Below are positions 1 through 64,000 of a stretch of DNA of 64,000 nt, one piece after another. Position 1 is the first letter of the stretch, and the number at the start of each line of letters is the position of its first letter. The notes below the pieces were generated by a model. That model saw only the letters and a program-made list of their open reading frames with translations. It did no database searches and was not told where the DNA came from. Source of the DNA: Acidimicrobiia bacterium (GTDB lineage: Bacteria > Actinomycetota > Acidimicrobiia > Spongiisociales > Spongiisociaceae); assembly GCA_041576165.1 (NCBI GenBank), contig JBFGLM010000012.1:1-64000 (forward strand), written 5' to 3'. The position numbers and the translations under genes are program-made.

Positions 1-866
1 AGGTAGAAGGGGCTGATGATGAACAGGCCGCCAACAGCCACAAAGCTGAGCATCCCGGTGGCGATCCCGATCGAGAAGTCGATGTTCTCGAACATCGTCA
101 GGTCCAGCATCGGCTGGTGCACCCGGCGTTCGGTCATGATGAATGCAGCCCCAAACGCTCCGAACAACCCCAGCAGCAGGATTATCCCGCCCTGCGCAAA
201 GCCGGTTTCCTGTCCGATCGACAGCGCGAGCAACAGCGACAGCAACGCGGTCAGGAAGAGGACGGCGCCGCTGAAGTCGAAACGCTGTTCGCCGGCCGGC
301 CTGACATCGGGGATGTACCTCATCGACATCAGCGTCCCGACGACGCCGACCGGCAGGTTGACCAGAAAGATCCACCGCCAGCTGAGCGACTCCAGGATCA
401 GGCCACCGAGAGTTGGTCCGAGCACGATCCCGACCGACACCACTGCTCCGATCAGCCCGAGGACCTGGCCGCGCATCGTGGCCGGGAAGGCCTCGGTCAG
501 TATCGCCACTCCGAGCGCGATCACCATGGCACCGCCCACTGCCTGCAGGGCCCGCATGGAAATGAGCATGTAGACGTTCACCGAGAGCCCGGCTCCCACC
601 GAGAACACGGTGAAGACAACAAAGCCCATGGTGAAGATTCGCTTCTTGCCGATCATGTCGCCCACGCGCCCGACCAGCAGCGCAAGGGTCGCCTGCGTGA
701 GCAGATACGCCAGCACCACCCACTGCACCACGGCCGGCGGCGCGTCGAATTGCTCCGCCAGGGTCGGCAGGGCAACGTTGACGATCGAACCGTCGACCGT
801 CGACAGCAATACGGCCGACGCGACGGCAGCGAATGTCAGCCAGCGAGCGGAATCCTCCAGCTTCAA
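1..866 (-). CDS. MFS drug:H+ antiporter (DHA2/EmrB-QacA-like), runs off the left edge
   Basis: Not in the ORF track. Manual minus-strand translation gives LKLEDSARWLTFAAVASAVLLSTVDGSIVNVALPTL...VQWVVLAYLL...GRVGDMIGKKRIF...MRALQAVGGA, i.e. DHA2 motif D1 and MFS motif A. TTG start is tentative. Confidence 0.85.
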   Translation of the reverse strand, partial: MKLEDSARWLTFAAVASAVLLSTVDGSIVNVALPTLAEQFDAPPAVVQWVVLAYLLTQATLALLVGRVGDMIGKKRIFTMGFVVFTVFSVGAGLSVNVYMLISMRALQAVGGAMVIALGVAILTEAFPATMRGQVLGLIGAVVSVGIVLGPTLGGLILESLSWRWIFLVNLPVGVVGTLMSMRYIPDVRPAGEQRFDFSGAVLFLTALLSLLLALSIGQETGFAQGGIILLLGLFGAFGAAFIMTERRVHQPMLDLTMFENIDFSIGIATGMLSFVAVGGLFIISPFY

Positions 867-895
867 GTGGATTGCCTCGATCGGAGAGTTGCAGG

Positions 896-2344
896 CTAAC
901 TGCCGTTGTCCTCGAGCCGAGGCTCGGCTGCGCGCGCCCGGGCGGCGAGGACGGCCTGCACCTCGTCAATATCGGCCTCGCACACCTTCGATGCCCGCCA
1001 ATAGCAATAGCCGGTTGGAAGGAAGAACACCTGGAAGATCGCCAGGCCCACTGCAAAGTTCCACGGGCTGCGAAACACCGCCTCGAGCAGGTTGGCGGCG
1101 AGGCCGGTCAGACCGTTGCCCAACGATCGCCCCACGCCGTTGACCAGATTCCCGAGGCCGAAAACCGTTCCCCGGTGCTCCGGCAGGTTCACATCGGTGA
1201 TCAGGGCAAACCAGTTGGGTGAGTCGGCCGACGTGAAGGCCAGGGCGCCGATCGACAGGACGAAGCTGGCTGCGACCCACGGATTCGTGACGATCGCAGC
1301 CAACGTGGCGAGGACGATGGCCATCGTGCCATCGTCGGTCGGAATCTCGAGGCCGCGCAACGGCACAAAGAAGAACAACAGAAAGAATGGGATCGCACCA
1401 GTGATGCCGATCGCGCTGATGATCGCCCGGGCACGTTTCGAACGCAGCTGCATCCGGTCGCCCAGATGACCGGCCGCGATCGACGTCAGCCCGCCGAGTT
1501 GGAAGATCGCGCCGAACAGCGCTCCCACAGTGGTGGCCACTGCAAGTTCGTAGCCCTCGTCGGCCACTTTGGCCTGATAGAGCAACGGCACCCAGATCAA
1601 AGAGCCGTAGGCGATCTGTGCAGTGAATCCCTGGATGATCAGCCACCGATTCGTGTTCCTTCGCAACAGCTTCGGTACGTCCGAGGCGTCGATCTTCCAG
1701 TCGTAGGTGCCACCTTCAGCGAAGAGGTGCTCCAGTGCCGGCTCCGACCTGCCGCGCGGGGCATCGAATGTGGTCAGGTAGAGGAGCGCACATGCCAGCC
1801 CCGCGGCGGCGACCACGAAGAAGGGGATCCGCCAGTCTTCATTCCCTAAGAACCCAGCGAGGAGCAGGCCGACGAGGCCGCCGATACCCTGCGACAGGCC
1901 CCAGAAACTCATCGCCAGGCCCCGGCGGGCGGGCGGGATGAAGTCGCTGATCACGCTGAAACCGACAGACGCAATCGAACCGAGTCCTACTGCAGTCACC
2001 ACCGAGTAAACGAGCAGCTGCCACACCGACTGCGAAAGACCGGAACCGACCAGGCCGGCCGCCCAGATCAAGGTGCCCCAAAACAGCAATCGCTTGCGGC
2101 TCGAGCGGTCACCCCAAAAACCCCAGCCGACCGCAACGACGGCCGTCACCAGAATCAGCGCAGCCGTCACACCGCCGAGGGTGCCTTCCGACGTGCCAAG
2201 GTCAACCGACATCACCCTGATCAGGGTCGGTATGAGCGCCGCAGCGGCGTTGTCCAGCGAAGCCAGCACCACGAACACCACCACCGTGTAGACGATGTGG
2301 GCGGGCGAGCCCCACCATCGGGGCCGGTACCCGGCGGCAAACAT
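896..2344 (-). CDS. MFS transporter
   Basis: About 12 hydrophobic segments; motif A variants GFWGDRSSRKR and GHLGDRM. Start uncertain (ORF open to 2593). Confidence 0.8.
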   Translation of the reverse strand: MFAAGYRPRWWGSPAHIVYTVVVFVVLASLDNAAAALIPTLIRVMSVDLGTSEGTLGGVTAALILVTAVVAVGWGFWGDRSSRKRLLFWGTLIWAAGLVGSGLSQSVWQLLVYSVVTAVGLGSIASVGFSVISDFIPPARRGLAMSFWGLSQGIGGLVGLLLAGFLGNEDWRIPFFVVAAAGLACALLYLTTFDAPRGRSEPALEHLFAEGGTYDWKIDASDVPKLLRRNTNRWLIIQGFTAQIAYGSLIWVPLLYQAKVADEGYELAVATTVGALFGAIFQLGGLTSIAAGHLGDRMQLRSKRARAIISAIGITGAIPFFLLFFFVPLRGLEIPTDDGTMAIVLATLAAIVTNPWVAASFVLSIGALAFTSADSPNWFALITDVNLPEHRGTVFGLGNLVNGVGRSLGNGLTGLAANLLEAVFRSPWNFAVGLAIFQVFFLPTGYCYWRASKVCEADIDEVQAVLAARARAAEPRLEDNGS

Positions 2345-2607
2345 GGCCGGGAGTCTGGGCGCGGTTCGTGCGGATGTCCATTTGCCGGGCCGGGGGCTCA
2401 GCCGGCGGCGGCCGTGGCTAAGCCCCGGATCACCGTACGATTTGGACCAACCGAACATGGCCGTCCAGTGATCACTCCGCTTGTCTCCGCTCCCGGCCGA
2501 CTCGCAGCTTTCGTGCCGGCTACCGGCAGCCCCTGCGAGCATCGGGTTCGAGTTGCTAGGCCCGTCGCCGTCGGGTTCGATGGGACCGTGCACTGCTGGG
2601 GGCGGGT

Positions 2608-4857
2608 ATGAGTGAAGGTGGCCGGGTCTTTCGGAGCGATCCCCCGCGCCTGCTCCTCGCCCTGGCCGTGATTGTCATCGGCGTGGCGCTCTGGCAGCTT
2701 GCGTCCGGCATCCGGGGAGGCTCCGAAGAGGAACCCGAGGCGACCGTGGCCACCCTGGCCCAACCGGATCTCGACCCCCAGACCCTCGACCGGGGCTGGG
2801 TTCGGATCGATCTTCCCGGGCGGGCGCCTCTGGAGCATCTGCAGCTGGTCGACGCCACGCTCTACGCCGCTGGTTGGAACGCCTTCGAATCTCAGACGGA
2901 GGTGTGGCGATCGGTCAACGGCCGAGAGTGGCAGCGGGTCCCGGATCCGAACGGCGTGTTCGTCGACGCGATCATCAACGACTTCATTGCGGTTGACGGC
3001 GTGGTGGTGGCAGTCGGGGCGGGCCATACCGTCGGCGCCGGCGGTGATGTCGTGCGGCCGGTGGTGTGGCGCTCACAAGACGGCGCATCTTTCACCCGTC
3101 TCAGCGACGAACGGGTGAAGACGGATTCGGGCTCCGACCTGCCGACCGGTGGAGGCTTCGAAGCGGTCGCCCAGGTTGGCGGGCGGCTGGTCGCCGTCGG
3201 TTGGCAGGGTGAGGGGAGGCTGCGGGCGCCGGGCGCCGAGAGCCTCGGCGGTGTTTGGGTATCCGAGTTTGGAGACACATGGGAGCTGGCGTTCGAGGAC
3301 CCGGAGCTGCTCGGAGGTCCGGGCACGACGGTGCACGACGTAGCCGTCACTGATGACGGTGTTGCCGTGGCCGCGGGTAGCTCCGAGGGAATCGCGAAAG
3401 TCTGGGAATCGACAGACGGTGTCACCTGGGTTGCCTCGAGTGATGAAGCGGCGCTGGCATTTCGTGGACCGGGTGATTGGGAGGCGACGGCGGTAGCCGT
3501 CAGCCCGCCGCGCGCCCTGGTGCTGGGAACATCGCGGAACGGTACTGAGGCTGCCGTGCTGCGGATGTGGTCGCAAAGAGATGGGGTGTGGGCTCCGGTG
3601 GCGATTCCGGAGCTGGCGGATGTGACGCTCGTGTCGGTGTCCGATCTGCGCCCCGGGTTCCTGGCTGTGGGCTCGCGAGCGTTGCCGAGCCAGCGGACGG
3701 CGGCGGGAATGTGGGCGAGTCCTGACGGGGCCGACTGGTCGCGTGTAGACGTCGAGGACGCGCCGGTGGATGAGACCGCGCTCTTGGACGTGGCGGTGCA
3801 TCCGTCCGGACTGGTTGCGGTGGGAGCAGTGTTCGACCAACCGGCAGCCTGGTACCGGCCCCGGGAGGGTGGAGACGAAGAAGATGTGGCTGCCGGCGCC
3901 CCGTTGCCGCCGCCGGCCTGGGCGACGATCTTCCAAGAGCAAGAGCCTTCTCGGACTGCTCCTCGCGAACTGATCAACGCGGGCGGGATGACATTCGGTC
4001 TCTCCGATACCCGGACGCTGTGGGCGTCCCTGGATGGAAGGGCCTGGGCCCCCGGTCGGTTCGACGACATCGGGCTGGCCGCCGCCGACGAGGTCGTGGC
4101 GATAGTCGGAGGCGGTGATGGTCCATTCGTCCTCATCGGGGACGGCGACCAGCCCGGAGTGTGGCTTTCCGGCGACGGATCGACCTGGACGCCGCCTACC
4201 AAGGCACCACCTTGCTGTATCCGGGCGGTTTTCCCCCGAAACGATGGCGGCTTTCGGGCACTGGGGCAGGATCCGGCGGACAACGCCTGGTTCCTTGCCG
4301 TGTCAGAAGACGGAACGACCTGGGCGGTCAATCCGGAATTGCCCGACCTGTTGGATCCCATGATCTGGGAGTTCGCCCACATCGGCGCCATCGACCTCGT
4401 GTGGACTTCGGATGGGACCGAAACCAGGGCGTGGAGCTCCGCCGACGGCATCAGCTGGACGACGGTGGACGTACCCGAGGTAACCCGCTGGACCAACGTC
4501 TGGAGCATCGGTGGGGTCGTCTATGCCGCTGCCCAGACGCCTGCAGGCGCCGCGCTGTACCGCACCAACGGCGTGCGATGGGACCCCGTCGACCTGGAGG
4601 GCATCGACCTGGCCGCTACCTCGATACGAGGGGTGGCCGCCCTCGAGAACTCGCTGGCACTGGTGATCAGCCAGCCCGGTCGGCCGCAACGGCTCTACCA
4701 GGTGTTGGATGGCGCCCTCCCGGTCGAGATTCCGCTCGCCGGCACCCGCGGCTTCGGCGGCCTGTGGGCGGCATTGGTCCCCGACGGCGAACAGCTGCGA
4801 GTGGTGGGGCCGGCCCACGGGCGAATGACGGTATGGGAATGGGTCCCAGCCGAATGA
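2608..4857 (+). CDS. Membrane-anchored extracellular repeat protein, probable double beta-propeller (Asp-box/BNR-like)
   Basis: N-terminal TM followed by many W-x-S-x-D-G-x-x-W repeats (WRSVNGREW, WESTDGVTW, WASPDGADW, WLSGDGSTW, WSSADGISW). Confidence 0.75.
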   Translation: MSEGGRVFRSDPPRLLLALAVIVIGVALWQLASGIRGGSEEEPEATVATLAQPDLDPQTLDRGWVRIDLPGRAPLEHLQLVDATLYAAGWNAFESQTEVWRSVNGREWQRVPDPNGVFVDAIINDFIAVDGVVVAVGAGHTVGAGGDVVRPVVWRSQDGASFTRLSDERVKTDSGSDLPTGGGFEAVAQVGGRLVAVGWQGEGRLRAPGAESLGGVWVSEFGDTWELAFEDPELLGGPGTTVHDVAVTDDGVAVAAGSSEGIAKVWESTDGVTWVASSDEAALAFRGPGDWEATAVAVSPPRALVLGTSRNGTEAAVLRMWSQRDGVWAPVAIPELADVTLVSVSDLRPGFLAVGSRALPSQRTAAGMWASPDGADWSRVDVEDAPVDETALLDVAVHPSGLVAVGAVFDQPAAWYRPREGGDEEDVAAGAPLPPPAWATIFQEQEPSRTAPRELINAGGMTFGLSDTRTLWASLDGRAWAPGRFDDIGLAAADEVVAIVGGGDGPFVLIGDGDQPGVWLSGDGSTWTPPTKAPPCCIRAVFPRNDGGFRALGQDPADNAWFLAVSEDGTTWAVNPELPDLLDPMIWEFAHIGAIDLVWTSDGTETRAWSSADGISWTTVDVPEVTRWTNVWSIGGVVYAAAQTPAGAALYRTNGVRWDPVDLEGIDLAATSIRGVAALENSLALVISQPGRPQRLYQVLDGALPVEIPLAGTRGFGGLWAALVPDGEQLRVVGPAHGRMTVWEWVPAE

Positions 4858-5031
4858 TGCAGATCCAGCCGGCCACTCCGGCGCGGGTCGGTGCTGCCCG
4901 ATGCGGTCGGGCGGCTTCGCGACGGTGCAGGCAGAATACGCGGGATGGCCGTCGCTTCTCGAGGTGTTGCCGACCGCCGTCTACCCATGGTGGCGACGCC
5001 CCGCCGGCCTGGCGGCCCACTACCCCGCGAG

Positions 5032-5056
5032 GGAGCGCCGCCAACGGCGGCGCTCC
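5032..5056. terminator. Perfect 11-bp hairpin between convergent genes
   Basis: GGAGCGCCGCC-AAC-GGCGGCGCTCC; no long U-tract, which is common in Actinobacteria. Confidence 0.55.
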
Positions 5057-5090
5057 GAACGATTTGATCGGACGGTTTCCCGACCGGGGC

Positions 5091-5282
5091 TCAAGCTTCG
5101 ATTGCGACTCCGCGATTACGCGGAAACCGAACCGGGCTGTGCGAGTAGCAGAACGGTCCGCGGTTGTACGTGGACAGCTTGGTCTCACAGTCGGTGTCGG
5201 CGCAGTAGCGCGACTCATCGAAGGTCTTGGGCTTGCGGCCTTTCATTCGCCGCCACGCCCGCAGCGTACCCTGGCTTTCCAT
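5091..5282 (-). CDS. Small basic protein with C-x4-C...C-x2-H putative zinc site
   Basis: 63 aa, ...YCADTDCETKLSTYNRGPFCYSH...; GGAG SD 5 nt before ATG; upstream -10-like CATAAT. Confidence 0.65.
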   Translation of the reverse strand: MESQGTLRAWRRMKGRKPKTFDESRYCADTDCETKLSTYNRGPFCYSHSPVRFPRNRGVAIEA

Positions 5283-5400
5283 TGTGTCTCCGTTTCTCCG
5301 CCCCCTGGTGGGCGGTCCCCCTCACGGAATCGGACGTTCCTGGCGTCGATCCGTTGGTCGGAATATTCTCTCCCAAAATCCGGGAGCTGACTAGACCCAT

Positions 5401-5416
5401 TATGACATATCTCACA
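5401..5416. promoter_or_regulatory. CRP/GlxR-type palindrome overlapping a -10 element
   Basis: TATGA-CATATC-TCACA has 1 mismatch to TGTGA-N6-TCACA and overlaps minus-strand CATAAT at 5399-5404. Confidence 0.5.
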
Positions 5417-5434
5417 GTGGCTAGTTCACCACGC

Positions 5435-5914
5435 TCAGTATTTGACCACTCTTTGTAGCTGAGCTGTCAAGTGTCGCTGCAATGGGTGGTCAAGCGCTTC
5501 CATTTCGACCTCGTAGACCAGGTCTGCTTCGCCCAGTGTGAGGACGCGACGGAGATGAGTGACCTTCTTGGCAGTTGGTGTACGGGCCAGGGTCGTCGTC
5601 TCGAGCATCAGCGTCCGGCCGGTGAGGTGACCTGCATAGATCTCGACGAATCCCGATGGCTGGGCCATGACCCACTCCCAGCTACCGCGCTCGCCCGGTC
5701 GCAGGTAGCCCGACTCCACGTGGAGCGGTCGATCGTCGACGGCCGACCAGGTCATTTGGCGATACGCGAGGAACGGCTTTCCTGGAGGGTTGCTGAAGCT
5801 CACCTCTTCCCGGTAGTCGAAGGGGGCGATTGTGGGATATTCACCCCGACCCGTTCCCCGCCAGTCGCCGACCAGGAGATGGAGGGACGCCAGCCCGGGG
5901 TGAAGGTCGGACAC
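5435..5914 (-). CDS. FABP/nitrobindin-family heme-binding beta-barrel protein
   Basis: LVGDWRGTGRGEYPTI..F.Y.EE, PLHVESGYLR and C-terminal LQRHLTAQL with the heme-ligand His. GTG start at 5914. Confidence 0.85.
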   Translation of the reverse strand: MSDLHPGLASLHLLVGDWRGTGRGEYPTIAPFDYREEVSFSNPPGKPFLAYRQMTWSAVDDRPLHVESGYLRPGERGSWEWVMAQPSGFVEIYAGHLTGRTLMLETTTLARTPTAKKVTHLRRVLTLGEADLVYEVEMEALDHPLQRHLTAQLQRVVKY

Positions 5915-5925
5915 GGTTCCCCCGC

Positions 5926-6393
5926 TCAGAGGTAGACCCCGGGGTAATCGCCCTGGTCGCCGGGTTCGCCCCCGCTCTGGCTGCGCACGTCGAGCACTTG
6001 GCGTTGGGCCGCGGCGTGCTGGCTGTACAGGCTCGCCTGGATCCCGTGGAACAGCCCTTCCAGCCATCCCACCAGCTGCGCCTGCGCGAGCCGTAGCTCG
6101 GATTCCGAAGGTGGACCTGACTGCTGGCGCAGGGGCAGGAAGATGCCATCCAGTTCGCGGCGTAAGCCGTCCGACACGACGCTCCGCAGCTGCTCCATGG
6201 AGCGCTCGTGGATCTGAAGCAGGCGCCTTCGTCCCCCCTCATCGGGCGGGGCTTGACGCACCTCGTCGAGCATCGCCTTTGTCATCGACGCCAGTCGTAT
6301 GAGCTTGGTCGGCTCGGAGATATTCGGCTCGGCGGACTCGTCGTGGGCGAGAACCTCCGGCTGAACTGATGCTACGGGTTCGGATGTCGACAC
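5926..6393 (-). CDS. bpa: Bacterial proteasome activator Bpa (PafE)
   Basis: EPTKLIRLASM..MLDEVR, SESELRLAQAQLVGWLEGLFHGIQ and C-terminal HbYX tail GVYL (canonical GQYL). Confidence 0.92.
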   Translation of the reverse strand: MSTSEPVASVQPEVLAHDESAEPNISEPTKLIRLASMTKAMLDEVRQAPPDEGGRRRLLQIHERSMEQLRSVVSDGLRRELDGIFLPLRQQSGPPSESELRLAQAQLVGWLEGLFHGIQASLYSQHAAAQRQVLDVRSQSGGEPGDQGDYPGVYL

Positions 6394-6493
6394 TGCTACC
6401 TCGTGCGGCGCGGGCAAAACCTGAGATTAGTTCATCCCGAGGAGACGCTCGCAACTGGACGCCGAGTGTCGTAAACTATTGCTACATAACCTG

Positions 6494-6538
6494 GGGTCGG
6501 CCCCGGGCGCGCATCCGGAGATCTCCCGGGGCCGACCC
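6494..6538. repeat. 14-bp perfect inverted repeat in the leader of the HTH gene
   Basis: GGGTCGGCCCCGGG (6494-6507) / CCCGGGGCCGACCC (6525-6538). Confidence 0.7.
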
Positions 6539-6668
6539 GGGAAGCCCGCTCGGAGAACCGGTTCACGAAGAGAACCGCTGGAGAGGACGGCGAGGACGGT
6601 GACCAACCCGGCACGCGGAGACGGCTATGCGGTTGACTGTTCGCCCCGGTGTTCGCAGGGAGGTGCGC

Positions 6669-6899
6669 ATGGCCGCTGACGACGCAGACTATCCGCCCAT
6701 CATCGACGCCGCACAGGTGGCGGAGTTGCTGGGTATGAACGTTCAGATGGTCCGCAAATACGCGCGGGAAGGGCGAATCCCCGCCTACCGCCTGCCGGGG
6801 GGCCGGGCGTTCAAGTTCTTCCGCGACGAGATCTTCGACTTCTTGCGGCAACATCCCGTCGAGGCGGAGGTGGCGATGGAGGATGATCACGCCGGCTGA
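6669..6899 (+). CDS. Excisionase/BldC-like MerR-type winged-HTH DNA-binding protein
   Basis: IIDAAQVAELLGMNVQMVRKYAREGRIPAYRLPGG..FKF; SD GGAGG. Confidence 0.85.
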   Translation: MAADDADYPPIIDAAQVAELLGMNVQMVRKYAREGRIPAYRLPGGRAFKFFRDEIFDFLRQHPVEAEVAMEDDHAG

Positions 6900-6906
6900 T
6901 GCCGGG

Positions 6907-7773
6907 TCATCCCGCCTTGACGTGCCGGACGAACGAACGGTCGACCGCAGCCAGCTCTTGCGCAAATCCGGCGGCCGACCGGAACCGCTGGGCCGGATCT
7001 TGCGCCAGCGCCCGGCGGAGCGCCGACTCGACCGAGGCGGGGATGCGGACGAAGGAGCTGGCGGGCAATCGCGCCGAGGTCCGCCGGGCTACCGCGACGT
7101 CGAACGGAGAATCTCCCGTGAACGGCTGACGCCCCGTGATCATTTCGTACAGGGTGACGCCGAGCGCGTAGACATCACATTGCGGCCCGGGCGGCTCACC
7201 CAGCAGGCGCTCGGGCGACATGTAGTGAATCGACCCGAACACCGTCCCGTTCCCGGCAGCACCGATAGGGGTTGCGATGCCAAAGTCGGCGAGCTTCACC
7301 TGACCGTCATTACGGATCAGGATGTTTGCCGGTTTGACGTCGCAGTGGATTACGCCGCGGCCGTGAACATGCGAAAGCGCTCGAGCGAGTGCTCCCGCGA
7401 TGCGGATGGCTGTGCTTGGAGGAAGGTGGCCGCGGCGTAAGACTATGTCGAGGGATTCGCCTTCAACCCATTCGGTCACGAGGTACGGGCGGTTGGCGTT
7501 GGCGTCGGCGTCGACAACATCGACGACTGAGCGCTGGTGCATGGAGGCTGTGATGCGAATCTCGTTGGCGAACCGCCGGCGGGTCGTCTCGTCGCCGGCC
7601 GCCCGGGCGCGCAGTCGTTTGACGGCGACCGTCCGCCCCAGCAACAGATCCGTGGCCCGCCAGACCGAGGTGGTGTTCCCGATGGCGACGCGGGCGTCGA
7701 GGCGGTAGCGTCCGGAGCCGGTCGCTATCGGTCGGCGTTGTGCCCGTTGGTAACCGCGAACATCCGTGTTCAT
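6907..7773 (-). CDS. Hanks-type Ser/Thr protein kinase, catalytic domain only
   Basis: VAVKRL, IHCDVKPANIL, KLADFGIA, YMSPE, DVYALG; no TM or PASTA domain. Confidence 0.9.
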   Translation of the reverse strand: MNTDVRGYQRAQRRPIATGSGRYRLDARVAIGNTTSVWRATDLLLGRTVAVKRLRARAAGDETTRRRFANEIRITASMHQRSVVDVVDADANANRPYLVTEWVEGESLDIVLRRGHLPPSTAIRIAGALARALSHVHGRGVIHCDVKPANILIRNDGQVKLADFGIATPIGAAGNGTVFGSIHYMSPERLLGEPPGPQCDVYALGVTLYEMITGRQPFTGDSPFDVAVARRTSARLPASSFVRIPASVESALRRALAQDPAQRFRSAAGFAQELAAVDRSFVRHVKAG

Positions 7774-7926
7774 GGTTCCGGTCGCTCCCCCTGATGGTTT
7801 TCCACAGCCTTACTTACCCGCTGAAACCTACACGAGCAACCAAACGTTCGGCTGATACCCAAAAAATGAGTCGATCGACCCATTCGCGACCGCGCGGAGA
7901 GCGTGACGGCCCACCCTCGGTGGGAT

Positions 7927-9162
7927 CTAGCGGCAGGCGGCGACCAGCAGCGGGTAGGGGTTGATGTTCTCCTCGCCGTCGATCATCACCTCGAAGTGCA
8001 GATGGGGGCGCGCGCCCCGGGCGTTGCCACTATCGCCTACCCGACCAACGACCGTTCCCGCCGTAACCCGACCGCTGGCTCCGAACGAGGACATGTGGGT
8101 GCCGATATAGAGGTTTCCGTCGTCGCCGTACAGCCAGAACTGGACGCCGCCGACCGATCCCTCGACCTGCTCCACCACCCCGCTGACCGGCGCCAGCACC
8201 GCGGTACCGTTGGGGGCGAACATGTCGTTGCCCTGATGGAATCGGCCACCGGAGCGCGGGAAGCCCCAATCGTTGAAGAACCGGGCCCCGGGTACCGGGC
8301 ACTGGAATCCGCCCGGCACCGCCAACCGCCGGCCGGCCCGGATCAGATTCGGGTTGGAGATCCCGTTCAGGTCCGCAAGCCGGCGCACCGTGGTGTTGTA
8401 GCGGGCGGCGATCTCCCCCAGCGTCTCACCTCTGACCACCAAATGACTGCCGCCCGATGACGTTGCTGGCTCGTAACTCGGACCCGGTGTGAGCCGGAGC
8501 CGGGTTCCCTCGAAGATCACGCTGTCGGGGCGCATCCCGTTGGCAGCGGCCAGAGTGTCCACGTCCAACCCGTGGGCAGCCGCGATCGAAGCGAGGGATT
8601 CGCCCCGCCGCACCAGGTGGTACCGCGGGGCGACCTCGCTGTTGGCGCCAGCCTCGGGGCCGGGAATCACTAATTGCTGACCGATCTTGATCAGATTGGC
8701 GTTGCGGAGTCCGTTGGCGTCGACGATGGCCGCCACCGTGGTCTTGAACGTGACGGCGATCGCGCCCACCGTGTCACCCGACACGACAATGTGAATCTGG
8801 TCGCTGCTCGGGATCGTCAGACGCTGGCCGATGAGGATGAGGTCGGGGTTCGCCAGACCGTTGGCGTCGGTGAGAGCCGCGACGGTGGTGTCGTGTTTGG
8901 CGGCTATCTCGGCGAGCGTCTCTCCGGGCCGCACGATGTGCACCCCGCCCCCTGCAACAGCGACGGCCAGTGCCATGATCACGAAGACGAAGGTGGCCCT
9001 CAGCCGGCGCCGCCACCACGCGTCGGCCGGGGTGTCCGACCGGGCCTGGTCATCGGGCTCACGCGGCGCCGATCCCGGAGCGCCTACTCCGTTGGGCTGG
9101 GTTGGCTCGAGGCGCACAGCGGCGCAGGCGTCGCCGGCTATGGCATTCTGGAGCGCGGGCAT
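7927..9162 (-). CDS. LysM-repeat (x4) M23 family peptidoglycan endopeptidase
   Basis: Four H.V..GETL..IA..N.L LysM repeats; M23 motifs HQGND and PHLHFE; SD GGAGG before ATG 9162. Confidence 0.9.
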   Translation of the reverse strand: MPALQNAIAGDACAAVRLEPTQPNGVGAPGSAPREPDDQARSDTPADAWWRRRLRATFVFVIMALAVAVAGGGVHIVRPGETLAEIAAKHDTTVAALTDANGLANPDLILIGQRLTIPSSDQIHIVVSGDTVGAIAVTFKTTVAAIVDANGLRNANLIKIGQQLVIPGPEAGANSEVAPRYHLVRRGESLASIAAAHGLDVDTLAAANGMRPDSVIFEGTRLRLTPGPSYEPATSSGGSHLVVRGETLGEIAARYNTTVRRLADLNGISNPNLIRAGRRLAVPGGFQCPVPGARFFNDWGFPRSGGRFHQGNDMFAPNGTAVLAPVSGVVEQVEGSVGGVQFWLYGDDGNLYIGTHMSSFGASGRVTAGTVVGRVGDSGNARGARPHLHFEVMIDGEENINPYPLLVAACR

Positions 9163-9248
9163 ACAAAGTCCTCCACGGCTCCGCCCGCATAAACAGGCTA
9201 TCCATGATGCGCCAAAGCGCAAGAAGAGATTTCGCGATCTTCGCTCGT

Positions 9249-9857
9249 TCAGGACGACGGGGTGGGATCGGCCGTTTGGGGCGAACTGGCCATGCGCTGA
9301 TACTCGTGCTCGAGCATGCCCCACACTGAATGGTCGAGCCACTCACCCCGGACCTTGATCTCTTCACGGAGGACGCCTTCGCGGACGAAGCCCAGCTTCT
9401 CCGCGACGCGTTCACTAGCTCGATTGCCGATCGCGATGCGCAGGATCAAACGGTGCAGGCTCAGCTCCTCGAAGCCGACGCGGAGGATCCGACGGGTGAC
9501 CTCGGACGCAACACCCGATCCGGTGGCGTCGCTGCGCACCCAGTAGCCGACCTCGCCACTCCGGAACCCTCGAGACAGGTACCACACCGAAACGTTGCCG
9601 ATGTGTTGGTCTGGATCGTCGCGGCGACGGATGGCAAAGTCGTAGGCGTGGCCCTCGCGCCAAGAACGCGCGCTGTCTTTGATGTAGTTGACTGCGTCGA
9701 GTCGCGAATAGTTGGCGTGGGCCCACGGCAGCCATTGGTGCAGCTCAGGCAGGCTGGCGATGACGGCCTCGTGGAGCGGCTCGGCGTCCCTGCGCCGGAA
9801 TGGGCGGAGCACGAATCGGTCACTCGTTCGATCGTATGGCGCCAGCGGTCCATCCAT
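9249..9857 (-). CDS. GNAT acetyltransferase, RimJ/RimL family
   Basis: GEVGYWV...GSGVASE, N.ASERVAEKLGFVREG.LRE. Confidence 0.9.
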   Translation of the reverse strand: MDGPLAPYDRTSDRFVLRPFRRRDAEPLHEAVIASLPELHQWLPWAHANYSRLDAVNYIKDSARSWREGHAYDFAIRRRDDPDQHIGNVSVWYLSRGFRSGEVGYWVRSDATGSGVASEVTRRILRVGFEELSLHRLILRIAIGNRASERVAEKLGFVREGVLREEIKVRGEWLDHSVWGMLEHEYQRMASSPQTADPTPSS

Positions 9858-9936
9858 CGCGACAAGCCTATTCGGTCAGGTGCTCAGTGCGGTGTCGACG
9901 AGTGGCCGTGATCTCGAATACTCGTACCGCCGTAGG

Positions 9937-10476
9937 ATGGCTGTGATGTACCACGAGCTGCCCGGCATTCGGCCCACCATGAACGACGGTGATGGCACGC
10001 CGCGGGCGGCCGTGCTCGTGCCGTTGTTCGTGAGCAACGGTGCGTTGCGCCTGATACTCACCAAACGCCCGATGCACATGCCGACCCACGCCGGTGATCT
10101 CGCGTTCCCCGGCGGCAAGCCCCACACCGGGGAGGAACCGGTGGACACAGCCCTGCGCGAGGCGCACGAAGAGGTCGGCATTCCGCCCGGACGGGTGGAG
10201 GTGCTGGGGTTCCTGCCCGAGATCCACACCGTCAGCTACAGCCGGATGGTGGTACCGGTGGTGGGCATCCTGTCCGGACAACCGGAGCTGCGGCCGGATC
10301 CCGGGGAGGTCGAAAAGGTCCTGTTGCCGGAAGTGGACCCATTCCGAGACGAGCACCGCTGGCGTGTGGAGTATTGGGATGATCGACCTGTCTACTTCTT
10401 TCCACTGGATGAGGAGATCCTGTGGGGGGCCACGGCACGTATGGTGCGCCAACTCATCGGCCTCGACCGGGCGTGA
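9937..10476 (+). CDS. Nudix hydrolase, CoA pyrophosphatase (NudL/PCD1-like)
   Basis: AAVLVPL, LTKR....THAGDLAFPGG, Nudix box TALREAHEEVG, WGATA. Confidence 0.9.
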   Translation: MAVMYHELPGIRPTMNDGDGTPRAAVLVPLFVSNGALRLILTKRPMHMPTHAGDLAFPGGKPHTGEEPVDTALREAHEEVGIPPGRVEVLGFLPEIHTVSYSRMVVPVVGILSGQPELRPDPGEVEKVLLPEVDPFRDEHRWRVEYWDDRPVYFFPLDEEILWGATARMVRQLIGLDRA

Positions 10477-11690
10477 CCGCGGCGGTCGTCGACGCCCATC
10501 GGCGGGCATGGGGAGTCGAACCGGAAGTCATCGCAAGCACACCGGGACGCGTCAATCTGATGGGCGACCATGTCGATTACGCGCTCCTACCCGTGCTGCC
10601 GGTCGCCATTCAGTTACGTCTTCAGGTTGCAGCGGGTCGAGCCGGCGACGGGCGCGTCCACGGCATGTCCAGTCTTGGGGGCGGGAAACTGACCTTCACG
10701 GGCGGCGAAGAACCGGCCGGGTGGTTCCAGTACGTGGCGGCTGCTGTGAGAGCTGCGGGCGCACCTGCAGAAGGGGCTGTGCTCACGGTTGACGGAGACC
10801 TTCCCCACACCGGCGGTCTCAGCTCGTCGTCGGCTCTGGTTCTGGCCGTTCTCGCCGCTCTTTTGAAGCTTCAGGGTCAACGGCCGCCGCCCGGCGAGCT
10901 GGTTGCTCTCGCGGTGGCGGCGGAACGATCGCTGGGGATTGCCGGCGGGACGATGGATCAGACCGTCATCGTCCACGCCGTGGCCGGCTCCGCGCTGCGA
11001 ATCGATTTCGCGCCGCCCGGCTTGCGGGCCGTCCCCATTCCCGAGGAGGTGGCATTCGTCGTGGCATCTTCGGGCACGACCGCGGCCAAAGGGGGTTCGG
11101 CGCGTGATGCCTACAACACGCTCTCGATCGGGGCCCGGGTGGTGGCTGCACTGGCAGGCCGGCGGCTGGGCGTCGACCCCGGATCGCCGCCGGCGCTCGG
11201 CACTCTGGGCGTGCAGGCCGCGGGCCTGTGCACCGCGATCGAAAGCTTGCCGGCAACCATTTCGCTGGCCGATGCTGCGGAGGGGGTCGGTCGCTCGCCC
11301 TCCGATCTGGCGGGCGAAAGCGGCCTGGCGCCGACTGCGCGGCTGCCGGTGGCTGCCATCGGAGCCCATCTGATTGGCGAGGCTCGGCGAGTCGACGCCA
11401 CGGAGGCAGCGCTGCGGGAGGGCGACATCACCGAGTTGGGGGCCATCATGGGGGACTCGCACGAGAGTTTGCGCCGGCTGGGGACGGTCACGGCCGGTCT
11501 CGATCGAGTGACCGAGGCCATGAGCGAAGGCGGGGCGGCGGGGGCGCGGGTGACGGGCGCCGGATTTGGCGGGTACGCTGTAGGGGTGTGCGCCCGCGAT
11601 CGCGTCCCTCGCGTCCTGGCGGCGGCGGACGATGCAATCGGCGAGCCGGCGTTTGTAGTGCGTCCGTCCGAAGGCCTGAGCTATGACTGA
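10473..11690 (+). CDS. Galactokinase-family GHMP sugar kinase
   Basis: PGRVNLMGDHVDY, GGLSSSSAL, GTMDQ, GARVTGAGFGG; GTGA overlap with the Nudix gene. Confidence 0.85.
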   Translation: MTAAVVDAHRRAWGVEPEVIASTPGRVNLMGDHVDYALLPVLPVAIQLRLQVAAGRAGDGRVHGMSSLGGGKLTFTGGEEPAGWFQYVAAAVRAAGAPAEGAVLTVDGDLPHTGGLSSSSALVLAVLAALLKLQGQRPPPGELVALAVAAERSLGIAGGTMDQTVIVHAVAGSALRIDFAPPGLRAVPIPEEVAFVVASSGTTAAKGGSARDAYNTLSIGARVVAALAGRRLGVDPGSPPALGTLGVQAAGLCTAIESLPATISLADAAEGVGRSPSDLAGESGLAPTARLPVAAIGAHLIGEARRVDATEAALREGDITELGAIMGDSHESLRRLGTVTAGLDRVTEAMSEGGAAGARVTGAGFGGYAVGVCARDRVPRVLAAADDAIGEPAFVVRPSEGLSYD

Positions 11691-12399
11691 TCGTGCGGTG
11701 GTACTGGCCGCAGGCCGCGGGACCCGGCTTGGTGAGCTGACAACCGAGACGCCCAAGCCCCTGCTCGACGTCGCCGGCATGTCGGTGATCGAGCGGATTC
11801 TCGAGGGCATTGCGGCCGCCCAGATCTACAAGGCGGCCATCATCACCGGCCACCTCGCAGATCAGGTGGAAGACGCAACCTGGGGACTCGCAGGGATGTC
11901 TCTCGAGTTCATCCGCCAGCCGACCCAGAACGGAACCGCAGGTGCGCTCTCGCTCGCCCGCGATTTCACACACCGGCAGCGCTTCTTCTTCACGTGGGGA
12001 GACATCCTGGTCCACCCCGCCAACTACGAGGCAGTCATAGAGACCGCCAGCTGGGCGGATGCAGTGCTGGCCGTCAACCACGTGGATGACCCGACTCACG
12101 GTGCGGCTGTCTACGTCGCGGACGACTTCATCGTGCAGCGGATCGAGGAGAAACCACCGCCGGGAGGCTCCACCACCAACTGGAACAACGCCGGCTTCGG
12201 GGTCCTCGGTGAGTCAATCTGGGAACAGATCGATCACCTTGCACCTTCCGAAAGGGGTGAACTGGAGTTGCCAGATGCCATCGCTGGGCTGATCGAGTCC
12301 GGCGCCAAGGTTCTGGCCGTCCCTGTGCAGGGCTCCTGGTTCGATATTGGGACTCCCGAGATCCTGGCTGCCGCCCGAGCGCACTACTCGAGTCGCTAG
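11683..12399 (+). CDS. Sugar-1-phosphate nucleotidyltransferase
   Basis: AVVLAAGRGTRL...TPKPLL, GTAGAL, EEKP, SERGELELPD, WFDIGT. Confidence 0.88.
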   Translation: MTDRAVVLAAGRGTRLGELTTETPKPLLDVAGMSVIERILEGIAAAQIYKAAIITGHLADQVEDATWGLAGMSLEFIRQPTQNGTAGALSLARDFTHRQRFFFTWGDILVHPANYEAVIETASWADAVLAVNHVDDPTHGAAVYVADDFIVQRIEEKPPPGGSTTNWNNAGFGVLGESIWEQIDHLAPSERGELELPDAIAGLIESGAKVLAVPVQGSWFDIGTPEILAAARAHYSSR

Positions 12400-12440
12400 C
12401 CGATCGATCGCACTGCGGCATCCGCGAACAAGGGTGCACT

Positions 12441-13685
12441 CTAGGTCGGACGGTCCCGCCGGTCGTCCAGGTCGATGGTCCGGCCTGTCACCCGCGACTC
12501 TTCGGCGGCAAACGCCAGCAGGTGACTCTCCAGTGCCTCCTCCCCGGAGGTCCGTGCCGGGAGGTCTGCCGTGACCGCACGCGTGAAGTACTCCATGAGA
12601 CCGCCGTCGCCCCCGCCGTGGCCGCCGGTCGCGTACCGGATCTCGACCTTCTCCACCTCGCCCGACCCCCGCTGGTGGATCTCGATCGACTGATCACGCC
12701 CGAAGTACCCGCGCAAGGTGGCATGGGTGCCGTCGTACCGCATCGTTCTCGCTTCCTCGGCAGCATGCCCGTGCATGATCAGAGTCCCTGTCGACCCGTC
12801 CGCTCTCTCCATAGCGACGACTTGATGATCGACCACGTCGGATCCGGCCGTGTACACGCACCGGCCATACGGGCCCTCCTTCAGCGCCTGGAGCCGCCCT
12901 GCCGGGCTCAGGTCGTCGGTGACGACGTGGACCGGCCACCCGGACCAGGCCTCGTTCGTGTACAGCCGGGTGGCCTCATAGTGGCACGAATCGGCGGCCG
13001 GGCATCCGTCCGTGCAGCGGGGCGGCGCACCCGGCGGGGCGTGCTCGGGGCGGAAATGCATGAGCGACCCAAACGAGTGGAGCCGCCGCACCGGGGCCGC
13101 CGCGTTCCATTCCAGAATGTCGAAGTCGTGGCAGCACTTCTGGACCACCATCGGTGTGGAGGTCTCACCCCGGGCCCAGTTGCCCCGCACAAAACTGTGG
13201 GCCATGTGCCAGTACACGACGTTTTCGCGGTGCTCCACGGTGATGATCTCCCCCAGCCGGCCCGACCGGACTATTTCGTTGAGGGTGGTGAAGAAGGGCG
13301 TGTAGCGAAGCACGTGGGCGACGTGCAGCTGGCGCCGGGCGAGCCGGGCTGCGTCCACCAGGCGCCGGCTGTCGGCGTAAGTGGCGGCGATTGGCTTTTC
13401 CACCAGCACGTGTGCCCCGCCGGACAGCGCCGCCAGCGCGGGCTCCACATGGTGGCGGTCGCTGCTGGCGATGATCCACGCCGGTGCGTCCACCCCTACC
13501 GACTCGTGGTCGGCGAACTGACGGGAGGGCGGGATGTTGTGGATTTCCCCGAACCGGCGGCGCCGGCCCGCGTCTGGCTCGACCACGGCCACGATGCGGA
13601 TGGAGTCCGGATAGCGACGGGCGTAGTCGCCGTACACGTACCGGCCTCGCTGGCCGGCTCCGACGAGTATCATATCCAATGGCAT
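12441..13685 (-). CDS. Gfo/Idh/MocA oxidoreductase
   Basis: ILVGAGQRG, VEKPIA, HVLRYTPFF, HSFVRGNW, KCCHDFD, GHGGGD. Confidence 0.9.
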   Translation of the reverse strand: MPLDMILVGAGQRGRYVYGDYARRYPDSIRIVAVVEPDAGRRRRFGEIHNIPPSRQFADHESVGVDAPAWIIASSDRHHVEPALAALSGGAHVLVEKPIAATYADSRRLVDAARLARRQLHVAHVLRYTPFFTTLNEIVRSGRLGEIITVEHRENVVYWHMAHSFVRGNWARGETSTPMVVQKCCHDFDILEWNAAAPVRRLHSFGSLMHFRPEHAPPGAPPRCTDGCPAADSCHYEATRLYTNEAWSGWPVHVVTDDLSPAGRLQALKEGPYGRCVYTAGSDVVDHQVVAMERADGSTGTLIMHGHAAEEARTMRYDGTHATLRGYFGRDQSIEIHQRGSGEVEKVEIRYATGGHGGGDGGLMEYFTRAVTADLPARTSGEEALESHLLAFAAEESRVTGRTIDLDDRRDRPT

Positions 13686-13891
13686 TGCCCGGCGAGCGTA
13701 CCCAGCTCGGGGTGCCGGCGGCCGGTCTGTCGACTCCCTGATCGAACTGGCCCGGCTGATCTCGATGATGGGTCGTGCAGAAACTCGCCGGCCTGTCCGG
13801 CCCAACACCCAGGCGCGATCGGGCTCTTGGTGGGTCTTCCGGCCGTTCGCCGGCCACGCTGTCTACATTCCTGAGCGCGCGCCGGAACGGG

Positions 13892-14686
13892 TCATGTCGC
13901 GGTCGGTCGGCCGGTGAGGATGTCCAGAACCTGCTGATGGAGCACGCCGTTGCTCCCGACCGCCGAACCGGCAGAGTAGGAAGCGCTGCCGTCCATGGCC
14001 GAGAAACGTCCACCGGCTTCCGGCAGGATCACGGCCACGGGAGCGACATCCCACGTGTTCACGATCGGATCCACCATCACCTCCATCCGGCCGGTCGCGA
14101 CGAGCGTATAGCCGTAGGCGTCTCCCCAGGTGCGGAGCAGAAACCCGCTCTGGTGGACCGAACGCATCATGGACGGGGGCATGGCGGCGAAATCGCTCGT
14201 AGAAAGCACCGCCGTTTCGACCCGTTCCGTCTGCGAGACGCGGCACGGAACGCCATTGTGAAACGCGCCGCGGCCCCGGCCGGCCCACACCGTCTCTTCG
14301 AGGGCGGCGTGATGGATCGCCCCGGCGACGATCCCGTCGCCGTCCTCCACTGCGAGCAGGGTTGCGAACAGCGGAACGCCATGGACGAACGAGAGCGTGC
14401 CGTCGATCGGGTCGATGATCCAGCGACGCTCGCCGGTACCGGTGACGCCTTCCTCCTCCCCGAACACCGAGTCTTCGGGGTATCGGACGGCCAGCTCGTC
14501 ACGAATGATGCGCTCCGCCGTGCGGTCGGCGACCGTCACGGGGGTGCCATCAGCCTTCTCGACGAGCTCCAGATCGGCTCGGCGAAACCACTGCAGGGTG
14601 GCGTCGCCGGCTGCTCGCGCCAGGGCGACGACCTCGTCGATCAGGGTTTCGTCGGCAGGCGGGGCAGGCGGCACCCGAAGCTCCAC
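13892..14686 (-). CDS. hisN: Histidinol-phosphate phosphatase, inositol monophosphatase family
   Basis: KADGTPVTVADR, GEE, WIIDPIDGT.SFVHGVP, R.WGDAYGY, WDVAP, EAGG. Confidence 0.78.
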   Translation of the reverse strand: MELRVPPAPPADETLIDEVVALARAAGDATLQWFRRADLELVEKADGTPVTVADRTAERIIRDELAVRYPEDSVFGEEEGVTGTGERRWIIDPIDGTLSFVHGVPLFATLLAVEDGDGIVAGAIHHAALEETVWAGRGRGAFHNGVPCRVSQTERVETAVLSTSDFAAMPPSMMRSVHQSGFLLRTWGDAYGYTLVATGRMEVMVDPIVNTWDVAPVAVILPEAGGRFSAMDGSASYSAGSAVGSNGVLHQQVLDILTGRPTAT

Positions 14687-14825
14687 GCTCTACGGTTCCC
14701 GGATCGTACCCGGACCGGACAGGCCGCCAACGGATTGCGACAGTTCTGACATTCATGGATCGCATCATCAGCGGGGGCAAGAAAAAAGATATTCGCGAGG
14801 TAAACCCCACGGCGGGGTAGTGCGA

Positions 14826-15049
14826 GTCCCCTCATGTCGGAACCATTACGGGACCGGCAAGCCCCGGATCCAGTCCGGAACGTCTGAGATCTAAGGGGGT
14901 TGTGGTTCGCAAGGACCACGGGAGAAGAGGGTCCGGGCGCCGGCGGCGGCCATCCGCCAACCGCTGCCGGCGCCAAGGCCTGTTCTCGATTAAGGGGGAC
15001 CAGGAGGGTGACGCCGCCGCCACGTTGTGCCCAGCGTGCCGGCGGCGTT
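14826..15049 (+). ncRNA. Candidate structured small RNA (family not recognised)
   Basis: Closing stem 14826-14843/14982-15000, helix 14864-71/14929-36, GCAA-tetraloop hairpin 14902-14919, 14-bp hairpin 14936-14974, terminal hairpin 15010-15049. The wobble positions are G-U only on the + strand. Confidence 0.5.
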
Positions 15050-15134
15050 GCGCGTGTTTGGGCCGGCTGTCCGGCGGTCCGGAATCGAGCGACGCACGAT
15101 TTGGCGGCGGTGGCGCCGCCGGGCTGAATCTCGG

Positions 15135-16709
15135 CTAGGTTGCCTCGACCTGCAGGCGCAGCAGGCCCACGATGATCCCATCGACCAGCGCTTCCCACGA
15201 CGCCTCGATGATGTTGGAGTGGACGCCGATTGAGCCCCAGGCGGTGATGCCGTCGGACGTTTCCAGCAGCACCCGCGTGGTCGCAGCCGAGGCCTCGCTC
15301 GAGTCGAGCACCCGCACTCGATAGTCGGTGAGCCGGAGCTGGCCCACGGCCGGGAATTCCACCTGGAGCGCCGTCCGCAACGCCTGGTCGAGGGCATTCA
15401 CCGGGCCGTTGCCTTCTCCGGTTGTCACGATCCGATTGCCGTTGACGACCACCTTCACCGTTGCCTCCGCCACGATCTCCTCGTCGGCCCGGCGCTCGGT
15501 GAATACACGGAACGACTCCAGTTCGAAGAACGGTTGCTTCCAGCCGGCGATCCGGCGCAGCAGCAACTCGAAGCTGCCGTCCGCCGCCTCGAAGTGATAG
15601 CCCTGATGCTCGAGCGTCTTCAGCTGGTCGATCACTTCTACCGCCAGCTCATCGGTGATCGGAACGCCCAGTTCCTCGGCCTTGGACAGCACGCTCGCCT
15701 TCCCAGACAGCTCCGATACCACCATCCGGGTGCGATTCCCGACCAGCGCTGGATTCTGATGCTCATAGGCGTCGGGCCGGCGAGCCAGCGCTGATGTGTG
15801 CAGGCCCGCTTTGTGGGTGAAGGCCGATGTTCCCACATAAGGGCGGTGTGGGTCGAGCGACACGTTCACGATCTCGGCGATGTGATGCGAGATGGGGGAG
15901 AGGCTCTGCAATCGCTCCTCGTCCAGGACCCGGCGGCCCATCTTCAGCACGAGGTCGGGCAGGATGGTGGAGAGGTCGGCGTTGCCGGTGCGTTCCCCGT
16001 ATCCATTGATGCAGCCCTGAACCTGCCGCACACCCTGCTCGACCGCGGCCAGCGACGACGCCACTGCGCAGCCGGCGTCGTTGTGGAAATGCACGCCGAT
16101 CTCGGCTCCCGGCAGCCGGGTCTGGACCTGGTTGATGGCGTGGATGACGTCGGACGGCAGCCGCCCGCCGTTGGTGTCGCACAGCACGACTCGCTCGGCC
16201 CCGGCGTCCAGCGCGGTCCGCAGGGCGGTCAGCGCGAAATCCTCGTTCGCGGCGAAACCGTCGAAGAAATGCTCGGCGTCGAAGAATACCCGCCGGCCGC
16301 GGCTGCGCAGATAGTCGATGGACTCGCCGATCATCATGAGCCCCTCATCGAGGTCGGTGCGCAGTGCCTCGCGGACGTGGTAGTCCCAAGACTTGCCGAC
16401 GATGCAGATGAACTCGGTCTCCGCGTCGAGCAGCGCCTTGAGCTGAGGATCCTCCTGCACCGAGATCCGTGGCCGGCGGGTGGACCCGAACGCAACCAGC
16501 AAGGAGTTGGCCAGGTTCAGCTCACGGCGGGCGCGCTGGAAGAACTCGTCGTCTTTGGGGTTGGCGCCCGGCCACCCGCCTTCAACATAGGTGACGCCGA
16601 GATCGTCGAGCAGCTGGGCGACGCGCAGCTTGTCGCCAACTGTGAGTGATATGCCTTCTTGCTGGGAGCCATCCCGCAGGGTCGTGTCGTAGATCTCCAG
16701 CTGTTCCAT
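15135..16709 (-). CDS. cimA: Citramalate synthase
   Basis: YDTTLRDGSQQEG, EGGWPGANPKD, FDAEHFFDG, LCDTNGG, HFHND, NGYGERTGNA, HKAGLH, EAADGSFELL. Confidence 0.92.
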   Translation of the reverse strand: MEQLEIYDTTLRDGSQQEGISLTVGDKLRVAQLLDDLGVTYVEGGWPGANPKDDEFFQRARRELNLANSLLVAFGSTRRPRISVQEDPQLKALLDAETEFICIVGKSWDYHVREALRTDLDEGLMMIGESIDYLRSRGRRVFFDAEHFFDGFAANEDFALTALRTALDAGAERVVLCDTNGGRLPSDVIHAINQVQTRLPGAEIGVHFHNDAGCAVASSLAAVEQGVRQVQGCINGYGERTGNADLSTILPDLVLKMGRRVLDEERLQSLSPISHHIAEIVNVSLDPHRPYVGTSAFTHKAGLHTSALARRPDAYEHQNPALVGNRTRMVVSELSGKASVLSKAEELGVPITDELAVEVIDQLKTLEHQGYHFEAADGSFELLLRRIAGWKQPFFELESFRVFTERRADEEIVAEATVKVVVNGNRIVTTGEGNGPVNALDQALRTALQVEFPAVGQLRLTDYRVRVLDSSEASAATTRVLLETSDGITAWGSIGVHSNIIEASWEALVDGIIVGLLRLQVEAT

Positions 16710-16740
16710 CTCGCCGCCCTCTGGTCGTCGGAATCCGGCC

Positions 16741-16773
16741 AACAAAAAACCCTCCGCCGTCGGGGCGCAGGGT
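16741..16773 (-). terminator. Attenuator terminator upstream of cimA
   Basis: Minus strand ACCCTGCGCC-CCGAC-GGCGGAGGGT followed by TTTTTGTT. Confidence 0.85.
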
Positions 16774-16803
16774 GCCGGGCGCATACGGGTTTGGGGTATG
16801 CGC

Positions 16804-16839
16804 CTAGTCGATGATGATGATGCCGGTCGGTGCTGTCAT
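16804..16839 (-). CDS. Ile-rich leader peptide MTAPTGIIIID of the cimA attenuator
   Basis: ATG ACA GCA CCG ACC GGC ATC ATC ATC ATC GAC TAG, directly upstream of a hairpin, a U-tailed terminator and cimA. Confidence 0.85.
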   Translation of the reverse strand: MTAPTGIIIID

Positions 16840-16848
16840 AGAAATACA

Positions 16849-16877
16849 AGTATTGCGATGAGATCCCTGGTGGTCAA
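16849..16877 (-). promoter_or_regulatory. Sigma70-type promoter for the cimA leader (near-leaderless)
   Basis: TTGACC-N17-AATACT, 9 nt before the leader ATG. Confidence 0.5.
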
Positions 16878-16897
16878 CCCCGGCCCGGGGGCGGACC

Positions 16898-17962
16898 TCA
16901 GCCGCGGCGCCGGTTGTCCGGCCCGGACATTCGCCGGATGGCGGGCCGGATGACGTTGATCGGCAGTTCAACCAGGCCAGACAGCAAGCTCGACAGGCGT
17001 TTCGGGTCGGGCGGGGCCGGCGGCGTCAGATACCCGACGCGAATGAACAGCAGTGTCGAGCCGATCCCCACGACGAGCATGATGGCCAGGACGGCGACGA
17101 AGCCCCGGCCGGCCGTGCTGAAGGGGAGGTCGTCGACGTTCATGCCCCAGATACCCGCGATCAACGTCATCGGGAGGACCACCGCCGCATAAATAGTCAA
17201 CACGCGGGTCACGTCACCCGTCCTCTCCGCAACGGCCCCTCGATACGTGTTCACTGCGTCGGACAGGATCGTGCGGGCCGTGAGGAGGTCATCCACCAAT
17301 GCTCGGTGCAGATCCGCAGCATCCGCGAACCGTTCACGAGCTGTTGCGGCGACCCATGCCTGCTCTGCGGCCAGCTGCTCCATGACGCCGCGCTGAGCCC
17401 GCAGAGTCGTGCGTATCACGACCTCGCTGCGGAGAAGTGTTTGGATTTCGAAGAGGGTTCCTCGCGTGCCGGTCAGCGCATCGACGCCCAGCAGATCAGC
17501 CTGGCCGGCCAGCGCATCGACCACCGGGGCGAAGCGGCGTGTCCCATACAGTGACAGGAGCGCCAACAGGCCTGCGGGCGAATCGACCTGGAATGTGTCG
17601 CCGCGTTCAATCTCGTCCCACAGCCAGTCGATCACCGGGATGGCCGCCGACCGGAACGTGAGGATCCAGCTGTCGCCGACGATCACGTCATATTGAATGG
17701 TGTCGATACGCTGATCGGCGTCCAGGCCGAGGCTATGCAGCGCCACGTGGGCGTAGCGGCCGTGGGTGTCGAGTTTCGGCCGGTCGGGGTCGCTGAGGAT
17801 GCTGTCGACGGTCGCGTGTCCTATCCCGAACCGCTCGGCGATCTCGAAGACGGCGTCGGGCTCGGTCTCATCCGCGTCAACCCATTGCAGGGCGCCCGGT
17901 ACCGGTCGCGGTTCGACCTCCTGGGAGCCCTGGTCTGCGGAGATGCGGATCGCTCGAATCAT
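16898..17962 (-). CDS. CorA-family Mg2+/Co2+ transporter
   Basis: RPKLD, LTIYAAVVLPMTLIAGIWGMN (GMN signature), two C-terminal TMs. Confidence 0.88.
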   Translation of the reverse strand: MIRAIRISADQGSQEVEPRPVPGALQWVDADETEPDAVFEIAERFGIGHATVDSILSDPDRPKLDTHGRYAHVALHSLGLDADQRIDTIQYDVIVGDSWILTFRSAAIPVIDWLWDEIERGDTFQVDSPAGLLALLSLYGTRRFAPVVDALAGQADLLGVDALTGTRGTLFEIQTLLRSEVVIRTTLRAQRGVMEQLAAEQAWVAATARERFADAADLHRALVDDLLTARTILSDAVNTYRGAVAERTGDVTRVLTIYAAVVLPMTLIAGIWGMNVDDLPFSTAGRGFVAVLAIMLVVGIGSTLLFIRVGYLTPPAPPDPKRLSSLLSGLVELPINVIRPAIRRMSGPDNRRRG

Positions 17963-18093
17963 CGCGCCACCGCGGCGGCTGCGAGAGGCGGTCCGGGCAA
18001 CGCGCAATCGAACATGTGGCGAAGATAGCTCGTATGGGCAGCCGTTCGGATCACTGGACGGCCGGTGCCGGGCTGCGCACGCCGCATCGCAGT

Positions 18094-18522
18094 TCAGTCC
18101 ACGGACGTGAGAAAGGAGTGCCCCGGATCCACGACGAACCTTCCACGGATGGACTGGCGGCCGAGCAGCATACGAAATCCCATCTCATCACGTCGGGCCA
18201 GCGTCATGTCAGTTCGAAAGGTCCGGTCGCCGATCCGGATCGTGGTTGATACGACGGGCCGCAGTTGGTACTGACCGTTGGAAGATCGGACCTTGCGCCA
18301 TTCCCGGATCGGCACGCGGACGGGCACCGATGGCTCCGACTTTCGTTGGATGGGGTGGATCTGGAACTCGGCGTACTGGAGGTCGCCGTCTTCGACCACC
18401 TGGAGACGGTGGGCATGCAGGGCCGAGGTGCGCGCGCCGGTGTCGACCTTCGCCTTGATGGCGTCGACGCCGAACTCGGGCAGGGCGACCCACTCGCGCC
18501 AGCCGATACGGATTTGCCTCAT
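18094..18522 (-). CDS. Retropepsin-like putative protease (RimK-associated/RimB-like family)
   Basis: IGWREWV.LPE, KAKVDTGARTSALHA, VRSSNG, MGFRMLLGR. Confidence 0.85.
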   Translation of the reverse strand: MRQIRIGWREWVALPEFGVDAIKAKVDTGARTSALHAHRLQVVEDGDLQYAEFQIHPIQRKSEPSVPVRVPIREWRKVRSSNGQYQLRPVVSTTIRIGDRTFRTDMTLARRDEMGFRMLLGRQSIRGRFVVDPGHSFLTSVD

Positions 18523-18584
18523 GCGATGGGGAGTGTATGCCACGCCTGACAGCATCAGGTTGGTTTGATACCCTGACCGGTGGC

Positions 18585-18629
18585 ATGCGACTGACGACTC
18601 GGGTTTGGTGGTGGTCGGCTGAACACTGA
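18585..18629 (+). CDS. Trp leader peptide MRLTTRVWWWSAEH of the trpS attenuator
   Basis: Three consecutive TGG codons at 18606-18614, stop TGA at 18627-18629. Confidence 0.88.
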   Translation: MRLTTRVWWWSAEH

Positions 18630-18651
18630 TCGTCGCGCGCTCACGTTGAAC

Positions 18652-18680
18652 GACGCCGGCGGCCACGCCGGCGTTTTTGT
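18652..18680 (+). terminator. Attenuator terminator upstream of trpS
   Basis: ACGCCGGCG-GCCA-CGCCGGCGT-TTTTGT; competing pairing CGTCG (18631-35) with CGACG (18651-55). Confidence 0.85.
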
Positions 18681-18734
18681 GGACGGTGGGTGGCGAAGAC
18701 GATGCAACGGAAGGCCCTCCGGAGGGAACAGGAC

Positions 18735-19712
18735 GTGAGCAAGCAACGAGTGTTTTCTGGCATCCAGCCGACGGGTGACATCCACCTCGGCAACTATCTC
18801 GGCGCTCTGAAGAACTGGGTCCGAATGCAGACCGAATACGATGCCGTGTACTGCGTTGTCGACCTGCACGCGATCACCACTCCGATCGATGCCGAGGAGT
18901 TGCGGGCGGGTCGGATCAACACAGCGAAGGTGCTGCTGGCGCTAGGGATCGACCCGGCCGTTTCGATGGTCTATTTCCAGAGCGACGTTCCTCAACACTC
19001 GGAGTTGAGCTGGATCTTGAGCACCCTGGCATCGCTCGGCCACCTGGGGCGCATGACGCAGTTCAAAGAGAAGGGCGACAAGGGTGGGCAGAATCTGGGT
19101 TTGTTCTCCTATCCGGTCCTCATGGCAGCCGACATCGTCATCCACAAGGCCCATGCGGTGCCGGTTGGCGATGACCAAACGCAGCATCTCGAGTTCACCC
19201 GTGACCTGGTAGAGCGGTTCAACCACCGGTACGGCGAGGTGTTCCCGGTGCCGGAGCAGATCACCCCCGAGGTCGGGGCGCGAGTCATGTCGCTCAAAGA
19301 TCCCACCGCCAAGATGTCCAAATCCGACCCGGATCCCAAAGCCAAAGTGCTGGTGACCGACGGCCCCGACGTCATCCGCAAGAAGATCCGGGGGGCGGTG
19401 ACCGACTCGGGACACGGTGTCGAATACGACCTCGAACGCAAGCCGGGCATCTCCAACCTGCTGGACATGCTGAGCGCTTTCACCGACCGACCGGTCGATG
19501 ACCTGGTCGCCGAGCATCACGAACTCCAATACGGCTTTTTCAAAGACATCGTGGCCGATGCGGTCATCGAGGGCCTGAGTGAGTTCCACACCAACTATCG
19601 GGCGTTGTCGGACGCCGACGTCCTCGCCAAGATGGCGGCCGGAGCCGAGAAGGCCCGGGCCAGTGCGCAGCGCACCATCGGTGAGGTTCAGCAGGTGATC
19701 GGGCTGGCCTGA
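18735..19712 (+). CDS. trpS: Tryptophan--tRNA ligase
   Basis: FSGIQPTG.IHLGNYLGA, VDLHAIT, YPVLMAADI, VPVGDDQ.QHLE, KMSKS. Confidence 0.96.
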   Translation: MSKQRVFSGIQPTGDIHLGNYLGALKNWVRMQTEYDAVYCVVDLHAITTPIDAEELRAGRINTAKVLLALGIDPAVSMVYFQSDVPQHSELSWILSTLASLGHLGRMTQFKEKGDKGGQNLGLFSYPVLMAADIVIHKAHAVPVGDDQTQHLEFTRDLVERFNHRYGEVFPVPEQITPEVGARVMSLKDPTAKMSKSDPDPKAKVLVTDGPDVIRKKIRGAVTDSGHGVEYDLERKPGISNLLDMLSAFTDRPVDDLVAEHHELQYGFFKDIVADAVIEGLSEFHTNYRALSDADVLAKMAAGAEKARASAQRTIGEVQQVIGLA

Positions 19713-19728
19713 GCCGGACTCCCGGCTC
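19711..19728 (+). terminator. Hairpin at the trpS stop
   Basis: GAGCCGG-ACTC-CCGGCTC. Confidence 0.4.
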
Positions 19729-19946
19729 GGTCGTCACCCGCTGCTTCCCCCCTGTTATCCGGGCGGGACCCTGGCCACCGCGCCTATGGTTGATGCCGAC
19801 CGAGCGGCATGAGCCTCGCGGCTGAGACGTGCCGACCGACTGAGGACAGGAAGCGAGGCCAAGGCCACGAGCCCACCCGGAGAGCGCTGGATCTCGGTGG
19901 GTCGGACGATCGGGCCAGCGGCCTGCCAGAAGGTATTGGAGAACCA

Positions 19947-21011
19947 ATGAAACGATGGCGACAGTTGACGGCCGCCCTCATCGGGCTGCTGATGGTGGCG
20001 GCAGCCTGTGGCGGAGACGACGGTGGCAGCGACGAGACCCTCAAGGTCGCATTTGTGCACGTCGGACCCGTCGCCGACAAAGGGTGGAGCTGGGCCCACG
20101 ACCAGGGTGCGCAGTTCATTACCGCGAACATGGAGAACGTTGAGATCACCACTCTGGAGTCCGTGCCAGAAGGCCCCGACAGCCAGCGCGTGTTCGAAGA
20201 CCTGGCCGCAGACGGCAATCAACTGATCTTCGGCACATCTTTCGGTTACATGGATCCCATGCTGGCCGCGGCCGAGAACTTCCCCGACACGGTGTTCATG
20301 CACGCCACCGGGTTCAAAACGTCGGACAACATGGGCAACTACTTCGGCGCGGCGGAGGAGGGGCGGTACCTGTCCGGCATGGCCGCCGGCGCAGCCACCC
20401 AGACCAACCTGATCGGCTATGTGGCCGCGTTCCCGATCCCCGAGGTTCTGCGCGGCATCAATGCCTTCACCCTGGGCGCTCAGGAACTGAATCCGGATGC
20501 TCAGGTTCAGGTCGTCTGGACCTCGACCTGGTTCGATCCACCGGTAGAAGGGGACGCCGCCCAGGCACTGCTCGACGCCGGGGCGGACGTGATCGCCATG
20601 CACCAGGACTCGTCGGCTCCCGGGCTGGCAGCCGATGCCGCCGGCGCCAAGTGGGTGGGCTACAACACAGACATGACGGAGTTCGCCCCTGGCGCGTGGC
20701 TGACAGCAGCCATCTGGGACTGGGGACCCTATTACCTGGAGACTGCCGAGCAGGTGCGGGCGGGATCCTGGGAGTCCGAGGCCTTCTACGGGAACATGGC
20801 CGGCGGCATGGTGGATATTGCCCCGTTTGGGTCATCGGTCCCCGATGACGTTCGCAGCATGATCGAAGAGCGCAAGCAGCAGATCATCGACGGTTCGTTC
20901 TCGGTGTTTCCGGACCCCATCGTCGACCAGGACGGCAGCAGCCGTGAGTTGGGCGACATCTTCAGCATGGACTATTTCGTGCAGGGTGTGATCGGCAGCC
21001 CGACCGGCTGA
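19947..21011 (+). CDS. BMP-family ABC substrate-binding lipoprotein (purine/nucleoside)
   Basis: Lipobox VAAAC, GPVADKGWSWAH, FGTSFGY, FPIPEVLRGINAF, WFDPP, QDS. Confidence 0.92.
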   Translation: MKRWRQLTAALIGLLMVAAACGGDDGGSDETLKVAFVHVGPVADKGWSWAHDQGAQFITANMENVEITTLESVPEGPDSQRVFEDLAADGNQLIFGTSFGYMDPMLAAAENFPDTVFMHATGFKTSDNMGNYFGAAEEGRYLSGMAAGAATQTNLIGYVAAFPIPEVLRGINAFTLGAQELNPDAQVQVVWTSTWFDPPVEGDAAQALLDAGADVIAMHQDSSAPGLAADAAGAKWVGYNTDMTEFAPGAWLTAAIWDWGPYYLETAEQVRAGSWESEAFYGNMAGGMVDIAPFGSSVPDDVRSMIEERKQQIIDGSFSVFPDPIVDQDGSSRELGDIFSMDYFVQGVIGSPTG

Positions 21012-21030
21012 TCAATATGAAGACAGACCA

Positions 21031-21056
21031 GTTGGGCCCCGTATCCGGGGCCCAAC
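21031..21056 (+). terminator. Intercistronic hairpin after the substrate-binding gene (mRNA stabiliser or partial terminator)
   Basis: GTTGGGCCCCG-TATC-CGGGGCCCAAC, 11-bp stem. Confidence 0.6.
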
Positions 21057-21075
21057 CTGATAGCGGAGCACACAT

Positions 21076-22616
<1,541 letters not shown>

Positions 22617-22620
<4 letters not shown>

Positions 22621-23735
22621 CGAGCCGGTTTCGCGTCGAGCCTCGGGGCTTGGCCAGCCTCAGAGTTCGGTTGTTGGTGCCGGTGGTGTCCGTCCTCGCG
22701 GCGCTGATCGTTGGCGCCGTTTTCCTGGCAGTCACCGGCAACAATCCAGGCGAGGCGTACGGCAAGATGCTGGACGCGGCATTTGGCTCCACCCGGGGAC
22801 TCAGCGAGACGCTGATCTCGGCCACTCCGTTGATCTTGACCGGTGTCGCGGCTGCGGTCGCGTTCCGCATGCTGGTGTGGAACATCGGTGCAGAAGGCCA
22901 GCTTCTGGCGGGCGCCATCGTCGCCGCCGGAGTTGTCCTGGCGCTGGGCGACGGTATGCCCGCCGTACTAGCCGTGCTCGCGGTCCTCGTAGCTGGTGCG
23001 CTGGGTGGGGCCGTGTGGGCGGGGATTGCTGCGGTACCACGCGTCTACCTCGGCACCAACGAGATCATCACAACCCTGATGCTCAACTTCATCGCACTCA
23101 ATCTGATGAATTATCTGGTGCTGGGTTCGTTCAGCCCGTGGCGCGACCCCGAGTCGACCCAATTCCCCCAGGGCAGGCCCATCCCGGACGCCGCCCGGCT
23201 GCCGGAGATCACAGGCGCGCTGGGCCGCCTCGACTACGGAATTGTCATCGCCATGGCGCTGGCGGTCGCGGCGTGGTTCTTGATCGAAAAGACCCGCTGG
23301 GGTTTCGAAGTCCGGGTGGTGGGCGATTCGCCTCCCACTGCGCGCTACGCCGGGATCGGCGTGCCGCGCAAGGTGCTCGGCGTGTTCCTGCTGTCCGGAG
23401 CTTTCGCCGGCCTGGCGGGCGCACTACTGGTGGCAGGAGTACTCGGGAAGATGGACCCCCGGAGCCTGGACCTGGGCCTGGGATTTGTGGGGATCATCGT
23501 GGCCGCCCTGGCCCGGCTCAACCCGGTGGCCGTCATCCCGGTAGCGATCCTGATGGGTGCCCTGAACAACGCCGGTCCGGCGCTCCAATCCATCCAGGTG
23601 CCGACTGCCACGGTCGTCATGCTGCAAGGCGCCATCTTGATATTCGCGGTCTCAGGCGAGTTCTTCATCGCCAACCGCGTGTCACGACTCCACGACGAGC
23701 CGGCCGGGGTACCGCAGCCGGAGGCGGCAACGTGA
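22617..23735 (+). CDS. Nucleoside ABC transporter permease
   Basis: WNIGAEGQ, NEIITTLMLN, G.E.RVVG...ARYAG. Confidence 0.92.
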
Positions 23736-24676
23736 ACGATTCTGTCGCCGTCCTGGCCATCTTCGCGGCGATCGGCCTGGGAACCCCGGTGGTGTTTGCG
23801 ACGGTTGGCGAAATTCTCACCGAGCGCTCCGGCATCCTGAACCTGGGTGTCCAGGGGACGATGCTGGTGGGGGCAGTCGCCGGGTTCTGGGCATCTTTCG
23901 CAAGCGAGAACCTGTGGCTGGGGGTCCTGACCTCGATCATCGCCGGTGCCGCCCTGTCGGTGCTCCACGCATTCGCCTCGATCACGTTGCGAGTCAGCCA
24001 AATCGTCAGCGGGCTCGCGTTGACCCTCTTCGGCACCGGCCTCTCGGCTTTCATCGGGCGGGTGGGTGATTCTCCGCTGGTGGGAAACCCGTCGCCGGTG
24101 AGCTTCGAACCGATTCTCACCGATGGACTGGCGGACCTGCCGGTGATCGGGCCGCTCATCTTCGGCCACGACATCTTGGTCTACATCTCGTGGCTGGTGG
24201 TCGCCGTCTCGAGCTTCTATTTGTTCCGCACCAAAGCGGGGCTGGCGGTCCGGGCGGTAGGCGAGGATCCGGCCGCGGCCGACGCGGCCGGGGTGGACGT
24301 GACCCGGGTACGTTATGCCCATGTGCTGATCGGGGGAGCCCTGTCCGGTCTCGGCGGAGCATACTTCTCGCTGGCGCTCGTACCTTCGTGGCAGGACGAT
24401 CTGATCGGTGGGGCAGGGTGGATCGCAATCGCGCTGGTCATCCTCGCCAGCTGGCGGCCGTGGAGGGCGCTGTTTGCGGCCTACCTGTTTGGGGCAGCCG
24501 GTCGGGTCAACTTCACGCTGCAGACCCTCGAAATCTCGATCCCGGCCAATCTTCTCGCCATGATCCCCTTCATTCTCGCCATCTTGGCCATGATCGTGCT
24601 GACGAGCGGCCGCCGCGCCCGCCTGCTCGGTGCGCCGGCGGCGCTCGCAATTCCCTACGCCCGCGAGCAGCGTTAA
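23732..24676 (+). CDS. Nucleoside ABC transporter permease
   Basis: GEILTERSGILNLGVQG, RAVGEDP.AADAAG, GWIAIALV, APAAL..PY.RE; GTGA overlap. Confidence 0.92.
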   Translation: MNDSVAVLAIFAAIGLGTPVVFATVGEILTERSGILNLGVQGTMLVGAVAGFWASFASENLWLGVLTSIIAGAALSVLHAFASITLRVSQIVSGLALTLFGTGLSAFIGRVGDSPLVGNPSPVSFEPILTDGLADLPVIGPLIFGHDILVYISWLVVAVSSFYLFRTKAGLAVRAVGEDPAAADAAGVDVTRVRYAHVLIGGALSGLGGAYFSLALVPSWQDDLIGGAGWIAIALVILASWRPWRALFAAYLFGAAGRVNFTLQTLEISIPANLLAMIPFILAILAMIVLTSGRRARLLGAPAALAIPYAREQR

Positions 24677-24690
24677 CCAACGACGGACGG

Positions 24691-25575
24691 CTAGCGGAAG
24701 GCGATCACCCGGCAGGGTCCGCCGGAGCCATCTTCCCAGGGGATGGCCCCGATGAACACGCGCGCCCCGCGGGGGCGCACCCGGTCGAGGTTCGCAACGT
24801 TCTCCACGCCGTAACGGTTGGTCGCCAGGAACGTGGTGTGCACCGCGAAGTCGGCGGAATTGCCCGGGTCGAGGCTCATGGTGTCGACCGCGATGCCCAC
24901 CGGATTGCGATGACGGACCAGCCAAGCGGTAGCGTCTGGGGAGAATCCCGGAAAGTTCAGGTCGGGGAAACCCGTGCCTCCGCGAAACTCCTCGTTGTCG
25001 TCGACGAGGTCGCTCCAGCCGGAGTTCATTGCGACCAACGCCCGTTTGGGAATTCGTCCATATCTTCGCTCGTATGCGAGGAGATCCTCCGGGTCGACCG
25101 TGGCATTCGGGTCGTCGGCAACCTTGCGTTTGATGTCGATGACCACCAGCGGGGCGATCAGCTGATCGGCGGGGATGTCGTCCACGAGCATCGCACCCGG
25201 GCTGAAGTGCCCCGGGGCGTCGATGTGGGTACCGACGTGCTCGAACACCGTCCAGGTCTTCGCGAAAAAGCCCGCCGGGTCGAAGTCGAAACTGACTTCG
25301 TCGTTGATGGCGTCATCGTCTCCGAGGAATGTCGCGAATCCTTTGACGAGCCGGTGCGTCAGATCAACCACCCGACCCGAGGGACGACCCGTACTTCCCA
25401 GCGCAGGGAGCGGCGGACCCAGCGCAGCCAGCGCACCGCCCGCTGCCACCGCGGCCCCGGTCTTGAGTAATGCCCGGCGTTGCGCTCCGTGCGCCGATAG
25501 CGCCGCGCCGTCCCGCCCGTCGGCATCGGAAATAGCCGCTCCATGTCCGCGTTCCGTGGTCCCGGCAACACACAT
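24691..25575 (-). CDS. Cyclase/kynurenine-formamidase-family metallohydrolase with Tat signal
   Basis: EHVGTHIDAPGHF, FPGFS, GIAVDTMSLD, ENVANL, GSGGPCR; N-terminal RRALLKTGAAVAAGGALAAL. Confidence 0.88.
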   Translation of the reverse strand: MCVAGTTERGHGAAISDADGRDGAALSAHGAQRRALLKTGAAVAAGGALAALGPPLPALGSTGRPSGRVVDLTHRLVKGFATFLGDDDAINDEVSFDFDPAGFFAKTWTVFEHVGTHIDAPGHFSPGAMLVDDIPADQLIAPLVVIDIKRKVADDPNATVDPEDLLAYERRYGRIPKRALVAMNSGWSDLVDDNEEFRGGTGFPDLNFPGFSPDATAWLVRHRNPVGIAVDTMSLDPGNSADFAVHTTFLATNRYGVENVANLDRVRPRGARVFIGAIPWEDGSGGPCRVIAFR

Positions 25576-25643
25576 GAAAACCTCCCCGTGGCTCGACCTC
25601 CGTTGAGCCTACCCAACGGGCGCAGGTCCTGACCGAACTGGTG

Positions 25644-26420
25644 TCAGCGCAGGAAGAAGAGGAGGGCGCTCGTCTCCTCCAGAGTTTCAGGATCCACGAA
25701 CAGGAGCGAAAGCGTGGTGAGCAGGTTGAAACCGCCGTGAATGAAGATCGCTCTTGACAGGCTGCCTGAGCGGACGGTGACCCAGCCCAGCAGGAGGCCC
25801 ATCAGAACGAAAGCCAGCAGGGTCGGCACACCCTGCAGGCTCAGCAGAGCCGGATCGGTCAGATGGACTGCTGCGAACACGAGAGAGGAGATGACCACCG
25901 CCGGGAGTGGACCCATACGCTCCAGAATCGTGCGCAGCAGCAAACCCCGGTACGTCAGTTCCTCGGCGATCGGTCCGGCGATGACGAGCGACGCCACCAT
26001 CGCAAACACGGTCGGTCCCGTGCCCACCTGATCGACGATGTCGATCAGGACCTGGGGGTTGTCGTCCTCGAGCTGGAGGGCACTGCGCACAGCCTGGGCA
26101 ACGAGCCCGGTGGCAATCAGAACCAGCATCCCCACCCCGAGATACCAGAAGTCCTTCGGGTTCAGCTCGAAACCGAAGTCGGTATCCCACGATCCCGTCC
26201 CCCGCCGGCGGCTGAGCCACAAGAGCGCCGCGAAGCTGCCAACGAACTGGGCTGGGAGCACCAGCCAGAACAGCCAGGAGGCCGTGACCTCCTCGACGCC
26301 GCTCACGCCGATCGCGATCACTCCCGCGATCAGGCTGGCCAGGACCCCGGCAGCAAACACGATCACGGTATCGGTGAAGCGCCAGGTGTATTCGCGTTGC
26401 GGAGCGGGGGGCACAGCCAT
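25644..26420 (-). CDS. CPBP-family (CAAX/Abi) intramembrane metalloprotease
   Basis: GPIAEELTYRG, SSLVFAAVH, IFIHGGFN. Confidence 0.9.
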   Translation of the reverse strand: MAVPPAPQREYTWRFTDTVIVFAAGVLASLIAGVIAIGVSGVEEVTASWLFWLVLPAQFVGSFAALLWLSRRRGTGSWDTDFGFELNPKDFWYLGVGMLVLIATGLVAQAVRSALQLEDDNPQVLIDIVDQVGTGPTVFAMVASLVIAGPIAEELTYRGLLLRTILERMGPLPAVVISSLVFAAVHLTDPALLSLQGVPTLLAFVLMGLLLGWVTVRSGSLSRAIFIHGGFNLLTTLSLLFVDPETLEETSALLFFLR

Positions 26421-26461
26421 CTTGCCGCACGTTAGTGCGTGCATCCCAATGCCCCGGCGAG

Positions 26462-26482
26462 CTACCCACAGACTTGTCCACA
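26462..26482 (+). promoter_or_regulatory. Tandem DnaA boxes upstream of guaB3-guaA
   Basis: CTACCCACA-GAC-TTGTCCACA; the second box matches the actinobacterial consensus TT(G/A)TCCACA. Confidence 0.55.
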
Positions 26483-26558
26483 GGGCCCGGCGCTCGGTGC
26501 TTTCTGGGCGCCCTCGCTCGCTGGTACGGTGGAGCCGCGGCACCAGACTGGGGATCTC

Positions 26559-27716
26559 ATGGAAATCGACATTGGCATCGGCAAATCCGGGCGCCGGGCA
26601 TGGGGCTTCGACGACATTGCGATCGTCCCGAGCCGACGGACGCGGGATCCGGAGGATGTGAGCATCAGCTGGGAGATCGACGCGTTTCGATTTGAGCTGC
26701 CAATGCTCGGCTCTGCGATGGATTCCGCCATCAGCCCGGCGACGGCAATCCAGATTGGGCGCCTCGGTGGATTGGGAGTGCTCAACCTCGAGGGCCTGTG
26801 GAGCCGGTACGAAGAGCCCGATCCCTACCTCGCAGAGATCGCCGAGCTGGCCCCCGAAAAGGCCACCCGGCGGATGCAAGAGATCTACCTGCAGCCGATC
26901 GACCCCGACCTGATGGTCCGGCGTATCGAAGAGATGAAGACCGCCGGGATTGTCACTGCTGGGAGCCTCACGCCGCAGCGGGTGCGCGACTACGCCGACG
27001 TGACCACCCGGGCCGGGCTGGACATCCTCGTCGTACAGGGCACCGTGGTGTCGGCTGAGCATGTCTCCAGCCGGGACGAGCCGCTCAACCTGAAGCAGTT
27101 CATCGCCGACTTCGAGCTGCCGGTCATCGTCGGCGGGTGCGCCTCGTATTCGACCGCCCTACACCTGATGCGCACCGGTGCGGTCGGCATCCTCGTCGGT
27201 GTCGGACCGGGAGCGGCGTGCACGACGAGGGGTGTTCTTGGCGTCGGAGTGCCGCAGGCAACTGCCATCGCCGATGCCGCCGGGGCCCGGATCCGCTACT
27301 TGGACGAAACGGGTCGATACGTGCATGTCATTGCTGACGGCGGCATGCGCACGGGCGGCGATGTGGCGAAGGCCATCGCCTGTGGTGCCGATGCGGTGAT
27401 GATCGGCTCACCGCTGGCCGCCGCACGGGAGGCTCCCGGGCGGGGCGCGCATTGGGGCATGGCGACCTTCCATCCGACGCTTCCCCGAGGAGCTCGGGTG
27501 ATGGTGAATGAGCTGGGGACTCTCGAAGAGATCTTGATGGGACCGGCGCATGAGAACGACGGTCGCCGCAACCTGTTCGGCGGGCTCCGAGTGTCCATGG
27601 CCACGACCGGGTACGCCGATCTGAAAGAATTTCAGAAGGCCGAGGTGATGGTGGCACCGGCGCTCCAGACGGAGGGCAAGGCGCTCCAGCGCAACCAGCG
27701 GATCGGCATGGGATGA
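26559..27716 (+). CDS. guaB3: GuaB3-family IMP dehydrogenase-related protein
   Basis: [56 protein letters not shown]. Confidence 0.92.
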
Positions 27717-29278
27717 CCGTTACCGGCGGCCATGCCTCGGGTGCCGGGACCGAGCGGGTGCTGGTTGTCGATTTCGGCGCGCAGTACGCCCAACTCATAG
27801 CCCGTCGTGTTCGAGAAGCGCATGTCTTCTCCGAGATCGTCCAGCGCGACATCTCGGCGGCAGAGGTCAAAGCATTGCGGCCGGTCGGCATCATTTTGTC
27901 GGGCGGCCCGGCCTCGGTGTTTGCCGACGATGCCTATGAGATCGACCCGGCGATCTTCGATCTCGGGATTCCGATACTCGGCATCTGCTACGGGCATCAG
28001 GTGATCGCCCATGCACTCGGCGGCACCGTCGAGCGGACGGGCGCAGCTGAGTACGGCAAGACCACCCTGGTCGTCGCCCCGGAAGGAAGCTTGTTGTTCC
28101 GGGAGCTGCCGGACAGCCAGGACGTGTGGATGAGCCATCGGGACGCGGTTGTGGCCTGCCCGCCGGGCTTGCGGGCGGTGGCCGGCACTGACGGTTCGCC
28201 CGTTGCGGCCATGGAGGACCGGGACCGCGGAATCTTCGGAGTGCAGTTTCACCCGGAGGTTGCGCACACACCCCGGGGCGGAGAGATCCTCAAGCACTTC
28301 CTCTATGACGCATGTCACGCGTCTCCGTCGTGGACACACCACTCGATCATCCAGCACTCGATCGCCGCCATCCAGGACCAGGTAGGCATGCGCAAGGTTA
28401 TATGCGGGCTCTCCGGCGGAGTTGACTCGTCGGTGGCGGCTGCGCTCGTGCACGCCGCCGTCGGAGATCAACTCACCTGCATTTTTGTGGACCATGGGTT
28501 GCTGCGGGCCGGCGAAGCTGAACAGGTGGAGGAAACCTTCCGCGACCATTTCCACATCGACCTCATCCATGTCAAAGCAGCGGACCGCTTTTTGGAACAA
28601 CTGGCCGGCATCACCGACCCTGAGCGCAAGCGCTTGATCATTGGCGAGACTTTCATCCGCGTATTCGAGGAAGTGGCCAACGAACTGAGCGATGTCGACT
28701 TCTTGGTGCAAGGCACGCTCTATCCCGACGTCATCGAATCGGGGACCTCTGACGCGGCCAAGATCAAGTCACATCACAACGTCGGTGGTTTGCCAGACGA
28801 TATGCAACTCGAGTTGGTCGAGCCGCTGCGCGACCTGTTCAAGGACGAGGTGCGGGCCGTGGGCGAGGAACTCGGATTGCCCGAGGACATCGTTTGGCGT
28901 CAGCCTTTTCCCGGGCCGGGGCTGGCGGTCCGGATCATCGGGGAGGTCACGCCTGCCCGACTCGACCTTCTGCGGGCCGCCGATGCCATCATCGTCGAGG
29001 AGATCCGGCGGGCCGGCTTGTACCGAGAAATCTGGCAGTCGTTCGGGGTTCTGCCGACCGTCAAGTCGGTGGGAGTGCAGGGGGATGGTCGTACCTATGC
29101 CTACCCATTGATCGTGCGGGCCGTCACCTCGGAGGACGCCATGACGGCCGACTGGGCCCGGTTGCCCCATGACCTCCTCGAGCGCATCTCGTCGCGGGTG
29201 ATCAATGAGGTGCCGGGCATCAACCGGGTGGCCTACGACATCTCGTCGAAACCTCCGGCGACCATCGAGTGGGAGTGA
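27713..29278 (+). CDS. guaA: GMP synthase (glutamine-hydrolysing)
   Basis: [48 protein letters not shown]. Confidence 0.97.
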
Positions 29279-29341
29279 GCCCGCCACTCCCAATAGTCCA
29301 CTGGGAGCGTTAATTTGGCCGCTCTCCGTAGTAGATGCGGC

Positions 29342-29369
29342 TCAAGTCACCCCTCCACCCCTCCGATCA
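29342..29369 (+). promoter_or_regulatory. Putative sigma28 (FliA/WhiG)-type promoter
   Basis: TCAA-N16-TCCGATCA, compared with TAAA-N15/16-GCCGATAA. Confidence 0.45.
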
Positions 29370-29406
29370 CAACTGCAGGCGAGCTGCTTGTCGGAGAGGG
29401 ATCTAC

Positions 29407-31539
29407 GTGGACTGGGGCGACAGCGCCGAACTACATGACATCTTCATGGCGGAAGTCGCCGATCGAGCCGGCGGCCTGCTGCAGGCTGCCCGGGCCATGC
29501 AAGAGGGGACTTACGTCCCGTCGACCACCAGCGACCGGACTCGCGATGCCCACACGATCAAAGGTTCGTCCCGGGTCATGGGTTTTGACTACGCCGCGGA
29601 CGCCGCCGAGCAGATGGAGGAACTGTGGCGGCGCCTCGAGTCGGGGGCACTGCCGGCCAGCCGCGATCTCGGCAGTGCGCTCGAGCAGGTCATCACCGCG
29701 ATGCAGGGAGCCGTGGACGAGCCGTCGGATGCTCACCTCCAGACGCTGAATCTGGCGCTGGCCAACTTGCGCCGGACCACGGGAGGCGACTCGCCGGAGG
29801 AGGGCGGGAGACTGCGCGACCCGATTCAGCCCGGCGACGCGCCGGCGGCGGCGGAGGATGACGCGGACCCGGCCGCGACGCCGGCAGCACATCAGCTCAC
29901 CACCGAAACCGTCGTCGATTTGGGCGGGCTGCTCTCGTCGCTGCACGATCATCTCACCGGCGGAAACATGCGGATCGACAGCGGCAAGCTGTACCAGATG
30001 ATCAACCGGTCGGTTGAGCTGAGGTTGGACGTGCAGGCATTGAGCGAAACCGTCGATCGGGTCCTCGACCTCGTCGCAACCATCGACCCCGACCTGTCGA
30101 CGGAGTTCGCCAAGATGTGCAAGATGGTCGAGGCCTCGCTCTACGACATTCAAGAGCGAGCACTTGATCTCGCCTCAGTTCGCCTGAAAGAGATTACGTC
30201 GGGCTTCCCGCAACTCATGCGCTACGTGGCTCGCAAGACTGGCAAGGAAGTCCGGTTTGAGGTCTACGGCGAGGACCTCGAGATCGACCGCCAGATCCTC
30301 GAACGGCTCCATGAGCCGGTCCGCCATCTGCTCGTCAACGCAATCGACCACGGCATCGAGCCGCCCCTGCAACGCCAGGCAGCCGGCAAACCACCGACCG
30401 GCCACGTCGCGTTGCGAGTCAGCGCGGTCGGCAACCGGCTGGAGCTGCTGGTGCAGGATGACGGGGCTGGTATCGACTGGGCGGCGGTCCGCCGGCGCGG
30501 CCTGGAAGGCTCAGTGATCGATCCCGAGCAGGCAAACGACCAGTCCGAACTGGCCCGCCTCTTGTTCCTGCCAGGCTTCTCGACCCGCGGCGAACCGGCC
30601 GGCGTCAGCGGCGACGGAACCGGACTGGCCGGCGTCGCCGCACTGGCCGAAAGCCTCAAAGGCGGGCTTGCGATCGACTCCACCGCGGGTGTCGGTACGA
30701 CGATCTCGTTGACCCTCCCGGTCACACTCGCCATGCAAGACGTGGTTCTGGTCGAAGCCGAGGGTCAGCCGTGGGGGATCCCTGCCGCGGCGGTGGCGGC
30801 CAGCTTTCCCATCGTCAGTGCCGACATCGTGGCGGGTAACGAGCGCATCGAACTCATCTACGGAGGGCGGCGAATACCTATCGCTTCGTTCGCCTCGGCA
30901 GTCGGTCTACCGGAAACCGAGCCGGTGGAGCACGTGCTGGTGATGGCCACCCGGCTCGGACATTTCGGCTTGACGATTCCGCGCATATCAGCCCGTCGCC
31001 AGGTTGCCGTGAAGGGCATCAGCCCCCTGCTCGGCGGTGTGGGGCATGTCACGGGGGCGGCGCTGCTGGGGGCCGGGATGGTCGTGGCAATCCTCGAACC
31101 GAATCAACTGATCGAGCGGGTGCGATCTCTGCCTTCGCCCGTTTCGGGCCGGCCGCGAATCCTGGTGGTCGATGATTCGACCAGCGTACGCCAGTTGGTG
31201 GCCGCAGCTTTGTCCAGCCACGGTTTCGAAGTGGTCGTGGCGGCGGGAGTCGAGCCGGCCACGAAGCGCCTCGAAGCTGAGCGTTTCGACGCCATGATCG
31301 TGGATTATCAAATGCCGGGATCAGACGGGGTCGATCTCGTCAAGCAGGTTCGCAGCCGCTATCCGGTGCTGCCGATCGTCATGGTATCGGGCGTCGCGGA
31401 TCATTCGGACCAGGACCGCGCCTGGTCGGCCGGGGTGAGCGCCTACCTGGACAAGTTCGACTTGCGGCAGGGGGCGCTCGCCCAAACACTGCGGAGCCTG
31501 CTCAACCTCGACGTTGCGTCGAGGGCAGAGGGCGACTGA
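29407..31539 (+). CDS. cheA: CheA-like hybrid kinase (Hpt, HATPase, CheW, REC)
   Basis: Hpt RDAHTIKGSSRVMG; HLLVNAIDHGIE; QDDGAGID; FLPGFST; CheW-like segment with VTGAALLG.G; REC ILVVDDS...IVDYQMP..DG...K. Confidence 0.9.
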   Translation: MDWGDSAELHDIFMAEVADRAGGLLQAARAMQEGTYVPSTTSDRTRDAHTIKGSSRVMGFDYAADAAEQMEELWRRLESGALPASRDLGSALEQVITAMQGAVDEPSDAHLQTLNLALANLRRTTGGDSPEEGGRLRDPIQPGDAPAAAEDDADPAATPAAHQLTTETVVDLGGLLSSLHDHLTGGNMRIDSGKLYQMINRSVELRLDVQALSETVDRVLDLVATIDPDLSTEFAKMCKMVEASLYDIQERALDLASVRLKEITSGFPQLMRYVARKTGKEVRFEVYGEDLEIDRQILERLHEPVRHLLVNAIDHGIEPPLQRQAAGKPPTGHVALRVSAVGNRLELLVQDDGAGIDWAAVRRRGLEGSVIDPEQANDQSELARLLFLPGFSTRGEPAGVSGDGTGLAGVAALAESLKGGLAIDSTAGVGTTISLTLPVTLAMQDVVLVEAEGQPWGIPAAAVAASFPIVSADIVAGNERIELIYGGRRIPIASFASAVGLPETEPVEHVLVMATRLGHFGLTIPRISARRQVAVKGISPLLGGVGHVTGAALLGAGMVVAILEPNQLIERVRSLPSPVSGRPRILVVDDSTSVRQLVAAALSSHGFEVVVAAGVEPATKRLEAERFDAMIVDYQMPGSDGVDLVKQVRSRYPVLPIVMVSGVADHSDQDRAWSAGVSAYLDKFDLRQGALAQTLRSLLNLDVASRAEGD

Positions 31540-32534
31540 TGCGGATTCTCGTTGCCGACGACAGCCCGGTCATCAGGGCCGCAGTGAGGGACCTCCTGAC
31601 CGCCCACGGATACGACGTTCGGGTGGTGGAGGATGGTGTCGCCGCCGTGCAGAAGTTCTACGAGGATCCGCCAGATCTCGTGTTGCTCGATCTGCAGATG
31701 CCCGGACTGAACGGCTACGTCGCCTGCCGCATGATCAAAGAGGACTGGACCGTGGCGCATATCCCGGTTCTCATCCTGACCGCCCGGCGCAGTGCCGAAG
31801 ACCGCTATTGGGCCGAGAAGTCGGGGGCGGACGGGTACATCACCAAGGACGATCTCGGCAGCGAGCTGATCGCCGCGATTCGCACCGCGTCGGCCTCCCT
31901 GGCGCTGTCGGAGCTCACCCACGACCCGGCCCGGGCCAAGCTGGATCAGCGTGACGTGCTGACCAAAGTATGCGAGATGCTGGACCACAAGCTATTCGAG
32001 ATGTCCACCGTGAATGACATAGTGACGCTGTCGACGCGGGCCCTCGATCTCCGTACGACCATGCGGGAGACACTTCGGATAGTCCGCCGGTTCGTCGAGT
32101 TCGAGATCGGTGGGATCGCACTCCTCGAGAACGCTGTGCTCGAGGTGACTCCGACGGTGGCGGTCGCCCGGGACGAGATCGAGCAGTTTCGTGCCCTGGT
32201 CGCCGGCCACCTCGAACAGCTGTCGGGGCGCCGGGTGGCGCCCGGCGATTTGACCCTGTGGCTGGATGAGGAGGGCGAGGGGCGTCTCGACCAGGAGTTG
32301 ATCGGCCAGGGTCTCAACTCGTTCTTCGCAATGGCATTGCGATCCAGAGCCGAGGTGATAGGGGTCCTGTCCATCGCCGCCCGCCGGCCGGGTGTTTACA
32401 CGCCGGCCATGGTGCGGACTACACGCATGGTCGAGTCCCCGATCTCAATGGTCATCGACTCGGCCCACCACCATCAGAAGCAACTGGAAGAAGAGGCCCG
32501 TCAGAGCCTCTCCTCGCTCTACGACCTCAGCTGA
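31539..32534 (+). CDS. Response regulator: REC plus GAF-like domain, no enzymatic or DNA-binding output
   Basis: RILVADDS, LLDLQMPGLNG, LILTA, GADGYITK; C-terminal SFFAMALRSRAEVIGVLSIA (GAF-like). Confidence 0.85.
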   Translation: MRILVADDSPVIRAAVRDLLTAHGYDVRVVEDGVAAVQKFYEDPPDLVLLDLQMPGLNGYVACRMIKEDWTVAHIPVLILTARRSAEDRYWAEKSGADGYITKDDLGSELIAAIRTASASLALSELTHDPARAKLDQRDVLTKVCEMLDHKLFEMSTVNDIVTLSTRALDLRTTMRETLRIVRRFVEFEIGGIALLENAVLEVTPTVAVARDEIEQFRALVAGHLEQLSGRRVAPGDLTLWLDEEGEGRLDQELIGQGLNSFFAMALRSRAEVIGVLSIAARRPGVYTPAMVRTTRMVESPISMVIDSAHHHQKQLEEEARQSLSSLYDLS

Positions 32535-32583
32535 CCGCGGAGATCTCCGCTCGGATCGCATCGTCCGGAAGCCGATTGCTTCC

Positions 32584-32611
32584 TCAACCTGGCTCAGGCG
32601 GCGCCCGATAC
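32584..32611 (+). promoter_or_regulatory. Putative sigma28 (FliA/WhiG)-type promoter
   Basis: TCAA-N16-CCCGATAC, same spacing as the motif before cheA. Confidence 0.45.
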
Positions 32612-32721
32612 TCCTAGGAGGGTCGCCGGCCCTCGCCGGAACCCAGAGGCGCCGGTAGGAGTCCTGCAGTGCACAATGCACGCTGCATACGAGCTGGATC
32701 GTTCCGGCCGGGAGCGCGACG

Positions 32722-33594
32722 GTGGTAGAGCTCGGAGTCCTGCTGCCGCTCACGTTGCTGGCCGGCCTCGCTCTCGCGCTGGCGGTGGCGGCGTTCCGCC
32801 AGGCGGGCGTCCGCGAGGAGCGGGCCCGGGCCAATGCCGAGCATGCCCGGTTGATGAAGAACCAGTTCGTGTCGATGGTGTCACATGAGCTGCGGACCCC
32901 CTTGACGTCGATTGCCGGTTTCGCCGACACCCTGATTGCCAGCTGGCGTGACCTGCCGCCCGGCGAGGTCGACGAGTTCCTGCGGATCATCACTGCACAA
33001 GCCCAACATCTGGGCGAACTCGTTGAGGACGTGCTCGTGATTCCGCGGCTCGAGTCCGGCCGTTTGAAGATCGTGCCGGCTCGCTTCGACATCGGAGAGC
33101 TGGCCCATGAGGTAGTGGATGCGGTGGTGGCCGGCACGACCCAGCAGCAGGCCTCGGTCGCGATCCCCGCAGGGGTCGAGGTGCATGCCGACCGCAATCG
33201 CGTGCAGCAGATTCTGCGGAATCTGGTGGAGAATGCTCTCAAACACGGCGGCAGCCAGATCCTGGTTGAGGGCAGGTCAGAGGCCGGCCGGTACGTCGTC
33301 ACAGTTGAGGACGACGGGCCGGGCATACCGTTCGAAGACCGCGACCGCGTTTTCGAACATTTCGAGCAGATCACGAAGGGCGACAACCGGCGCGATGAAG
33401 GGGTCGGTCTCGGCCTGCCGATCGCACGCAAACTGGCCAGAGCGATGGGTGGCGACTTGTGGTACGAGGCACGGTTCCCAACCGGCAGCCGCTTCAGCTT
33501 CACGATCCAGGCCATAGAGGCGGGGGAGGCCTCGGACCCGGTCGCACACCAACCCGCTGCTCCGGCCCTCCGGCCCGGCCACAAGCCGGCCTGA
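32722..33594 (+). CDS. Histidine kinase: one TM, HisKA, HATPase, no sensor domain
   Basis: VSHELRTPLTSI, NLVENALKH, EDDGPGI, FEHF, GVGLGL. Confidence 0.92.
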   Translation: MVELGVLLPLTLLAGLALALAVAAFRQAGVREERARANAEHARLMKNQFVSMVSHELRTPLTSIAGFADTLIASWRDLPPGEVDEFLRIITAQAQHLGELVEDVLVIPRLESGRLKIVPARFDIGELAHEVVDAVVAGTTQQQASVAIPAGVEVHADRNRVQQILRNLVENALKHGGSQILVEGRSEAGRYVVTVEDDGPGIPFEDRDRVFEHFEQITKGDNRRDEGVGLGLPIARKLARAMGGDLWYEARFPTGSRFSFTIQAIEAGEASDPVAHQPAAPALRPGHKPA

Positions 33595-33674
33595 GAGCCA
33601 TATCGGGCGGCGACCCAGCGGCGCGAATTCCTCGCGTGTGATTCACCTCCGCCCTGTGCAGTACCATCTCTCGC

Positions 33675-35936
33675 ATGTCGCAGGTTTCGGGCCAGCCCGT
33701 CCGCCTGGAGTTCGAAGATGGCACGGCACGGGATCCGGCCGAGTCGGTGCTGTTCGAGGACCTCAACCCAACCCAGCGCAACGCCGTGGCAACGACCGAG
33801 GGACCAGTGCTGGTCGTGGCGGGGGCCGGCTCCGGAAAAACCCGCGTCCTCACGTACCGCATGGCGCATCTCGTGCGCGACCTGGGCGTCGCGCCCAGCG
33901 CCATCCTCGCCATCACCTTCACCAACAAGGCCGCCGACGAGATGAGAGACCGGGTGGCCAATCTGGTCGGCGGAGCGGCTATCCGCAGCATGTGGGTGTC
34001 GACCTTCCACAGCGCGTGTGTGCGCATCCTCCGACGAGAGGCGCCGCGGTTGGGGTATCGGTCGGCGTTCACGATCTACGACTCCCAGGATTCTCTACGG
34101 GCCGTGACGTTGGCGGTCAAAGACCTGAACCTCGATCCGAAACGGTTTCCTCCCAGGGCTATCCAGGCAACGATCTCCAACGCCAAGAACGAGCTAGTCG
34201 ACTACGAGTCGTTCGCGGACAGCGGCGTTGGTTTCTATCACGACAACATCGCCGACGTGTATCGGCTCTACCAGCAGCGGATGCTCGAGGCCTCTGCCAT
34301 GGACTTCGACGACCTGCTGATGGTGACCGTAGAGCTGTTCGGTGCGTTCCCAGAGGTCCTCGAGCACTACCAGGAGCGGTTCCGGTACATCCACGTAGAC
34401 GAGTATCAGGACACCAACCGAGCGCAGTACATGCTCGTGAAACAACTGGCGGCGGTGCACCGCAACCTGTGCGTTGTGGGCGACAGCGACCAGTCCATCT
34501 ACAGATTCCGCGGCGCCGACATCCGCAACATCTTGGAGTTTGAAAAGGACTACCCCGATGTGCGGGTCATTGTGCTGGACCAGAACTACCGCTCCACCGA
34601 GACGATCCTCGACGCGGCCAATTCCGTCATCTCCAACAACACGCAGCGCAAGCCAAAACGCCTGTGGACGGACCTGGGACGCGGCGTGCCGATCATCCGG
34701 TACGAGGCGCAGGACGAACACGATGAGGCGGCTTTCGTGGCCGACGAGATACTGGCGCTCGAGGACGCCGAGGACCTGCTGGCCTCCGACGTTGCGGTGT
34801 TCTATCGCACCAACGCCCAAAGCCGGGTGCTGGAGGAAGTGCTCGTCCGCTACGGGATCCCGTATACGGTCATTGGCAGCGTCAAGTTCTACGAGCGGCG
34901 CGAGATCAAAGACGTGCTCGCCTATCTGCGCACACTGGTCAACCCGGATGACCCAATCTCGGTCAAGCGCGTGATCAACGTCCCCAAACGCTCCATCGGA
35001 GATACCAGCGTCGGTCATATCGACCGGTTCGCTGAAACCGCGGACATCTCATTCTTCGAGGCACTCGAACGGGTGGACGAGATCGAAGCGCTGTCGGCCC
35101 GCGCCAAGAATTCGGTGCGCGATTTCCTCGCCATCGTGGAACAGCTGCGGGAGGAGGCGATGGCGGGCGGACCGCGGTCGGCCGTGGACGCCGTGCTCAC
35201 CCACACCGGCTATCTCGAGATGATCGAGGCCGAGAAAACGATCGAAGCACTCGGACGGGCGGAAAACCTACGCGAACTCAGCTCGGGCGCGGAGGAATTC
35301 GAGAACGTCAGCGAAGGAGCCGTCATCGACGGTGAGGAGTTCGACGAGATGGACGGGCTCCGCAAACTCGAACTGTTCTTGGAGTCGGTAGCGCTGGTAG
35401 CGGACGTAGACGAGCTCGACGAGGGGCGCTCTTCGGCGACGCTGATGACCCTGCACAACGCGAAAGGTCTCGAATTCCCGATCGTGTTCATCATCGGCCT
35501 CGAAGACGGCGTGTTTCCCCATATGCGCTCGCTGGGGGATCCCGACGAGCTGGAGGAGGAGCGCCGGCTTGCCTACGTCGGCATCACTCGGGCGCAGCGG
35601 CGTCTGTTCCTATCGAGTGCGTGGAGCAGAATGCTGTGGGGTGGGACCCAGTACAACCCGCCCAGCCGGTTCCTGAAGGAGATCCCGGAGCAGCTAGTCG
35701 ACAAAGCCGGCAAGCGCCAGCGCAAACCGAAACTCGAGTCGGCCACTGGAGCGGGGGACACCGTAAGCCACTCCGACATCGGCCCGGGTGATCGGGTGCT
35801 GCACGACAAATGGGGCGAGGGCGTTGTCCGGCAGGTCATCGGCAGCGGCGACAAGGCCGAGGCCGAGGTGGATTTCGAGCACGAGGGCAACAAGCGCCTC
35901 TTGCTTGCCTGGGCGCCCCTCAAAAAGGTCGGCTGA
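33675..35936 (+). CDS. pcrA: DNA helicase PcrA/UvrD
   Basis: AGAGSGKT, TFTNKAA, VDEYQDTN, VGDSDQSIY.FRGA, QNYRS, MTLHNAKGLEF, EEERRLAYVGITRA. Confidence 0.96.
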   Translation: MSQVSGQPVRLEFEDGTARDPAESVLFEDLNPTQRNAVATTEGPVLVVAGAGSGKTRVLTYRMAHLVRDLGVAPSAILAITFTNKAADEMRDRVANLVGGAAIRSMWVSTFHSACVRILRREAPRLGYRSAFTIYDSQDSLRAVTLAVKDLNLDPKRFPPRAIQATISNAKNELVDYESFADSGVGFYHDNIADVYRLYQQRMLEASAMDFDDLLMVTVELFGAFPEVLEHYQERFRYIHVDEYQDTNRAQYMLVKQLAAVHRNLCVVGDSDQSIYRFRGADIRNILEFEKDYPDVRVIVLDQNYRSTETILDAANSVISNNTQRKPKRLWTDLGRGVPIIRYEAQDEHDEAAFVADEILALEDAEDLLASDVAVFYRTNAQSRVLEEVLVRYGIPYTVIGSVKFYERREIKDVLAYLRTLVNPDDPISVKRVINVPKRSIGDTSVGHIDRFAETADISFFEALERVDEIEALSARAKNSVRDFLAIVEQLREEAMAGGPRSAVDAVLTHTGYLEMIEAEKTIEALGRAENLRELSSGAEEFENVSEGAVIDGEEFDEMDGLRKLELFLESVALVADVDELDEGRSSATLMTLHNAKGLEFPIVFIIGLEDGVFPHMRSLGDPDELEEERRLAYVGITRAQRRLFLSSAWSRMLWGGTQYNPPSRFLKEIPEQLVDKAGKRQRKPKLESATGAGDTVSHSDIGPGDRVLHDKWGEGVVRQVIGSGDKAEAEVDFEHEGNKRLLLAWAPLKKVG

Positions 35937-36026
35937 TCGGCTCCCTTGCGCCTCCCGTTCCGAAACATTGATCCGGCCGGTACCGTTGTACGTACCGGCC
36001 GATAGCCGACAACCGAAGGGAGCCAC

Positions 36027-37139
36027 ATGTCCAACCTTCACCGACTGGCCGGGGTCGGTCAGTCGATCTGGATCGACTCACTTTCCCGCGAGATGCTGCG
36101 GACCGGTCAGCTCCAGCAGCACATCGACCGGAATGCGGTCACCGGCGTCACCTCCAACCCCACCATCTTCGCCAAGGCAATGCTGTCGGGGGATCACTAC
36201 GACCAGCAGCTCTCCGAGCTGGTCGACCGGGACGCCGGAACCGACGAGATCTATGCCGCGTTGGTGACCCAGGACATCCAGCGTGCCTGTGATGTGATGC
36301 TGCCCATCCACGAGCGGACCGGCGGCGCGGACGGATTTGTGTCCGTCGAAGTTGCGCCCACCTTGGCGCACGACACGGAGGGCACCGTCGCCGAGGCGCG
36401 GGAATGGTCCAAGCGCGTGGATCGTCCCAATTTGCTGGTCAAAGTACCTGCGACGGCCGAGGGCGTCGGGGCGGTTCGCCAGCTCATCTCGGAGGGCATC
36501 TCCATCAACGTCACGCTGATCTTCTCGCTCGATCGGTATGAGGCGGTGATGGAGGCCTACCTGTCCGGGCTCGAGCAGTATCACCAGACTGGCGGGGAGA
36601 TCTCCCGGGTTGCCTCGGTCGCGTCCTTTTTCGTTTCTCGCTTCGACTCGGAGGTCGATCCCCGCCTGGAAGAGATCGGCACCGATTCAGCTCTGGCGCT
36701 GCGCGGCAAGAGCGCCGTGGCCAACGCTCAGGTTGCCTATTTACGCTTCCTCCGCACGTTCACTACCGATCGCTGGCTGGCGTTGGCCGCGAGCGGGGCC
36801 CGCGTGCAGCAACCGCTGTGGGCCAGCACCTCGACCAAGAACCCCGACTACTCCGACGTCCTCTATGTCGAGAACCTGGCCGTACCGATGACGGTCAACA
36901 CACTGCCGGAGTCGACCATCGACGCCTACCAGGAACACGGGCCCGAGTATCCCCCAATCCTCGATCTGGCGGACATGGCTGCGGCGCGTGAGATATTGGT
37001 CGAGCTGAGCCAGGTGGGTGTCGACTACGACGACGTCACGGCTGTGCTCGAGCGGGAGGGCGTCGATAAGTTCGCCGCGTCGTTCCAGGAGATGATCGAC
37101 GACATAGATCGCAAACGCCGGAGCCTGCTGAAAGGCTGA
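36027..37139 (+). CDS. tal: Transaldolase (actinobacterial long type)
   Basis: SIWIDSLSR, GVTSNPTIF, VKVPAT, NVTLIFS, ASFFVSR, LWASTSTKNP, VNTLP. Confidence 0.94.
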   Translation: MSNLHRLAGVGQSIWIDSLSREMLRTGQLQQHIDRNAVTGVTSNPTIFAKAMLSGDHYDQQLSELVDRDAGTDEIYAALVTQDIQRACDVMLPIHERTGGADGFVSVEVAPTLAHDTEGTVAEAREWSKRVDRPNLLVKVPATAEGVGAVRQLISEGISINVTLIFSLDRYEAVMEAYLSGLEQYHQTGGEISRVASVASFFVSRFDSEVDPRLEEIGTDSALALRGKSAVANAQVAYLRFLRTFTTDRWLALAASGARVQQPLWASTSTKNPDYSDVLYVENLAVPMTVNTLPESTIDAYQEHGPEYPPILDLADMAAAREILVELSQVGVDYDDVTAVLEREGVDKFAASFQEMIDDIDRKRRSLLKG

Positions 37140-37224
37140 ATCTGGCCTCGGGCGGTTGTGAGCAGCGACTTCCACCACATCAGGTGGTGAGCACCTTCCG
37201 CCGCGAGCGTGAGGCGTTTGGCGT

Positions 37225-37410
37225 CAATAGGGCGACCTCCACCGAGGTCACGTCATTGAGCGAGCCCATGACGCCCCGTCGGCCAACAACTCCAGGTATA
37301 TGTCTTCTAGCTGGGCACAGAGCAGCTCGAGGAAGCCTTCTACGAGGGCGGCGCCGGGTCGGTGGGGGCCGTGCCATTGCCCGACCAGCGCCTCGCCGGC
37401 GATGTGGAGT
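37225..37410 (-). pseudogene. Decayed fragment of an ABC ATPase-end / permease-start junction
   Basis: Minus strand reads LEDIYLELLA then MGSLNDVTSVEVALL, versus LEDIYFELV and MDSLRNMTWLEVKLF at 39170-39260; 19/24 nt identity between 37287-37310 and 39234-39257. Confidence 0.6.
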
Positions 37411-37437
37411 CGTATCGCTCAGGAAGAACGAACGCGC

Positions 37438-38286
37438 TCACGTCCGGCGTCGAGCCACCAGCGCCACCCCGATCAGGCCAATCAGCCAGCCCGCCGCGGC
37501 CAGCATCCCGAACGCCCTGGGCCCCGTGAATGGAAGCCTGGTTGGTGCCACGCCTGTCGTGGTGGTCGCTGCTGGCGATGTCGTAGTCGATTCCAGCGTT
37601 GTCGTCGTGGTCCCCAGCTGTGGGGCCTCGGCCGCCTCGGCGACCATTACGATCTCGAGCGTTAGTTCTTGGCGCGGTTGGATGCTGAACGCCAGCTCTT
37701 GCGCTCTGAAGCCTTCGGCTTGGACCCTGAGCACGTAGTCACCGGTCAATCCGCCGCCATCGTCGCTCGTGAAGCTGCCGTCCGGGCCGCTCAACCCGAT
37801 GCCATAGCCAGTAACCACCGGGCCCGACAGGACGAGGTTTGCCGAGGGGATCGGTTCACCGGAGACCGAGTCTCGGACGGTGCCTACGACTCTTCCTCCG
37901 AGGGCGAGACGCATTTCGATTTCGACTGTCTCTCCGGCACCCAGCACCACGATGTCACGCTCGGCGTACCCCGATCCGTCGTGATCCTGGTAGTACTCGA
38001 GGAGGTATGGATTGACCTCGGGAAAGGCGTAGCTTCCGGCGGCGATCCAGTACCCACCGGGTGGTAACCCATCAGCAACCAGCACGCCCTCTTCGCTGGA
38101 TCTCTCCGCGACGTTTACGCCGTTTGCGATCGTGACCGGGACGCCGCCCAGCGGATCACCTGTGATGTCATCCGTCAAGGCAACGATCAAAGTGGCGGTG
38201 TCCTCGGCGCCCGATTGACCACCGGCCAGCGCAGCTTGGTTGAGGGAGGCGAGCACCACCGCCAGCACAATCACCGATGTCTGCAT
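37438..38286 (-). CDS. Secreted sortase substrate with carboxypeptidase-regulatory/CnaB-like beta domains
   Basis: Signal peptide, G.V.D..SGEPIP repeats, Thr-rich linker, LPFTG + hydrophobic helix + RRRT. Confidence 0.8.
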   Translation of the reverse strand: MQTSVIVLAVVLASLNQAALAGGQSGAEDTATLIVALTDDITGDPLGGVPVTIANGVNVAERSSEEGVLVADGLPPGGYWIAAGSYAFPEVNPYLLEYYQDHDGSGYAERDIVVLGAGETVEIEMRLALGGRVVGTVRDSVSGEPIPSANLVLSGPVVTGYGIGLSGPDGSFTSDDGGGLTGDYVLRVQAEGFRAQELAFSIQPRQELTLEIVMVAEAAEAPQLGTTTTTLESTTTSPAATTTTGVAPTRLPFTGPRAFGMLAAAGWLIGLIGVALVARRRT

Positions 38287-38460
38287 GCGTGGTCCTCTGC
38301 CATCACCACCCTCGTACAGGGACGCCGGCCTACCCAGTGCCCAAGGTCCCTCATCCGCACGACCCCGGGACGCCGCTGAGTTGTCACGAACTCCGACATC
38401 CGCTGCGTCGAGAATCTGGCTGGACGCTCAATGGGGCGTGGGCCCGGGGTCGGACTTCTG

Positions 38461-39216
38461 TCATTGCCAGCGGTAGGCCTTCCACGCGGCTGCGCCACAG
38501 GCCACGGCGATGGCCGCCGCTACCGCGGACTGGGCGCCGGCCCACCCTCCGGTGAGCCACGGCTCCTGGAGCAGCTCGATGACCGGTGTCAGTGGGAGCC
38601 AGTCGCCGATGATGCGGAGTGAATCCGGCAGTACCTCCGGCGGGGGACCCGCCCCCGACAGGAACATGAATGTGAACCACATCAGCAGCCCGACCGTCTG
38701 GGCGGAGCGGGCCGTCGGGAGAACGGTGCCGAGCAGAAGCCCCATTGCGGCGACGGCTCCTGCTCCCAATCCGTAGGCGGCTATGAAGCCGGCGGGCGAG
38801 ATCGGAGCGCTCACGTCGGTGAACAGAAACGCCGCGACGAGCAACAATCCGGCACCGGCTGTCGCTATCAGCAATGTCACGATCAGCTGGCTGGCCAAGA
38901 CCACACCTCGATGCACTGAGGAAGCGCGGAAGCGGCGCAGTACGCCGAACTCTCGATACTCAACCATGTGAACAGGCACGCTGATCAAGGCCACTCCGGC
39001 AACCGCCAGCGCAACGTACGCGGGTGTATAGAAGTCGGTTGGTCCGTGCCCGCCGTACACCCGCACATCGCTGCTCGTGTCCGGTTGGTTGCCGAAGACT
39101 CCGCCCAGTATGTACAGCACCATCAACGGCAACGCGAGCGTGAAGATCACCGTGACGGGTTCTCGCAGGAACAGCTTCACCTCGAGCCAGGTCATGTTCC
39201 GCAGTGAGTCCATCAT
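38461..39216 (-). CDS. ABC-2 type exporter permease
   Basis: EVKLFLREP, YREFGVLRRF, FLSGA..P.EVLP. Confidence 0.9.
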   Translation of the reverse strand: MMDSLRNMTWLEVKLFLREPVTVIFTLALPLMVLYILGGVFGNQPDTSSDVRVYGGHGPTDFYTPAYVALAVAGVALISVPVHMVEYREFGVLRRFRASSVHRGVVLASQLIVTLLIATAGAGLLLVAAFLFTDVSAPISPAGFIAAYGLGAGAVAAMGLLLGTVLPTARSAQTVGLLMWFTFMFLSGAGPPPEVLPDSLRIIGDWLPLTPVIELLQEPWLTGGWAGAQSAVAAAIAVACGAAAWKAYRWQ

Positions 39217-40187
39217 GCCTCCCCGCCGTCCACCAACTCGAAGTAGATGTCCTCGAGCCGCGGCCTGTGCACGACCATGTCGAGCGGGGCCACGCCCTGG
39301 TCAACCAGCACCTTGCCGACGTAGGGGACGATCGACGGCGCGCCGAAGACTCGGACAGTTGTGCCCGAGCGTTCGACGCGACTGACGTGGGGAATGGCGC
39401 GCAGGGACCCCAGACTGTTGCGGCCGGCCAGCGAGAACTGCACGACGGTCGGACGCGCGCTCCCCGCCACCAGCTCGGTGAGTGTCCCGACCGCCGCCAC
39501 CGCCCCGTCGATGATGATCGCCAGGCGATCACACAATACCTCGGCCTCGTCCATGAAATGGGTCACGAGCACGACGGTTGTCCCGCCGGCGCGGACACGG
39601 CGGATCAGCTCCCAGGTGGCTCGACGGGCCGCTGGGTCGAGGCCTGTAGTCATCTCGTCGAGGAACACGACCTCGGGATCGTTGATCAACGCGAGCGCCA
39701 CCAGCAACCGTTGGCGCTGACCTCCCGACAGACTCGAGAACGCTGCATTCGCTTTGTCATCGAGTCCCCACTGGCGCATCACGTCACGCCAAGACGGACC
39801 TCGGGGCAGGAGCGACGAGAACAGACGGAGGGCCTCCCAGACTCTCATCCTGCCGGGGAGCGAGGACTCCTGCAATTGCGCTCCGATCCGAGGCCGCAGG
39901 AGATGCGGGTCAACGCCAGGGTCGACTCCGAGGATCTCGATGGTTCCGCCCGAGCGGACCCGGAGGCCTTCGATGCATTCGACGGTGGTGGTCTTGCCGG
40001 CTCCGTTGGGTCCCAACAGACCAAAGATCTCGCCCCGATGCACGTCGAACGAGATGTCGATCACGGCCATCAGCGAGCCGTACCGTTTGGCCAGATGCGA
40101 CACGGAGATGATTGCTTCTGGTTCCGGTTGGGATGCCTCGCCAGTATTGGCGGCGTTGTGCCCGAGGTCCGGAACGTCGAACGTCAT
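39213..40187 (-). CDS. ABC exporter ATP-binding protein (DrrA-like)
   Basis: GPNGAGKTT, LSGGQRQR, FLDEMTTGLD, VTHFMDEA, LEDIY. Confidence 0.93.
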   Translation of the reverse strand: MTFDVPDLGHNAANTGEASQPEPEAIISVSHLAKRYGSLMAVIDISFDVHRGEIFGLLGPNGAGKTTTVECIEGLRVRSGGTIEILGVDPGVDPHLLRPRIGAQLQESSLPGRMRVWEALRLFSSLLPRGPSWRDVMRQWGLDDKANAAFSSLSGGQRQRLLVALALINDPEVVFLDEMTTGLDPAARRATWELIRRVRAGGTTVVLVTHFMDEAEVLCDRLAIIIDGAVAAVGTLTELVAGSARPTVVQFSLAGRNSLGSLRAIPHVSRVERSGTTVRVFGAPSIVPYVGKVLVDQGVAPLDMVVHRPRLEDIYFELVDGGEA

Positions 40188-40351
40188 CTTGTCTCCGACC
40201 CAACTCGCTCACCCCTGATGAGATCAGCGGAGAGTGCGTCGTGCCAGAGTCGATGGTCCTATGGAGCGGCTCCCCAGGCGGGCGGTGCTTTCGCTGCGCT
40301 GGTGCGGTGCGCAGGCCACGGCTCGACTTGCGAGGCAGTACGCTGCTGACC

Positions 40352-40744
40352 GTGCCGCGACGGATCTTGATCGCCAAGCCCGGCCTGGACGGCCATGACC
40401 GAGGGGCCAAAGTGGTCGCCCGGGCGCTGCGCGACGCCGGCAACGAAGTCATCTACTCGGGCTTGTTCCAGACTCCGGAACAGATCGTCGAAACAGCGAT
40501 CCAGGAAGACGTTGACGCCATCGGTCTCTCGGCGCTGTCCGGTGCCCACATGACTCTCTTTCCTCAAGTGGTGGCGCAGCTCGAGGCTCGGGGTATCGAC
40601 GACGTCGTCGTGTTTGGCGGTGGGATCATTCCGGATGAGGAAATCCCGGCGCTCGAAGCTGCTGGTCTGGCCAAGATCTTCACGCCGGGAGCGCCGCTCA
40701 AACAGATCGCCGAGTGGGTTGACGCCCACGTCGCGAACCGATGA
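40352..40744 (+). CDS. Cobalamin-binding small subunit of an acyl-CoA mutase (IcmB/Mcm C-terminal type)
   Basis: AKPGLDGHDRGAK (DxHxxG), SALSGAH, FGGGIIP, IFTPG. Confidence 0.93.
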   Translation: MPRRILIAKPGLDGHDRGAKVVARALRDAGNEVIYSGLFQTPEQIVETAIQEDVDAIGLSALSGAHMTLFPQVVAQLEARGIDDVVVFGGGIIPDEEIPALEAAGLAKIFTPGAPLKQIAEWVDAHVANR

Positions 40745-40853
40745 ACCGCAGGCCCGGCCGGCCCACCGGCTGCGTTGACCGGAGCTGTGGCCCAATGTGG
40801 AATTCGGCCGCAGTCTCCTAGACTCGCCGGCGGTCGATCGCGAGGAAAGAGCG

Positions 40854-42002
40854 TTGGATCTCTTCGAATATCAAGGCAAGCTGTTCTTCGCGTCCTACGG
40901 CATTGCGGTTCCACCAGGTGAGGTGGCCGAGACCGTCGAGGGCGCCGTGACCGCCGCAAACCGGATCGGTTATCCGGTCGTGCTCAAGGCCCAGGTCCAG
41001 GTCGGTGGCCGGGGCAAGGCAGGGGGCATCAAGCTGGCCGTCAACCCGGAGGAGGCGCGGCATCACGCCCACAACATCCTGGGTATGGACATCAAGGGCC
41101 ATACGGTCCACATCCTCTGGATTGAGGCCGCGTCGGACATCGCCGAGGAGTACTACGCCAGCTTCACACTCGACCGGGCCAAGAAGCTACACCTCGGAAT
41201 GCTGTCCGCGCAGGGAGGAGTCGACATCGAGTCGGTCGCAGCCGAGACGCCGGAGGCGATTGCCAAGATCTGGGTCAATCCCGTCGATGGCCTCACACAC
41301 GAGGCGGCGCGCGCCTGGGTGGGGGCCGCGCAACTCAACCCGGCTGCAACAGACGGGACCATTGACATCCTCGTACGGCTCTACACCGCGTACACCGAGG
41401 GCGATGCCGACCTCGTGGAAATCAATCCGCTGATTCTCACCCAAGACGGACGGGTCATTGCCCTCGACTCGAAGGTCACGCTCGACGGCAACTCGGTCTT
41501 CCGCCACCCCGACTACGCCAAGTACGACGAGACCCAGGTGCGCGATGAGCGGGAAAAGGCCGCCCACGAACGAGGTCTGCAATATGTGGGTCTCGAGGGC
41601 AACGTCGGAGTCATCGCCAACGGGGCCGGGCTGGCAATGAGCACGGTCGACGTCGTCAACCAGGTCGGCGGCCGGCCCGCCAACTTCCTAGATATCGGTG
41701 GAGGGGCGAACGCAGACGTCATGGCTGGCGCCCTCGAGGTGATAAACAACGACCCGGACGTGAAATCGATCTTCATCAACATATTCGGCGGGATCACCAA
41801 AGGCGAGGAGATCGCAAACGGCATCGTAGAGGCACTCAAGCGGGTCACCATCGGTCCCCCGATCGTGATCCGGCTGGACGGCACCAACGCCGATCAGGGG
41901 CGGGCAATCCTGGAGCCGCATCTGTCCGAAGAGCTGATGATGGAGCGGACGATGCTCGACGCTGCCCGCAAGGCGGTCGCTCTGGCGGAGGGGGCAACGT
42001 GA
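40854..42002 (+). CDS. sucC: Succinyl-CoA synthetase beta subunit
   Basis: DLFEYQGK, KAQVQVGGRGKAGG, EINPL, NGAGLAM, NFLDIGGG, NIFGGI. Confidence 0.96.
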   Translation: MDLFEYQGKLFFASYGIAVPPGEVAETVEGAVTAANRIGYPVVLKAQVQVGGRGKAGGIKLAVNPEEARHHAHNILGMDIKGHTVHILWIEAASDIAEEYYASFTLDRAKKLHLGMLSAQGGVDIESVAAETPEAIAKIWVNPVDGLTHEAARAWVGAAQLNPAATDGTIDILVRLYTAYTEGDADLVEINPLILTQDGRVIALDSKVTLDGNSVFRHPDYAKYDETQVRDEREKAAHERGLQYVGLEGNVGVIANGAGLAMSTVDVVNQVGGRPANFLDIGGGANADVMAGALEVINNDPDVKSIFINIFGGITKGEEIANGIVEALKRVTIGPPIVIRLDGTNADQGRAILEPHLSEELMMERTMLDAARKAVALAEGAT

Positions 42003-42883
42003 GCATCTTCCTGGACGAAAGCACAAAGGTCGTCTATCAGGGGCTCACCGGCACCAGCGGCCGTTTCTACGGTCTGCGGAACCGCGACTACGGCACCCAG
42101 GTGGTGGCCGGTACCCATCCCACGAAAGCTGGAACCGATGTCGAGGGCATCCCGATCTACACCAACGTGGGTGAAGCCGTCGCCGCCACCGGCGCCACCG
42201 CGTCCTGCGTGTTCATCCCCGCCCCCGGAGTCAAGGACGCGGTGATCGAAGCCGCTCGAGGAGGCGTCGAACTGATCGTGGTGATCACGGAGGGAGTGCC
42301 CGCCCACGACGAGGCCTGGTTCTACAACAAACTCGCGCGAGACCACCCGCACGTGCGCCTGGTCGGTCCCAACTGCCCGGGGCTGATAAGCCCCGGAAAA
42401 GCGAACATCGGAATCACCGCCGATCACATCGCCAAACCGGGCGGGCCGGTCGGGATCGTCAGCCGCTCCGGCACTCTGACCTATCAGGCTCTGTACGAGC
42501 TGAAGCAGAAGGACATCGGCGTCACCACCTGTGTGGGGATCGGTGGCGACCCGGTCCCGGGGACGACGTTCATCGATTGCCTGGCCGCTTTCGAGGAGGA
42601 TCCCGAGACCGAGGCGGTGATGATGATCGGCGAAATCGGCGGCTCAGCCGAAGAGGTAGCCGCCGGTTTCATCAGCGAGCACATGACCAAACCGGTCGCG
42701 GCCTACGTGGCGGGCGTGACGGCGCCACCCGGCAAGAAGATGGGACACGCCGGGGCAATAGTTTCGGGGGGCAAAGGCACCGCCCAAGCCAAGATGGACG
42801 CCCTCCGCGACGCCGGTGCCAAAGTCGGGGAGAACCCGACCGAGGCAGGCGAGCTGATGGCTCAGATCGTGGCCAACCTCTGA
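41999..42883 (+). CDS. sucD: Succinyl-CoA synthetase alpha subunit
   Basis: ITEGVP, GPNCPG, SRSGTLTY, GIGGDP, GEIGG, MGHAGAI. Confidence 0.96.
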   Translation: MSIFLDESTKVVYQGLTGTSGRFYGLRNRDYGTQVVAGTHPTKAGTDVEGIPIYTNVGEAVAATGATASCVFIPAPGVKDAVIEAARGGVELIVVITEGVPAHDEAWFYNKLARDHPHVRLVGPNCPGLISPGKANIGITADHIAKPGGPVGIVSRSGTLTYQALYELKQKDIGVTTCVGIGGDPVPGTTFIDCLAAFEEDPETEAVMMIGEIGGSAEEVAAGFISEHMTKPVAAYVAGVTAPPGKKMGHAGAIVSGGKGTAQAKMDALRDAGAKVGENPTEAGELMAQIVANL

Positions 42884-42960
42884 GCCGACTGTTCCTCCGA
42901 TCATGCCACCGTGCCGGAGGCCGGCCGTACGCGCCTCCGCGGGCGGTACGCTGCCCTCGG

Positions 42961-43743
42961 GTGTCGCATACGCTGAGCATCGGAGACGTCGAAATCGAGT
43001 ACCGCTGGATTCGGCGCGGGCTGCCCGGCATCCCAATCGTGTTCCTGCACGAAGGCCTCGGTAGCGTCACTCACTGGAAAGATTTCCCAGACACACTATG
43101 TGCGAGGGTCGCGCGCGCGGGCCTGGCATTCAGCCGGGTCGGGTACGGCGCCTCGAGTCCGGTCACCTTGCCCCGCAGGCTCGACTACTTCTGGCACGAG
43201 GGGGAAGAGATGTTGCCGGCAATCCTCGACGCCACGGGGATCGAACGCGCCATCCTCTTCGGCCACTCGGATGGTGCCTCCATTGCCCTCGTCGCCGCGG
43301 CGGCCCTCGGCCCACGAGTAGCCGCTCTCATCGTGATATCGGCCCACGTCTTCACCGAGCCGGCCGGACTCGCCGCGATCCATGACGCAGTCGGCGCATA
43401 TGAGAGCGGAGATCTGCGTGACCGGCTTGCCCGGCACCACGGAGACGTGGATGGGGCTTTCCACGGCTGGGCCGGGGCGTGGCTCGATCCGGCTTTTCTG
43501 CAGCCCGACCTGACCCACGTCCTGGGTGCTATCACCAGTCCGACCCTGATCCTCCAGGGAACGGCCGATCCCTACGGAACGGTTGCCCAGAGCGAGGCTA
43601 TTGCGGTCCACGCCGGCGGACCGGTCAAACGAGTCGACCTGGTCGGGCTGGGTCATTCCCCCCACCGGGACGGGCCGGAGACGGTGATCGCTGAGACGGC
43701 GCGGTTTCTCGACCGGCACATTGGGCCGTCTAGCGGTGGCTGA
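42961..43743 (+). CDS. Alpha/beta hydrolase
   Basis: FLHEGLGS, GHSDG nucleophile elbow, QG..DPYG, GHSPH. Confidence 0.9.
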   Translation: MSHTLSIGDVEIEYRWIRRGLPGIPIVFLHEGLGSVTHWKDFPDTLCARVARAGLAFSRVGYGASSPVTLPRRLDYFWHEGEEMLPAILDATGIERAILFGHSDGASIALVAAAALGPRVAALIVISAHVFTEPAGLAAIHDAVGAYESGDLRDRLARHHGDVDGAFHGWAGAWLDPAFLQPDLTHVLGAITSPTLILQGTADPYGTVAQSEAIAVHAGGPVKRVDLVGLGHSPHRDGPETVIAETARFLDRHIGPSSGG

Positions 43744-43750
43744 CCGCGGA

Positions 43751-44221
43751 TCAATCGTCGATCGTGCGGACCACCCGGGCGGGATTTCCGACCACTATCG
43801 ACCGGGCCGGCACGTCTTCAGTCACCACGGAGCCGGCACCGACCATGGCCCACTCGCCGATCGAGACGCCGGGCAAGATAGTTGAACCGCTTCCGATCGA
43901 AGCCCCACGTCCCACCCGGGTGGGCAGCATCTGCCAGTCGTCGTCAGTCTGCATCGAGCCATCGGGATTGATGGCTCGGGGGAAAGCGTCGTTGGTGAAC
44001 ATGACGCCGTGTCCGACGAAGACGCCGTCGGCGATGTCGACGCCGCTGCAGATGAATGTGTGGCTCGAGATCTTGCAGTCTTCGCCGACCGACGCTCCCC
44101 GCTGGATCTCGACAAACGTGCCGACGCGGGAGCGGGCGCCGATCTTGCATCCGTAGAGATTGACGAGGTCCGGGTGAAAGGCGAGCGCACCCTCGCCGAG
44201 GTCTACGTCATCTGCGATCAC
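43751..44221 (-). CDS. Hexapeptide-repeat N-acetyltransferase (WbpD/WxcM-like)
   Basis: VNLYGC.IG, FVEIQ, SHTFIC.GV, MFTND, GASIGSGSTILPG, GNPAR. Confidence 0.9.
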   Translation of the reverse strand: MIADDVDLGEGALAFHPDLVNLYGCKIGARSRVGTFVEIQRGASVGEDCKISSHTFICSGVDIADGVFVGHGVMFTNDAFPRAINPDGSMQTDDDWQMLPTRVGRGASIGSGSTILPGVSIGEWAMVGAGSVVTEDVPARSIVVGNPARVVRTIDD

Positions 44222-44401
44222 GAGCTGCTCCTAACACGCTGTGGGCCGCGACGGCCAGAGTTTCGAAAAATTTTCCGCGCGGACGGATGTTCGGCTATGG
44301 TCACATAAAGTCCATTTTGCCTGAAGGGGACCGGAGACTATCCGTCATGCGCTTGCGCCGGGGACGGGGTCCGGAGGCCGTGCGCGGGGGGCGGGAAGCG
44401 C

Positions 44402-45514
44402 ATGTCGACTGACTCTGCCGCCATTCCATTCCTGAATCTTGCAGCGGCCAATCGTCGCGTTGCGGCGGAGATCCAGCCGCTCTGGGACGAGATACTCACT
44501 GCTGCCAGCTTCATCGGCGGTCGGTTCGTTGCCGATTTCGAACGAGAGTTCGCGGCTTTCACCGATTCCGGATTCGCCGTCGGTGTGGCAAACGGCACCG
44601 ATGCGATCACGCTCGGCCTGCAGGCGCTCGGCGTGGGTGCAGGGGACGAGGTCATCGTTCCGGCGCATACCTTCGTAGCAACTGCCGAAGCAGTCGCATG
44701 GGCCGGCGCCGTCCCCGTTCTCGCGGATGTCAATCGCCTCACCGCCACGATCGACCCGGCGGCGGTCGCGGCTGCCGTGACGAGCCGCACCCGGGCCGTC
44801 GTGCCTGTCCACCTGTACGGCCAGCCGGCCGACATGGCGGGGGTTCGAGCAGTTGCTGCGCGCCATGGGCTGGCGATCCTGGAAGACGCGGCGCAGGCGC
44901 ATGGGGCCACCTACCAGGGCCGGCCGGTCGGGTCTTTGGGGGATGCGGCTGCCTTTTCGTTCTATCCCGGCAAGAACCTCGGCGCCTGCGGCGATGCCGG
45001 GGCGATCACCACGGATCTCACAGACGTGGCCGCAGCCGCCCGCACCGTCGCCGATCACGGCCAGACCGCGAAGCACGACCATCACGTGCTCGGGATGAAC
45101 AGCCGCCTGGATGCGTTGCAGGCGGCAGCGCTGATCGTCAAGCTGGCACACCTGCCAAAGTGGAACCACCGCCGCCAGGAGATTGCGTGCCTGTACGAGG
45201 GATTGCTGGCTGGTACCGATGTGACCTTGCCGGCTACGGCGGCGGACCGGACCCACGTCTTCCATCTTTACGTGATTCGTCACCCCGAGCGTGACCGGCT
45301 GCAGGAAGGGCTCGCCCGCCGTGGAGTAGGGGTGGGCCTCCACTACCCGAAACCGATCCATCTGCACCCAGCCTTTGCCCATCTGGGTTATGGACCGGGT
45401 GCGTTTCCGGAGGCCGAAGCGTGGGCGGCCGAGTGCCTGTCCTTGCCGATGTGCCCCGAGCTCGAGGATGGCCAAGTCGAGGCAGTCGTCGACCGTCTGC
45501 AGCAGGTTCTGTAA
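44402..45514 (+). CDS. DegT/DnrJ/EryC1/StrS sugar aminotransferase
   Basis: NGTDAI, PVHLYGQ, EDAAQAHGA, FSFYPGKNLG, NSRLDALQAA. Confidence 0.94.
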   Translation: MSTDSAAIPFLNLAAANRRVAAEIQPLWDEILTAASFIGGRFVADFEREFAAFTDSGFAVGVANGTDAITLGLQALGVGAGDEVIVPAHTFVATAEAVAWAGAVPVLADVNRLTATIDPAAVAAAVTSRTRAVVPVHLYGQPADMAGVRAVAARHGLAILEDAAQAHGATYQGRPVGSLGDAAAFSFYPGKNLGACGDAGAITTDLTDVAAAARTVADHGQTAKHDHHVLGMNSRLDALQAAALIVKLAHLPKWNHRRQEIACLYEGLLAGTDVTLPATAADRTHVFHLYVIRHPERDRLQEGLARRGVGVGLHYPKPIHLHPAFAHLGYGPGAFPEAEAWAAECLSLPMCPELEDGQVEAVVDRLQQVL

Positions 45515-45516
45515 CC

Positions 45517-46932
45517 ATGTACAGCCGCAACGTCATCATCATGAAGGCTCACCTGGTGGCTATCGACGCACTTGCGATCTTCACAGCCGGTGTGTTGGCG
45601 CTGTGGTTCCGGCACCGCTCCGGTTTCTTCGGGATTGAGCCCCGATTCCCGTGGGGCACCTACTTGTGGCCGCTGTCGATCGTGACGGTCATCCATCTCG
45701 GTGTGCTGCGCTATTTCGGCATGTACCGGCCGACCGCCGATTTGGGGATGCGGCTCCGTTTGTTCAAGTCGGCGTTCGTAGCCACCGGACTGTTGACTGC
45801 CGTGTCGTTCTTCTACCGGGCCGAGAGCTACTCCCGGGTCTCGGCCGTTCTGTTCATCCCGCTCAGCGTGTTGACGATCATGGTCGGGCGCGAGCTCTAC
45901 CAGACGCTGCTGTCGAAATTGCTGCATAGCGACTCCGCGGCGCGCAATGTCGTAATCGTGAGCGCGGGCCAAGCCGGTCGCCGCATCGGGCGCCACCTCG
46001 TCCGCCAACCGCTGTTCTACCGGTTGGTCGGCTACCTCGACGACGACGCCCAAGAGCCCGCGGTCGGCGATGTCCCGATCCTGGGACCGCTCAGCGCCCT
46101 CCTCGAGATCATTGCGGAACTGGCGATCGATGAGGTCATAATTGCGCTGCCCGATGGGGATGACGAGCGGATCATTGATCTCGTCGGAGTCTGCCTCTAC
46201 CACGACATCACCTGGAAGGTCATGCCGGATGTACACGGCCTGGCGTTGGACCGCACTGCCCTCGACCAGGTTGACGGGCTACCGCTCATCTCACCTCGCG
46301 GGAGCCAGGTTGTGGGCCTATCTCTCGTATTGAAACGAGCATTTGACGTGGCGGTTGCGTCCGCAGCGCTGCTGATCGCCGGCCCGGTGATGTTGCTGAT
46401 CGCGGCGGGGATCAAGCTGACGTCCCACGGTCCGGTGTTCTACCGCCAGCAGCGGATCGGACAGTACGGCCGTCCGTTCACCATATTGAAGTTCCGGTCC
46501 ATGCGCATGGACAACGACACGTCGAGTCATGTCGCTTTCGCCACCGATTGGATCTACGGTCGTACCGGCGGCGACGACGGCGTACACAAGATCACGGCGG
46601 ATCCCCGCGTGACGTTCATCGGCAAGGTCATCCGAGGTCTCAGCCTGGATGAGCTTCCGCAGCTGATCAACGTCGTGCGGGGGGATATGAGCATCGTCGG
46701 GCCGCGGCCGCCGACGGTGTACGAATTCGAACGGTACTCGGAATGGCACAAGCGCCGCTTGGAAGTGATGCCCGGCGTCACCGGGCTGTGGCAGATCAGT
46801 GGCCGGAACGAGCTGTCGTTCGACGAAATGGTCGAGCTCGACATCCGCTACATCGAACGATGGTCACTGGCCAATGACATGCGGATTGTGGTGCGTACGT
46901 TGCCGACACTGCTGAGAGGGAGCGGGTATTGA
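45517..46932 (+). CDS. Priming polyprenyl-phosphate glycosyl-1-phosphate transferase (WcaJ/WbaP-like)
   Basis: N-terminal TMs, KRAFD, KFRSM, DPRVT, SLDELPQL.NV..G.MS.VGPRP, PG.TGLWQ. Confidence 0.93.
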   Translation: MYSRNVIIMKAHLVAIDALAIFTAGVLALWFRHRSGFFGIEPRFPWGTYLWPLSIVTVIHLGVLRYFGMYRPTADLGMRLRLFKSAFVATGLLTAVSFFYRAESYSRVSAVLFIPLSVLTIMVGRELYQTLLSKLLHSDSAARNVVIVSAGQAGRRIGRHLVRQPLFYRLVGYLDDDAQEPAVGDVPILGPLSALLEIIAELAIDEVIIALPDGDDERIIDLVGVCLYHDITWKVMPDVHGLALDRTALDQVDGLPLISPRGSQVVGLSLVLKRAFDVAVASAALLIAGPVMLLIAAGIKLTSHGPVFYRQQRIGQYGRPFTILKFRSMRMDNDTSSHVAFATDWIYGRTGGDDGVHKITADPRVTFIGKVIRGLSLDELPQLINVVRGDMSIVGPRPPTVYEFERYSEWHKRRLEVMPGVTGLWQISGRNELSFDEMVELDIRYIERWSLANDMRIVVRTLPTLLRGSGY

Positions 46933-48005
46933 TGTCCAGGGAAATCACATTTGGGGTCGTCGGGTGCGGCTATTGGGGGCCGAACCACATTCGCAACCTC
47001 ACGTCGCTGGGAGGGTCCGGGGCCGTCGTCCGGCTTGCAGCGGATCTCGACGAAGGTCGGCGTCGCCACGTCGAGCAGCTGTATCCGCACGTCACGGTGG
47101 TAGCCGACGCAGCGGAGGTCATTTCGTCGCCTGCGATCGACGCAGTGATCATCGCCACCCCGGTCAACACCCATTATGTGCTGGCCAAGCAGGCCCTGCT
47201 GAACGACAAACATGTCTTGGTGGAGAAGCCGTTCGTCCGTTCGTGTGATCAGGCTGCAGATTTGATAGCCCTGGCCGATGCGCGCGACCTCCGGCTCATG
47301 GTCGGGCACACGTTCGAGTACACGGCCGCTGTCAATCGGATTCGGGACATCGTGGCAGGCGGAGATTTGGGGGAGGTGCTCTACGTTCGGTCGCTGCGGG
47401 TGAATCTGGGTTTGTTCCAGACCGACGTCAACGTGTTGTGGGACCTCGCTCCCCACGACGTGTCGATTCTCCGCTTCGTGCTGCAGCGGCCGATCGTGGC
47501 GGTGTCGGCAGTGGGGACTGCCAACGTCACCGCAGGTGTGGAAGATGTCGTCTCGATGTCGATCGAGTTTGCCGGCGGCGTCATGTGCAACGTGATCGTC
47601 TCGTGGCTCGACCCGAAGAAGGTCCGTGAGATGACCATCGTCGGCGATCGGAAGATGCTCGTGTACGACGACGTGTCGACGACCGAGAAAATCCGGATAT
47701 TCGACAAGGGCGTTGCCGGACCGCGCCACTATGACTCGTTCGGGGACTTCCAATACTCGTACAGGTACGGTGACATCGTCACCCCGTTCCTCGATGAGCA
47801 CGAACCGCTGCGCGAGGAGGCGGCTCACTTCCTGGCATGCATCCAGCAAGGCACGACGCCTCGCAGCGACGGCCACTCGGGCGCGGAAGTGGTGGCCGTG
47901 CTGGAGGCGGCGCAGGAGAGCTTGCGCAACAAGGGGTCTCGGGTTCGCCCGACCATGTCGAACATAGATTTGACCGCGCTCGAGACGGTGGGAAAGCCGA
48001 CATGA
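46932..48005 (+). CDS. Gfo/Idh/MocA oxidoreductase (nucleotide-sugar dehydrogenase, WbpB-like)
   Basis: GCGYWGPN, VEKPF, MVGHTF, NLG, WDLAPHD. Confidence 0.9.
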   Translation: MSREITFGVVGCGYWGPNHIRNLTSLGGSGAVVRLAADLDEGRRRHVEQLYPHVTVVADAAEVISSPAIDAVIIATPVNTHYVLAKQALLNDKHVLVEKPFVRSCDQAADLIALADARDLRLMVGHTFEYTAAVNRIRDIVAGGDLGEVLYVRSLRVNLGLFQTDVNVLWDLAPHDVSILRFVLQRPIVAVSAVGTANVTAGVEDVVSMSIEFAGGVMCNVIVSWLDPKKVREMTIVGDRKMLVYDDVSTTEKIRIFDKGVAGPRHYDSFGDFQYSYRYGDIVTPFLDEHEPLREEAAHFLACIQQGTTPRSDGHSGAEVVAVLEAAQESLRNKGSRVRPTMSNIDLTALETVGKPT

Positions 48006-48412
48006 GCACCGGCAGCCGTCTGGCGCATCCTTCCGACCGGCCGTGGGCGATCATCGTGGACAGCGAGCCGGCCATGCTCTCCTACCTGGCGCGGGCGTTG
48101 ATGTTCTTTCAGCCCAGCTACCGGGTGGCGTCTGCGGCGGAAATCGATCACCTGACGGAATGGATGACGACACGTCACTACGACGTCGCCGTGCTTGGCT
48201 GCCTGGGGAATTCCGCGCTCGACGGACGGGCCCGCAACATTCTGGCGCCGGTCGGCGCCGTTGTGTCGCTCGCGTGCCCACACATGCCCGCCGCTCTTCC
48301 CCGCCCCCCTCGGCTCAGCGCCCTCCTGGAGCAGGTGCGGGTCAGCAGCGGCCAGCCGAACCTCACGATCGATCTCCGCGCTTTGACAGGGGTGTCCGCG
48401 CCGTGGACATGA
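48002..48412 (+). CDS. Small receiver-like (pseudo-REC) protein
   Basis: AIIVDSEPAMLSYLARAL resembles REC beta1-alpha1; YDVAVLG lacks the phosphoacceptor Asp; ATGA overlaps on both sides. Confidence 0.55.
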   Translation: MSTGSRLAHPSDRPWAIIVDSEPAMLSYLARALMFFQPSYRVASAAEIDHLTEWMTTRHYDVAVLGCLGNSALDGRARNILAPVGAVVSLACPHMPAALPRPPRLSALLEQVRVSSGQPNLTIDLRALTGVSAPWT

Positions 48413-49590
48413 TCGAGTTTCTTCAGGCTCTTCGCCGCCAGCGCACCTTCTTGCTGCTGGGGTTCCTTTTGTTGATAGTGGCCGTGGCCGGAATGATGTT
48501 CGAGATCGGCGAGAACGGCATTCAGAGCCGGATCAGCCCCAAATTCGAAGCCTCGTTACAGATGGCGGTGGTCCCTGCCGGTCTGGAGACGCTGGCTGAT
48601 ACCGCGCTTGCCTCCGACCTCTCGGGTACGGCGGCGGTATACGCCGAGCTATTGCAGTCGCCGGAGGCGGCCAGAGAGATCCAGGAGGCGCAGGGCGTGG
48701 AGCTGGTCGACGAGCTCATAGCAGAGGTCACCGGCCGCACAGGGGTGATGACCGTGACCGCGACCGCGACCACCGAGGAGGGCGCCGCCAAAGCCGCGCT
48801 CGGATCATTCTTCTGGCTGGAGGGCAGGCTGGCCGAACCGCCGGTAGTGGCGGCGATCCCACCGCCCACCACCACCACGATCCTGAGCCCCGTCGCGGGC
48901 CCGCGTGACAGTTTCCTCGGCGAGATCCGGCTCAATATCGACCAGGCTTACGCCAGTGCTTCCCAGGACCTGTTCTTGCGGATCTCCACCCAAGCCGATT
49001 CCGGCTTCCCGGTGTCGCTCCAGGACGCGGCGTTCGGCGAGCGGAGCTATCCGGTATTCCTGGCACGCAGCGGGCGGGTCACAATTGCGTTGGAACTCAC
49101 CGACGGCTCCATCCTGGCCGAAGTGCGCACCGAGGTGCCGGAGCTGCGGGATAACGCCGAGCTCGTCCCACCGCTAGTGATCACCATTCAGCGCGGCGCG
49201 TTTCCTTTGACCGCCGACGGTCCCATCGAGGTGGAGCCGGATCGGATCACGGCGCAATGGGATCTGCGTGACCTGCTGACTGAGGTGCGAGAGAGCGCCT
49301 CCGAGCAAATCTCGGTCGTGCTCCTCACGTCCGAGCCTGTGGTAGAAGAGACGGGTACGAGACGGGCCCCTGTTCTGCTGGCGGGCGCCCTGGTCGCCGG
49401 CACGCTGGTGTTGCTTGCCCTGGCGACCACGCTCGACACATGGCGGCGCGGACGGCGGCACCTGGATGACTGGGATCCAGGCGTGATACTCGACGACTAT
49501 GCCCGTGCTCCAGCCGGATCAGCCGCCCCCGAGAACCAGGAGGACGAGGCCGATCACATTGGTGCGATTCCCGGTAACCCAGACGGCTAA
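48409..49590 (+). CDS. Polysaccharide co-polymerase-like (Wzz/CpsC-type) membrane protein
   Basis: IEFLQALRRQ...TM, AVYAELLQSP, extracellular region, second TM near the C-terminus; position within the Wzx/Wzy cluster. Confidence 0.6.
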   Translation: MIEFLQALRRQRTFLLLGFLLLIVAVAGMMFEIGENGIQSRISPKFEASLQMAVVPAGLETLADTALASDLSGTAAVYAELLQSPEAAREIQEAQGVELVDELIAEVTGRTGVMTVTATATTEEGAAKAALGSFFWLEGRLAEPPVVAAIPPPTTTTILSPVAGPRDSFLGEIRLNIDQAYASASQDLFLRISTQADSGFPVSLQDAAFGERSYPVFLARSGRVTIALELTDGSILAEVRTEVPELRDNAELVPPLVITIQRGAFPLTADGPIEVEPDRITAQWDLRDLLTEVRESASEQISVVLLTSEPVVEETGTRRAPVLLAGALVAGTLVLLALATTLDTWRRGRRHLDDWDPGVILDDYARAPAGSAAPENQEDEADHIGAIPGNPDG

Positions 49591-49657
49591 ATAGGATCCC
49601 CGCTCGCCCGAGATCTGGCGGTCCTCGTGCACCCGTGACCTGGATTGGAGGCACCAC

Positions 49658-51040
49658 GTGCGAGTTTCCGCCCTCGCTTTCTCGCTGGCAATTGTGTTTC
49701 TGGCGGCCGGAGCCGCCGCTGCTTCGGCGGGCCCGGTGACTGCTGCCGCAGGCGCCGGGAGCCACGAGTTCCCGGATGCAACGAGCACCGGCCTCACGGA
49801 TCCGGGCGCGCTCACAGTCCACAACGGCAACCTCTTGGTACAGGAATCGGGAGCCGTGATCGAGAACCTCGAGGTTCGCGGCACGCTCGAGATCCGCGGG
49901 GCCGACAACGTCACGGTCCGCAACGTCTGGGTGTACACGTCGAACTTCTGGACGATCCGCGTGAACGACGGTTCGGCGGTGATCGAAGACGTGGAGATTG
50001 GCTCCGCTGCCGCACCGGGTTTGCGCGGCATCGGCGGTGACAACCTCACCGTGCGCCGAGTGGATATCCATCACGTTGAGGACGGCATCAAGATGGGCAG
50101 CAATTCGACGTACGACTGGGTGTATTGCCATGACCTGGCAAGCCCCAGCGCCCAGCCCCACTACGACTGCGTTCAGAACGACGGCGGCGCTTCGAATGTG
50201 CGGTTCAGCCGTGTCTTTCTCGATCCGCGTCCGGCGCCCGGCTTCGACGGCTTCAGCACGAACGGCAACGCTGCCTTCTTCGTCAAATCAGATCTGGGCC
50301 CGATCGACGGGGTGACGATCATCGACAGTTACCTCACCGGCGGCGGCTTCTCTGTGTTCTCGACCGATGGCGGCCATGCGGCGCCGTCCAATGTCCGTGT
50401 GATCGACAACACGTTCGGAACCGACCAGACCTGGGGCGTGCTCCACGAGCAATCGTTCATACCCTGGTACAACAACACATGGGAGTCGGGGGGAATCGTG
50501 GGCCGTGATGGTGGTGCGGCCCCTCCTACCGCCTCGTTTGCCGACGTAGCCGGGACTCCGTGGGAGGATTCCATCGCGTGGCTGCACTGGTCGGGAATCG
50601 CGGCCGGTTGCGGGGCCGACCGCTTCTGCCCGGGCGCAGTGACCACCCGAGCCCAGATGGCGTCGCTGCTGGTACGCGCGCTGCCCCTGGGGTCGTCCAG
50701 CAACGATTCGTTCGCCGACGACGGGGGCTCGGTGCACCACCAGAACATCAACACGCTGGCGGCGTCCGGCATCACTGCGGGGTGTGGCGGTGACCGTTTC
50801 TGTCCCAACGCTCCGGTCACGCGGGGCCAGATGGCCACGTTTCTCGTCAATTCGCTCGATCTGCCGGGTACGGCCCGCGACTACTTCTCCGACGACAACA
50901 CCTCGGTCCACCAGGCGAACATCAACGCCGTCGCCGCTTCTGGCATCACCGCGGGCTGCTCTGCGACCGACTTCTGCCCGGAGCTACCCATCAACCGCGG
51001 GCAGATCGCCGTGATGCTCGAGCGGGCGCTGTCGGCCTAG
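49658..51040 (+). CDS. Secreted parallel beta-helix (pectin-lyase-like) protein with three SLH domains
   Basis: Signal peptide, N.TVRNV/DGIK/HYDCVQ beta-helix pattern; SLH motifs TRAQMA, TRGQMA, NRGQIA, each preceded by GC...FCP. Confidence 0.82.
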   Translation: MRVSALAFSLAIVFLAAGAAAASAGPVTAAAGAGSHEFPDATSTGLTDPGALTVHNGNLLVQESGAVIENLEVRGTLEIRGADNVTVRNVWVYTSNFWTIRVNDGSAVIEDVEIGSAAAPGLRGIGGDNLTVRRVDIHHVEDGIKMGSNSTYDWVYCHDLASPSAQPHYDCVQNDGGASNVRFSRVFLDPRPAPGFDGFSTNGNAAFFVKSDLGPIDGVTIIDSYLTGGGFSVFSTDGGHAAPSNVRVIDNTFGTDQTWGVLHEQSFIPWYNNTWESGGIVGRDGGAAPPTASFADVAGTPWEDSIAWLHWSGIAAGCGADRFCPGAVTTRAQMASLLVRALPLGSSSNDSFADDGGSVHHQNINTLAASGITAGCGGDRFCPNAPVTRGQMATFLVNSLDLPGTARDYFSDDNTSVHQANINAVAASGITAGCSATDFCPELPINRGQIAVMLERALSA

Positions 51041-51050
51041 CGACGGCCGA

Positions 51051-52430
51051 TCAGGCGGCATCGGCCGCGGCTTGCCGCGCGTGGCGGTCCCATAACGCGT
51101 CTGCCCGGGCTGCGCCCAATCCCATCAAGAGGATGCACGTCGGCAGGAACTGATCGAACGTCCACGCGTCGAACGTGGTCCCACCGAGCAGCAGGCTGAG
51201 CGCAGCGACGGCCCCGATCGCAACGAGGCCAGTTTCTGTGCGCCGGTGGCGGAATGCGGCGGCCATCGTCCGGATCAACACGGTGATTATGAAGGCAATG
51301 ATCAGACCCAGGCCGACAAAACCCAGCTCGACGACGGCCAGGTTGTAGGCGTTGTCGAAGATCTGGATACCCGGATCGTGCGTGAGGTAGCCCGCTCCCA
51401 CGAAAGGCCGTTCGGCAATCAGGTCGGGGAGCAACGCAAACCGTTCGAGCCTGACATCGACGTTCTGGTCTGTCTGCACCCCGGTGAAGAAGTTCAGCAG
51501 CAGCCGGGGAGTCTCGGGAGAGACGACAAAGATGATCGGGACGCTCACCATCGCCACGAAAGCCAGTTGGATGAGCTGATTGGTTCGGTACGAATAGATC
51601 ACTGCGACGACCAGTCCGATAACGATCACCATGACGAATCCCGTCCGGGAGTTGGTGGCGGCGGCCGCGGCCATCTGGATGAGTGCCGCTATCCCCGCCC
51701 ACCGCCGGGCGCGAGACGTGTCCGCCCGGAAGTAGAGGACGAGCGTCACGAGGACGCCCAGCGCCAGCACAGCCGACAGCACCAGTGGGTGAGGGGCGGT
51801 TGCCGCCGCCCGCAACTCGCCCGTGAGGCGCAGCAGCAGGTCCTCGGTCTCACCCCGCAGAGCGAGGGCGCTCGGATCCACCTCGAACCCGATATTCGTC
51901 CAGATCGTGCCGAGCAGCGGGCTCGGCGATCCCGTCATCGTTTCGTATATGGCAATGGACCCCTCCACGATCGTCATCACCACGACGACATAGACCAGGC
52001 GGATGGCCTTTTCGGCATCCCACCCGACTTGGTAGGCGGCCACGAAGAGGACCGCCATCAGCATGAACCGGATGAGGCCCTGGTCGTAGGTGGATGCCTC
52101 AAACTCGCTCAAGGTGGTCATGTGGATGAAGGGGGCCACCAGCACCATTGCCAGCAGCGCCAAGCCGGTGAGCGCCACCGAGCCTCTCGGTAACGGGGCG
52201 GGCTCGATCAGAGCTCGCCAGAACAGCAGGCCGCCGACGATGAGCAGCACCAGCTCGCCCGCCCGGATAGAAAACCCGATAGGCAGTGTGTAGATGTCGG
52301 CGATCAGGCGGTTGATGACAACGTAGACGGCCAGGGTGCCCAGCAGGAATGTGGCAAATGCGGAGCGGGTCGCGTGGCGCTCGATCGGGGACAGCTCCTG
52401 GCGCATCGTCAGGCCGTCGGTTGTCGACAT
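51051..52430 (-). CDS. O-antigen ligase / Wzy polymerase family
   Basis: About 11 TMs, R...TAPHP, TNSRTG, RPFVGAG, DNAY...VELG. Confidence 0.8.
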   Translation of the reverse strand: MSTTDGLTMRQELSPIERHATRSAFATFLLGTLAVYVVINRLIADIYTLPIGFSIRAGELVLLIVGGLLFWRALIEPAPLPRGSVALTGLALLAMVLVAPFIHMTTLSEFEASTYDQGLIRFMLMAVLFVAAYQVGWDAEKAIRLVYVVVVMTIVEGSIAIYETMTGSPSPLLGTIWTNIGFEVDPSALALRGETEDLLLRLTGELRAAATAPHPLVLSAVLALGVLVTLVLYFRADTSRARRWAGIAALIQMAAAAATNSRTGFVMVIVIGLVVAVIYSYRTNQLIQLAFVAMVSVPIIFVVSPETPRLLLNFFTGVQTDQNVDVRLERFALLPDLIAERPFVGAGYLTHDPGIQIFDNAYNLAVVELGFVGLGLIIAFIITVLIRTMAAAFRHRRTETGLVAIGAVAALSLLLGGTTFDAWTFDQFLPTCILLMGLGAARADALWDRHARQAAADAA

Positions 52431-52574
52431 GTCGAGTTCCTTGCGGCGGTTGGGTCACGCCCACCAGGCGTGCGGGACGCAGGATACGGTACCCCGACGC
52501 ACTGAGAGAAGCTCGGGCCCGACCGATCGGCGGCGCTGGGAGTAGCACCGGCGCCTCCAATATCCTTTGCGTCG

Positions 52575-54026
52575 ATGTCGTCTCCGAACGCGAACGAGAA
52601 GACGGCCAAGGGCATGCTGTGGTCCCTGGCCCGCACCTGGGGCCGGCGAGCCGTATCCACCCTCAGTTTCTTGATTCTGGTGGGGTTGCTCACTCCTGAG
52701 CAGTTCGGGTTGGTGGCGTGGGCGACGGTCTTCATCGGCGGCACCCAGGTGATCATGGATTTGGGTCTGAACGACGCACTGGTGCAGCGGGAAGACGTTC
52801 GTGACGGGCACCTCCACAGCTCGTTCTGGCTGGGCGTGGCAGTTGGCTTGGGATTCTTCGCAGTGTTTCAGGTGGCCGCCGGCCCCCTGTCGGTCCTGTT
52901 GGATGAACCCCGCCTAGCGTCCGTGCTGCGCTGGCTGTCCATCGTGCTCGTCCTCAACGGGCTCAGCGTCGTGCCTCAGGCAATGCTCCACCGCGACGTG
53001 GCCTTCCGCGAACTTGCCATACGCGAGTTCGCTGCGATCACCGTGGGCGGAGTGGTCGGGATCGGGCTGGCGTTGCGCGGCGCCGGGGTGTGGGCGCTGG
53101 TCGGCCAGCAGCTCGCCTGGGCCGTCGTGCTGCTGCTGGCGTTGTGGATGATGACGCCGTACCGGCCCCGGCTTGCGTTCCGGTGGGCGGATGGGGTGGA
53201 GCTGCTGAGGTTTGGGGTCCACCGCATCGGGTTCAAAGGCCTGCGGTTTGCCAACCAGAACGTCGCCGATTTCCTGATCGGGCTCCTGCTGGGCCCAACT
53301 GCGCTCGGTTTCTACACGGTGGCCTATCGAGTGATCAACATCGCCACCGACGCATTCGTAGAGGCGGTGAATGCGGTGGCGTTCCCGACCCTGGCCCGGA
53401 TGACTTCGGACGACGATCTGTTCCGGACCAAGGTGACCGGCGGGATTGGGATCCTGGTACTCGCGGCATTTCCCGCGTTCTTTGGACTGATCGGAGTCGC
53501 CGGATTGGCGGTCGAGATCTTTCTGAAGCCTGAATGGCTGCCGACCGTCACGGTGCTGCGGGGATTGGCCGTGATGGGCATCGCCATGTCTGTTGCGAGC
53601 TTTGGCCGATCGGCGATCCTGGGGTATGGCCGCGCCGGTGTGACCCTGGCCCTGCAGGCGGTGGCGACGGCCGCCAGTCTGATCGCAGTCCTGGTTTCGA
53701 TTCCGTTCGGAATCGGCTGGGTCGGGATCGCGCTGGGTATCCAAGCAGTGATACTGCTGCCCGTGGAGCTCCAGGCGCTGAAACGGACAACGCCCGTGCA
53801 GCTGGACGCCTTCATCCGTCAGATCGCGGGGCCGTTTGCCGCCGCAGGTGTCATGTTCAGCGCGGTGCTGGCGTTGTTGTGGCTGACCAGAGGAGTTGCC
53901 GACCCGGTCCGGCTGGTGACCGCGCTTCTCCTCGGCGGACTCAGCTACGCCGCGCTTGTCCGCTGGTGGGCGAGGCCTCAACTCGATCGGGCGGTGCGGG
54001 CAGTCCGGACCGCGATCGGCCGCTGA
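52575..54026 (+). CDS. Wzx flippase (WzxC-like)
   Basis: LLTPEQFGL, DLGL..ALVQ, GVWALV.QQ, D.LIG..LGP.ALG.Y..AYR, FPTLAR. Confidence 0.9.
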   Translation: MSSPNANEKTAKGMLWSLARTWGRRAVSTLSFLILVGLLTPEQFGLVAWATVFIGGTQVIMDLGLNDALVQREDVRDGHLHSSFWLGVAVGLGFFAVFQVAAGPLSVLLDEPRLASVLRWLSIVLVLNGLSVVPQAMLHRDVAFRELAIREFAAITVGGVVGIGLALRGAGVWALVGQQLAWAVVLLLALWMMTPYRPRLAFRWADGVELLRFGVHRIGFKGLRFANQNVADFLIGLLLGPTALGFYTVAYRVINIATDAFVEAVNAVAFPTLARMTSDDDLFRTKVTGGIGILVLAAFPAFFGLIGVAGLAVEIFLKPEWLPTVTVLRGLAVMGIAMSVASFGRSAILGYGRAGVTLALQAVATAASLIAVLVSIPFGIGWVGIALGIQAVILLPVELQALKRTTPVQLDAFIRQIAGPFAAAGVMFSAVLALLWLTRGVADPVRLVTALLLGGLSYAALVRWWARPQLDRAVRAVRTAIGR

Positions 54027-54087
54027 CCACGGTCGGTTGGATGGAGCCCCGACCCATCACGTACCATGGAGCCGCCGGCCGGGGCGG

Positions 54088-55062
54088 ATGTCGGTGCCAT
54101 CACAATCGGGAGCGGCCGTGCATCCACGGGGCATCACCTGTTCGTTCATCATCGTGAACTGGAACGCCGGGCAGTTCCTGGTGGACGCGATGGCCTCGAT
54201 CTACGAGGAATGGGGCTCGGATGAAGCCGAGTTGATCGTGGTCGACAATGCCTCCAATGATGAAAGCGTGCCGGCTGCCCGTGCCCGATTCCCCAAGGCG
54301 ACCCTCATCTGTAACGAAGAGAATCTCGGTTTTGCCCGGGGTGTCAACGCCGGCCTGGCGGCCGCCGGCGGTGACCTGCTGTTTTTGGTGAACCCGGACG
54401 CCTACCTGCTGCCGGGATCGCTCGAGCGGATGATCGAATTCATGAACTCGAACCCGGAGGCTGGCTTGATGGGCCCGCAGGTGCTCAACTCCGATCGGAC
54501 GCTCCAGCGCTCCGCCCGGCACCGGCCCACACTCGGGCGGGCGGTCGCTCGGGCGCTGGCGCTCGACGCGCTGGTCCCTTCATTGGCTTTTCCGGATCAT
54601 GGCCACACCGGAGATGTAGACGTGCTGAGCGGAGCTTTCTGGGTCGTGCGACGTGCGGCCCTCGCCGAAGTAGGTGGCTTGGACGAAGGATTCTTCATGT
54701 ACGCAGAGGATGTTGACTGGAGCCGCCGGTTCGCTCAGGCCGGTTGGCGGGTGATGTACTACACAGACGCCCAAGTCGTGCACCACGGCGCCAAGAGTTC
54801 CCAGCACGCACCATCCCGCTTCTTTGTCGAGATGCGCAAGGCCGACCTCCGGTATTGGAGGAAGCACCACGGGGCGGTCCCGACCGTGGCCTACGCCCTC
54901 GTGCTGACCATCCACCATCTCCTGCGCGTGGCAGCCGGCTTGCTCAGCGGGTTGGTGCCCGGACGCCGATCGTCTGCGTTGCGTCGCATCCGGCGAAGCC
55001 GGGCCGTCATCAGCTGGATCGTGCGCTCTGCCTTCGGTCTGCGGCCCCAGGACATCCAGTGA
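54088..55062 (+). CDS. Glycosyltransferase family 2 (WbbL-like)
   Basis: IIVNWN, VVDNASND, NLGFARGVN, VNPD, DEGFFMYAED. Confidence 0.92.
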   Translation: MSVPSQSGAAVHPRGITCSFIIVNWNAGQFLVDAMASIYEEWGSDEAELIVVDNASNDESVPAARARFPKATLICNEENLGFARGVNAGLAAAGGDLLFLVNPDAYLLPGSLERMIEFMNSNPEAGLMGPQVLNSDRTLQRSARHRPTLGRAVARALALDALVPSLAFPDHGHTGDVDVLSGAFWVVRRAALAEVGGLDEGFFMYAEDVDWSRRFAQAGWRVMYYTDAQVVHHGAKSSQHAPSRFFVEMRKADLRYWRKHHGAVPTVAYALVLTIHHLLRVAAGLLSGLVPGRRSSALRRIRRSRAVISWIVRSAFGLRPQDIQ

Positions 55063-56018
55063 GCACGGTCGATGTCGACGTGGTGATCCTTTCCTGGAAT
55101 CGGACCGACCGGACCATCGCTGCGGTCGAGAGCGTGCAGCGGCAGGCCGGGGTGTCTCATCACGTCTGGCTCGTCGATCAGGGTTCGGAGCAACCGGGGC
55201 TCGAGCGGCTCCGGCGCTGGTGTGAGATGCAGGGCGGCGTGTCCCTGATCGAAAACGGCATGAATCTGGGCGCCCCCGGCGGCCGCAATGTCGGATTTCG
55301 CGCCGGGTGCGCTCCGACCGTTGTCTGCATCGACAATGACGTCGAGTTGGTCAACCCGGACGCGCTGCGATACGCAACCGAACGGCTGGCTGCGGAGCCC
55401 GGCCTCGGGGCGGTTGGATTTCGGGTGGTGGCAGCGGCCGGCGGACTGCCAGCCGACTATCACTGGGCCTACCCCGAGTCGCTGCGGAGCCGCGCTGATG
55501 AAGAGTTCTACGCCACCCGCTTCCTGGCCGGAGGGGTGGCTTTCCGCCGGGCGGCCATCGAACGAGTGGGGCTGTACGACGAGCGGTTGTTCTTCACGTG
55601 GGAGGAGACAGACCTGGCATACCGGCTGATCCAGGCGGGGTATTCCATTCTCTACACCCCCCGGGCCCAAGTGCTCCACCTGGTAGATGCCGAATCGCGG
55701 CTGACCTGGCGGGGATCGCGGTTCTATTACCACATGCGCAACGCACTGTTCATCGAATACAAGTACTGGCGTCGGCCCGGACGGCTCCTGCTCAAGACTG
55801 CCGGTTACCTGGTGCGCGGGGTCTACAGCCGTGTGCCCGGGCAATCCCTTCGAGCCCTCACCGGGTTCGCCCGCATGTGGGCCGATGCTCGACCCGGGCC
55901 GGAGCATGTCCTGACGGAGTCCGCTCGCCGATACGTCTACGAAAACAGCGGTCGCTATGAGCAGCCGCTGGCCCGACAGGTCGCGGGGAAGCTGTTCAGG
56001 CGGTTCTCGACCAGCTGA
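55059..56018 (+). CDS. Glycosyltransferase family 2
   Basis: VILSWNR, VDQGS, NLG.PGGRN, IDNDV, YDERLFFTWEETD. Confidence 0.9.
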   Translation: MSTVDVDVVILSWNRTDRTIAAVESVQRQAGVSHHVWLVDQGSEQPGLERLRRWCEMQGGVSLIENGMNLGAPGGRNVGFRAGCAPTVVCIDNDVELVNPDALRYATERLAAEPGLGAVGFRVVAAAGGLPADYHWAYPESLRSRADEEFYATRFLAGGVAFRRAAIERVGLYDERLFFTWEETDLAYRLIQAGYSILYTPRAQVLHLVDAESRLTWRGSRFYYHMRNALFIEYKYWRRPGRLLLKTAGYLVRGVYSRVPGQSLRALTGFARMWADARPGPEHVLTESARRYVYENSGRYEQPLARQVAGKLFRRFSTS

Positions 56019-56081
56019 CCGGGCGTAGCAAGCGGCCGGACTTGGGGTCTCCCGGGCGACCGAGCCATCAGTTGCGTGCTT

Positions 56082-56798
56082 CTACAGCTCTGGGCGGAGC
56101 TGAGATACCACTGCCATCGGGGCCGGCTCGTCCCGGCTGCGAGAGGTGCGGGCCAGCCGGCGAGCCTGACGGAGGGGTTCGGGGGTTCGTGCCCTGACTG
56201 CGGTGGCTTCCACGATCTCAGCGGCGGTGTCGAGCGTGGTGCGCCAGCCCGCGGAGACCGCCACCGGCCTCGTTCCGGACCGTGTTCTCACCCACCAGCC
56301 CACCTGTTCATCGCCAATCATCAACGCCGATCGTGAGCCGGACGGCGAACCCGGTTGCCCCCCTGTTGCGACGAGCGGACGATGGGTGACACCGACGGTC
56401 GGTACGTCGAGTACCCAACCGAGGTGGCGGGCCAGCCCTGTCCGGCGCGGATGATCAAGGCCGGTGGCGTTGACCAGCAGCACGTCGGGCGGCCAGGGGA
56501 GCGAGCGTACCGCAGCCTCGAGAATGGCCCCCTCGCGAGCCGCGAGGAGCCCGGACATGTATGACGCTCCGGCCTCACCGGCGGTCTCGGTCGTCGCCAG
56601 GAGCCGGCGCCAGGCAGTGACGGCGGCGGCCGCCCATGCCCGATCGCCCGCCGCACCCGGCCCCGACCCACCCCGGCCGAAACACACGAAGCAGCCGCCC
56701 GTCGTGATGCCCGGCCCGGGTACCCAGGGTGGCGGCCGGAGCGATGAGATCTCCCGCTGCAGCTCTTCTAGCCGCACGGGGTCGGTCGGCCATTGCAT
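56082..56798 (-). CDS. nfi: Endonuclease V-like protein with a degenerate active site
   Basis: Y.SGLLA.REG, PDVLLVNATG.DHPRR.GLA.HLG, PTVGV, RPV.VS.G, PEPLR.A. Confidence 0.85.
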   Translation of the reverse strand: MQWPTDPVRLEELQREISSLRPPPWVPGPGITTGGCFVCFGRGGSGPGAAGDRAWAAAAVTAWRRLLATTETAGEAGASYMSGLLAAREGAILEAAVRSLPWPPDVLLVNATGLDHPRRTGLARHLGWVLDVPTVGVTHRPLVATGGQPGSPSGSRSALMIGDEQVGWWVRTRSGTRPVAVSAGWRTTLDTAAEIVEATAVRARTPEPLRQARRLARTSRSRDEPAPMAVVSQLRPEL

Positions 56799-56899
56799 GC
56801 CCCTATCCTCGCGCCAACCGCCGCCGCTGGGGCGGGTGTCTGCGCGAAATCCGGCCGAGCGCGAAGTACTGATCGGTCCGGCTGCCCGGCGAGGGCTCG

Positions 56900-57334
56900 T
56901 CACATGAGCGAGGCGTCCACCGACATCGCGACGTTGCCCGCCAGCGCCTTCGACACAGGACAACCATCCTTGGCTGCCTCGGCTGATGCCCGGAACCCGT
57001 CCTCATCGAGGCCGGGCACCTCACCACGCACCGTGAGATGCACTGAAGTGATGCCGAAGCCGCCTTCCGCCAAGGCCTCAAACGCCACGGTAGCGCTGGT
57101 CTCGAGGCGGCTGGGGGGGTTGCCGTCACCGGCCAGGCCGTGAGAAAGGGCCATCGAGAAACAGGCGGCGTGGGCGGCTGCCAGCAGCTCCTCGGGGGTG
57201 GTGTTGCCGTTCTGCTGCTCGGTACGAGCTTTCCATGAGACGTTCAGCGGACCGGCCAGCCCGCTGTCGAGGCTGACGGTCCCCGACCCCTCGGCCAGGT
57301 TGCCCTGCCAGGTGGCGTGAGCACTGCTCTGCAC
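56900..57334 (-). CDS. osmC: OsmC-family peroxiredoxin
   Basis: W.G.L..G.G, TTPEELLAAAHAACFSMAL, AK..CPVSKAL. Confidence 0.93.
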   Translation of the reverse strand: MQSSAHATWQGNLAEGSGTVSLDSGLAGPLNVSWKARTEQQNGNTTPEELLAAAHAACFSMALSHGLAGDGNPPSRLETSATVAFEALAEGGFGITSVHLTVRGEVPGLDEDGFRASAEAAKDGCPVSKALAGNVAMSVDASLM

Positions 57335-57507
57335 GAGATCCTCCTCTCGCCCCGGGTGGTAACGGGGCTAGCCACGCAATTCCCGCGTCGGAACCTAGTC
57401 GTCGCCGGCCGGGGTCAGCTCCATTGAGCTCGCCAAGATCGATCATCCGGCCGGGGCTGACCGCATGTCGAGCCCGATGGTCGAGCCCGACACTTCAACG
57501 TTGGATC

Positions 57508-58487
57508 TCAGCCGGTTGGAACCACGATTTGGTCTGTTGGCGCCAGCGGTGCGAAATCGGTGTGCACGCTGGTAGGAGGATCTCCCGGCAGCGTGTATCC
57601 GGCGCCGACGAGCAGGCCACCGGCGATAGTCATCGTCGTGTCGACTGTTTTCGCCGCCACTCCCAGGACCCGGCCCGGATACGTGACGGTCAGGGCGATG
57701 CTGTCGGCCGATACCGCGGTGACGGTAACGGCCAGGGGATCGACCAGAATGGCCAGCGATTCGCTCGGGGCAGGCTCGCTGGCCAGCAACCCCCATTCTC
57801 CGTCATCGACTTATGTCCAGCGTTCGGTGGGAGTGATCACGTAGGTCAAGTGGGCGCCGCCAGAAGAGATCTCCAGCTGTGCCTGATCGCCCATGACCAC
57901 ACCATTGATCGTGCCTACCTCCTGATCCCCCACCAGTGCCACCGACATCGAGCAATAGCCGTCGGCGTATCGGTCGAGTGCCGCGGCGAATACTGCAGGT
58001 CCGTCGACGGCTGGCTGGACGAGCTCGGGGTGGCTGCGGCGACTGGCTCGGGAGGGGCAGCGGTCGGCGATGCGGGGCGTTCCGGCTGCGGGTCGGCGGC
58101 GGTAGCCGATTGGGGCGCCGGCTCGAAGCCGACCACCCCGGTGACGTCGCGGGCGACTTGGTGCCACGACCCCGGCAGCGCCTGCGCAACGGCCAGCCCG
58201 CCCACCGTCACCAGCACCACGAGTGCGGTGGCGGCAGCCCGAGCCAGATGACCGGCGAGCACGGGAACCGTGCCAGCGAACCGGGATGAAGCGCCCGCGC
58301 TCGACCGGCCGCTCAGTTCAAGTGACGTGCGGGCGGCCGCCGCCACCTGGGCGGCCTGAGCTGCCGGTGATACCGGATGCTCCAGCAGCCGGAGGCAGTC
58401 CAGCAGACCCGCCAGCTCGGGGTAAACGGCGGAATCGTCGACGTAGTGTTCGTCCATCTCACCTTGGTTACCGACCGCGCCCCTCAT
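57508..58487 (-). pseudogene. Disrupted putative anti-sigma factor (cytoplasmic N-terminus, TM, Pro/Ala linker, extracytoplasmic beta domain)
   Basis: ATGA-coupled to the ECF sigma gene; frameshift near 58030 joins ...VAAATP to ELVQPAVDG...; in-frame TAA at 57811-57813 (ERWT*VDDGEWGLLASEP) joins the next piece. Confidence 0.65.
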
Positions 58488-59038
58488 CCCGTTACCGCGG
58501 TCAGGGTCTGGCGGATCGCCGTCATCGCTCGATCGTGAATCATGCGGACGGTGCCCGGCGGCTTGCCCACGGCGTCGGCGATCTCGTTGACGCGCAGACC
58601 GGCCATCGCGCGCAACAGCACGATGTTGCGCTGGTCATCGGTGAGATCAGCCAGCAGCTCGGCGATCCACGCCCATTCTGTCGATTCGACCACATCTCCC
58701 TCCGTGTCCGCAGTGGGATCGGGGGTGTCGGGCACGGAATCTCCGGCAGGCTCGACCGGGCGCCGGGCCGTGCGGCGGCGTTCATCCGCCAATCGGTGAT
58801 GCGCAACGATGAACGTCCATGAACGGAATTCCGTGTAGCCCCCGCTGAACCGGCTGATATCGCGGGCTATCTGAGTGAAGGTCTCACCAAGGAGGTCCTC
58901 GGGCTCGCGAGCTCCGCGGACCAGCAGATACGCGTGGAGAGCGGGTGAGATGTCGGCGTAGATAGCGGTCCACGCCCGCTCGCATCCCTGCCTGGCGTCC
59001 CGCAGCGCAACCACGAAGGCGGGTTCGATCGGGGTCAC
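58484..59038 (-). CDS. ECF RNA polymerase sigma factor
   Basis: Region 2 EDLLGETF..IAR.I.RF....FRSW.F.VAHHRL.D; region 4 LTDDQR..VLLR...GL.V.EIA...GKPPGTV. Confidence 0.9.
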   Translation of the reverse strand: MTPIEPAFVVALRDARQGCERAWTAIYADISPALHAYLLVRGAREPEDLLGETFTQIARDISRFSGGYTEFRSWTFIVAHHRLADERRRTARRPVEPAGDSVPDTPDPTADTEGDVVESTEWAWIAELLADLTDDQRNIVLLRAMAGLRVNEIADAVGKPPGTVRMIHDRAMTAIRQTLTAVTG

Positions 59039-59104
59039 CTCTCCGGTCCGGAGGTCGCGAGCAATGTGAGAAGTCCTGGCTTGATCATCGATATTGCACC
59101 TGGC

Positions 59105-59131
59105 TCATCGGACTCGTCGCAGAAAGCTTGA
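59105..59131 (-). promoter_or_regulatory. Putative sigma28 (FliA/WhiG)-type promoter for the ECF sigma gene
   Basis: Minus strand TCAA-N15-TCCGATGA. Confidence 0.4.
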
Positions 59132-59206
59132 AGGTTTACGGGCCTTTCCCAACCCGCGGCGAGAGCACCCACGCTCTCGACCTGCGAAGCCTGCGCGGTG
59201 TTGCGA

Positions 59207-60364
59207 TCAGCCGGACGCCAGCCGGTCCACCAAAGCCAGGTACCGCTCCGCCTCGGCCGCCCAGTGGTGCTCGTCGAAGAACCGTCGAGCCCGGCGGGTC
59301 CTGGTGGCCGCTGCAGCCGGATCGGCTAGCACCTCGCGCAGCCGGCTCGCGAAGGCCTCCGGCGTGGCGTGGTCCACTGTGTAGAGCGGGCCTGGATCGA
59401 AGTAGTCGGTCAGCCCTTCTGTCCGAGTGATGACGGCCGGGATGCCGAGAGCGAGATACTCCATGAACTTCGTCGACAGAACCAGGCGTCCGAATCCGTC
59501 GTGGCGGTTGGCAACCACCCCGGCGCTGACCCGTCCCAGCGCGGCCGGTATCTCGTGAGTGGGAACCCGCCCGGCACTGAACTCGACGCGGCCGGCCAGA
59601 TCGTGCCGGGCCGCCCGCGCCTCCAGTTGCGGTTTCAGGTCTCCGTCGCCGACAATCCGCACGGTCAGCTCGGGGAACTCGGGCACGAGCAGCGCGGCGG
59701 CATCGAGCAACACATCGGGCCCGTACCGGGGTACCAGCGTCCCGTGGTAACTCAGGACGGGTCGGTCGGGCGGGGGCGGGATGAGATCACGCCAGAAGAT
59801 GGCGGGATCGGGCAGGTTCATGATGACGGTCACCTTGTCGCCGGGAATCCCACGATCTGCCAGCCGCCTGCGAAATGTCTCCGATACGGTCAACACGTGC
59901 GACGCGGCAGCAGTACTGAGCCACTCCGAGAACCGGATGGCAGCCTGCGCCCATATCTTTCTGCCACCAAATCGATCACCGAACAGCTCGGGCGTGAGGT
60001 CATGTATGTCCAGTACCACCGGGGTCGAGCGAATTCTCATCGGGAGCGCGCTGATGATCGCAAAATCAGGTGGAGTGTGTATCTGCACGTAATCACAGCC
60101 CGACGACTGCCGCCAAGCTTGCGCAAGGGCCCACTGCACAAAGCGCCGGTATCCACGGAGGTATTCGCCCAGCGCTGAGCCCCGATACCGGGGCATCACC
60201 AGATTCCGAACCTGCACCGGGCCGACGGTGGTTTCCGGATCCGCGGGCGGTTCGGCTATCGCCAGCACCGACACCTCCCAACCCGCCCGGGCCAGTGCTT
60301 CAGCATGGCGGCGGACCCGCGGATCGGACTCGTACACGGAGTAGACGATGTGTAGGGCCTTCAT
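59207..60364 (-). CDS. Glycosyltransferase family 4
   Basis: DPRVRRHA.AL, HTPPDF, LDIHDLTPE, YHGTL..RYG, IVGDG, KFMEY.ALG.P. Confidence 0.9.
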   Translation of the reverse strand: MKALHIVYSVYESDPRVRRHAEALARAGWEVSVLAIAEPPADPETTVGPVQVRNLVMPRYRGSALGEYLRGYRRFVQWALAQAWRQSSGCDYVQIHTPPDFAIISALPMRIRSTPVVLDIHDLTPELFGDRFGGRKIWAQAAIRFSEWLSTAAASHVLTVSETFRRRLADRGIPGDKVTVIMNLPDPAIFWRDLIPPPPDRPVLSYHGTLVPRYGPDVLLDAAALLVPEFPELTVRIVGDGDLKPQLEARAARHDLAGRVEFSAGRVPTHEIPAALGRVSAGVVANRHDGFGRLVLSTKFMEYLALGIPAVITRTEGLTDYFDPGPLYTVDHATPEAFASRLREVLADPAAAATRTRRARRFFDEHHWAAEAERYLALVDRLASG

Positions 60365-60500
60365 CGTGCCTCTCGGTCCGCCGGTGGCGCCGGCAGCGAA
60401 ATCGGATCCTGGCTGTTCGATTGACTGGCGCGCCAGGCTACCGGCACGCGCCCTCCGGGTGTCGCCGATGCCTGCCCTGCCCGTGCCTACACTCCCGCCG

Positions 60501-61121
60501 GTGGATGTGACACCCCGGTTGGCGATCGCGGTGCTGGTGTCAGGGTCTGGCTCCAACCTCGCGGCGATTCTCGACCGCCAGACTGCAGATGCCGCCTTTG
60601 GTGCCCGCGTCGTCCTAGTGCTGGCCGACCGCCACGGCATCAAGGCGCTCGACCGGGCCGAGGCGGCTGGTGTGCCGTGGGAGGTGGTGAACTGGGGCGA
60701 CTATCCAGACCGGATCACCTTCACGTCGGCTGTGTGCGATGTTGTGGATCGCTACGGGGCCGAGGCCTTGGTGCTGGCGGGCTTCATGCGGGTGCTGGCT
60801 CCTGAAGCTGTCGAACGATTCCCCCACCGGATCCTCAACACCCACCCGGCGCTGCTGCCGGCTTTTCCGGGCGCCCACGCCGTCCGCGATGCGCTCGCCT
60901 ATGGCGTGAAGGTGAGCGGGGTCACCGTTCACTTCGTGGACGAGCAAGTCGACCACGGGCCGATCATCGCCCAAGAGGCGGTGGCGGTGCATGAGGACGA
61001 TGGCGTCACCGCACTCCATGCTCGCATCCAGTCGATCGAGCATCGCTTGTACCCAGAGGTCATCGATGCTTTTGCCAAAGGAAGACTCCACGTGGGTGGG
61101 AGGAAGGTGACCTGGTCATGA
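60501..61121 (+). CDS. purN: Phosphoribosylglycinamide formyltransferase
   Basis: VLVSGSGSNL.A, LAGFMRVL, NTHPALLPAFPG, GVTVHFVD..VDHGPII.Q. Confidence 0.96.
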   Translation: MDVTPRLAIAVLVSGSGSNLAAILDRQTADAAFGARVVLVLADRHGIKALDRAEAAGVPWEVVNWGDYPDRITFTSAVCDVVDRYGAEALVLAGFMRVLAPEAVERFPHRILNTHPALLPAFPGAHAVRDALAYGVKVSGVTVHFVDEQVDHGPIIAQEAVAVHEDDGVTALHARIQSIEHRLYPEVIDAFAKGRLHVGGRKVTWS

Positions 61122-62698
61122 CGACACGTGCCGTACGAACCGCGCTGCTCTCGGTGTCCGACAAGACCGGTCTGCCAGAGTTCGCGGTCCGTCTGGTCAC
61201 GGCGGGCGTGCGGCTCATCTCGTCGGGCGGAACGGCCGCCGTGCTGGCCGAGGCCGGAGTACCGGTCACTGCCGTGAGCGATGTGACCGGCCATCCCGAG
61301 GTGCTGGGCGGACGGGTGAAGACACTCCACCCTCGTATCCACGGCGGAATTCTGGCCGATCGGGACGATCCGGAGCACCTGGCGGAGCTTGAAGCGCACG
61401 GCATCGAACCGATCGATCTCATAATCGTCAACCTCTATCCATTCGAGGAGACCGTCGCAGATGGCTCCCCGCCGGAACCCGTTGTCGTTGAGAACATCGA
61501 CATCGGTGGCCCCGCCATGATCCGTGCTGCCGCCAAGAACTTCCATCATGTGGCCGTGGTGACCTCACCCGATCGCTACGACGAGGTGGCGACCGCGGTG
61601 GCGTCCGGAGGTCTCGATGCAGAATTCCGGCGCAGCCTGGCCACAGAGGCGTTCTTTCACACGGCTGCCTACGACGCAGCGATCGTCGGCTGGCTCGAGC
61701 GAGAACGCGAAATGCCGTCCCGCATCGTGATGCCGTTGCGGCGTGTTACCGGATTGCGCTACGGCGAGAATCCGCACCAAGACGCAGCGGTGTACGCTGA
61801 TGCCGGCCCGTTTGCGTGGTTCGGTGCGGAAACCCCCCTCTACGACCCTCCGGTTCTGATCCGGGCCACCCAGCTGCAGGGCAAGGAGATGTCGTTCAAC
61901 AACTACGGCGACGCCGAAGCCGCCTGGCGCCTCGTCAACGAGTTCGGGATGTTCAGCCCCGCGGCGGTGGTCGTCAAGCACGCGAATCCCTGCGGCGTAG
62001 CACTCGGACCGACGCTGTCCGCTGCCTTCGCCAAGGCGTGGGCCTGCGACCCCATATCGGCGTTCGGGTCGGTGGTTGGCTTGAACCAGCCGGTCACCGA
62101 GCAGACTGCCCGGGCCATCATCGACACCGGATTTGTTGAGGTACTCGTGGCTCCCCACGTGGAGGATGCCGCGCTAGGCGTATTCTCATCCAAGCCGGGG
62201 CTGCGAGTGCTGACAGCCCTGCCGGCCGCGGGGACCGGTCCCGACTTTCGGCGCATCAGCGGAGGTTTCCTGATGCAGGAGCGCGATCAGATACGGGCTG
62301 GGGACGAGGTCGAGACCGCCACGGTTGTGTCGGAGCGTGAGCCGACTCGGGAAGAATGGGCCAATCTCCGGTTCGCATGGACGGTCGCCGCCCACACCAA
62401 ATCGAACGCCGTCGTGATCGCGGCGGACGGTGCCGCTGTCGGCATCGGTGCCGGGGACCAGAGCCGGGTTGGAGCAGCGGCGCGGGCCATCGAGCAAGCG
62501 GGCGGTCGGGCCGGTGGCGGGGTGGCCGCATCCGACGCCTTCTTCCCTTTCCGGGACGGGATCGATTCGCTGGCCGTTGCCGGGGTCCGGGCGGTCATCG
62601 AGCCGGGTGGCTCCAAACGAGACGACGAGGTGATCGCGGCTGCGAATGAGCACGGCATTTCACTCGTGTTCAGCGGCGTCCGCCACTTTCTCCACTGA
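61118..62698 (+). CDS. purH: Bifunctional AICAR transformylase / IMP cyclohydrolase
   Basis: ALLSVSDKTG, GRVKTLHP, ENIDIGGP, LRYGENPHQ, VKHANPCG, ASDAFFPF.D, RHFLH. Confidence 0.97.
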   Translation: MTTRAVRTALLSVSDKTGLPEFAVRLVTAGVRLISSGGTAAVLAEAGVPVTAVSDVTGHPEVLGGRVKTLHPRIHGGILADRDDPEHLAELEAHGIEPIDLIIVNLYPFEETVADGSPPEPVVVENIDIGGPAMIRAAAKNFHHVAVVTSPDRYDEVATAVASGGLDAEFRRSLATEAFFHTAAYDAAIVGWLEREREMPSRIVMPLRRVTGLRYGENPHQDAAVYADAGPFAWFGAETPLYDPPVLIRATQLQGKEMSFNNYGDAEAAWRLVNEFGMFSPAAVVVKHANPCGVALGPTLSAAFAKAWACDPISAFGSVVGLNQPVTEQTARAIIDTGFVEVLVAPHVEDAALGVFSSKPGLRVLTALPAAGTGPDFRRISGGFLMQERDQIRAGDEVETATVVSEREPTREEWANLRFAWTVAAHTKSNAVVIAADGAAVGIGAGDQSRVGAAARAIEQAGGRAGGGVAASDAFFPFRDGIDSLAVAGVRAVIEPGGSKRDDEVIAAANEHGISLVFSGVRHFLH

Positions 62699-63775
62699 GC
62701 ACTTCTCCACTGAGCGCGTCTCCGGTCCGCTCACGGCAACAATGTCGGTCGCGAGTGCCTCCAGCCGCTCCTCATCGACTGAGACGCCGATCCCTGGCGC
62801 AGTTCTGGGCTGTACGTCGCCGCCGGCCAGCTCCCACGGATCAAACACGATGTCTTCGCGCAGGTGCTCTGCCGCGGGAGAGAAGTCCACGAACTGCACC
62901 TCGGGGGCGGTGGCCAGGGCCAGCGTATGCGCTTTTCCTACGCTGGTCTCGAACAGCCCGGAGGCTTTGAGCGGGATACCCTCGGTTCGCGCCCAGCGGA
63001 TGATCCGCTCAGCCTCCGTCACGCCCACCCGACCCAGCTTTATCGTCGGGACGTCGGCGGCTCCCGACCGCACGACACGGCGGGCGTCGGCTTCACCCCG
63101 TATGTCCTCGTCAGCCACGACGAGCGCCGGGGTGGTGGAACGCAACGTCGCCGCCAGATGGTCGTGTCCTACCGGGAAGGGTTGCTCGATGTACGTGGGG
63201 CTGCGACCGGCAATAGCAATCAGGCTGGCGGCGATCTCCGGGTAGGAGGCGTTGGCGTCCACAGCGAGACTCAGGCGGGGGAACGCCGAACGCACCGCAT
63301 CGAATGGCTCGACGTCGCGCCCGGGCTCGATCTTGAGTTTGATCGCTCGGTAGCCTCGTTCGACCAGGCCCGCAACCTCTGCCAGCAGGGCGTCGAGGTT
63401 GTCGTGCAACCCGACCGCCGCGCAGGCGGAAAGGGGGTCGGGTTCGCCGTTCCACCGCCGCCACACCGGTTCCGCGGCCGTGCGAGCCGAATGGTCGACT
63501 GCCGCCTCTTCCCGCGCGGCCTGGGCCGCATCACCGAGCGACGGCTGCCGCTCATCGTTCGGGGCGGACCACGCCGCGGCCGACGTCAGCGCCCGCCAGG
63601 TGGCGTCGGCGTCGAGGACGGTTTGCCCCGGCCAGGGCGCCGCCTCGCCCCATCCGCGCACGCCGTCGGCTTCGTGACAGACCACAATCAGCTCACGGGT
63701 GGCTACGCGGCGACCAGCTGCCCGGAACGGCGTCACGAAGGGAATGGCGATTCGGTATACGACGAGCCGGTGCAC
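62660..63775 (-). CDS. menC: o-Succinylbenzoate synthase / N-acylamino acid racemase (enolase superfamily)
   Basis: [44 protein letters not shown]. Start tentatively GTG 63775. Confidence 0.78.
62684..62715. repeat. Short tandem duplication at the purH stop
   Basis: CACTTTCTCCACTGAG-CACTTCTCCACTGAG. Confidence 0.75.
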
Positions 63776-63864
63776 GCCTCCGACTGTACTGGGGGCGGCC
63801 GGCCCGGCCCCTCGATCTGACGCTACCCTTTGGCGCGATCTCACTGACAGTCAAGGAGTCGCGC

Positions 63865-64000
63865 ATGGCTACCCCCATCACGATGGGAGATGACGGACTT
63901 GTCGTCCCCGACGAGCCGCTCGTACCGTTCATCGAAGGGGACGGCATTGGCCCCGACATATGGTCGGCAGCCGTTGGCGTATTCGATGCCGCTGTCGCCA
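63865..64000 (+). CDS. icd: NADP-dependent isocitrate dehydrogenase, 5' partial
   Basis: [33 protein letters not shown]...FDAAV; SD AAGGAG. Confidence 0.9.

Follow-up and report, generated by a model that had tools for sequence, protein, structure and literature searches.

A predicted ECF-driven non-coding RNA between hisN and cimA in an acidimicrobial genome, possibly a sponge for a C-rich, 6C-like sRNA

The gap between hisN and cimA in an Acidimicrobiia bacterium (assembly GCA_041576165.1, contig JBFGLM010000012.1, positions 1 to 64,000; this 64,000-nt stretch is the window) very probably harbors a non-coding RNA gene driven by an ECF sigma factor. The predicted RNA is about 226 nt long (14834..15059, + strand); its 5' end (+/-1) is derived from promoter geometry, and its 3' end is placed after a terminal hairpin. 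The first-pass annotation had recognized no family signature; likewise, an Rfam scan of the region and its homologs gave no family reaching its gathering score, so that the RNA appears to be uncatalogued in Rfam. It also appears to be absent from the literature, as no description of it was found in searches of papers in which subscription journals were thinly covered. The function tentatively preferred here, with somewhat less than an even chance, is that of a stand-alone RNA of an ECF envelope regulon that would sponge a C-rich, 6C-like sRNA in the manner of RosA and RsaI. In the following, G000 is the 5.1-Mb genome holding the window; the relatives of interest are G004 (genus g5) and G005 and G010 (both genus g6).

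The gap measures 448 nt, in agreement with the ~450 bp given previously, and holds no conserved ORF; all sequences quoted in the first-pass annotation (both arms of its helices 1-5, and the A-tract at 14779-87) are present where it had placed them. Both flanking genes lie on the - strand: a hisN-like histidinol-phosphatase / inositol monophosphatase gene (13892..14686; TIGR02067, 238 bits, below the cut-off of 275), and the citramalate synthase gene cimA (15135..16784; TIGR00977, 681 bits, above the cut-off of 450), which is convergent with the RNA gene. The hexamer TACGAT (14703..14708, - strand), also found in G005 and G010, is the probable -10 element of hisN, of primary-sigma type, and is divergent from the RNA gene. 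The A-tract (14779..14787, strand unassigned) was called as a terminator-like site and has an AT-rich counterpart at the equivalent place in G005 and G010; it may act as an UP-like element of the + strand promoter, as the U-tract of a - strand terminator, or as both. This putative terminator (stem 14811-14794 plus A-tract) would end cimA transcripts; it overlaps the -35 element of the RNA promoter. The region is single-copy in G000 (next-best match E 0.136), which rules out a repeat or mobile element. Galactokinase-like, nucleotidyltransferase, and Gfo/Idh/MocA-like genes come after hisN in the window (10422-13808), and G004 keeps this order. In G010, a long imperfect inverted repeat surrounds an A/T tract (L016:1143-1232), with a left arm that constitutes a second, divergent ECF-like promoter aimed at hisN.

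The RNA promoter consists of a -35 element, GGTAAACC (14799..14806, + strand), and a -10 element, CGAGTC (14823..14828, + strand). An equivalent -35 element occupies the equivalent place in G004, G005, and G010, and the GWGCGAK motif of the -10 region is conserved in four of four genomes; all four loci show GGTAAACC-N13/14-GWGCGAK followed by 200-250 nt of stable structure and a terminal hairpin. Because the -10 hexamer sits at 14823-28, the start is predicted at 14834-35, using ShbA numbering from the part of the source available together with ECF genes that have an in-frame start 5-7 nt behind the hexamer. The GTCCCC arm of the closing stem proposed in the first-pass annotation overlaps the -10 element and discriminator; it would therefore be promoter DNA, and the 6S-like closing stem vanishes. 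The 5' ends of the four RNAs (14834; L016:1240; L018:1260; L289) have RUGU at or beside the predicted start. The predicted start coincides with an AUG in the window, G005, and G010, and in the window this AUG at 14834 opens a 17-codon frame that could be read from a leaderless mRNA for a short peptide. This possibility is very improbable; a stop follows directly after the AUG in G005 (UAA) and G010 (UAG), G004 has a possible GUG-UGA, and no frame is common across the genera, G005 and G010 differing by a one-base indel; the conserved small ORF that the first-pass annotation had weighed as a competing account of the region was thus not found.

Within G000, the pattern TAAAC[CA]-N16-CGA[GT] occurs at 12 intergenic and 2 genic sites (own gene calls, 4687 genes), compared with 0-4 intergenic sites for 15 other spacers; GTAAAC-N17-CGA has 26 sites, compared with 1-15 at 30 other spacers. 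The motif resembles the ECF40 consensus GTAAC-N17-18-CGAT (available part of PMC12019637) and retains the AAC of Streptomyces sigmaE promoters (available part of PMC6767563); no GTAAA motif was found for a numbered ECF group in the portion of the PMC7826278 supplement that was searched, and the RNA promoter motif is not given in the accessible parts of 10.1101/2020.06.23.168245 or PMC7826278. Across 301 genomes of the order, the strict promoter pattern has 16 sites in 15 genomes; among the matches listed, these mostly precede ECF sigma genes or divergent secreted-protein genes, and the promoter-pattern scans yielded regulon promoters and no additional RNA among the matches listed. The analysis defines an ECF promoter motif and a regulon for this order.

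The putative cognate sigma factor of the RNA promoter is the ECF sigma encoded at G000:C14:73357-73887 (best match TIGR02983, 123 bits, below the cut-off of 141.55). With a single query, it was found in four of 29 family genomes (G000, G004, G005, and G010), and all four orthologs carry the promoter motif upstream; the RNA locus and this ECF sigma co-occur in the identical four genomes of 29. As a caveat, the 25 genomes without these parts are kin and not independent, and may represent one loss event. At G000:C14:73272-74906, this ECF sigma with its self-promoter is followed by a membrane protein resembling an anti-sigma factor with an extracellular domain. In G000, the motif is also carried by genes for M23+SLH and CAP+SLH proteins and by two additional ECF sigma genes. 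One of these two lies within the window (gene 58484-59038, motif 59139-59111, - strand; best match to the ShbA subfamily, 82 bits, below the cut-off of 209); it is a member of the RNA's regulon, though probably not the gene of the cognate sigma, and its best homologs in G004, G005, and G010 have no motif within 260 nt. The presence of a ShbA/SigD-like ECF sigma under the regulon motif (window 58484-59139) raises the possibility of a sigma cascade.

Several further loci share or vary the motif. A SigE-like gene at G000:C17:48300 carries it, and the promoters of ECF sigma paralogs on C7 and C17 are of a related type, TAAACC/TAGACC, and carry other -10 elements. At G000:C1:31167-31400 (+), a motif promoter, an uncalled hydrophobic ORF of ~31 codons behind a ribosome-binding site of GGGGG type, and a terminator define a candidate small membrane protein of the regulon. 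At G000:C6:104041-104502 (+), a motif promoter precedes a pair of short ORFs encoding 66 and 63 aa, of which the first has a single hydrophobic stretch, and at G000:C26:23302 (-) a motif promoter in a short gap leads through strong hairpins into antisense orientation within a dehydrogenase-like gene. The ECF leaders L357, L358, L557, and L558 share CAGGC/CAAGGC, a G-run, and GTC after the start, despite differing leader lengths.

The predicted RNA (14834-15059) folds with a minimum free energy of -126.8 kcal/mol (z -4.85; 0 of 200 shuffles equally stable), compared with z -1.8 for the opposite strand. Over 14810-15060, the z-score is -5.41 on the + strand (0 of 200 shuffles as stable) vs. -2.19 on the - strand, in keeping with the + strand bias claimed in the first-pass annotation. 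The fold is a series of hairpins in a row, without a central bubble. Hairpin H1 (14835..14859; pair probability 0.76-1.0) presents GAACCAU, the sole 7-mer common to all four RNAs. Hairpin H2 (14860..14901) combines GCCCC/GGGGU (probability 0.7) with GGAUC/GAUCU (0.94-1.0) and contains in its 3' arm G-tract 1, UAAGGGGGUUG (14892..14902), which is partly sequestered (opening cost 8.8 kcal/mol). Hairpin H3 (14902..14919; 0.99-1.0) has a GCAA tetraloop and the flanks UUGUGG and CCACGG, both of which are words common to all four RNAs. The long hairpin H5 (14922..14987; 0.92-1.0), with a 14-bp core at 14936-74 and an 11-nt loop at 14950-60, corresponds to the GYRCCGGC hairpin of the three homologs, as judged from homolog folds and alignment. 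G-tract 2, UAAGGGGG (14991..14998), lies in a single-stranded tail with an opening cost of 1.7 kcal/mol. The terminal hairpin (15009..15051; 0.99-1.0) is a probable terminator, its counterparts in the homologs being terminators; the U-tract is weak in the window RNA and clear in G004, G005, and G010. All these features are on the + strand. The sequence TAAGGGGG, noted previously as occurring twice, is indeed found at 14892 and 14991; among its 9 occurrences in the 5.1-Mb genome (both strands), these two form the sole pair within 226 nt. Of the five helices drawn in the first-pass annotation, helices 3, 4, and 5 are retained at pair probabilities of 0.92-1.0. In helix 1, the GUCCCC/GGGGAC pairs form (0.97-0.99) only in a transcript that includes 14826-31, an extent that promoter geometry disfavors, and the GUCG/CGAU and GAAC/GUUC pairs have a probability of 0.00; the same value applies to helix 2 (CCGGAUCC/GGGUCCGG), and the earlier structure as a whole is penalized by 16 kcal/mol (-121.5 vs. 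-137.9 kcal/mol).

Positional homologs provide the comparative framework. All 29 family genomes yielded a cimA gene, and hisN adjoins it in 27 of 28 relatives; a promoter, structured RNA, and terminator divergent from hisN occur in three of the 28 (G004, G005, and G010), and the cimA–hisN gap in the remaining 25 is at most 131 nt long and lacks the promoter motif. The gap extends over 334-339 nt in G005 and G010. In G004, a different gene comes after cimA, and the element stays upstream of hisN, at a contig end. Structural stability across the four loci ranges from z -5.2 to -6.7 (60 shuffles each); because the opposite strand of the relatives also folds well (z -5.3 to -5.6), the strand of their RNAs is assigned from promoter and terminator. 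Trained solely on G005 and G010, a covariance model recovered the G004 core as its best outside match (21.2 bits, E 0.0099 in 93 kb), and compensatory changes between g5 and g6 affect 13 of 37 core pairs, 97% of the cells being paired (three sequences, structure-fitted alignment). This model does not match the window RNA, and local alignments of the window RNA with each homolog remain at chance level (P 0.41-0.56); yet the four RNAs have eight 6-mers in common vs. 1.5 expected (P 0.0015). The window RNA is accordingly treated as a positional ortholog with a putatively rearranged body. As to the conservation and covariation to which the first-pass annotation had looked, homologs in position and compensated pairs between g5 and g6 were found; the window RNA itself stays outside the model and yields only 22-40-nt GC-rich hairpin matches in nucleotide searches of 41 and 251 genomes. 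An independently transcribed, trans-acting + strand RNA, as proposed earlier, is supported by the conserved promoter of its own, by homologs with terminators, and by the lack of a conserved ORF.

The same comparisons bear on the alternative that the locus acts in cis, in which ECF transcription, running away from hisN and toward cimA, would insulate or interfere with these genes, the hairpins would mainly be terminators, and the body would have no trans function. RNA bodies that have diverged beyond alignment, the failure of the nested-core model to detect the window RNA, the close spacing of cimA and hisN wherever the element is absent (25 of 25), and the overlap of the - strand terminator with the -35 element are all compatible with such a role; against it stand the compensated core pairs and the shared 6-mers, the association of the element with hisN in G004 where cimA has a different successor, and a stable structure of 200-250 nt that exceeds the needs of a terminator. 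On balance, a purely cis-acting element is distinctly unlikely.

Wider searches delimit the known range to four genomes in one family. A second covariance model (R2) run against 141 genomes recovered only its three training sequences; five weak matches were rejected, four being coding and one a terminator-like hairpin. A nucleotide search with the G010 RNA in 301 genomes produced full-length matches only in G005 and G010. Among cimA loci in the named collection, hisN was adjacent in 2 of 80 and the promoter motif present in 0 of 80; the nearest named cimA records are mostly labeled Acidimicrobiia, in line with a host that probably belongs there. A metagenome pattern scan covering at least 120 loci gave none with promoter or flanking genes among the matches listed; one look-alike among these sits inside an ORF. 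A 16-of-17-nt look-alike at G000:C30:9680 was discarded as chance-level by the estimate made here.

The preferred reading of the RNA as a sponge involves a C-rich sRNA at G000:C4:~86590-86760, which has a primary-sigma-type promoter and an RF01066 (6C) match of 23.1 bits on its terminal hairpin, below the gathering score of 47. The surrounding interval (~86560-86770; L412:1165-1370) represents a conserved C-rich sRNA with three conserved C-rich single strands. Orthologs, 78-81% identical, occur in G004 and G005, so that three of 29 family genomes including G000 hold it; it was not found in G010 (a 78% complete assembly) or in the other 25 family genomes. In the order, matches were obtained in 31 of 221 genomes, other families included; one of the 31, G039, is unpublished and enters this count alone. 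The partner's terminal loop is complementary to G-tract 1 over 11 bp and to G-tract 2 over 8 bp, and the pattern TAAGGGGGT[TC]G has two sites in G000, namely G-tract 1 and, in opposite orientation, the partner's terminal loop. G-tract 2 with the partner loop CCCCCUUA gives a net energy of -8.4 kcal/mol, the RNA's best accessibility-corrected site, and is by this model the most accessible candidate binding site. In g5 and g6, the longest invariant between the two genera is a 12-nt block, recorded before the partner was known, which complements the partner's unpaired 5' C-tract; the matching GUUUGUGGGGG is extended by 10-12 pairs in g6, and the 21-base pattern has no other sites in G005 than the RNA and the strand opposite the partner. 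Predicted pairing spans 21 (g6), 11 (g5), and 11+8 (window) base pairs.

The statistical weight of this complementarity varies among lineages. Whole-vs-whole antisense alignments are significant in g6 (P 0.007 and 0.005; 1000 shuffles) and not significant for the window (P 0.73) and G004 (P 0.48); here G010 was tested against the partner of G005, and the two count as one lineage. Segment duplexes reach P 0.003 (G005), 0.002 (G010), 0.006 (G004), and 0.044 (window), with three segments per pair picked post hoc, after the matches had been seen. The best accessibility-corrected site pairs a G-run with a C-tract in four of four RNAs, at energies (-7.4 to -10.6) that lie inside the shuffle distributions (means -7.2 to -9.5; 86-110 shuffles); the G-block of g5 and g6 is partly paired (opening cost 9.5-9.9 kcal/mol). 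G-tract 1 is complemented equally well by a tRNA-like gene at its 5' end (G000:C33:546), and 10-bp matches therefore arise by chance.

The sponge mechanism would proceed in three steps. The ECF sigma would transcribe the RNA from ~14834, alongside genes for secreted and surface proteins; the G-tracts would then pair with single-stranded, C-rich stretches of the sRNA at G000:C4:~86590-86760, itself driven by the primary sigma, by UAAGGGGG used twice against the terminal loop in the window and by GUUUGUGGGGG against the 5' C-tract in g5 and g6; finally, sequestration or destabilization of the C-rich sRNA would free its mRNA targets during the ECF response. Further observations speak against a sponge: the pairing site changes from one lineage to the next; the partner is present in other families, yet a sponge-like locus was apparently lacking there, where 110 of ~117 TAAGGGGG sites in 17 genomes included five loose promoter-like matches and no convincing ECF-driven non-coding RNA; and partner sites show no enrichment in regulon leaders (P 0.15-0.30; 13 of 4580 genes).

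Alternatively, the RNA could be a base-pairing, ECF-induced sRNA and directly repress mRNAs, as the negative arm of the envelope regulon, with pyrimidine loops (UCCCC, GCCUC) blocking ribosome-binding sites. This is rather unlikely, even with the ECF promoter also present on secreted-protein genes (M23+SLH, CAP+SLH), UCCCC and GCCUC loops exposed in G005 and G010 and CCUCCC in G004, and a precedent in the sigmaE-dependent sRNAs of E. coli (available part of PMC6767563); both roles could coexist, as RsaI has G-rich and C-rich regions (available part of PMC8216469). However, the H5 loop of the window RNA (CAUCCGCCAA) lacks an anti-SD core, and for six accessible segments no start-codon region (own gene calls) beat the best matches of shuffled seeds. 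The complement of the H5 loop was not enriched over the reversed control (36 vs. 56 sites in four genomes), and inspection by eye found no recurrent orthologous target gene.

The sponge reading can be extended to a three-part switch, in which the ECF sigma would drive its own gene and the sponge, the 6C-like sRNA would repress the sigma leader, and the sponge would lift this brake and lock the envelope response in the on state. Such a switch is unlikely. Its leader-repression step rests on the ranking of the G000 sigma leader among the top 8 of 4580 genes for the partner's terminal loop (P 0.002); the corresponding signal in relatives has P 0.05, 0.38, and 0.34, and the G000 site doubles as an inverted repeat of the promoter spacer. 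6C/B11-type RNAs govern envelope traits in Actinobacteria. In the literature searched, where subscription journals were thinly covered, there was no three-part switch of this kind, no RNA antagonizing 6C/B11-type RNAs, and no sRNA of Acidimicrobiia. If true, the switch would provide the first sponge for a 6C-type RNA, with a binding site that shifts from lineage to lineage against a constant partner. Since both RNAs and their predicted base pairs are defined, antagonism of a 6C-type RNA can be examined in vitro and in a laboratory host, with no need to culture the organism.

The tests run here place the window RNA outside the 6S, Ms1, and 6C families. The first-pass annotation had compared it to 6S/Ms1-type RNAs, and a protein-binding function, as a 6S- or Ms1-like decoy for either RNA polymerase or the ECF sigma, or as a CsrA-type decoy, deserves consideration for its length of 200-250 nt and strong structure; moreover, neither RF00013 (6S; E<=1) nor RF02566 (Ms1) has a match in the region or anywhere in the genome, which would leave the role vacant. 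The resemblance is not supported once the promoter sets the 5' end: the closing stem overlaps the -10 element, and the long hairpin with closing stem and central bubble that marks 6S RNA is replaced by hairpins in a row. The architecture varies among homologs, the RNA is found in only 4 of 29 genomes and is absent at the locus in 25 of 28 relatives, and GGA motifs are located mostly in stems and linkers rather than hairpin loops (by eye), contrary to a CsrA-type decoy. Within the available part of PMC9130861, Ms1 and 6S share with the window RNA a similar length range, structure, an intergenic position, and an actinobacterial host; the window RNA differs by its ECF promoter, patchy distribution, and missing central bubble, and its hisN and cimA flanks replace the HAD hydrolase / oxidoreductase synteny of Ms1. 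A protein-binding RNA is, accordingly, very improbable. Elsewhere in the genome, G000:C6:96341-103508 contains, by eye, a HAD-IB hydrolase gene near a tad/ssd-like cluster, which is presumably the usual Ms1 neighborhood; the 70 nt after this gene are too short for Ms1.

The 6C family (RF01066) has no match above its gathering score in the region, the genome, or the homologs, and the loops of the window RNA are not C-runs. In B11/6C, the C-rich terminator loop is the seed (available part of PMC12395582); by its C-rich terminal loop, it is the partner sRNA and not the window RNA that resembles 6C/B11 (RF01066; available parts of PMC6486639 and PMC12395582). The g6 RNAs expose UCCCC loops, in contrast to the window RNA, which has no exposed C-rich loop. 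The enteric sigmaE-dependent sRNAs (MicA, RybB) are shorter, depend on Hfq, act through a seed, and have proven mRNA targets; the searches performed here found none for the window RNA. The enteric RNAs are nonetheless similar as non-coding members of an ECF envelope regulon (available part of PMC6767563).

The closest parallel is found in RosA of Bacillus subtilis and RsaI of Staphylococcus aureus, two G-rich RNAs that stand alone and sponge C-rich sRNAs; of these, RosA measures ~229 nt and binds C-rich sRNAs via G-rich regions (for this and the following comparisons, the available part of PMC8216469). Given the different phylum and the lack of an Rfam match, homology is not claimed. The RosA promoter is of primary-sigma type under CcpA, whereas that of the window RNA is of ECF type; RosA's G-rich regions are single-stranded and their binding is proven, whereas the window RNA, for which binding is a prediction, has G-tract 2 as its sole open G-rich region. 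The likeness extends to a stand-alone gene with its own promoter and terminator (for the window RNA, as judged from sequence and conservation), to two or three G-rich regions that complement C-rich regions of an sRNA, and to a narrow taxonomic range; RsaI additionally has C-rich regions, as do the g6 RNAs, and sponge-type complementarity of 11-21 pairs links the two RNAs in the three of four genomes that hold both.
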